24,219 nt of DNA from IMG/VR virus record IMGVR_UViG_3300037419_001314, positions 1-24,219 of that record. One strand, written 5' to 3'. The translations under genes and the position numbers were made by a program. This document shows, in pieces, positions 1 through 24,219 of this stretch. The notes under the pieces were generated by a model that worked only from the letters and a program-made list of their open reading frames with translations, was not told the DNA's origin and ran no database searches. This DNA is from a virus (taxonomy: Duplodnaviria > Caudoviricetes). Numbering within the stretch: position 1 is the first letter of the stretch; the number at the start of each line of letters is the position of its first letter.

Positions 1-261
1 GAACTGTTTCACCTGATTCCGGTACGCGCCAAGGGTGCTCTTGAGGACTCCACCAGCTGCCAGGCCGGACGGCCCGTAGAAGAAATCTTCCATGCGAGCC
101 GGAGTGAGGCTGCCAACCTGGCAGTCCTTATTGAACGCTGCCAGCCGGTTGAGCACGCTCCGATAGTTGCGCTTGAAGTTCGGCGCGTCGGCCCGCCTCA
201 TGCGCTGCCCGATGAACTCCGATGCAGCCTCGCTGATCCTCGGCGTTGTACGTCTCGCCAC
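1..261 (-). CDS. Probable tyrosine integrase, N-terminal part (runs off the window)
   Basis: Manual translation from GTG at 261: MARRTTPRISEAASEFIGQRMRRADAPNFKRNYRSVLNRLAAFNKDCQVGSLTPARMEDFFYGPSGLAAGGVLKSTLGAYRNQVKQF. This resembles a core-binding (SAM-like) domain and is divergent from the repressor. The catalytic domain is not visible. Confidence 0.65.
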   Translation of the reverse strand, partial: MARRTTPRISEAASEFIGQRMRRADAPNFKRNYRSVLNRLAAFNKDCQVGSLTPARMEDFFYGPSGLAAGGVLKSTLGAYRNQVKQF

Positions 262-489
262 AGTCCCCAACCTCTCATTGAATCTAGCCGCTGAACCTCT
301 ACGTTGGTCACGTAAAGTCGCAGGTCAGGGCCCCGGTAACTACGATTGGTTACTATACATGAACCTAGACTTTTCGACAAGTACCTACCCCTGCCTGACC
401 TGCACGTTTGCCCAGCTTATCAGCCAAAGTCTCGCACGATGTGACCCCAGCGGAGCCGGGTACTAGGATTGAGCCTCTCACCGTACTCA

Positions 490-519
490 TTGACAGCTTG
501 CCCAATATGCGTATAGCTT
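490..519 (+). promoter_or_regulatory. SigA-type promoter for the repressor gene
   Basis: TTGACA (490-495), 18-nt spacer, TAGCTT (514-519); overlapped by an inverted operator-like GAAGCTATACG. Confidence 0.65.
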
Positions 520-593
520 CGATGGGTGAGCAGCCACGCGCTCACGAGGGCCCGTCCACCACCGGGCCCAGTCACTCGGGAAGGGGATCGGTC

Positions 594-1058
594 ATGCCTG
601 CTCAAAGGCAGCTTCCGACCATTGACGTTCTGCTGAAGCATCGTGAACGGGGGATGAGTTATGACGAGATTGCTGAGCTTTACGGCGTAACCAAAGGTGC
701 CGTCTATCTGCAATTGCGTGACGCGGGTAGGACTAAGCAGCGCCCAGACAACTCTCACCTAATGCCCGCTGGAGGCGTAGCCACTCAGCACCAGCACGCT
801 CATCCTGCGATGATGCTTCGCGTTCAGGGCCGGTTGGACCGGGGAGAGAAGGACATTCCGCCTGTGAAGATTCGCCAGCTTCATAAGTGGTTGCGCGAGC
901 TTGAGGAAAAGAACCTGATCCTTGACTATCACCAGGATTGCCCTCCGAATCCCGGCAGCCCGAAGACCGGGGGGTGGTTCTACTCCCAGAGGAAGCCTAG
1001 TGATGGTGACCGGCTGATGCGTTACCAGACGCAGAAGGAAGCCGACGAAGCCAGCTAG
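594..1058 (+). CDS. Immunity repressor-like HTH protein
   Basis: ATG 594 after GGAAGGGG; HTH GMSYDEIAELYGVTKGAVYLQL; C-terminal YHQDCPPNPGSPKTGGWFYSQR resembles actinophage cluster A-type repressors; adjacent to the integrase. Confidence 0.8.
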   Translation: MPAQRQLPTIDVLLKHRERGMSYDEIAELYGVTKGAVYLQLRDAGRTKQRPDNSHLMPAGGVATQHQHAHPAMMLRVQGRLDRGEKDIPPVKIRQLHKWLRELEEKNLILDYHQDCPPNPGSPKTGGWFYSQRKPSDGDRLMRYQTQKEADEAS

Positions 1059-1080
1059 CAAGCACCAGGGGGGATAGTAA

Positions 1081-1200
1081 GTGAGGCGAGTGCTGAAGGT
1101 GATTGGGATAATTGCGTTCGTTATCGGTTCCATGATGCTCGGCGCACTAGTTGGTCACCCTGGGGGCTCAAGCCCTCCACCAGTGACTCAACACCCTTAA
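1081..1200 (+). CDS. Small single-TM membrane protein (39 aa)
   Basis: MRRVLKVIGIIAFVIGSMMLGALVGHPGGSSPPPVTQHP; G-rich RBS; lies between the repressor and a terminator. Confidence 0.55.
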   Translation: MRRVLKVIGIIAFVIGSMMLGALVGHPGGSSPPPVTQHP

Positions 1201-1203
1201 AGC

Positions 1204-1231
1204 AGGGCCCCGGAGCAGCGGGGCCCTTTTT
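1204..1231 (+). terminator. Intrinsic terminator ending the repressor operon
   Basis: AGGGCCCCG-N6-CGGGGCCCT followed by a T-tract. Confidence 0.8.
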
Positions 1232-1255
1232 GCTGGCCTGATACTGCGAGTTGAT

Positions 1256-1291
1256 TTGCAAGTGGACAGTGTCAACGTATAGATTCATCTT
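1256..1291 (+). promoter_or_regulatory. Early promoter with an overlapping operator
   Basis: TTGCAA-N18-TAGATT (or TGGACA-N17-CATCTT); inverted CTATACGTTGA at 1272-1282. Confidence 0.55.
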
Positions 1292-1390
1292 TGTAAGGCA
1301 GTGAGCATGGCAATAGCCCGGACTGACCAGCCGGGGCCGTGTAAACGCTGCCGACCCCTGTCAGCGAGAGAAACGGGAACCCACTTACTC

Positions 1391-1705
1391 ATGTCTGTCC
1401 CTTGTGCCTCTAACCCTGATATGTGGTTCGACGCCACCAAAGCCAATCTCGCGGCCTTTTACTGCCGGACGTGCCCGCTACAGCGGGAATGCGCGAAACT
1501 CGGCGAGAGCGAGGAATATGGCGTCTGGGGAGGTATTAACGCGGAGGCGCAGCAGGAAGAGCGGAGCGCTGAGCGCCAGCAGGAACGCGAGGACCGGAAT
1601 GTCGCCGTGTGTCAACTGCGTGACGCGGGCCACACCGTGCGCGCGATTGCCGCTCAAGTAGGACTCTCCAAGTCGGCAGTGTCCAAGATCCTCCAAGCCG
1701 CCTGA
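1391..1705 (+). CDS. whiB: WhiB-family transcription factor with a C-terminal HTH
   Basis: Four Cys (C..C-x2-C-x5-C), GVWGG motif, then HTH TVRAIAAQVGLSKSAVSKIL; start at ATG 1391 inferred. Confidence 0.85.
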   Translation: MSVPCASNPDMWFDATKANLAAFYCRTCPLQRECAKLGESEEYGVWGGINAEAQQEERSAERQQEREDRNVAVCQLRDAGHTVRAIAAQVGLSKSAVSKILQAA

Positions 1706-1846
1706 CCGTTCGTTGTAACCTCGTAACCAAACCCTGTAACGCTCAGTAGGTCTCAAACGATATGACGGGCGAGGCTCGATACAGGCCCGGTGAGCGCCCC
1801 CTCTGCCGCTACACCACCGGGCTCTCTTAATGGGGAGGAACCTAAA

Positions 1847-2170
1847 TTGCTTCAATCGATCGTGCAGGAAATCGACGGATTGCTTGCACCCCTTGAATGC
1901 TCCGTGAATCCTGGTGCTGACCTTCAAGACGTTGACGTGATCATAGACGTTCCGGGGATTATCTCCGTAGCCGTTCTGAAGTATGCGAATGGCGCTGTCT
2001 ACGAAATGGCCGTGACCAGCAACGCTGAGCCGGATGATTTAGCTCTGGCCCGATTCAATATCCCCGCTGGCACCCTCTGGCTTGGCCCTGAGGAAACGAA
2101 CACCCACGGACTCACGGACGGCTGGGAAACCACTTGGCGGTTTTGGGTAGCCAATCCGCCCACTGAGTAG
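1847..2170 (+). CDS. Hypothetical protein
   Basis: ORF with GGAGG before TTG 1847. Confidence 0.55.
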   Translation: MLQSIVQEIDGLLAPLECSVNPGADLQDVDVIIDVPGIISVAVLKYANGAVYEMAVTSNAEPDDLALARFNIPAGTLWLGPEETNTHGLTDGWETTWRFWVANPPTE

Positions 2171-2209
2171 AAAGTGGACAAGTGGGGGAAGTAGAGTAGT
2201 AGCTGTGCC

Positions 2210-2241
2210 GAAGGGGCCGAACGCCAGGCCCCTTCCTTTTT
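2210..2241 (+). terminator. Intrinsic terminator
   Basis: GAAGGGGCC...GGCCCCTTC followed by CTTTTT. Confidence 0.7.
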
Positions 2242-2297
2242 GACCCGAAGCTATACGTTGACACAGGAACTATCCCCTAGAGAAGGGAACCACCAAA

Positions 2298-2627
2298 ATG
2301 ACCGACACTCTGAACCTCGCTGGCGTTCCGCCGTTCAAGCTGACCGACTACGACGACGAGATCATCGAGCTTGCGCCGGTCCACGACACGGCGGCCCCGA
2401 ACGGGGTTGTCAACGTGGTGAAGATTTCGATCGGTGACTTCGCCGTTCACCTTCTGCCGGAGCAGGCTGCCGAATTCTCTGCCGCCGTCGCGGCTACTGC
2501 TGCCCTGCTCATGGGGAAGCACGAGGCGACCGAAAGGGCTGCGGTTGCGGGAATCCTCCTGGGCGCTGTCTCGGATGCCGCCGAGAAGGCGTACAAGGCT
2601 GGCACGTACAAGCAGAACGCGGCGTGA
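2298..2627 (+). CDS. Hypothetical protein
   Basis: 109 aa ORF, GAAGGGA RBS, phage-like codon use. Confidence 0.75.
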   Translation: MTDTLNLAGVPPFKLTDYDDEIIELAPVHDTAAPNGVVNVVKISIGDFAVHLLPEQAAEFSAAVAATAALLMGKHEATERAAVAGILLGAVSDAAEKAYKAGTYKQNAA

Positions 2628-3514
2628 GTAGCGAGAGGGGTTCTGTGCTGGCCCCTCTCTCTCATCGGTCCGTTTCACAACTCACAACGTTTACACGCTG
2701 TGGCGAGGCATACCGGCTAGAAAAGGTCGCAAGGGCCCCAACTACTCCGGCAGCATGGTTCGCCCAAGGAACCGCATTCCATGAGGCAATCGAGAAATGG
2801 GAAGCGACAGGGCGAACCTACGGCCCGTCCGACATTGAAGCGTGGTACGACGTTGCGTGGAACCGTGAGGTTGACAAGATGTTTGAAAGTCAGCCTGACA
2901 TTAACCGGTGGGAGACGGGCGGGAGAACGAAGCCAGCCGATGACCTGGCTAAGCGGTACCTACGCGGGAAAGAGCAAGCGTTAGCGTATCGGGAATGGGC
3001 GCTCAGTCAGTCTGAGGAATGGCGCGTATGGGAATACCTCCCGGATGAGGCAGCCGTCGAGATTCCGTTCGAGGTTGAGATGGGCGGCGTACTCGTCAAG
3101 GGCTACATAGATCAAGTGATCGAGTTTCGAGACGGGGAAATCCGTCCACGAGACCTAAAGACCGGTAACAAGCTGCCGGAATCTGAATTCCAGTTAGCCG
3201 TCTACCGGCTCGCCATGCTCGAAGTGTTGGGGATTCTCCCACGATACGGCGATTACTACATGGCGAAGAACACTGCACCGACGAAGCCATATGACCTGAG
3301 TATCTGGACCCCGGAGCTAGTCGGGGAAATGTTCCGCGACATGGATAGGGCTGTTGAGGCAGAAATCTTCTTACCCAATAAGGGTGACGACTGCCGAATC
3401 TGTCTCGTCCGTGAATTCTGCAAGCTAGGCGGAACGCGAGCGCACGAATACTTGGGCATCACCCGGCGCGGCGGGGAGCCTGTCCCGCCGACAACTGATT
3501 TCCAGTTTGCCTAG
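2624..3514 (+). CDS. Cas4/RecB-like PD-(D/E)XK exonuclease
   Basis: SVSQL..C at the N-terminus, GTAFH, E...GYID..DLKTG, QLAVY, C-terminal C-x2-C-x5-C. Confidence 0.88.
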   Translation: MSSERGSVLAPLSHRSVSQLTTFTRCGEAYRLEKVARAPTTPAAWFAQGTAFHEAIEKWEATGRTYGPSDIEAWYDVAWNREVDKMFESQPDINRWETGGRTKPADDLAKRYLRGKEQALAYREWALSQSEEWRVWEYLPDEAAVEIPFEVEMGGVLVKGYIDQVIEFRDGEIRPRDLKTGNKLPESEFQLAVYRLAMLEVLGILPRYGDYYMAKNTAPTKPYDLSIWTPELVGEMFRDMDRAVEAEIFLPNKGDDCRICLVREFCKLGGTRAHEYLGITRRGGEPVPPTTDFQFA

Positions 3515-3532
3515 ATTAAGGGAGTAACTAAA

Positions 3533-4063
3533 TTGAGTCAGACTTACGAAGACCCTTTCGCCGCTCAGGTGCTCACTGCGGAGGGCCCGACGCCGGAGGA
3601 TATCGTCGTATCCTTCCGGCCCTACGACAGCAATAGTGCGCCGACCGTGACTGTTCGCGGCAAGACGTGGCCGGAGGTTGCGGACAAGCTGGGAGTCATT
3701 ACCGAGGCTGCCGCTGGTGGCGCTCTCGGGAATGCTCACGCGGCTCTGAAAGCCACCTATGCGGCTGCCGTTGGATTGGACGCTACGCCGACCCAGAGCC
3801 CTGCTGCGGCCCAGCAGTCCTACCAGCAGCCGAACGGCGCTCAGAACGGCTACCAGGCCCCGCAGGGTGGCTATCAGCAGCCTCAGCAGCAGCCGAACAG
3901 CGGGCGACCGCCCGGACCGGCCCCGCAGTGCCCGCACGGTGAGAAGAACTTCGTTCCTGCCGGAACCAACGCCAGCGGCAAGGCGTACGGCGCTTTCTGG
4001 GGTTGCCCTGCGCCGCGCAACGCGCCTGACAAGTGCCGTCCGCAGTGGATTCAGAGCCGGTAA
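3533..4063 (+). CDS. Hypothetical phage protein with a Q/P/G-rich linker and C-terminal Cys/His (Zn) motif
   Basis: CPHG...FWGC...C motif; follows the exonuclease as in related actinophages. Confidence 0.7.
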   Translation: MSQTYEDPFAAQVLTAEGPTPEDIVVSFRPYDSNSAPTVTVRGKTWPEVADKLGVITEAAAGGALGNAHAALKATYAAAVGLDATPTQSPAAAQQSYQQPNGAQNGYQAPQGGYQQPQQQPNSGRPPGPAPQCPHGEKNFVPAGTNASGKAYGAFWGCPAPRNAPDKCRPQWIQSR

Positions 4064-4142
4064 TTTTTTTCGGCTGAAGCTATACGTTGATACGCGGGCC
4101 CTGGCAACGATGACCGGGGCCCCTTGATTGAGGGGAGAATGA

Positions 4143-4679
4143 GTGACTGCCACCAAAACGCTGATCGTCGCTGATCACCTGTATCACGCGCACAACTACG
4201 CGCAGAAGCACAACATTCCGATCATGGAAGCCGTCTACGTGACTCCGGAGCGCTCGGAGCGCATTCATGGGCTCATGCCGAAAACCATCGTTGATATTCG
4301 ACGCGGGCGCTCCCGCCCGAATGCGAATCGGCGGATGGATGACCTGCTCAGGATTCTTCGGCACCGTATGCCGAAGCCGAAGCGGGCCCGGAATACCGGC
4401 AGCATTCAGGACCGCTTTGAGCGGTTCCACGGCGAGAATCCGCACATCTACAAGCGGCTTGAGGAAATGACTCAGGCTTGGCTCAAGCATGGGCATACCA
4501 AGTGCAGCATTCACATGCTGTGGGAAACGCTCCGCTGGCAGGCTGGTACGGGATTCTTCAGCCGGGAAGAGGAATACAAGCTGAATGACCACTACCCGGC
4601 GCGATACGCGCGCATGCTGGTAGAGAATCACCCGGCGTGGGAAGGCGTGTTTAATCTGCGGGCCCTGCGAGCCGCCTAG
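4143..4679 (+). CDS. Hypothetical phage protein
   Basis: 178 aa ORF after a GAGGGGAG RBS; stop overlaps the next start. Confidence 0.7.
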   Translation: MTATKTLIVADHLYHAHNYAQKHNIPIMEAVYVTPERSERIHGLMPKTIVDIRRGRSRPNANRRMDDLLRILRHRMPKPKRARNTGSIQDRFERFHGENPHIYKRLEEMTQAWLKHGHTKCSIHMLWETLRWQAGTGFFSREEEYKLNDHYPARYARMLVENHPAWEGVFNLRALRAA

Positions 4680-5458
4680 TGTTCACCCTTACGCGGGGGA
4701 GGCTTGCTGGCGGTAAAGCTGGTGAGCCTCTACCCACCGTGTTTAAACGGCTGGACGCTGCCACGGTCCATATTCGGCAAGCTCAGCTGACGCTAGTCGC
4801 TGCCGCTCCCGGTATCGGCAAATCGGTATTCGCCCTGACTGAGGCTGTTGAGACCAGGGTTCCCACCCTGTATTTCTCTGCCGACTCGGATGCATTCGTG
4901 TGTTACACGCGAGTTGCGGCTATGGTCACCGGCTGGACCGTGACCGATATTGAGACTCAGATCGAGAACGGGCATACGGCAACGATTGACGCGAAGCTGA
5001 ACGGACTTGAGCATTTGCGGCTCAACTTCGACCCTTCGCCGTCGATTGACGATATCGAAGACGACACTCGGGCTTTCGCTCTGACGTATGGGGAATGGCC
5101 CCGGCTGATCGTGGTTGACAATCTCTCCAATGTCTATAACGACACTGGGGGCGAGGGTTATCAATCGCTTGAGGCTACGTGCGATTTCCTCCACCAGCTG
5201 GCGCGTGAAACTGGCGCGGCGATTATCGCTCTCCATCACGTGACAGGCCAGCACGAAGACGGCACTACTCCACCGCCCATGAGTGGCCTACGCGGGAAAG
5301 TCAGCAAGATTCCCGCCATGATCCTCAACCTGTTTAAACCCGCTGAGGGACAGCTGGGGGTCGCCGTTGTGAAGAACCGTACCGGCAGGGCCGACCCTTC
5401 AGGCGGCATGGTCATTTACCTGAATGCCGAATTGGATCGAATGAAATTGGAGGGCTGA
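4679..5458 (+). CDS. DnaB-like helicase (RecA-fold ATPase)
   Basis: Walker A AAPGIGKS, Walker B LIVVDNL, KNRTG motif. Confidence 0.88.
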   Translation: MFTLTRGRLAGGKAGEPLPTVFKRLDAATVHIRQAQLTLVAAAPGIGKSVFALTEAVETRVPTLYFSADSDAFVCYTRVAAMVTGWTVTDIETQIENGHTATIDAKLNGLEHLRLNFDPSPSIDDIEDDTRAFALTYGEWPRLIVVDNLSNVYNDTGGEGYQSLEATCDFLHQLARETGAAIIALHHVTGQHEDGTTPPPMSGLRGKVSKIPAMILNLFKPAEGQLGVAVVKNRTGRADPSGGMVIYLNAELDRMKLEG

Positions 5459-5460
5459 TA

Positions 5461-5703
5461 GTGGACAAGACTTTCCCTAGAATTGAGTTGCCGGGAGTTA
5501 CTGAAGACCAGCGCAGCGAGGTTGAAAACCTCATGCACAAGAGCAAGCAGGCTCGGGCTTTCACTCTGCGATACGCGGTTGCCATGTCGGTTCTCGGCAA
5601 GGCCGTTTATCACGGAACCGTACCGGCTGACGTAAAGGCGCGCAGGCGCGCGGCTAACAAGGTCGCTCGGCAGTCTCGGCGCGTGAATCGGGGGAGCAAG
5701 TGA
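5461..5703 (+). CDS. Hypothetical basic protein
   Basis: 80 aa ORF, GGAGG RBS, overlaps the next start. Confidence 0.65.
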   Translation: MDKTFPRIELPGVTEDQRSEVENLMHKSKQARAFTLRYAVAMSVLGKAVYHGTVPADVKARRRAANKVARQSRRVNRGSK

Positions 5704-6329
5704 GCAACGAATACCCGGCTTGGCCGAAGACTCCCCGCTGGAATAAGCCGGTGACGATCACTGAGAAGATCGACGGCACGAACGGGCTCATCTCGATTGA
5801 GCCTGTGGTCCGGACGAATCTGGCTGACTACGCTAACCCGGAAGCCAGCCTGTATATGAACGAAGAGGGCACCTATCGAGTCAAGGCCGGTTCCCGTAAC
5901 CGGTGGCTCATGCCGGGAAAGACGACTGACAACTACGGCTTTGCCGGTTGGGTCCATGAGAATGCCTTTGCGCTGATTGAGAAGCTGGGGCCGGGTCGCC
6001 ACTATGGCGAATGGTTCGGCAAGGGGATTCAGCGTGGCTACGGGCTCACTGAGAAGCACTTCGCGCTTTTCAACGTGGACAAGTGGAATGACGTTGAGCT
6101 TCCCGATCGCGTGACTACCGTCCCGATTCTCTGGCGTGGCAATGCTCAGGGGTTGGGCCCTGCGGTCCACCACAGCCTGTCGATTCTGCGTCATCGTGGT
6201 TCTTATGTGGCCCCGATGGAGGAAGCTGAAGGGCTGTGCATTTACCACTCGGCTTCCCGGCAGATTTACAAGGTTCTTCTGGAAAACGACGATATCCCGA
6301 AGAGCGTTGCGCTGAGGATGGTGGCCTGA
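5700..6329 (+). CDS. RNA ligase (Rnl2-like nucleotidyltransferase)
   Basis: Motif I EKIDGTN, GSRNR, DNYGFA, YGEWFGKGIQ, EGL. Confidence 0.85.
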   Translation: MSNEYPAWPKTPRWNKPVTITEKIDGTNGLISIEPVVRTNLADYANPEASLYMNEEGTYRVKAGSRNRWLMPGKTTDNYGFAGWVHENAFALIEKLGPGRHYGEWFGKGIQRGYGLTEKHFALFNVDKWNDVELPDRVTTVPILWRGNAQGLGPAVHHSLSILRHRGSYVAPMEEAEGLCIYHSASRQIYKVLLENDDIPKSVALRMVA

Positions 6330-6460
6330 TGAACGTAGACCCCAACGGGATTTGGTGCGAGTTGTCCTGGCTCGATAAGGATTACTGCCACCACTGCCGG
6401 ACCGGCGCTAGAACGCTCGGCCACGTGAAGGACTATGAGGATGACGGCCCGGAGGGCTAG
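6329..6460 (+). CDS. Small Cys/His-containing protein
   Basis: TGATG coupling; MNVDPNGIWCELSWLDKDYCHHCR... Confidence 0.5.
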   Translation: MNVDPNGIWCELSWLDKDYCHHCRTGARTLGHVKDYEDDGPEG

Positions 6461-6920
6461 GAAGCCGTGTCCGGGTAAGAGCGTCAAGGATGGTGCTTGC
6501 GTCCGATGCTTTCGGGTAGTGCGAATCAAGAAAGACGGCACGCCTTACCAGCATCGGGCGAAAGCGCCCGCCGATCGAAGCGACCCCGTACACGCTAAGC
6601 GAATCCTTGAGGTCTACGGGATCACTGGCGAGGAATATAACGCGATTCTTGAGGCTCAGGGCGGCTGTTGCTACATCTGTCTTCAGCCGCCACGCTCCAA
6701 GCGCCTCGCAGTGGATCACGACCACGAGATAGAGCGGCACCGGCTAGCTGAGGGGAAAACCGCTCAGGAAGCCGCTAGAGCCTCTGTGAGAGGGCTTCTG
6801 TGTCGTCGCTGCAATCACCGGTTGCTTGGCTCGGCTCATGACGCTACCGAAATCCTGAAGCGTGCCATTGAGTATCTGGAATTCCCGCCAGCGTGGCGAG
6901 TGATAGCCGAGGGAGTTTAA
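6435..6920 (+). CDS. Endonuclease VII (Holliday junction resolvase family)
   Basis: YGIT.EEY..ILEAQGGCCYIC, LAVDHDH, VRGLLCRRCN. Confidence 0.92.
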   Translation: MRMTARRARKPCPGKSVKDGACVRCFRVVRIKKDGTPYQHRAKAPADRSDPVHAKRILEVYGITGEEYNAILEAQGGCCYICLQPPRSKRLAVDHDHEIERHRLAEGKTAQEAARASVRGLLCRRCNHRLLGSAHDATEILKRAIEYLEFPPAWRVIAEGV

Positions 6921-6925
6921 ACACC

Positions 6926-7342
6926 ATGAAAGACGGCATAGAGGCAGTCCTACATCACTACGGCGCTGACATGGTGCCGTCCTCCCAACGGTTCAAAAAG
7001 ATGAAGTGCCCATTCCATGAGGACCGGAACGCTTCAGCTTCCGTGAGTATCGACGCAGGCAAGTTCCGTTGTTTCTCGTGCGACATTCCACGCATGACCG
7101 GTGAAACCGGGAAGGCGGTTGACGCGCTAGACATTATCGCTTGGAAGGAGGGATTAACCGACTTTGCTAGTACCGTCGCAGAGTACGAAAGAATTTCTGG
7201 CCGAAGCTACGACGAAGTATCAGGCGGCTCTAAAGGAAAACCCGCGCGCCGTCGAGTATTTGAGGGACAAGCGGGGCCTGTCCGGGGACAGCGCACAATT
7301 CTTTCGGCTGGGCGTCGTAGACGACCCTTTGCCGGGACATGA
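6926..7342 (+). CDS. DNA primase, zinc-finger part
   Basis: CPFHEDRNAS...FRCFSC (CHC2 zinc finger). Confidence 0.85.
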   Translation: MKDGIEAVLHHYGADMVPSSQRFKKMKCPFHEDRNASASVSIDAGKFRCFSCDIPRMTGETGKAVDALDIIAWKEGLTDFASTVAEYERISGRSYDEVSGGSKGKPARRRVFEGQAGPVRGQRTILSAGRRRRPFAGT

Positions 7343-7832
7343 GCAGTACACAGGACGGCTAGCCGTTCCGTACCTGACTCGCTCCGGAGTCGTCTCTATG
7401 CGGTTTCGGTTCCTGCCGCAGAAGATCGGGGATGACTGGCCGGATACCGAGGGCGCTAAATACTTGGACGTTCCGGGAGCTACGCCGCGACCGTTCAACG
7501 TTAATGCGCTCATGCGAACCGAGCCCTATGTCTGCGTTACCGAGGGCGAGTTTGACGCTATCGCTGCCCACCAGGCCGGGTTACCGGCTGTCGGCTTCCC
7601 TGGCGTTAGCAGCATCAAAGAGCCCTATTATCTCCGGCCCTTCAAGGGCTATGAGGCTGTCTACATTCTAGCCGATAACGACGATAAGGGTCAGGGTGAG
7701 ACCTTCGCTGAGAAGGTCGCTGAGAACGTGCAGAACGCTCGAATCATTCTCATGCCTAAGGGCCATGACGTGAACAGCTTCCTTAAGGCTGACGGCCCGG
7801 AAGCGCTGAGAGAAAGGATCGGGATTAAGTGA
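7164..7832 (+). CDS. DNA primase, TOPRIM part
   Basis: EYLRDKRGL, VTEGEFDA, ADNDDKG, GHDVN; GGAGG RBS before TTG 7164. Confidence 0.9.
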   Translation: MLVPSQSTKEFLAEATTKYQAALKENPRAVEYLRDKRGLSGDSAQFFRLGVVDDPLPGHEQYTGRLAVPYLTRSGVVSMRFRFLPQKIGDDWPDTEGAKYLDVPGATPRPFNVNALMRTEPYVCVTEGEFDAIAAHQAGLPAVGFPGVSSIKEPYYLRPFKGYEAVYILADNDDKGQGETFAEKVAENVQNARIILMPKGHDVNSFLKADGPEALRERIGIK

Positions 7833-8140
7833 CTCTTGAAGATGACGGCAGTGACGAAATCGAGAACTACGAAGAGCGGCACGATGCAGGCTTTTTCAAG
7901 CCGGGTGACGTTGTGCGATTCACTGACGTAGTGAAGGACTGGCCGGGTACCCCGCAGCCGGGACAGCTGGCGGTTGTCGCTGAGGTTGGCGACCCTGACT
8001 CGGCTCCGTACCCGCTGACCGTGGACATTCGCCCGGACGGCGATACTCCGATTCTCGGGCTTCCCGTTCTGGCTAAGGAAATCCAGCTGGTCAACCGCCC
8101 GCAGGGGCGGAAGCTGCGTAGGCGGTTTCCTTGGCTGTGA
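7829..8140 (+). CDS. Hypothetical protein
   Basis: 103 aa ORF coupled to both neighbours. Confidence 0.65.
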   Translation: MTLEDDGSDEIENYEERHDAGFFKPGDVVRFTDVVKDWPGTPQPGQLAVVAEVGDPDSAPYPLTVDIRPDGDTPILGLPVLAKEIQLVNRPQGRKLRRRFPWL

Positions 8141-8565
8141 TGGACGGTTGGGTTACGGATGCGCTGGAGGACTCCGGAATCCCGGCTACGGATTTCAGGG
8201 TTCCTCGTGCCGTTCGGGAATTCGTAACGAAAGACTCCGGTCAGCATGAGGAATATGAATCCGGCATGCGCCGGGACTCGGAGCAGGGCAAACCTCGCTT
8301 TGACCTGATGGTGCCTCGCGGCATCGCGTTTGAGGATCAGATGCTTACGAGGTTCGCCGCTCTCCTGGCGCGCGGAGCCGTGAAATACGACCCTCGCAAT
8401 TGGGAGAAAGCCAGCGGCCAAAAGGAACTTGACCGCTACTACTCGTCTGCGTTCCGCCATTTCATGCAATGGCTGTGCGGCGAGACTGACGAAGATCACG
8501 CGGCGGCAGTCCTGTTCAACATCATGGCGGCTGAGACCGTCAAGGCGAAGATGGAAGGTGTTTAA
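8140..8565 (+). CDS. dATP/dGTP diphosphohydrolase-like protein (DUF5664-like)
   Basis: GKPRFDL, GAVKYDPRNWEK, SAFRH, EDHAAAVLFN. Confidence 0.8.
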   Translation: MDGWVTDALEDSGIPATDFRVPRAVREFVTKDSGQHEEYESGMRRDSEQGKPRFDLMVPRGIAFEDQMLTRFAALLARGAVKYDPRNWEKASGQKELDRYYSSAFRHFMQWLCGETDEDHAAAVLFNIMAAETVKAKMEGV

Positions 8566-8570
8566 ACGAC

Positions 8571-9335
8571 ATGGGTAGATGGAAGAGCCTTGTCTTGCTG
8601 CCGGACCTTCAAGTCCCGTTGCATGACCGGAAGTACGTAGACGCTCTCGTCCGGTTCGTACGCGAATTCAAGCCGGATGAGCTTCACAACGTGGGCGATT
8701 TGGTGGACTCCCCGGAGCCTGCCCGCTGGAATAAGGGCATGGCTGGCGAATTCCTGCCGACTCTTCAGAAGGGCTTTGATGAGTCGATCGCCATTAACCG
8801 CGCGTTCCGTGACGCGCTGGGAGACAAGCCGTTCCATCTGAAGACCGGTAACCACGATGAGCGCACGGAAACGTACGTGCAGAAGTACGCTCCCGCGTTG
8901 GCTTCCCTCCGGGCTTTGAAGCTTGAGGATTTGCTTGAAGCTGACTCGTACGGGCTGAAGGTCGAGCGCAGTATTTATGACGTTGCGCCCGGTTGGGTTA
9001 TTGCCCACGGTCACGAGGGCGGTTCCTCGCGTACCCCCGGTGGAGTTGCTTTCGGGCTGTCTACGTCGATCGGCAAGAGCGTTGCTTGTGGACACACGCA
9101 CAAGGTAGGTTTGATCGCAAGCGCCGAGGGCTATAACGGGCGGTTGAAAAACCGTTTCGGCCTTGAAGTTGGGCACGCTATGGACGTGCGAAAGGCGCAT
9201 TACCTCAAGACCGGTGGAGCCAAGTGGACCCAGGGCTTCGGAATCCTGCGAGTCAAGGGCAACACGGTTATTCCTGAGGCTGTCATCGTCCAGGGACGCA
9301 GCTTCGTAGTCGAAGGCAAGACGTACGACTTTTAG
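8571..9335 (+). CDS. Calcineurin-like metallophosphoesterase
   Basis: PDLQ, GDLVD, GNHD, HGH, GHTH motifs. Confidence 0.9.
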   Translation: MGRWKSLVLLPDLQVPLHDRKYVDALVRFVREFKPDELHNVGDLVDSPEPARWNKGMAGEFLPTLQKGFDESIAINRAFRDALGDKPFHLKTGNHDERTETYVQKYAPALASLRALKLEDLLEADSYGLKVERSIYDVAPGWVIAHGHEGGSSRTPGGVAFGLSTSIGKSVACGHTHKVGLIASAEGYNGRLKNRFGLEVGHAMDVRKAHYLKTGGAKWTQGFGILRVKGNTVIPEAVIVQGRSFVVEGKTYDF

Positions 9336-9378
9336 TCTGCGCTGAAACTGTTATTGAGCAAAGGAGATAGCAACGTAT

Positions 9379-9990
9379 ATGAACTGGGACCACGTAACGA
9401 CGCTCGCTGATCAAGCCGCCAGAAAGGTTGCCCAGGGCTACCCTGGCATTGATCACGAGGATATTCGGCAGGAAATCCTTACCGCTGCTTGGTCGAATCC
9501 GAACAGTCTTGAGGGCTTGACGGATGCCCAGCTGGTGAAGACTTTCAAGAGCACTGGCAACCGCTACGCGGCGACTGAGCGGTACGACTTCATGCACCAT
9601 TCCGCTCAGTACGTTTACACGCCTGCTGAAGTCCGGGTGCTGTTCGGAGCGTTCTTCAATCGGGGGCTCTGGGAGAAAGCGCCTTTGAAGGATGACAGCA
9701 CGAGGGTTTCAGCTGGTGGCGTAGTCGTCGCTCTGTGGGACCTTGATAAGGCTTACGACCTTTTGACTTCTGATGAGCGAGTGGTTATCGCCAAAAAGCA
9801 CGATGAGTTTCCGGATGACGCTCTGTCTCCGGCTGACCAGAAGCGCTATGAGCGAGCGATTGACAAGGTGGTTCGCTCCCTTAACCGGCGCGTCGTCATG
9901 ACTGACGTTGAGCGTGACGATCACGAGGGCCCTGGTTCCCGTCGCGCTATCTCGAATGCATCTGCCCGCTACGCAACTTCGGAGGTTTGA
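9379..9990 (+). CDS. Sigma-factor-like DNA-binding protein
   Basis: AARKVA..YPGIDHEDIRQEI (region 2-like) and DLDKAYDLLTSDERVVI (region 4-like); position typical of actinophages. Confidence 0.65.
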   Translation: MNWDHVTTLADQAARKVAQGYPGIDHEDIRQEILTAAWSNPNSLEGLTDAQLVKTFKSTGNRYAATERYDFMHHSAQYVYTPAEVRVLFGAFFNRGLWEKAPLKDDSTRVSAGGVVVALWDLDKAYDLLTSDERVVIAKKHDEFPDDALSPADQKRYERAIDKVVRSLNRRVVMTDVERDDHEGPGSRRAISNASARYATSEV

Positions 9991-9992
9991 TT

Positions 9993-10160
9993 ATGGATTC
10001 CTGTGGTGTTCTGATCGTCGCTTTCCTCGCTGGTCTGGGGATTGACATGCTGCTCGCTTGGGCTGTCGCGGCCATTTGGTCGCTTCCGTTCTGGCCCGTA
10101 CTGCTGACGATCCTGTTGCTCGGTTTCTTCGTCGGCCTTCTTACTGCCGGGAGCCGCTGA
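9993..10160 (+). CDS. Small membrane protein (55 aa, ~2 TM)
   Basis: GGAGG RBS; MDSCGVLIVAFLAGLGIDMLLAWAVAAIWSLPFWPVLLTILLLGFFVGLLTAGSR. Confidence 0.65.
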   Translation: MDSCGVLIVAFLAGLGIDMLLAWAVAAIWSLPFWPVLLTILLLGFFVGLLTAGSR

Positions 10161-10313
10161 ATGGAAATCGTCTGGGGAATCCTGTTCTTTGTGGTGATCA
10201 TGTTCGGGCTTTACTGGCTGATCACCCTGCTTACCTCGCTGGCTCTGACGCTGGCTCTGCGGTTCTACCCGCACAAGGTACAGAAGGGCATGCTGTGGCT
10301 CATTCCAAAGTAG
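10161..10313 (+). CDS. Small membrane protein (50 aa)
   Basis: MEIVWGILFFVVIMFGLYWLITLLTSLALTLALRFYPHKVQKGMLWLIPK; abuts the previous stop. Confidence 0.6.
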   Translation: MEIVWGILFFVVIMFGLYWLITLLTSLALTLALRFYPHKVQKGMLWLIPK

Positions 10314-10486
10314 AGCGGCTAGCTGACCGTATCGCGGTCAATTTCGATAACGAATATGACGACGATAGGCACGGCTACTGGACCGCTTCGGCGGTCGGTG
10401 GCCTTGCCCGCTTCAAGTTTGAGCCTATCGAGGGTGGAGAGCCTGAGCTTTACGATGTGGAGGTTACGCGAGTTGACGGAAATTAA
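10295..10486 (+). CDS. Hypothetical protein
   Basis: GAAGGG RBS before GTG 10295; MAHSKVERLADRIAVNFD... Confidence 0.55.
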   Translation: MAHSKVERLADRIAVNFDNEYDDDRHGYWTASAVGGLARFKFEPIEGGEPELYDVEVTRVDGN

Positions 10487-12548
10487 GTGGGGCCCTACCG
10501 GCGAAGCCGTTTACACGCGCACATACCAGCGGGTGAAGCCGGACGGTGCCCGCGAGACCTGGCCCGAGACCGTGACCCGAGTGGTTGACGGGAATATCGG
10601 GCTGGTTGACCCGAAGCACATTGAGCCAGGTGAGCGTGATCGGCTCATTGAGCTAATGACGGATTTCAAAATCCTTCCCGCTGGCCGTCACCTGTGGGCT
10701 AGCGGCGTACCGGGGCGACAGTTCCTGTTCAACTGTCACGTAGCCGGTTGGGGCGAGACCTTCTCTGAGCACTTCAAGTTCACGTTCCTTCGCCTCATGG
10801 AGGGTGGGGGGGTTGGCTCGAATTACTCCAGCCGCTTTCTCCGGCCCTACGGGGCCCCTCTGAGGACTCTTCGGGTCCATGTCGTCTGTGACCCTACCCA
10901 TGCGGATTACGAGGCTCTAAAGGCTGCTGGTGTCCTGTCTGAGACTTACACGCCGGATTGGCCGGGAGCCTATGAGGTAGCGGACTCCCGCGAGGGCTGG
11001 GCCGGGGCCCTAACAGACCTACTCGACACCTATTACCGGGACGACGTGAAGCACGCTGACCGCGTGTTTGACGTGACGTACGTCCGTCCAGCTGGTGCGC
11101 GGCTGAAGACGTTTGGCGGCACGGCATCTGGTCCGCTTCCCCTGGCCGTGATGCTCCATAAGGTCAGCGAGGTAATGAACGGCGCGCGCCCGCGCGCTTA
11201 CGCTGGCGCTGTTGGCTCGCCTTACCTCTCTCCGCTTGAGGCTATGGAGATTGACCACGCTATCGCGGAATGCGTTGTGTCTGGCGGTAATCGGCGCTCC
11301 GCGCGCATGTCTATTGTCGAGTGGGATGACCCCTTCATCTTCGATTTCATCGGCTGCAAGGCGGATACGTCGAAGCACTGGACTACCAATATCAGTGTCG
11401 CCGTGGATGACAATTTCCTGAGCTACCTTGACGATCGAGGCATTATTCAGCCGAGGGACGACAGTCCGTATATCTGGGCAAGGAACGTTCACAAGGCAGT
11501 CGTTAAGGGCATGCTCACGAATGGTGAGCCGGGGTATTGGAATCGTTCCCTGTCTCAGCAGGGCGAGCCTAACGAAGTGATCGCCACGAATCCTTGTGGC
11601 GAAATCACGTTGGAGGCTTGGGAAAACTGCAACCTAGGCCACGTCAATATGTCTGCGTTCGTGGATGCCGATCCCGGCTATGACGCTGGTGGACTCTGGA
11701 CCGCTCACCGGCTCATGGCTCGGTTCCTGATCCGGGCCACCTTCGGTGACGTGACCAGTGAGACTCAGGCTGAGAAGCTGGCAGCTAACCGGCGCATTGG
11801 CGTTGGGCACTTTGGGGTTCAAGGCTTCATTGCGAAGTGCGGAATGAAGTGGAGCGAAGCTCCGAAGAGTGGCGATTTCCGAGGACTGCTGTCTGACCTT
11901 CGGAACTACACGCGACAGGCAGCGCGTGAGTATGCCTTTCAGTTGCGAATTCCTGAGCCTGTGAAGGTGACTACGGTTGCGCCTACCGGGACGATTGCGA
12001 AGATGCCGGGGGCGACTGAAGGTATTCACCCGATCTACGCTCGCACCTTCCTTCGGCGCGTACGTTATTCGACCGTGGACCCTGACCAGGCTGCCGCTGT
12101 TGCCGACTTCCTGCACCAGGGATTCAAGGTGGAGACTGACCAGTATGACCAGTCGGGTAATACGGTTGTGGTCGAGTTCCCGACCGAGGACCCGCTGGTC
12201 AGTGAGGTTGAGGCGCTGGGATACCCGGCTGAATTGGTCGAGTCTGCGGATGAAATCAGCCTGCCTGACATGCTGGCTTTCCAGGCCATGTATCAGCAGT
12301 GCTACGCGGATAACGCGGTCAGCTTCACTGTCAACGTACCCGAAGGCGTTTACACGCCTCAGTATGTCTCGGAGCATTTGCTTGCGTGGCTCCCGGCGCT
12401 GAAGGGTACGACGATCATGCCGGACGGCACGCGGCCCCAGGCCCCGTATGAGCGGATCACTCAAGCCGAATATGAGGCGGCTACCGCGAAGACGGTTGCT
12501 GACGGCATCGATGAAGAGTGCGCTTCGGGAGCTTGCCCGATCCGCTAG
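10473..12548 (+). CDS. nrdJ: Class II (adenosylcobalamin-dependent) ribonucleotide reductase
   Basis: PAGRHLW, LFNC, GGGVG, TNPCGE, VAPTGT, C-terminal CASGACPIR; GGAGG RBS before TTG 10473. Confidence 0.93.
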   Translation: MTEIKWGPTGEAVYTRTYQRVKPDGARETWPETVTRVVDGNIGLVDPKHIEPGERDRLIELMTDFKILPAGRHLWASGVPGRQFLFNCHVAGWGETFSEHFKFTFLRLMEGGGVGSNYSSRFLRPYGAPLRTLRVHVVCDPTHADYEALKAAGVLSETYTPDWPGAYEVADSREGWAGALTDLLDTYYRDDVKHADRVFDVTYVRPAGARLKTFGGTASGPLPLAVMLHKVSEVMNGARPRAYAGAVGSPYLSPLEAMEIDHAIAECVVSGGNRRSARMSIVEWDDPFIFDFIGCKADTSKHWTTNISVAVDDNFLSYLDDRGIIQPRDDSPYIWARNVHKAVVKGMLTNGEPGYWNRSLSQQGEPNEVIATNPCGEITLEAWENCNLGHVNMSAFVDADPGYDAGGLWTAHRLMARFLIRATFGDVTSETQAEKLAANRRIGVGHFGVQGFIAKCGMKWSEAPKSGDFRGLLSDLRNYTRQAAREYAFQLRIPEPVKVTTVAPTGTIAKMPGATEGIHPIYARTFLRRVRYSTVDPDQAAAVADFLHQGFKVETDQYDQSGNTVVVEFPTEDPLVSEVEALGYPAELVESADEISLPDMLAFQAMYQQCYADNAVSFTVNVPEGVYTPQYVSEHLLAWLPALKGTTIMPDGTRPQAPYERITQAEYEAATAKTVADGIDEECASGACPIR

Positions 12549-12552
12549 AAAG

Positions 12553-12582
12553 TGGACAACTGAAGCTATACGTTGATAGTAC
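12553..12582 (+). promoter_or_regulatory. Putative promoter with an operator in the spacer
   Basis: TGGACA-N18-TAGTAC containing GAAGCTATACGTTGA (12562-12576); followed by a hairpin leader. Confidence 0.45.
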
Positions 12583-12655
12583 CGGACCGGGGGTCAGTCG
12601 ATCAAGAATCCTGGCCCCTGTCCGGGCCCAATTTCTTAGAAGGGAAATCACCATT

Positions 12656-13033
12656 ATGCAGACCTTTAAGAGCATCGTTGGCAGCCCTCTCACGGTAGGT
12701 GAGGGAGTCGTCAAGTGGCAGGGGGAGCGGACCGTGAGGGTTGCGTTCAACGAGAGCAGCACGCGCGTTTTCAGTCGGGAGACTGCCCGCCAGCTGGGCG
12801 AGGCTCTGATTGCTGAGGCTGACCGTGAGCCGGTGATCGAATTCAAGCCGGGTGATTTCATCCTTGAAACCGGTCTGAGCCAGAGCGGAATCTACTTGGT
12901 CCGTGAGGATGATCTTGTATTCATCATGAACAAGAATGGGGCTAACGGTGCGTGCGCGCCTTTCGTTTCCCGTCAGTACAAGCGGGACCAGGCGACGTCG
13001 GAGTTTTTCCAGAAGGTAGAGCTTGCCCAGTGA
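12656..13033 (+). CDS. Hypothetical protein
   Basis: GAAGGGA RBS, ATG 12656. Confidence 0.7.
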   Translation: MQTFKSIVGSPLTVGEGVVKWQGERTVRVAFNESSTRVFSRETARQLGEALIAEADREPVIEFKPGDFILETGLSQSGIYLVREDDLVFIMNKNGANGACAPFVSRQYKRDQATSEFFQKVELAQ

Positions 13034-13236
13034 AGGTCAAGACCGAGAACGTTAAGACCGTCACGATCACTCTTCAGGGTGATCGTGAGATTGAGCTTCT
13101 CGCTGGTCTCGTGGACTTCCCCAGTCACTACAGCCAGCCTCAGGAAATCCGTGAATTCCTGTCTGAACTGCAGGAAGAGCTTCCGGAGGCTAGCTCGCCG
13201 GAGCACATCGGCTATAAGGACGTAACGAATTTCTGA
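13030..13236 (+). CDS. Hypothetical protein
   Basis: GTGA overlap with the previous gene. Confidence 0.65.
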   Translation: MKVKTENVKTVTITLQGDREIELLAGLVDFPSHYSQPQEIREFLSELQEELPEASSPEHIGYKDVTNF

Positions 13237-13249
13237 GGGGGGAGTTGAC

Positions 13250-13444
13250 GTGAAGGCGATTACGAAGATTGAGAAGCTGCAAAAGCAGGCGGGATGTGAG
13301 GTTACGATCCTGCTTACCGGTCGGGTGAAGCTGGACGATCACGGCGCTGTCGGAATCGAGAGCGAAGACGGCACGTGGCGTTTCGTCACTCTGTACGACG
13401 ATGACTTTGAGCATGGCGCTCTAGTCCTCAAGGGGGATAAGTGA
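13250..13444 (+). CDS. Hypothetical protein
   Basis: GGGGGGAG RBS; 64 aa. Confidence 0.65.
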   Translation: MKAITKIEKLQKQAGCEVTILLTGRVKLDDHGAVGIESEDGTWRFVTLYDDDFEHGALVLKGDK

Positions 13445-13665
13445 CTGAGATTCCGCTTGAGACTCATGGCAGCCCTATCGACTCGCTGCAAGTAGCCCTT
13501 TACCGGGAGATTCACGAAGACGGTAAGCCGATTCGCGCCTATATCGCTGGTGTCTACAGCAATACCCGAAGCATGGTGTCCGTTGATTCGCCGGAGAAGT
13601 TGCGGGAATTCGCCCTTCAGGCGCTGAGGAGAGCGGTGGAATGGGAGATAGCTAATGGCGCGTAG
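13441..13665 (+). CDS. Hypothetical protein
   Basis: Coupled ORF, 74 aa. Confidence 0.65.
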   Translation: MTEIPLETHGSPIDSLQVALYREIHEDGKPIRAYIAGVYSNTRSMVSVDSPEKLREFALQALRRAVEWEIANGA

Positions 13666-13888
13666 CATCGGGTTTGAGAATAACGAGACGTTCCGGGCCG
13701 TTCACGTTACACGCTACGTGCAGACCGGCAAGACCGTTACCGGCTACGAAGGCCCCTATTCCAAGATCGGAACCGCTAGGGCTCGGGTGACGTACTGGCA
13801 GAACATGCGCCGGAGCCGGAACTATTCGGAGCATGTTGACGGCTGGGTTGAGCGAGCCGAAACGAAGTGGGAGAGGGTTCCTGAATGA
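13655..13888 (+). CDS. Hypothetical phage protein
   Basis: 77 aa; EGPY...GTARARVT...GWVE pattern. Confidence 0.7.
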   Translation: MARSIGFENNETFRAVHVTRYVQTGKTVTGYEGPYSKIGTARARVTYWQNMRRSRNYSEHVDGWVERAETKWERVPE

Positions 13889-14154
13889 CTGGAATGGAAG
13901 CACGCTGTAAGCACTATCGAGAGAAGCTGGTTGAGCCGAAGACTCCGACCTACGCGACGATCATTCCCGACCGATACCAGCAGCCGGTAAAGCTGCATAT
14001 GGGTATTGGTCAGGCTAAAGCGGCTATCGCTTACACCTATTGGTCTGGTGCTCGCGGAGGCGAGCTTTACCAGAAGACGGCTGAGGGTTGGGAATTGCTG
14101 TATCGCGTCGAGCGTGGAACGGCTACGGCTGACCTGCCTTGGAAGAGCAAGTAA
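13885..14154 (+). CDS. Hypothetical protein
   Basis: ATGA overlap; 89 aa. Confidence 0.7.
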   Translation: MTGMEARCKHYREKLVEPKTPTYATIIPDRYQQPVKLHMGIGQAKAAIAYTYWSGARGGELYQKTAEGWELLYRVERGTATADLPWKSK

Positions 14155-14316
14155 CCTAGCGTCACGGATCGCTATGCCGGCAGTCACGCTACGTGAAATT
14201 TAGTGATCTGCCTCAGACCGTTTAAACTGTGTGACACCCTTCCGACTCTCGCTGACACTTGAGGAAGATGGGCGCGGGCCCCGCTAGCTTCGGCTGGTCG
14301 GGGCCCGCTTTCGTTT
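14155..14316 (+). ncRNA. Candidate structured 3'-UTR-derived small RNA with an antisense loop
   Basis: Stems GTCAC/GTGAC, GGATCGCTA/TAGTGATCT, TCACG/CGTGA; CTTCC/GGAAG closes a loop that contains CTCTCGCTGACA; ends in a terminator. Confidence 0.5.
14274..14316 (+). terminator. Intrinsic terminator ending the replication/middle operon
   Basis: GCGGGCCCCG-CTAGC-TTCG-GCTGG-T-CGGGGCCCGC then TTTCGTTT. Confidence 0.8.
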
Positions 14317-14332
14317 ACCCTGATACTACGAT

Positions 14333-14361
14333 TGGACACGCCAGTCATGCTCCTGTATAGT
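14333..14361 (+). promoter_or_regulatory. SigA-type promoter
   Basis: TGGACA-N17-TATAGT. Confidence 0.65.
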
Positions 14362-14493
14362 TTGCGACGGATTGAACCACACGGCGAGCTGCGGCGGGGC
14401 CGGTAGGGGTTAAACCAACCCTGCCCATTTTCAGACCGGACCGTGTAAACAGCCTCTGTTACAAACCTGTGATCTGAATATTCGGGTTCTAGC

Positions 14494-14540
14494 TAGACGT
14501 TGATACTCGTATTGGGTAATGTTCTGTCTGTCAGCGAGAG
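14494..14540 (+). promoter_or_regulatory. Cassette promoter plus leader box
   Basis: TAGACG-N17-TAATGT then TGTCAGCGAGAG (14529-14540). Confidence 0.6.
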
Positions 14541-14565
14541 ACACCAACCCGAAGGGGAAACCGAA

Positions 14566-15474
14566 ATGGCAATCCAGACCCTCACCTGCCAGAACATTGA
14601 GTGCGGCAAGACTTGGACCCGGATTGCCACCGTAGGCCGTCCGCCGCTTTACTGCGACGACTGCAAGGGTAAGGCTTTCAAGGCCGAGGCTGAGGCGGAG
14701 GTTGCCACGATCGGTGACGCGCCGGTCCGCCACAAGGAATACGCAACCGTGATCGCCGTAGCCAAGACTCGCATTCCGGTCATGCTGGTAGGCCCTGCCG
14801 GTTCCGGCAAGACCACGATTGCTCGCCAGATCGCGGAAGACTTGGACCTGCCGCACTACATTGAGTCCTGCAACCCGCAGATGACCAAGTGGGATCTGAT
14901 GGGGTTCGTTGGCCCTAACGGGAACTACGTTCCCGGCATCATCCGTGACGCTTTCGAACACGGCGGAATTGTCCTGCTGGACGAGATGGACGCTTCGAAC
15001 CCGGCTCTGCTGGTCTCGATCAACAATATTGCAGCCTGCTCCGTGGGCGAGACCGTGAACTTCCCTGACGGAACTTCGATTCCGAAGCACGAGGACTTCA
15101 TCCTGATTGCCGGTTGCAACACCTTCGGTGACGGAGCTTCGGAGCAGTACGTTGGTCGTGAGGTTCTGGACGCTGCGACCCTTGACCGGTTCGCTTGCAT
15201 TGAATTCGGTTATGACGAAGCGCTTGAGCGTCGGCTTGCTGGTGACGACATGCGCGAGTGGGTTGGGTTTGTTCAGGCTGTGCGCGCCACTGTCGCCGAG
15301 CTTGGAATTGACCTGCTGGTCACGCCGCGCGCCACGATCAACGGAGCGAAGCTCCTGCGGGCCGGAATGGACCGTAAGACGGTTGAGGCTCTGACTGTCT
15401 GGAAGGGGGTTTCCCCGGACGCTAAGCGCTCTATCGTGGCTTCCCTGGCCCAGCGTCAGCGCTTCGCTTCCTGA
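14566..15474 (+). CDS. MoxR/CbbQ/CobS-like AAA+ ATPase with an N-terminal zinc ribbon
   Basis: C-x4-C...C-x2-C; Walker A GPAGSGKT; Walker B LLDEMD; LDAATLDRF; TPRA. Confidence 0.88.
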   Translation: MAIQTLTCQNIECGKTWTRIATVGRPPLYCDDCKGKAFKAEAEAEVATIGDAPVRHKEYATVIAVAKTRIPVMLVGPAGSGKTTIARQIAEDLDLPHYIESCNPQMTKWDLMGFVGPNGNYVPGIIRDAFEHGGIVLLDEMDASNPALLVSINNIAACSVGETVNFPDGTSIPKHEDFILIAGCNTFGDGASEQYVGREVLDAATLDRFACIEFGYDEALERRLAGDDMREWVGFVQAVRATVAELGIDLLVTPRATINGAKLLRAGMDRKTVEALTVWKGVSPDAKRSIVASLAQRQRFAS

Positions 15475-15484
15475 GGGTTTAAAC

Positions 15485-15506
15485 GGGGGCCGGGAAACCG
15501 GCCCCC
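15485..15506. terminator. Terminator-like hairpin
   Basis: GGGGGCCGG-GAAA-CCGGCCCCC, no T-tract. Confidence 0.6.
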
Positions 15507-15511
15507 ATAGC

Positions 15512-15559
15512 TTGACCTATACGTTGATCCTATGATTGAATCTCTCTTGTCAGCGGGAA
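15512..15559 (+). promoter_or_regulatory. Cassette promoter plus leader box
   Basis: TTGACC-N18-TTGAAT (atypical -10), operator at 15517-15527, TGTCAGCGGGAA at 15548-15559. Confidence 0.5.
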
Positions 15560-15581
15560 TTCGACTAGAAGGGCCGGAGAA

Positions 15582-16421
15582 ATGGCGATCATTGAGCGCA
15601 AGTGGAACAGCCTCGCGGAATTCATTGACTACGCGAGCGGGCCGTCCGCGATGCAGTTCGGGGACCGTTCTAGCCGTCGCTCTGACTCGTCTTACGGTGG
15701 CGGATTCTTCGGCACCGCGAACTACAGCGAGGCTGAGGCTCTGGCTTTCGCTTGGAAGGACGGCGCTGAGCGTATCGAGCGGGTACGGATTAAGGCCGCT
15801 CCGAAGGGTCAGCGGAAGCGCCAGGAAGCCACCCTTCGGGAGGTTGGCCCCGGAACCCTGAACATGGGCAATTACCTCACCGGTCACCCTCAGCCCTATG
15901 TGGTCATGACCGATGGACAGCGGATTAAGCCCGGTCGGAAAATCGTTCGAATCATGCTGAACGTCTGCGTCTCTGGTGGCGTTTCCGCCGCCACGATTGA
16001 GCGTCGTGGGGCCGGAGTTATGGCGCTGGCAGCTGCGCTTGAGGCTGCGGGCCGTCGCGTAGAAATCTCGGTCGGCATGGGGAATGGCTGGAAGAGCCAG
16101 GGTGATTTCTTGGATTACCGGATTCTCGTCAAGGGTGCCGCCGCGAAGCTGAACCCGCTTACGGTGGCTTTCGCTGTAGCTCACCCGAGCATGCTTCGCC
16201 GGTTCTTTTTCTCCGCTATGGAGCGTGAAGACGCTGCGACTCGCCGGAAGTTTGGGGCCCGTTCTGGTGGCGGTTACGGCTACGTGGCTGAGCTTGAGAC
16301 TGACGCTGACGTGATCTATCTCGGCGGGGCCATGATGTACGACTCGGCTTGGGAGTCTGACGCAGCTACGGCTAAATGGGTTCGTGAGCAGTGCGAGGCG
16401 CAAGGCGTGAAGTTCGCCTGA
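15582..16421 (+). CDS. vWA-like partner of the AAA ATPase
   Basis: IVRIMLNVCVSGGV beta-strand with a degenerate MIDAS, LEAAGRRVEI, AHPSMLRR; follows a MoxR-type ATPase. Confidence 0.6.
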   Translation: MAIIERKWNSLAEFIDYASGPSAMQFGDRSSRRSDSSYGGGFFGTANYSEAEALAFAWKDGAERIERVRIKAAPKGQRKRQEATLREVGPGTLNMGNYLTGHPQPYVVMTDGQRIKPGRKIVRIMLNVCVSGGVSAATIERRGAGVMALAAALEAAGRRVEISVGMGNGWKSQGDFLDYRILVKGAAAKLNPLTVAFAVAHPSMLRRFFFSAMEREDAATRRKFGARSGGGYGYVAELETDADVIYLGGAMMYDSAWESDAATAKWVREQCEAQGVKFA

Positions 16422-16426
16422 CCAGC

Positions 16427-16446
16427 GGGGGCCCTTCGGGGCCCCC
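16427..16446. terminator. Terminator-like hairpin
   Basis: GGGGGCCC-TTCG-GGGCCCCC. Confidence 0.65.
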
Positions 16447-16467
16447 AAAATTGGGGCCCGTTTAAAC

Positions 16468-16514
16468 TAGACATTGATCCTAGACGTTGATAGTGTCTCT
16501 CTTGTCAGCGAGAA
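16468..16514 (+). promoter_or_regulatory. Cassette promoter plus leader box
   Basis: TAGACA-N17-TAGTGT, tandem operators, TGTCAGCGAGAA at 16503-16514. Confidence 0.65.
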
Positions 16515-16538
16515 ACCCTCACAGGAAGGGCACCAGCC

Positions 16539-17189
16539 ATGAACGTCACCGCCACTCGGGAAGCCTGGCTCCGCACCGCGATTGACTACCTTCGCCCGGC
16601 TTTTCAGGAAATCGGGATGCCCCTGCCGAAGCAGATCTACATTTCGGTCGGTTTCGGTTTCGGCTCCCGCGCGGAGTCCAAGGAAATCGGCGGCCAGGCT
16701 TGGGCCCGCCGCGCGTCGGCTGACGGCGTTAACCACGTCTTCATCTCTCCGGCTATCGCTGACCCGGCTGAGGTTCTGGGCACCCTGGTTCACGAATTGA
16801 TTCACGTTGCGGATGACTGCCAGTCCGGCCATAAGGGCGAGTTTGCCCGCGCGGCCAAGGAACTTGGGCTTGAGGGCCCGATGACTGCGACGGTTCCTGG
16901 CGCTGAGCTTGCTGAGAGCATGGGCCAGCTGGCGGCTGCGATCGGCACCTACCCGCATGCTGCGCTTTCCACGGACGGCGCTGCCATTCTGGAAGGTGAG
17001 GATGAGGAAGACGGCGAGGAAGCTGGTGAGGCTGGCGGGAAGCTTCACTCCGGCCCGAGCAAGCAGGGCACGCGGATGTTGAAGGTTGTTTGCCCGAGCT
17101 GCGGATTCAACTTCCGCACTACTCAGAAGTGGATTGACAAGGGTCTCCCGACTTGCCAGGACGGAACCCTGTTCATCGTTGCGGACTGA
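16539..17189 (+). CDS. SprT-like zinc metalloprotein
   Basis: TLVHELIH, GHKGEF, C-terminal CPSCG...PTC zinc ribbon, acidic linker. Confidence 0.8.
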   Translation: MNVTATREAWLRTAIDYLRPAFQEIGMPLPKQIYISVGFGFGSRAESKEIGGQAWARRASADGVNHVFISPAIADPAEVLGTLVHELIHVADDCQSGHKGEFARAAKELGLEGPMTATVPGAELAESMGQLAAAIGTYPHAALSTDGAAILEGEDEEDGEEAGEAGGKLHSGPSKQGTRMLKVVCPSCGFNFRTTQKWIDKGLPTCQDGTLFIVAD

Positions 17190-17199
17190 CCGTTTAAAC

Positions 17200-17217
17200 G
17201 GGGCCCGAAAGGGCCCC
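17200..17217 (+). terminator. Terminator-like hairpin
   Basis: GGGGCCC-GAAA-GGGCCCC. Confidence 0.55.
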
Positions 17218-17235
17218 TCTCTGAGGGGATTTGAA

Positions 17236-17430
17236 ATGAACTGGACTTGGATTCGTGGCACGCTGGATAGCCGCCCGAAGGTTGGCCAGATTCTCACGTC
17301 TGAGGATGGGGACAAGCTGGAGGTAAGCCGGGTCGCGAATTACGGTTTCGCGGTCGGCAAGTGGGTAACTGAGTCCGGTGACGGCATGGAAGTCAGAGCG
17401 CATTACCGGCTTTACAGTGGAAGAGGATGA
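17236..17430 (+). CDS. Hypothetical protein (64 aa)
   Basis: GAGGGG RBS; MNWTWIRGTLDSRPKVGQIL... Confidence 0.6.
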   Translation: MNWTWIRGTLDSRPKVGQILTSEDGDKLEVSRVANYGFAVGKWVTESGDGMEVRAHYRLYSGRG

Positions 17431-17433
17431 GAC

Positions 17434-17462
17434 AGGGCCCCTGCGGGGGCCCTTTTTCTTTT
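17434..17462 (+). terminator. Intrinsic terminator
   Basis: AGGGCCCC...GGGGCCCT followed by TTTTCTTTT. Confidence 0.8.
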
Positions 17463-17600
17463 CCCGATGAGAGGCGCTGTGCGCCCGTCTGAGCGACTAA
17501 TAGGGGTTCCCGCGTAGCTCCGGACACTGGGCCAGTCCAAGCCGTTAGAAAGGCTCTCAGGGCTTCCAGAAATAGTCTCTCAAGCTATACGTTTAAACGC

Positions 17601-17629
17601 TTGCAGACCGTGCCCAATACGAGTAACGT
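17601..17629 (+). promoter_or_regulatory. SigA-type promoter for the structured RNA unit
   Basis: TTGCAG-N17-TAACGT followed by TCTCTTT, the same spacing as the other cassette promoters. Confidence 0.6.
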
Positions 17630-17636
17630 TCTCTTT

Positions 17637-17897
17637 GCGGGACGGTCCCGCAGCCCGAAAGGGCAAACCCCGAAAGGGGGTGGCCTAATGGCCGCCAACT
17701 CTGGTGTCACTTTCAAGCAGGACGGCACCGTGTTTTGGGTTCCCGCGTGGGCACCCGACCGGATTGTCACGCTGGCTTCCATGAAGCCGGGTGCCCGTAT
17801 CGTGGGGGGTCGCCCGCAGGGCTCGGAGGTATGGCATCCTTCGCTTAGCCGGTAACGGTGGCTGAAGCCCAAAAGAAAAGGGGCCCGAAAGGGCCCC
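17637..17897 (+). ncRNA. Candidate highly structured RNA (may also encode a 55-aa ORF at 17688-17855)
   Basis: About 10 hairpins or stems with GNRA loops, located between a promoter and a terminator hairpin. Confidence 0.5.
17880..17897. terminator. Terminator hairpin, possibly bidirectional
   Basis: AAAAGAAAA then GGGGCCC-GAAA-GGGCCCC. Confidence 0.65.
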
Positions 17898-17904
17898 TAA
17901 GGGC

Positions 17905-17952
17905 TTGACTGGTGGACTGAACCTATGATTGAGTAATCCCTGTCAGCGGGAG
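17905..17952 (+). promoter_or_regulatory. Cassette promoter plus leader box
   Basis: TTGACT-N18-TTGAGT; shares CCTATGATTGA with the 15512 promoter; TGTCAGCGGGAG at 17941-17952. Confidence 0.5.
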
Positions 17953-17967
17953 TATAGGAACAGGGAA

Positions 17968-18099
17968 GTGAGCAAGATGATTACTTGCCCGAATTGCGGC
18001 ACCCGGATCGGGACCAGCGGGAAGACTAAGCGACCGCGACACAAGCGGCGGGGAAGCTGGCTCCGGAAGCTGCTTCGCAAACTGGACCTCAAGGTCTGA
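17968..18099 (+). CDS. Small basic protein with CxxC (43 aa)
   Basis: MSKMITCPNCGTRIGTSGKTKRPRHKRRGSWLRKLLRKLDLKV. Confidence 0.55.
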   Translation: MSKMITCPNCGTRIGTSGKTKRPRHKRRGSWLRKLLRKLDLKV

Positions 18100-18117
18100 G
18101 GGGAGACCGTTTAAAAC

Positions 18118-18723
18118 ATGCGCAAGACTCGAAACCTTTTCCTGGCCCTGGCCGTCATGGTCGCTGGCTTCGGTGCCAGCGCTGGCACCGCTCACGCGGA
18201 AACCCTAGGCCAGTATCACTTGCCGATCGGTAAGACCGTGTGCATTGAGGATCACGGCTGGACGCTCTGGGATAACGTCCTTCCGAATATCGCTTGGCGA
18301 CTCCGGTCCAACTACATCACTGACGCTGTAGTGCTGGACAGCTGCGCCAGTTACCCGGATAACCAAGTGGTCACTATCGCCGTTAGCGACAGCCCGAGCG
18401 AGAATTACTGCGCCAGAACCGAGCGAGGCTATTACCTGAACGGAGTAGCCCAGGGCCGAACCACGATCCGGGTAAACAAGGCGTCCGTTTACTGGAATCA
18501 ATGCCACTCCACTTGGAGCCAGCGGGCTCACGTCATGTCTCACGAAATGGGCCACGCGCTAGGGCTGGTTCACTGCGACTGCGATAGCGTCGTCGCGGCT
18601 CCGCAGCGATTCTCTATCCTGTGGTTTACTGATCTGGATTACAGCAACCTTCGCCAGATCTATAGCGTTACCCGCACGGCTCTTCCGGTTCGCACCACCG
18701 TTAAGGCTCCCGTCATCCGTTAG
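18118..18723 (+). CDS. Secreted zinc metalloprotease (metzincin/matrixin-like)
   Basis: Sec signal peptide ending AHA; HEMGHALGLVH (HExxHxxGxxH). Confidence 0.85.
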   Translation: MRKTRNLFLALAVMVAGFGASAGTAHAETLGQYHLPIGKTVCIEDHGWTLWDNVLPNIAWRLRSNYITDAVVLDSCASYPDNQVVTIAVSDSPSENYCARTERGYYLNGVAQGRTTIRVNKASVYWNQCHSTWSQRAHVMSHEMGHALGLVHCDCDSVVAAPQRFSILWFTDLDYSNLRQIYSVTRTALPVRTTVKAPVIR

Positions 18724-18748
18724 TTTTCACTGAAAGGAAATACGACCA

Positions 18749-19000
18749 ATGGCTAAGACGCTTCCCGACTTTCCGGACCCGGCGAGTCAGCCGCTAGCGC
18801 ACACGCTTGCCGTGTATGCCGATACGCCGGACGACGAAACGGCGATTGCCGCCACTAGCAATGTCTACGGCAGGGGAGTCCGAACCGGACTCAAGTGGGG
18901 AGACCTGCGGAAGCTGCAAGCGAAGGTCGAAATTCTGGAAGCCCTCAAGGCTTCCCCGGACCTTAAGCGAGTTATCGATATGATGGAAAGTGGGATTTGA
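18749..19000 (+). CDS. Hypothetical protein
   Basis: AAAGGA RBS; 83 aa. Confidence 0.7.
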   Translation: MAKTLPDFPDPASQPLAHTLAVYADTPDDETAIAATSNVYGRGVRTGLKWGDLRKLQAKVEILEALKASPDLKRVIDMMESGI

Positions 19001-19003
19001 GAA

Positions 19004-19111
19004 ATGGCTAAGACCTTCCGTGGCACTGACAAGCAGGCCCTGAAGCGTGTCCGCAGGACTGACCGCCAGTTCCGGACGGCTCGCCGTACGACGCGCTACG
19101 CCGCCAGCTAG
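19004..19111 (+). CDS. Small Arg-rich peptide (35 aa)
   Basis: MAKTFRGTDKQALKRVRRTDRQFRTARRTTRYAAS. Confidence 0.5.
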   Translation: MAKTFRGTDKQALKRVRRTDRQFRTARRTTRYAAS

Positions 19112-19178
19112 CTTGCGATAGCCCTGGCAGTTTGGTAAACCAGACTCACTCGATAACCGATTAAAGGGAGTTGCCAGC

Positions 19179-19505
19179 ATGGCCCAGAAAGTTCAGATCC
19201 TGCTTGAGGATGACCTAGACGGGAAGCCCGCTGACGAGACTGTCAGCTTCGCCCTCGACGGGACGACGTACGAAATCGATCTGACCAAGGCGAACGCGAA
19301 GAAGCTTCGTGACGCTGTGGCTCAGTACGTCGGAAGCGCTCGCAGGGTGGGCCGGTCCGGCAGGGCCCCGGCTCGCAAGGCTGTCAGCACTGGCCCTGAC
19401 CCGAAGACGGTTCGGGCTTGGGCGAACGCCAACGGCTACGAGGTCCCGACGCGGGGCCGGATTCCGGCTGATGTGGTTGAGGCTTTCAAGGCTGCCGGAA
19501 ACTGA
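19179..19505 (+). CDS. lsr2: Lsr2-family nucleoid-associated protein
   Basis: MAQKVQILLEDDLDG, YEIDL, VRAWA..NGYEV..RGRIP. Confidence 0.95.
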   Translation: MAQKVQILLEDDLDGKPADETVSFALDGTTYEIDLTKANAKKLRDAVAQYVGSARRVGRSGRAPARKAVSTGPDPKTVRAWANANGYEVPTRGRIPADVVEAFKAAGN

Positions 19506-19506
19506 C

Positions 19507-19803
19507 ATGACTGACCGCTACACGGTCGAGCCCATCCCTGGCTTGGATTGGGTTTATGGCGTCTGGGATACCAAGGAAAACAAGCCGGTAGGTGGAGCGA
19601 CTTCCGATAAGGAAGCTGCTGAGCAGAAAGCGGCTGAGTTGAATAACGGGGCCCCTGGTCCTGGCTACGTGGATCAGGATCACGAAGACGACCCGGCTAC
19701 CGTCTTCAACCGGAGAGTGCAGGAAATACGTGAAGCCGCCGAGTCGTACGACAAAGCGGCCCAGAGATACATGAAGATGAAGCGAGACGACGACCAAGCT
19801 TAG
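19507..19803 (+). CDS. Hypothetical protein
   Basis: ATG 19507 just after the lsr2 stop. Confidence 0.65.
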   Translation: MTDRYTVEPIPGLDWVYGVWDTKENKPVGGATSDKEAAEQKAAELNNGAPGPGYVDQDHEDDPATVFNRRVQEIREAAESYDKAAQRYMKMKRDDDQA

Positions 19804-19811
19804 ATTAGGTA

Positions 19812-19858
19812 TTGCGTCCCCTATCAAGGTCTAGTAACGTTCCTCTTGTCAGCGAGAG
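19812..19858 (+). promoter_or_regulatory. Cassette promoter plus leader box
   Basis: TTGCGT-N17-TAACGT, inverted operator in the spacer, TGTCAGCGAGAG at 19847-19858. Confidence 0.65.
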
Positions 19859-19874
19859 GAAAGGGATTAGGCCA

Positions 19875-20093
19875 GTGGCACGCAAGCTCGACAACAGCCC
19901 AGAGGCAATCGCCAAGGATGCCGAAGCAGCAGGGCTGAAGGTCCAGAAGATCCGGCACGGCTGGTGGATTTGGTACCCACAGGGAAAGCCAGGTCCGGGC
20001 GGGCGGGACAAGGAATGGATCAGCCGGAACGAAGACATTCGGCGGGATCGGCTGAACAACCTAGCGGGAGCGAAGCGCCTAGGTATTCGCTGA
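19875..20093 (+). CDS. Hypothetical protein
   Basis: GGAAAGGGA RBS; MARKLDNSPEAIAKDAE... Confidence 0.6.
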   Translation: MARKLDNSPEAIAKDAEAAGLKVQKIRHGWWIWYPQGKPGPGGRDKEWISRNEDIRRDRLNNLAGAKRLGIR

Positions 20094-20096
20094 GGC

Positions 20097-20116
20097 AGGG
20101 CCCTTCGGGGCCCTTT
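20097..20116 (+). terminator. Intrinsic terminator
   Basis: AGGGCCC-TTCG-GGGCCCT followed by TT. Confidence 0.65.
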
Positions 20117-20149
20117 CCTCATTTACGACACTAGAAGGGTTTAAACGGC

Positions 20150-20503
20150 ATGAACGAATATCAGGTGACTGTCCGGCTGGCTGTGCTCAATGTCCAGTCC
20201 ATGACCGAACAGCAGCATCTGGAGCGGCTGGACAGGGTTGGCGGCAAGCTCGCTATCTACGGCGCTGCCCTGAACACGACTCCGGCTAGCGCTGGCGCTC
20301 CGCAGATCGTAGAGGCGCTGGTGACCTACGAGGACAAGAGTCCCGGTCACGCCGTCTGGGGAGCCGTAGACGCCATTACAGCGGCTGTCACGAGTGAGGG
20401 CTATCAGGTGGCTTTCCGGTCCGCTATGGTCCAGACTCCGGCTGACTGGCAGGCCGCGACCGGTGTTCAGGATGACAGCTACACGCACGATGGGAGAGAC
20501 TGA
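20150..20503 (+). CDS. Hypothetical protein
   Basis: GAAGGG RBS; 117 aa. Confidence 0.7.
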   Translation: MNEYQVTVRLAVLNVQSMTEQQHLERLDRVGGKLAIYGAALNTTPASAGAPQIVEALVTYEDKSPGHAVWGAVDAITAAVTSEGYQVAFRSAMVQTPADWQAATGVQDDSYTHDGRD

Positions 20504-20508
20504 CCGGC

Positions 20509-20748
20509 ATGAGCGAAACTGAGACCAGCGAGCAAAGGGCTTCGGCCTATCCGGACGATGCAACGGCTGTTGAGTTGATTGACCAGCTGCGAGACATGGC
20601 TAAAACGCTGGTCACTCTTGCTGACAGTTTCGAGAGCAGGTTCGGTCGCTGCGGTGCGATGAACGATGAGCGCATTTGCGGACTGTTCCCCGATCACAAG
20701 GGGGATCACATTTCCCTTCAAGGCGGCGCGACTTGGCGAGACAACTAG
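20509..20748 (+). CDS. Hypothetical protein
   Basis: 79 aa with C..C..H..H near the C-terminus. Confidence 0.6.
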   Translation: MSETETSEQRASAYPDDATAVELIDQLRDMAKTLVTLADSFESRFGRCGAMNDERICGLFPDHKGDHISLQGGATWRDN

Positions 20749-20762
20749 CAACCGCTCCATAC

Positions 20763-20810
20763 AAAACCCCCGACCTAGATTCGTCTAGGGACCGGGGGTT
20801 TTTCTTTATT
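20763..20810. terminator. Bidirectional intrinsic terminator
   Basis: AAAACCCCCG...CGGGGGTTTTT. Confidence 0.8.
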
Positions 20811-21017
20811 TAAAAGGGGTTTGGCTCGACGCCGGCCGCCGTTTAAACGTTGCCGCGAGCATCAGTTGCACCAGCTGGCGGACACTGGCTAGCCTGTGAC
20901 CAGCTGGGCCCGGTACCCCATGCCGGGAGGACTCGCCTCCGAGGGGCCAGGGCTGGACTGCCGTGGGAAATCAGCCGGAACTAGCTCAGGCCCCTCCCAG
21001 CGCCCCCAGAAACGACG

Positions 21018-21058
21018 AAAAGGCCCCCGACCCTAGAGACACCTAGGGCACGGGGGCC
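21018..21058 (-). terminator. Terminator of the lysis operon
   Basis: GGCCCCCG...CGGGGGCC with an A-tract on its + strand 5' side. Confidence 0.7.
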
Positions 21059-21076
21059 AACGTCTTAGAACGGCTC

Positions 21077-21343
21077 TCAGGCGGGCAGGCCCTCAGCGTC
21101 GTCCGCAACCTCAATCCGGCTCATGTCCGGCAGCGGATCAGCCGCGAAAGCCTCATTCGTCTTCCGGTTCTCGGTCCGCTGGACAGCCTCAGCGCCACCA
21201 ATCCCAAGCACAGCACCAACCACGCCCAGAATCAGGGCAACCGGCGTAGCGGGCAGGAAGAACGCCACCAGCGCCAGCACGGCAACAGTCACACCGTAGA
21301 CGCGGGCAGGGTTCCTCCGGACAAAATCAGCAACCTTGCGCAT
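21077..21343 (-). CDS. Holin
   Basis: Two TM segments, NPARVYG motif, directly downstream of the endolysin. Confidence 0.8.
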   Translation of the reverse strand: MRKVADFVRRNPARVYGVTVAVLALVAFFLPATPVALILGVVGAVLGIGGAEAVQRTENRKTNEAFAADPLPDMSRIEVADDAEGLPA

Positions 21344-21355
21344 TAACAAAACCTC

Positions 21356-22357
21356 TCAGTCTTGGTAGTAGTAATTCGCAGCCTTAGCCAGCGCCTTACA
21401 GGTCCGGGTATCGGCAATTCCAGTGCTGCCCTTACGGCCCAGGTAATAAGTCTGGTAACCCTGAACCAGCGCCTTAGTGGACCAATTGCTCTGCCACTTA
21501 ACGCCCTTACGCCCAAGCAGGATTTGCAGCGTTCGCCGGTTAAGGCCAACCTGCGCCAGCTGCACAGTGTTCAGCCGGTAAGGCCGAGGCTTTCCAGCAA
21601 GGCTCGCCTGATCGTTGAGCGTCTGAGCGGCCAGCACGGAAGCGTCCAGCAGGTAACGCCCGTCAGGGCCCTTCGGCGGGTTTGGGTGACCCGGTACAGC
21701 AGCGCCAGGCTGATCGACCGGCACAACCGGCTTAGCGGCCCCCGGAGGGCCAGCCTTGAGCGCAGCCGCCACATCGGCCCGGAACTTAGTCATGGGGTTG
21801 TTGCCCGGATCGTTCTTCCGCCCGGTCCACTCCCGGTGACCGATAACCGAGAGAGCCGACCATCCGTAGAAATCACAGATAGCCGCAGCCGCCAGGACGG
21901 CAGTCCGGTACTGCTGGGGGGTCATCGGCTGGTCGCCGTCGTACTTCACTTCAAAACCGTAGAAGTGAGTATTGCCGTTGGTGTTATCCGACCCCGGCTT
22001 AATCTCAGCCGAATAACCGTCGTAGTTTTCATTCACCACCTTAGAGAGCGTGGCCGAGGAACCCTTACCGGCGTGGTTCGCGGTGCCAGCAGCGCCCAAG
22101 TGGAAATCACCATCAAAGTCAATGGTTGCGTGAGCGAGCGGACCGGGGATTCCCTCATCCGGGCGACCGACAGTGAACAGCCACTCATCATAGGACTCAG
22201 ACTGAGCGTCCGAACCGGTGTGATGAATCACTACGCCGTTAACCGAGTCGAAAGAATACGGGCGAGTGCGAGTGCGCCAGCCGGGGAATTCCTTTACCTG
22301 AACGCTCCACTTGCGCAGGGCCCCGAGGAACTGGTCAGGGGTCATGGGCTTAGCCAT
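21356..22357 (-). CDS. Endolysin, N-acetylmuramoyl-L-alanine amidase (Amidase_2)
   Basis: VVIHHTG, ANHAG, YGFE, IGHREW, KNDPG. Confidence 0.93.
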   Translation of the reverse strand: MAKPMTPDQFLGALRKWSVQVKEFPGWRTRTRPYSFDSVNGVVIHHTGSDAQSESYDEWLFTVGRPDEGIPGPLAHATIDFDGDFHLGAAGTANHAGKGSSATLSKVVNENYDGYSAEIKPGSDNTNGNTHFYGFEVKYDGDQPMTPQQYRTAVLAAAAICDFYGWSALSVIGHREWTGRKNDPGNNPMTKFRADVAAALKAGPPGAAKPVVPVDQPGAAVPGHPNPPKGPDGRYLLDASVLAAQTLNDQASLAGKPRPYRLNTVQLAQVGLNRRTLQILLGRKGVKWQSNWSTKALVQGYQTYYLGRKGSTGIADTRTCKALAKAANYYYQD

Positions 22358-22359
22358 GT

Positions 22360-22683
22360 TTAAACGTTCCCTTCCGTGAGAGCGACCCGAAGGTCAGCGA
22401 AGCCCTGCGCAACGTCGGCGCGCAGAGCGGCAATTTCAGACTTGTTATCGTGCAATTCGCGGAGCATCCTGTTTTCGTTCTCCAGATGATCAACGCGCTT
22501 CTCAAGGCTCGAATACATTTCCTCAAGCCGATTAGCCTTAGCCTTCCAAGCCTCAGCCTCTTCCTTCCACAGCTTCGCCGTGGTCTCGTCTGAGCTAGTG
22601 CGGAACTTCGCCCAGACAGCGCCGAACGCGCCGAGCGTGGCAATAGCTCCCCACACCCACGCGGCTATAGTCAGCGGCTCCAT
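22360..22683 (-). CDS. Membrane protein with a coiled coil (lysis region)
   Basis: N-terminal TM segment followed by a heptad-rich segment; TAATG coupling. Confidence 0.7.
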   Translation of the reverse strand: MEPLTIAAWVWGAIATLGAFGAVWAKFRTSSDETTAKLWKEEAEAWKAKANRLEEMYSSLEKRVDHLENENRMLRELHDNKSEIAALRADVAQGFADLRVALTEGNV

Positions 22684-23216
22684 TACGCGCTCACCCAACG
22701 GCAAGTCAGGAAAGGCCGGTCACCAGCAGTCGTCGGAGTGTTCAGGGAACTTCCGCTGTTCTGCCAGATCGAAACCCTGACCAGATCACCAGCAGCCAAG
22801 ATCACATTCTCAGCCTTAACCTGGACGACTGAGTTAGCGCCATTCATAGCCCCAGCGTTATTGAACGCGATAGCTGTTCCGTTCACCGTGAGCCGCGCAA
22901 GACGCCCACCAGTCGCATTCGACGCAACCGAGACCTGACCTAGAATGTCGTACACGCCGCCCGTCTGAATGATCAGAGCCGTAGCGCTGGTGCCGAAATT
23001 GATAATGCCGTCACTGTCGTAATTTTCGGTATCGAAAACGAGATCGGTATAGGTCGCCGTGGCGATGCTTTGCGCCGTTGAGGCGCGAGACATGTATGCC
23101 CTAGGCGGATTCAACAGGAACGAAATCGCATCCCTGATATTCGTATTCAGCTTCGCAGCTGCAAGCTTTTCACCCGCTACAAAGGTTGCAGGCGTTGGCA
23201 CAGTCGCCACAATCAA
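22683..23216 (-). CDS. Minor tail / tail fibre-like protein
   Basis: FVAGEKLAAAKLN..IRDA N-terminus and a C1q-like beta-rich C-terminus. Confidence 0.7.
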   Translation of the reverse strand: MIVATVPTPATFVAGEKLAAAKLNTNIRDAISFLLNPPRAYMSRASTAQSIATATYTDLVFDTENYDSDGIINFGTSATALIIQTGGVYDILGQVSVASNATGGRLARLTVNGTAIAFNNAGAMNGANSVVQVKAENVILAAGDLVRVSIWQNSGSSLNTPTTAGDRPFLTCRWVSA

Positions 23217-23234
23217 TAACCCCCAGGGGAATAC

Positions 23235-23264
23235 AAAAGGGGCCAGAGCCGTAGCCCTGACCCC
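23235..23264 (-). terminator. Intrinsic terminator within the tail module
   Basis: On the - strand: GGGGTCAGGGC-TACG-GCTCTGGCCCC-TTTT. Confidence 0.7.
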
Positions 23265-23277
23265 AATCGCAGAATGG

Positions 23278-24219
23278 TCAGTAAGTCAGAATCGCCGTGT
23301 CATCCAGATAGGCGTCTTCGGCATCATCCAGAACACATGCATTCGTATTCGTGGACGGGGAAAGCTGAAGCGTCGTCTTCCACTCCGGAGTCTCACCCGA
23401 AATGGAAACGTCATGCTGCACACCTTCAATGAAGAAAGTCGCCTCAGTGAACGGCCCAGCCTCCGGCAGCGAGCCAACCCTGATCAGGTTTCCAATCTCA
23501 GCGTTAGACGTATAGAAATAGTCGCCAACACTGTCATACGCCGCGAAATTGATCACCAGCTGGTCACAGCGAATCATCGGGTCCTTGTACCTATACAGGT
23601 GCCAAGCCGCCGCGTCAGCCGCCTCATTATCGGTAGCCACACCGATTTCAAGCGTCGTGGTACGACGCCCGTATTCAGCGATACTGGCGGCATCAGACGA
23701 GACAGCCTGAACACCTTCGGCCCGCTTCGCTATAACCTCATTAGCAATCCGATCCTCATCCATTTCGAAGAACAGACCAGGCTCATAGCTCAAATCGACG
23801 CCTAGGTTATAGTCGATACTCCATACGATGCTCGGGTTAATCCGGCTCTGCCGATTCCGGTAAGCCAGCTTCCCTCGACGGTCAATAGAGACCGTTCCGC
23901 CAGCGTCAGTCGCGGTCTTCTGTAGAACCTCAAGCGCCGAAGCGCCAGACTCCCAGTCAGCCGGAGCCAGAGTAGAAACCGAGAGAGCATCAGCGTTGCC
24001 AGCAGATGGGCCAACGGAACGCCAGCTAGTAGGCCAGCCTGCGTAATCGAGAATCTCGCCAATTCGAGTCGTCTCAGACCGGTCAATACTCGACCCCTTA
24101 TTGAGTCCCATAGCGGCCAGCTTCGCGGCAATACCGGCAGCATCAGACTGGCTCGGGCCACCATCGCCCCAGATAGCCAGATTGGAGAAGCAGCCAAGGC
24201 CCATAGCGCCCTTAGATAG
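23278..24219 (-). CDS. Minor tail protein, C-terminal part (begins outside the window)
   Basis: Frame stays open to the window edge; SIAEYGRR, FFIEGVQHDV, W.TTLQLSP typical of siphovirus tail proteins. Confidence 0.8.
   Translation of the reverse strand, partial: LSKGAMGLGCFSNLAIWGDGGPSQSDAAGIAAKLAAMGLNKGSSIDRSETTRIGEILDYAGWPTSWRSVGPSAGNADALSVSTLAPADWESGASALEVLQKTATDAGGTVSIDRRGKLAYRNRQSRINPSIVWSIDYNLGVDLSYEPGLFFEMDEDRIANEVIAKRAEGVQAVSSDAASIAEYGRRTTTLEIGVATDNEAADAAAWHLYRYKDPMIRCDQLVINFAAYDSVGDYFYTSNAEIGNLIRVGSLPEAGPFTEATFFIEGVQHDVSISGETPEWKTTLQLSPSTNTNACVLDDAEDAYLDDTAILTY

Follow-up and report, generated by a model that had tools for sequence, protein, structure and literature searches.

The locus studied here raises the question of why one short sequence, TGTCAGCGRGAR (the box), precedes six start codons of a phage genome, and why a single exact reverse copy of it lies mostly in the loop of a predicted hairpin. 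The sequence-only reading of the whole stretch of 24,219 nt (the window) had proposed that a phage RNA first seeds on the leader box and goes on to pair with the ribosome-binding site (RBS), and this core idea is backed by conservation, covariation and co-folding. The window belongs to a temperate-type actinophage with an L5-gp71-like (Cluster-A-type) repressor, matches to which were found in 740 phage records and are, among the matches listed, annotated mostly as repressor.

594..1058, + strand: Cluster-A-type immunity repressor gene (phrog_357, E 1e-18), a separate, protein-level control

Other window genes encode WhiB, an exonuclease, a helicase, a primase, a sigma-like protein, a class II ribonucleotide reductase (RNR), Lsr2 and lysis functions. 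The best cultured matches of the RNR are from Streptomyces phages (64%), and one relative, G279, sits within a bacterial contig of the genus Streptomyces, where GC falls from ~0.72 to 0.63. Because G279 is embedded in this way and three further records (G003, G407 and G410) are classed as proviruses, the family is taken to be temperate, and the host of the window phage itself was presumably of Streptomyces type. No integrase family was recognised in window positions 1-270 or in the L164 ORF tested. Megablast of the window against 50,697 cultured phage records gave no match, and blastn against cultured phage records recovered only SprT pieces with 3-5% coverage.

Exact copies of the box were found on the + strand at 1359, 14529, 15548, 16503, 17941 and 19847, and on the − strand once, at 14246-14257. 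Allowing at most one mismatch, the window holds eight matches compared with a shuffle mean of 0.51 (maximum 3), and none of 100 shuffles reached eight, so that the reported arrangement of six + boxes upstream of starts and one exact − copy was confirmed; the eighth match is an extra reverse copy with one mismatch at 20615-20626, within a coding ORF. The six target starts lie at 1391, 14566, 15582, 16539, 17977 and 19875, with 16-25 nt between box end and start.

1359..1370, + strand: target box in the whiB-HTH leader (internal), 20 nt before the ATG at 1391; WhiB PF02467
14529..14540, + strand: target box of an AAA ATPase gene (14566-15474), at the predicted +1
15548..15559, + strand: target box of a DUF7192 gene (15582-16421), with G at position 9
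16503..16514, + strand: target box of a SprT-like gene (16539-17189), at the predicted +1; the commonest target family in relatives
17941..17952, + strand: target box of a small Zn-ribbon-like ORF (17977-18099) and a metallopeptidase (18118-18723), with G at position 9
19847..19858, + strand: target box of ORF 19875-20093, at the predicted +1; a box precedes it in 12 of 17 phages compared

The boxes at 14529, 16503 and 19847 begin exactly 6 nt after a TANNNT hexamer, those at 15548 and 17941 lie 11 nt downstream of TATGAT, and the whiB box is found ~66 nt into its leader; a box also precedes whiB in G002, G003, G004, G279 and G407. The position-9 G of the 15548 and 17941 variants faces U, for which wobble pairing is allowed, as had been anticipated. 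An early-type promoter that has no box (TTGCAG-17-TAACGT) was also seen at 17643-17680, followed by two small hairpins and then a short ORF.

The reverse copy lies in a region that had been put forward as one unit from 14155 to 14316. Comparison with relatives narrowed this considerably: only 14235-14316 is conserved, nothing is kept upstream of 14235, and 14155-14234 was thereby ruled out as part of the conserved RNA.

14235..14316, + strand: 82-nt core of the predicted small RNA (5′ hairpin and terminator), conserved and aligning with 14 relatives
14237..14243, + strand: anti-Shine-Dalgarno (anti-SD) segment CCCTTCC, predicted by co-folding to pair with the SD of five of six window targets
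14246..14257, + strand: anti-box seed CTCTCGCTGACA, mostly hairpin loop, with 11 invariant columns in 15 sequences
14274..14316, + strand: intrinsic-terminator-like hairpin with cUUCGg loop and U-rich tail, which folds in every prediction and has compensatory changes in relatives
14223..14228, + strand: candidate −10 TAAACT, 6 nt before the inferred +1; it overlaps a GTTTAAAC palindrome and is hence uncertain in this phage
14129..14157, + strand: alternative promoter candidate CTGACC-17-TAACCT, read from sequence, which would give a ~153 nt form from ~14164

The fold of 14235-14316 has a z score of −3.57, which is mostly owed to the terminator; this hairpin (14274-14308 plus T tail) was missed by a simple terminator scan. 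The CTTCC/GGAAG hairpin described earlier, with the anti-box in its loop, appears in the minimum free energy structure of 14155-14316 (z −2.58) and is open in the centroid, which marks the helix as weak. The seed has a mean unpaired probability of 0.75. The anti-SD arm, which is of the CCTTCCCCT type in 14 relatives, is conserved and partly unpaired in an internal loop; its proposed complementarity to the target RBSs held in five of six co-folds, the exception being whiB, which is not paired. No ORF of at least 40 aa begins inside the unit on the + strand. No Rfam match was found over 14155-14316 at E ≤5, nor, at E ≤2, for the RNA loci of four relatives.

With regard to the origin of the transcript, a TANNNT hexamer stands at the matching place, 6 nt ahead of the hairpin start, in 18 of 18 units examined, and a TGGCTTCCGCCA-like block in the −35 region is found 18 nt further upstream in most relatives with the C-type seed (C-type and U-type being defined below), behind differing upstream genes. 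Since both elements are kept behind different upstream genes, the unit is likely to have its own promoter, which speaks against the proposal that the RNA is merely the 3′ end of the middle-operon transcript. A predicted promoter and terminator of its own and the lack of an ORF are features generally expected of a trans-acting sRNA. The window is without the conserved −35 block of its relatives, the RNA promoter having diverged here; the RNA could possibly start from the 14129-14157 promoter or arise by read-through, and longer RNA forms bind the targets equally well in co-folding. Further downstream, at 14333-14490, a strong promoter (TGGACA-17-TATAGT) with a CGCCA spacer motif is followed by a ~160 nt non-coding stretch that shares CCGGAC..CCGTGTAAAC with the whiB leader and is possibly a second RNA or a protein site.

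Relatives were gathered by pattern and protein scans, which yielded 14 other records with the unit (L007, L014, L017, L021, L049, L071, L080, L131, L147, L151, L153, L154, L164 and L230); L099 and L109 repeat the units of L131 and L147 and were left out of the counts. Their shared proteins are ~45-68% identical to those of the window. In each of the 14, CCTTCCCCT..TCTCGCTGACA..GAAGG/GTAGG occurs once, with a GC-rich hairpin and a T run behind it, in a unit of 70-100 nt that lies just before the early cassette; 1-13 sense boxes accompany it in the DNA examined. Model R1 gave one strong match per phage, which for its training rows is so by construction. Double changes were observed in 8 of the 19 stem pairs of the RNA, a level that none of 500 shuffles attained, and stem covariation was 0.356 versus 0.153, with slid controls at ≤0.115, the figure being inflated by kinship. 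Meanwhile, the 11 seed columns are invariant as the paired stem bases change together.

The search was extended in several directions. A SprT profile hit 1 of 401 genomes of the genus, 1 of 401 of the family and 1 of 401 of the class, each time G279. A stricter pattern scan of the whole collection returned 20 stretches, with family proteins only in members already known, and 107 matches to an A-type box added no family member except a locus from the box cluster of L141. Among loci with homologues of the upstream ORF 13885, of which 13 of 15 are other phages or near-copies ending early, no box system was found beyond the window phage and L131.

These data bear on the view that the box is an initially transcribed promoter element, with the reverse copy being a dead inverted promoter or a hairpin with a processing or termination job. 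Most boxes do stand at the predicted +1, non-target promoters begin with the similar TGTAAGG/CGTAAGG, and box positions 2-7 are invariant even opposite G, where wobble would be permitted, so part of the box may reflect a promoter +1 preference. Moreover, the record G413, which is 84% complete, carries two promoter boxes, yet an exact reverse copy was not found in it; box-like starts can thus occur without a visible RNA. Nevertheless, at the reverse copy a minus-strand −10 is absent in 17 of 17 cases, by which the inverted cassette promoter, named beforehand as one finding that would overturn the RNA reading, was rejected. Given also that 11 loop columns are invariant while the stems co-vary, that the seed co-changes with its targets and that internal boxes exist, we regard the promoter-element explanation as very improbable.

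Across the family, most boxes of the relatives begin 6 nt after a TANNNT hexamer, and the tag therefore coincides with the predicted mRNA start; box position 1 is T or C, in keeping with a +1 at the following G. The 122 boxed genes were sorted into 43 families, among them SprT (16), ORF 19875 (12) and many singletons, which indicates that the tag spreads over a changing gene set; starts were chosen by pattern, and some of the singletons are probably mis-calls. Internal, non-promoter boxes are also kept beside start codons, for whiB in the window and for one gene family in nine phages. Boxed genes were found to use GAAGG/AAGGG SDs in 55 of 76 cases, compared with 45 of 282 other called genes in nine phages, based on crude gene calls made for this analysis. 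The box-SD linkers vary from 0 to 60 nt, and 42 of the 43 linkers of at least 18 nt fold below −8 kcal/mol, versus a mean of 13 and a maximum of 17 for shuffles; at a cut of −3 kcal/mol the test does not discriminate (42 vs 36.8). Once the linkers fold, the mean effective box-SD gap drops from 17.8 to 6.8 nt.

When RNAs were co-folded with 103 promoter-linked leaders, at least 4 of the 5 SD nucleotides were paired in 80 of them, and binding to the window targets amounted to −16 to −25 kcal/mol. When 174 candidate window starts (median −5.3) were ranked, box regions took ranks 3-9 and 14, with two box-less regions outranking all six targets. Several leaders stand apart in their arrangement. In G005 only, the repressor gene's own leader starts with the box (13706, − strand). 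In G407, two boxed genes are inverted between the RNA and SprT (L140:7200-7830), and targets there consequently lie on both strands. A further CGTCAGCGAG-type box occurs on the opposite strand after a conserved GCGGTTGCGTAG stretch at L147:15595, L151:8175, L153:6672, L164:19731 and L131:13920, which may represent another class of tagged promoter.

Taken at face value, the conserved parts suggest how such an RNA could work. A separately transcribed, phage-encoded small RNA of ~75-80 nt would present in its loop a sequence exactly complementary to the 11-nt tag that early mRNAs carry at, or close to, their predicted 5′ end. The loop is predicted to nucleate on the tag, upon which the weak 5′ hairpin would open and, in the co-folds, the freed 3′ strand extends the terminator stem; the variable tag-SD linker would fold out as a hairpin, and the CU-rich arm would then cover the SD, blocking 30S loading and so presumably repressing the gene. 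That the element is a base-pairing regulator of some sign is very likely, and probably it is a trans-acting antisense RNA that blocks translation of the tagged early phage mRNAs.

The same pairing may have a different outcome, in which the RNA caps the first ~10 nt against 5′-end-dependent decay or opens leaders that sequester their SD, and thereby stabilises or activates the messages. Such a role would suit the position of most boxes at the predicted +1 and the boxed repressor leader of G005, as well as one conserved internal target family in which CCTTC before the box could pair with the GAAGG SD, several RNAs stretching their complementarity over that CCTTC. It accords less well with an anti-SD arm that is conserved, partly unpaired, fitted to target SD usage and co-changing in L148; the SDs of free leaders are fairly open (mean unpaired 0.61), and internal boxes would be unable to protect a 5′ end. 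We thus consider activation or stabilisation unlikely. An effect mainly on transcription after pairing with the tagged leaders, by premature termination or cleavage, appears very improbable: the P4 CI RNA is described as terminating transcription by pairing with seqA/seqC (PMC4825925), and many leaders here have a GC-rich hairpin right behind the box, but in the leaders inspected these hairpins precede purine-rich SDs rather than U tracts, and the anti-SD arm points to the ribosome.

Seed and tag have changed together. In two distant phages, G407 (L140) and G408 (L141), the RNA reads TCTTGCTGACA and the boxes have A at position 8 (C>U with G>A). Boxes of phages with the C-type RNA have G in 99 and A in 6 of 105 cases, while those with the U-type have A in 16 and G in 1 of 17, that G being wobble-compatible; the search pattern was limited to A/G, and sites within one phage are not independent. 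Anchoring the tally to promoters gave 71/74 G for the C-type and 7/8 A for the U-type. Conservation and co-variation of the loop in relatives, a check suggested with the original proposal, were thus both observed, as 11 invariant columns and the position-8 co-change in G407 and G408. In trees built from tblastn-hit fragments, in which L230 has no row, SprT joins L140 and L141 (95/98) and RNR separates them, and because these trees disagree the position-8 change could represent one or two events. The co-variation of seed with targets generally looked for in trans-acting sRNAs is accordingly seen in few independent events. In co-folding, the L140 RNA favours its own leaders (−11.9 vs −5.0 to −9.7), and the L141 RNA has no preference for its own targets (−5.9 vs −4.3 to −6.4).

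A more extensive change was found in provirus G410 (L148), which has the same promoter-hairpin-terminator layout with a wholly different seed and only SprT in common with the window. This seed pairs perfectly over 14 nt with its own SprT leader, followed by 5 and 6 more pairs reaching the SD, and the RNA-leader duplex reaches −27.4 kcal/mol compared with −2.9 to −9.6 for four non-cognate RNAs; this RNA has one target only. At L148:7790-8618 a minimal cassette can be read as promoter, antisense RNA, terminator, promoter and SprT gene, in a provirus that is otherwise unrelated. In type I toxin-antitoxin systems, an RNA neutralises the expression of a toxic protein. The L148 cassette, with one RNA and one gene in tandem and extended complementarity over the leader, resembles these, SprT being only a putative toxin; the layout, however, fits L148 alone, since most family members have many targets, and most other SprT loci examined are without such an RNA. 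A general sRNA-SprT cassette was also considered and rejected: 23 of 77 SprT loci have an antisense match of at least 11 nt upstream, and outside this family and L148 these look like chance, palindromes or other promoters.

Could the box instead be bound as DNA by a phage protein, either by the L5-type repressor as an operator or stoperator or by an activator, with the reverse copy an inverted site? The phage does encode an L5-gp71-like repressor, L5 stoperators are described as asymmetric, intergenic and oriented with transcription (PMC5712189), and a protein site would likewise change in concert across a genome. Yet a separate operator-like motif overlaps the promoters and differs between phages, whereas the box is constant. 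Seven exact copies of this motif, CTA(T/G)ACGTTGA, overlap window promoters (2251, 4080, 12566, 14493, 15517 and 16480 on the + strand, 1282 on the − strand), and it is a candidate operator of the repressor; at ≤2 mismatches it is not above shuffles in the window (21 vs mean 10.4, maximum 21). CTAGYATTTG-like variants occur in relatives. By a pattern written by eye from the same promoters, the motif was found at 61 of the 79 target promoters and at none of the 13 RNA promoters. A DNA site also leaves unexplained why each phage has a single inverted copy inside a covarying hairpin with an anti-SD next to it, why linkers fold out and why the L148 match is extended, and this reading is therefore quite improbable.

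Two further sequence classes accompany the promoters. The palindromes GTTTAAAC/GTGTAAAC/GTTTACAC, with 18 copies in the window compared with 0.33 in shuffles (maximum 2), often lie in promoter spacers and beside starts or stops, in relatives too.

1339, 2689, 4741, 5332, 6915, 8560, 9613, 10509, 12348, 14220, 14443, 15477, 16460, 17192, 17591, 20139, 20841 and 22358, window: copies of GTTTAAAC/GTGTAAAC/GTTTACAC

CCGCCA follows directly after the −35 hexamer, mostly at 18 bp spacing, in the whiB, helicase-operon, post-sigma and sRNA promoters (this class was noted in L007, L017, L021, L049, L071, L131, L147, L151, L154 and L164), and is a candidate site for the phage WhiB-HTH or the sigma-like protein.

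Returning to the antisense RNA that blocks translation, its place in the phage life cycle may be approached from these promoters. The lack of the operator-like motif at the RNA promoter (0/13 vs 61/79) suggests an RNA available in the lysogen as a backup to the repressor, a second lock on leaky early promoters, to which we give a slightly better than even chance. On the other side, the shared CCGCCA spacer, a location behind the replication operon and the box on the repressor leader of G005 would suit a lytic middle-phase shut-off with feedback on whiB, the chance of which we put a little short of even; the boxed repressor leader makes a pure lysogeny role awkward.

Among described systems, the P1/P7 C4 RNA comes closest in pairing. 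It is presented as a phage RNA of ~77 nt that acts in trans through two pairing regions, an upstream one for specificity and another that occludes the RBS. Changes of a few bases in RNA and target are said to set its specificity, and it works beside a protein repressor; it folds into three stem-loops, is cut by RNase P from a precursor and controls the immI antirepressor locus (PMC5320573, PMC8201110). The predicted pairing here is likewise in two parts, a specificity site and the RBS (80/103 leaders; five of six in the window). Unlike C4 as portrayed there, it has one hairpin and a terminator, and up to 13 scattered leaders tagged at +1. The Rfam model of C4 gave no match in 14155-14316 or the four relatives' loci, and instead of three stem-loops with a′ and b′ loops, an interrupted hairpin and terminator were obtained in 15 of 15 C-type folds. 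SviR of the PLE in Vibrio cholerae, reported as ~210 nt long with two seed regions and as also targeting the helper phage (bioRxiv 10.1101/2022.04.08.487710), is similarly a mobile-element sRNA with its own (here predicted) promoter and terminator; in both, several targets belong to the same genome, pairing (here predicted) is near 5′ UTRs and the RNA is conserved while target genes vary; the fixed, perfect tag at transcript starts differs from SviR as described, the two being set apart by description and not by sequence. The L5/Cluster A operator-stoperator system, whose asymmetric repeated intergenic sites are said to act at the DNA level (PMC5712189), shares with the window a homologous repressor and sites of that kind, but here another motif, the operator-like one, fits the operator role.

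The Cluster K SAS motif offers a further comparison, as it recurs many times, on the same strand, next to the starts of non-structural genes (PMC3203893, PMC11373665) and has one reverse copy in four K1 phages, for which a role as an RNA- or protein-binding site was left open (PMC3203893); the role is still called unknown in PMC11373665, where genes 92 and 93 are said to flank the site at which late transcription begins. With 13 bp and a distance of 3-9 bp from the start, SAS constitutes the RBS itself (PMC3203893, PMC11373665). The tag here is unrelated in sequence, separate from the SD, mostly at +1 and ends 16-25 nt before the starts, and the 13-bp consensus at the RBS was not found in it. 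In the portions of PMC3203893 and PMC11373665 available, no antisense model for SAS is given. In Adephagia, the single reverse SAS (L386:30683-30695, + strand, in the interval of genes 92-93) lies in a hairpin loop, with 10 of 13 bases unpaired; an invariant TAGACT hexamer stands upstream of it, and late transcription is reported to begin in this place (PMC11373665). Of six aligned cluster K phages, three keep an anti-SAS-like loop and in the other three it has changed or disappeared; it is seen in Biglebops and DarthP and not in Hurricane, Yuna and Marshawn. A de novo scan for 10-mers with many sense copies and one reverse copy recovered G002, G408 and Adephagia, and gave nothing comparable in the parts searched of Marky, Percival, Cassia and phiCAM. 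The loop-exposed reverse SAS of K1 phages as a similar RNA is a lead only. Full texts, mostly from outside subscription journals and as main texts without supplements, yielded no paper describing the element of the window.

Judged by sequence comparison, the element is real and conserved, a single hairpin unit of this sort being present in the window phage and in each of 17 related elements. It would add a new family to a known kind of antisense RNA, unusual in a regulon designed around tags at +1. Phage antisense RNAs that act on phage genes mostly control one gene each, according to a review (PMC12197685). If the antisense reading is true, a compact RNA here would use a standard 5′ tag to switch as many as a dozen genes, the set of which changes, and would complement the L5-type repressor with a second layer of regulation; the Streptomyces prophage family concerned was not found in the cultured phage collection searched (50,697 records). 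The natural variants, namely the C-type, the U-type and the L148 seed, may possibly serve as orthogonal translation switches for actinomycetes, and the role of the SAS motif, an open question in PMC3203893 and PMC11373665, becomes testable in Adephagia. More speculatively, and with more doubt than confidence, temperate actinophages may build RNA-addressed regulons, in which a tagged transcript start, a fold-out linker and a matching SD would place a gene under one master antisense RNA, tag and RNA would drift together like an immunity code, and the K1 SAS motifs, with their single reverse copy in a hairpin loop at the late start, would represent the same strategy reached independently.

Follow-up and report, generated by a model that had tools for sequence, protein, structure and literature searches.

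The unit described here is an ordinary kind of phage cassette that encodes a new member of a small-protein family behind an unusual leader, predicted to be caged. Our preferred reading, to which we assign a probability of about one half, is that of a stand-alone gene for a soluble 55-residue protein, whose ~260-nt mRNA is predicted to fold over a very strong ribosome-binding site and would be long-lived and slowly translated. The initial annotation had proposed either a functional non-coding RNA (ncRNA), such as a decoy or mimic, or a tightly repressed mRNA of the kind known from type I toxins and RNA thermometers; our literature search found nothing on this unit.

The 24,219-nt stretch analyzed here (hereafter the window) comes from a soil actinophage that is uncultured and covers its early arm. 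The plus-strand early genes encode a repressor (408-1058), WhiB, an exonuclease, DnaB, an RNA ligase, endonuclease VII, a primase, a sigma-like factor, a class II ribonucleotide reductase, an AAA protein, a DUF7192 protein, a SprT-like protein and Lsr2, and the lysis genes run in from the right side of the window, convergent with these early genes. An IMG/VR contig 99.97% identical to the window represents the same phage and carries siphovirus-type head and tail genes; a serine recombinase (PF07508) was not found in this 86% complete contig, and a repressor is present. Close relatives are few: the ribonucleotide reductase is 64% identical to that of Streptomyces phages, the DUF7192 protein reaches 52% identity at best, and a neighbor-gene search for close phage relatives recovered the same phage only, with all other matches at 24-36% or at most 52% identity. 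Across the 4 of 11 DNA runs covered, one contig spans 17578-18051 without a difference, and none of the variants listed falls within the unit.

Two short motifs recur across the window. The repeat (C/G)CTA(T/G)ACGTT occurs in seven copies, all on the plus strand (2250, 4079, 12565, 14492, 15516, 16479, and 17584), with the degenerate copy at 17580-17599 overlapping a GTTTAAAC palindrome. This repeat resembles the stoperators of Cluster A phages, which are described as asymmetric 13-bp sites (PMC6550527, PMC3203893), and is a stoperator-like candidate operator, among more than one motif here that might play such a role. The GTTTAAAC palindrome, found in 12 exact copies (4741, 5332, 6915, 8560, 14220, 15477, 16460, 17192, 17591, 20139, 20841, and 22358) mostly at gene junctions of a genome with 58% GC, and as a variant, GTTTAAAA, at 18109, is likewise a candidate site for protein binding.

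From ~14,500 to 20,100, genes are arranged as promoter-gene-hairpin cassettes, and the unit with its 55-codon ORF is one of these. The sequence TTGCAG-N17-TAACGT, noted previously as a promoter, is present at 17601-17629 (plus strand), and this putative promoter has the layout of its sibling cassettes: the elements of the cassette at 19812 (TTGCGT-N17-TAACGT-TCCTCT) are spaced exactly, to the base, like those of the unit (TTGCAG-N17-TAACGT-TCTCTT), an arrangement also seen in two more cassette promoters. The layout held in common with the 19812 site supports the promoter of the unit and would place +1 near G17637. Five cassettes carry a TGTCAGCG box at +1, six bases 3' of the -10-like hexamer, which is absent from the 17601-17629 promoter, in agreement with the earlier description. 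Farther to the left, a terminator-like hairpin (17434-17463, plus strand) is followed by a T-tract (8 T among the 9 nt 3' of the stem) and would, from its sequence, block transcription entering from that side. The 13-mer TACTCGTATTGGG of the AAA promoter spacer (14504-14516, plus strand) recurs inverted within the promoter of the unit (17625-17613, minus strand), and an exact 12-nt direct repeat, GGGTTCCCGCGT, lies 5' of the promoter (17504-17515) and again within the ORF (17737-17748). The next cassette encodes a 40-aa CxxC and basic peptide with gene-like codons (17977-18099), followed by a metallopeptidase-like protein with a hydrophobic N-terminus (18118-18723).

The 55-codon ORF (17688-17855, plus strand) is almost certainly protein-coding. 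As previously counted, only 2 of its 55 codons end in A, and just 2 of 20,000 shuffles scored as high as its codon score of 0.174 (best of three frames). Its codon adaptation index (CAI) of 0.72 compares with 0.73 ± 0.08 for 306 gene windows (in-sample); stop-free shuffled frames gave 0.56, and 6 out of 23,018 of them attained 0.72. In-register antisense windows reached the codon score in 19 of 221 cases, and the antisense frame at the ORF itself scored -0.06. A word-indexed protein search matched the query protein alone, whereas an exhaustive phmmer search gave 30 matches, comprising the query, eight small relatives matched over their full length (the best at 63% identity, E 4e-14) and 21 long proteins (461-3861 aa, matched over several stretches, mostly in the N-terminal half) that were left out of the family. 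A profile search added two members, bringing the family to ten small relatives from metagenomes, one of them from a Streptosporangiaceae bin (P0060, which looks like a frameshifted P0028, was left out). The resulting 11 sequences, with pairwise identities of 28-81%, all agree in seven columns (P19, A22, P23, R25, A30, P43, and W49). In each of the ten relatives, substitutions were conservative beyond what neutral DNA drift would give (p < 0.05 in eight), a test biased because the relatives were found by amino-acid score and are not independent. The occurrence of this family in other metagenomes suggests that the unit is likely not an RNA-only gene.

The family has no name in the resources searched: none of nine members matched Pfam at E ≤ 1, profile searches gave best E-values of 0.11 (PHROGs) and 0.053 (PDB), neither a match, and a fold search with a low-confidence model returned nothing at E 0.001. 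The single-sequence model (pLDDT 64, pTM 0.41, the antisense ORF giving 57.8 and 0.12) gives no more than a weak hint. Similarity to the hybrid-binding domain of RNase H1, also considered, found no support in the profile search. The protein appears soluble, with a GRAVY of -0.13 and a best 19-residue hydropathy of 0.83, and no membrane helix was predicted in any of the 11 family members, whose highest hydropathy over 19 residues ranged from 0.37 to 1.48.

Nucleotide-level searches found no relative beyond the same phage. In tblastn searches with five members (phages) and one member (plasmids), no match had an E-value under 0.6, and no cultured phage was matched; an IMG/VR search for the DNA of the relatives returned the same phage only, as did a search with a leader pattern. 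The patterns used to look for the DNA of the relatives are blind to members with a one-residue insertion or another C-terminus. A blastn search against 50,697 phage records gave only matches of at most 35 nt among the 20 listed of 37 records, and a core-helix pattern hit 67 IMG/VR loci, none of them related save the same phage. Among the loci listed, the sole metagenome match considered as a relative (L096) proved to be out of frame within a 990-aa cellular gene, and four GTDB pattern matches were attributed to chance. Separately, a GGGCACCC repeat cluster with a common downstream motif, unrelated to the unit, was seen in ~13 IMG/VR contigs (L009, L015, L016, L020, L023, L025, L026, L033, L036, L043, L053, L065, and L072), with the cluster match at about 601-640 in most of them.

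What sets this cassette apart is its leader. The predicted fold of this 51-nt segment (17637-17687, plus strand, beginning at the putative +1) consists of a 5' hairpin and two GAAA hairpins without a single-stranded 5' tail, and amounts to -0.60 kcal per nt, compared to -0.12 to -0.18 in five sibling leaders that are nearly unfolded (z-scores of +0.8 to -0.4, next to -4.1 for the leader of the unit). The 11-nt Shine-Dalgarno (SD) sequence GAAAGGGGGTG (17672-17682, plus strand, 5 nt 5' of the ATG) is split between two hairpins. Against the anti-SD motif, it would form 11 bp at -19.6 kcal/mol, the strongest of 26 starts (runner-up -12.0), while the predicted cost of opening the start region, 22.4 kcal/mol, is also the highest of these 26 starts, some of whose start codons were guessed. 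The SD and ATG are thus predicted to be buried in hairpins, as the initial annotation had it, and the anatomy of a structure-locked small ORF is borne out by the prediction. Its "tight repression" is not: the very strong SD offsets the structure, and the balance of +2.8 kcal/mol ranks 7th from the top among the 26 starts, next to -2.9 to +2.6 in the sibling cassettes. Because the SD gain nearly offsets the opening cost, translation of the unit could be ordinary.

The concealment of the SD is predicted to be persistent. It is mostly paired at all transcript lengths of at least 60 nt, and both alternative 5' folds, separated by 1.9 kcal/mol, hide it. In the model, the SD opening cost falls smoothly from 19.0 kcal/mol at 10 °C to 10.8 kcal/mol at 55 °C and remains high throughout, with no weak SD hairpin melting at physiological temperature, which speaks against the RNA thermometer suggested as an analogy. 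Stable stems over the ribosome-binding site without a 5' tail are described as giving background-level translation in Escherichia coli (PMC5934652), and the 11-12 bp SD pairing of the txpA toxin mRNA has been described as a possible brake (PMC8167048).

Beyond the leader, the fold of the unit is uneven. As a whole (17630-17900), it is more stable than shuffled controls (z = -4.65, 0 of 200 as stable), an outcome in line with the original proposal. By part, the z-score is -3.7 for the leader, -0.39 for the ORF alone, -2.7 for 17742-17810 and -0.15 for 17810-17874; the leader, a single domain within the ORF and the end hairpin account for the modeled signal. Two other stretches of cassette size have z-scores of -1.8 and -2.6; when 81 tiles of 261 nt were compared, no tile fell below its energy and three had an equal or stronger z-score than the unit (10 shuffles each), and the 150-nt windows of the unit rank 22nd and 24th among 283. 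Intergenic regions at 1201-1350, 14160-14560, and 20701-21180 (z = -5.95, -3.6, and -4.8) exceed these 150-nt windows, and the ~430-nt stretch at the meeting point of the early and late genes may be a better ncRNA candidate than the unit.

The earlier statement that almost every base can pair was too strong, as the expected paired fraction is 0.67. All the helix arms it named exist in the sequence (base C17788 being counted twice), with very different predicted pair probabilities: 0.88-1.0 for GCCC-GAAA-GGGC, GGCC/GGCC, GGTGTC/GGCACC, CCCGCG/CGTGGG, TGGGCACCC/GGGTGCCCG, GGCTTC/GAAGCC and the end hairpin, 0.78-1.0 for CGGAGG/CCTTCG, a middling 0.24-0.44 for CCCC/GGGG, and only 0.15 for CCG-GTAA-CGG and 0.04 for GCCC-GCA-GGGC. 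The multibranch domain thought to be closed by TTTTGGGTT/AGCCCAAAA fares poorly, the closing helix having a probability of 0.05-0.12. In the full-length transcript the 5' hairpin has a probability of 0.12, because a competing long-range pairing is favored by 1.9 kcal/mol. Rfam 15 covariance models run over the whole window, including the suggested Ms1, 6S, Y RNA and phage motif families, gave no match at the gathering threshold; the sole leader match at E ≤ 10, a c-di-GMP-I-GGC riboswitch, scored 13.3 bits of the 59 needed and was rejected, as was a tRNA or tmRNA identity for the unit.

The hairpin at the end of the unit (17870-17898), 18 nt of which are identical to 17200-17217, had been called a terminator. 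The hairpin itself is well predicted, yet its T-tract lies on the minus strand only, which points to a leftward terminator that is also a likely 3' end for the plus-strand transcript; several other plus-strand gene-end hairpins of this phage likewise have no T-tract. Among the 26 hairpins listed, it is the sole one with 7 A 5' of it. The terminator-like hairpins at 17434-17463 and 17870-17898 have similar T-tails, both pointing inward, as if insulating the cassette.

Taken together, we propose that host RNA polymerase would initiate at ~17637, from a promoter built as in the sibling cassettes, and that exonucleases would be kept off the RNA by the hairpins at its extreme 5' end and its 3' end, as terminal hairpins are known to do. 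With the SD and AUG held by two hairpins and no single-stranded 5' tail for ribosome standby, initiation should be rare, and when the hairpins open, the 11-bp SD would let a ribosome capture the site. The likely purpose would be to keep down the amount of an early protein acting on a putative host target. In the screen reported for the phage Girr, toxicity was seen for 29 of 102 genes, among them 12 of unknown function that were mostly small (PMC11075535); because only this share was toxic, a host-acting role is for our protein a prior rather than a result. The strong hairpin within the ORF is left unexplained by this proposal.

The closest contender is an ordinary small gene with normal translation, whose hairpins would serve mRNA stability or represent a stock GCCC-GAAA-GGGC element, and whose SD compensates for them. 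The net initiation energy, near that of the sibling cassettes, is consistent with this, as are the recurrence of the GCCCGAAAGGGC hairpin at 17203 and 17883, the CCCGAAGGG hairpin in which the SD of the AAA gene sits, and an ORF fold that does not exceed its synonymous resamples (57 of 300). However, the leader is 3-5 times as stable per base as the five sibling leaders, and SD strength and occlusion are both extreme among the 26 starts, so that we regard this explanation as possible, if on the unlikely side.

Another alternative is that the unit forms a type-I-like toxin-antitoxin pair whose toxin is soluble. The 11-bp SD resembles that described for txpA (PMC8167048), the leftward terminator with its 7 preceding A overlaps the 3' end of the mRNA, a TATACT is found at 17956 on the minus strand, and the 5' hairpin is predicted to yield to long-range pairing, comparable to aapA1. 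Against these points, this -10-like element has no -35, the overlap is ~30 nt within a closed hairpin, none of the 11 family members has a membrane helix, no separate-locus antisense match longer than 14 nt occurs in the window and the rest of the contig (terminator hairpins aside), and a gap of just 1.9 kcal/mol separates the two 5' folds, both of which hide the SD; we regard such a module as improbable. It is tempting to speculate further on an actinophage module of this type, in which a new soluble 55-residue host inhibitor is encoded by a caged mRNA (txpA-style 11-bp SD, switching hairpins) that, having no TGTCAGCG box, escapes the control of the five sibling promoters and is checked by a short convergent RNA or by its own product on the internal hairpin; we consider this a long shot, of slightly better than one-in-ten standing.

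Alternatively, the RNA could have a dual function, encoding the peptide while its fold also acts, either as a decoy or as a site bound by a protein, which might be the encoded peptide itself. The hairpin domain within the ORF (17742-17806, plus strand) is more stable than all 500 synonymous resamples, and the 17742-17810 window, which was sized to fit the domain after the fold was seen, has the lowest energy and the second-ranked z-score among 775 coding windows; the tile comparison and the abundant stable RNAs described in related phages (PMC5712189, PMC10986025) point the same way. Nevertheless, z-scores of -3.5 or lower occur in 8 of the 775 coding windows, the multibranch closure is improbable, and blastn and pattern searches found no nucleotide relatives, leaving a second function doubtful. 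Finally, a pure ncRNA with an incidental ORF, to which the unit's own promoter, end hairpin, z-score of -4.65 and the precedent of Cluster A phages (PMC5712189) might point, is very improbable given gene-like codons, a conserved protein family, a well-placed 11-bp SD and no Rfam match; the decoy or mimic first proposed is thus not supported.

The unit is thus removed from the list of candidate ncRNAs, since it encodes a conserved miniprotein despite its strong fold, own promoter and end hairpin, and what remains is a small unnamed metagenomic protein family whose leader here seems designed for rationing the product. If the protein is toxic, it would be a candidate new inhibitor of actinobacterial growth, and if an antitoxin RNA exists, the unit would constitute a type-I-like module in an actinophage, for which a narrow literature search found no precedent.

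Among known systems, the unit resembles type I toxin mRNAs (Bacillus subtilis txpA/RatA and bsrG/SR4, Helicobacter pylori aapA1/IsoA1) in its ORF of <60 codons and structured SD, predicted here to be sequestered at a cost of 22.4 kcal/mol, and in a possible long-range 5' pairing and a 3' end that coincides with a convergent terminator. Some type I toxins are soluble, but the classic analogy drawn initially is weakened by a protein without membrane helix (GRAVY -0.13, family hydropathy 0.37-1.48, where a small hydrophobic membrane peptide would be expected), and the setting is the early arm of an actinophage. A search for an antisense antitoxin gave the leftward terminator and the TATACT -10 at 17956 without a -35. 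With a peptide that is not of the membrane kind and no clear antitoxin promoter, we do not file the unit as type I. The resemblance to txpA extends to an SD:anti-SD pairing of 11-12 bp in that mRNA (PMC8167048).

The phage itself is akin to the Cluster A kind (repressor, stoperator-like repeats, class II ribonucleotide reductase), and the unit shares an early promoter of its own with the Pleft ncRNAs of L5, D29, and StarStuff and the non-coding regions of Rhodococcus phage WC1. The Pleft RNAs are described as having no ORF above ~30 codons and none that is conserved (PMC5712189), whereas the unit carries a conserved 55-codon ORF with ten relatives, so it is not a Pleft-type RNA; the best match between the unit and the right end of L5 is 11 nt. 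Short genes in promoter-gene-hairpin cassettes are also a trait of the small early genes of unknown function in actinophages. The Start Associated Sequences of Cluster K, described as extending the pairing with 16S rRNA at the start (PMC3203893), likewise share extended 16S pairing with the unit, yet they are a repeated 13-bp motif, whereas the SD of the unit is single-copy and buried in hairpins.
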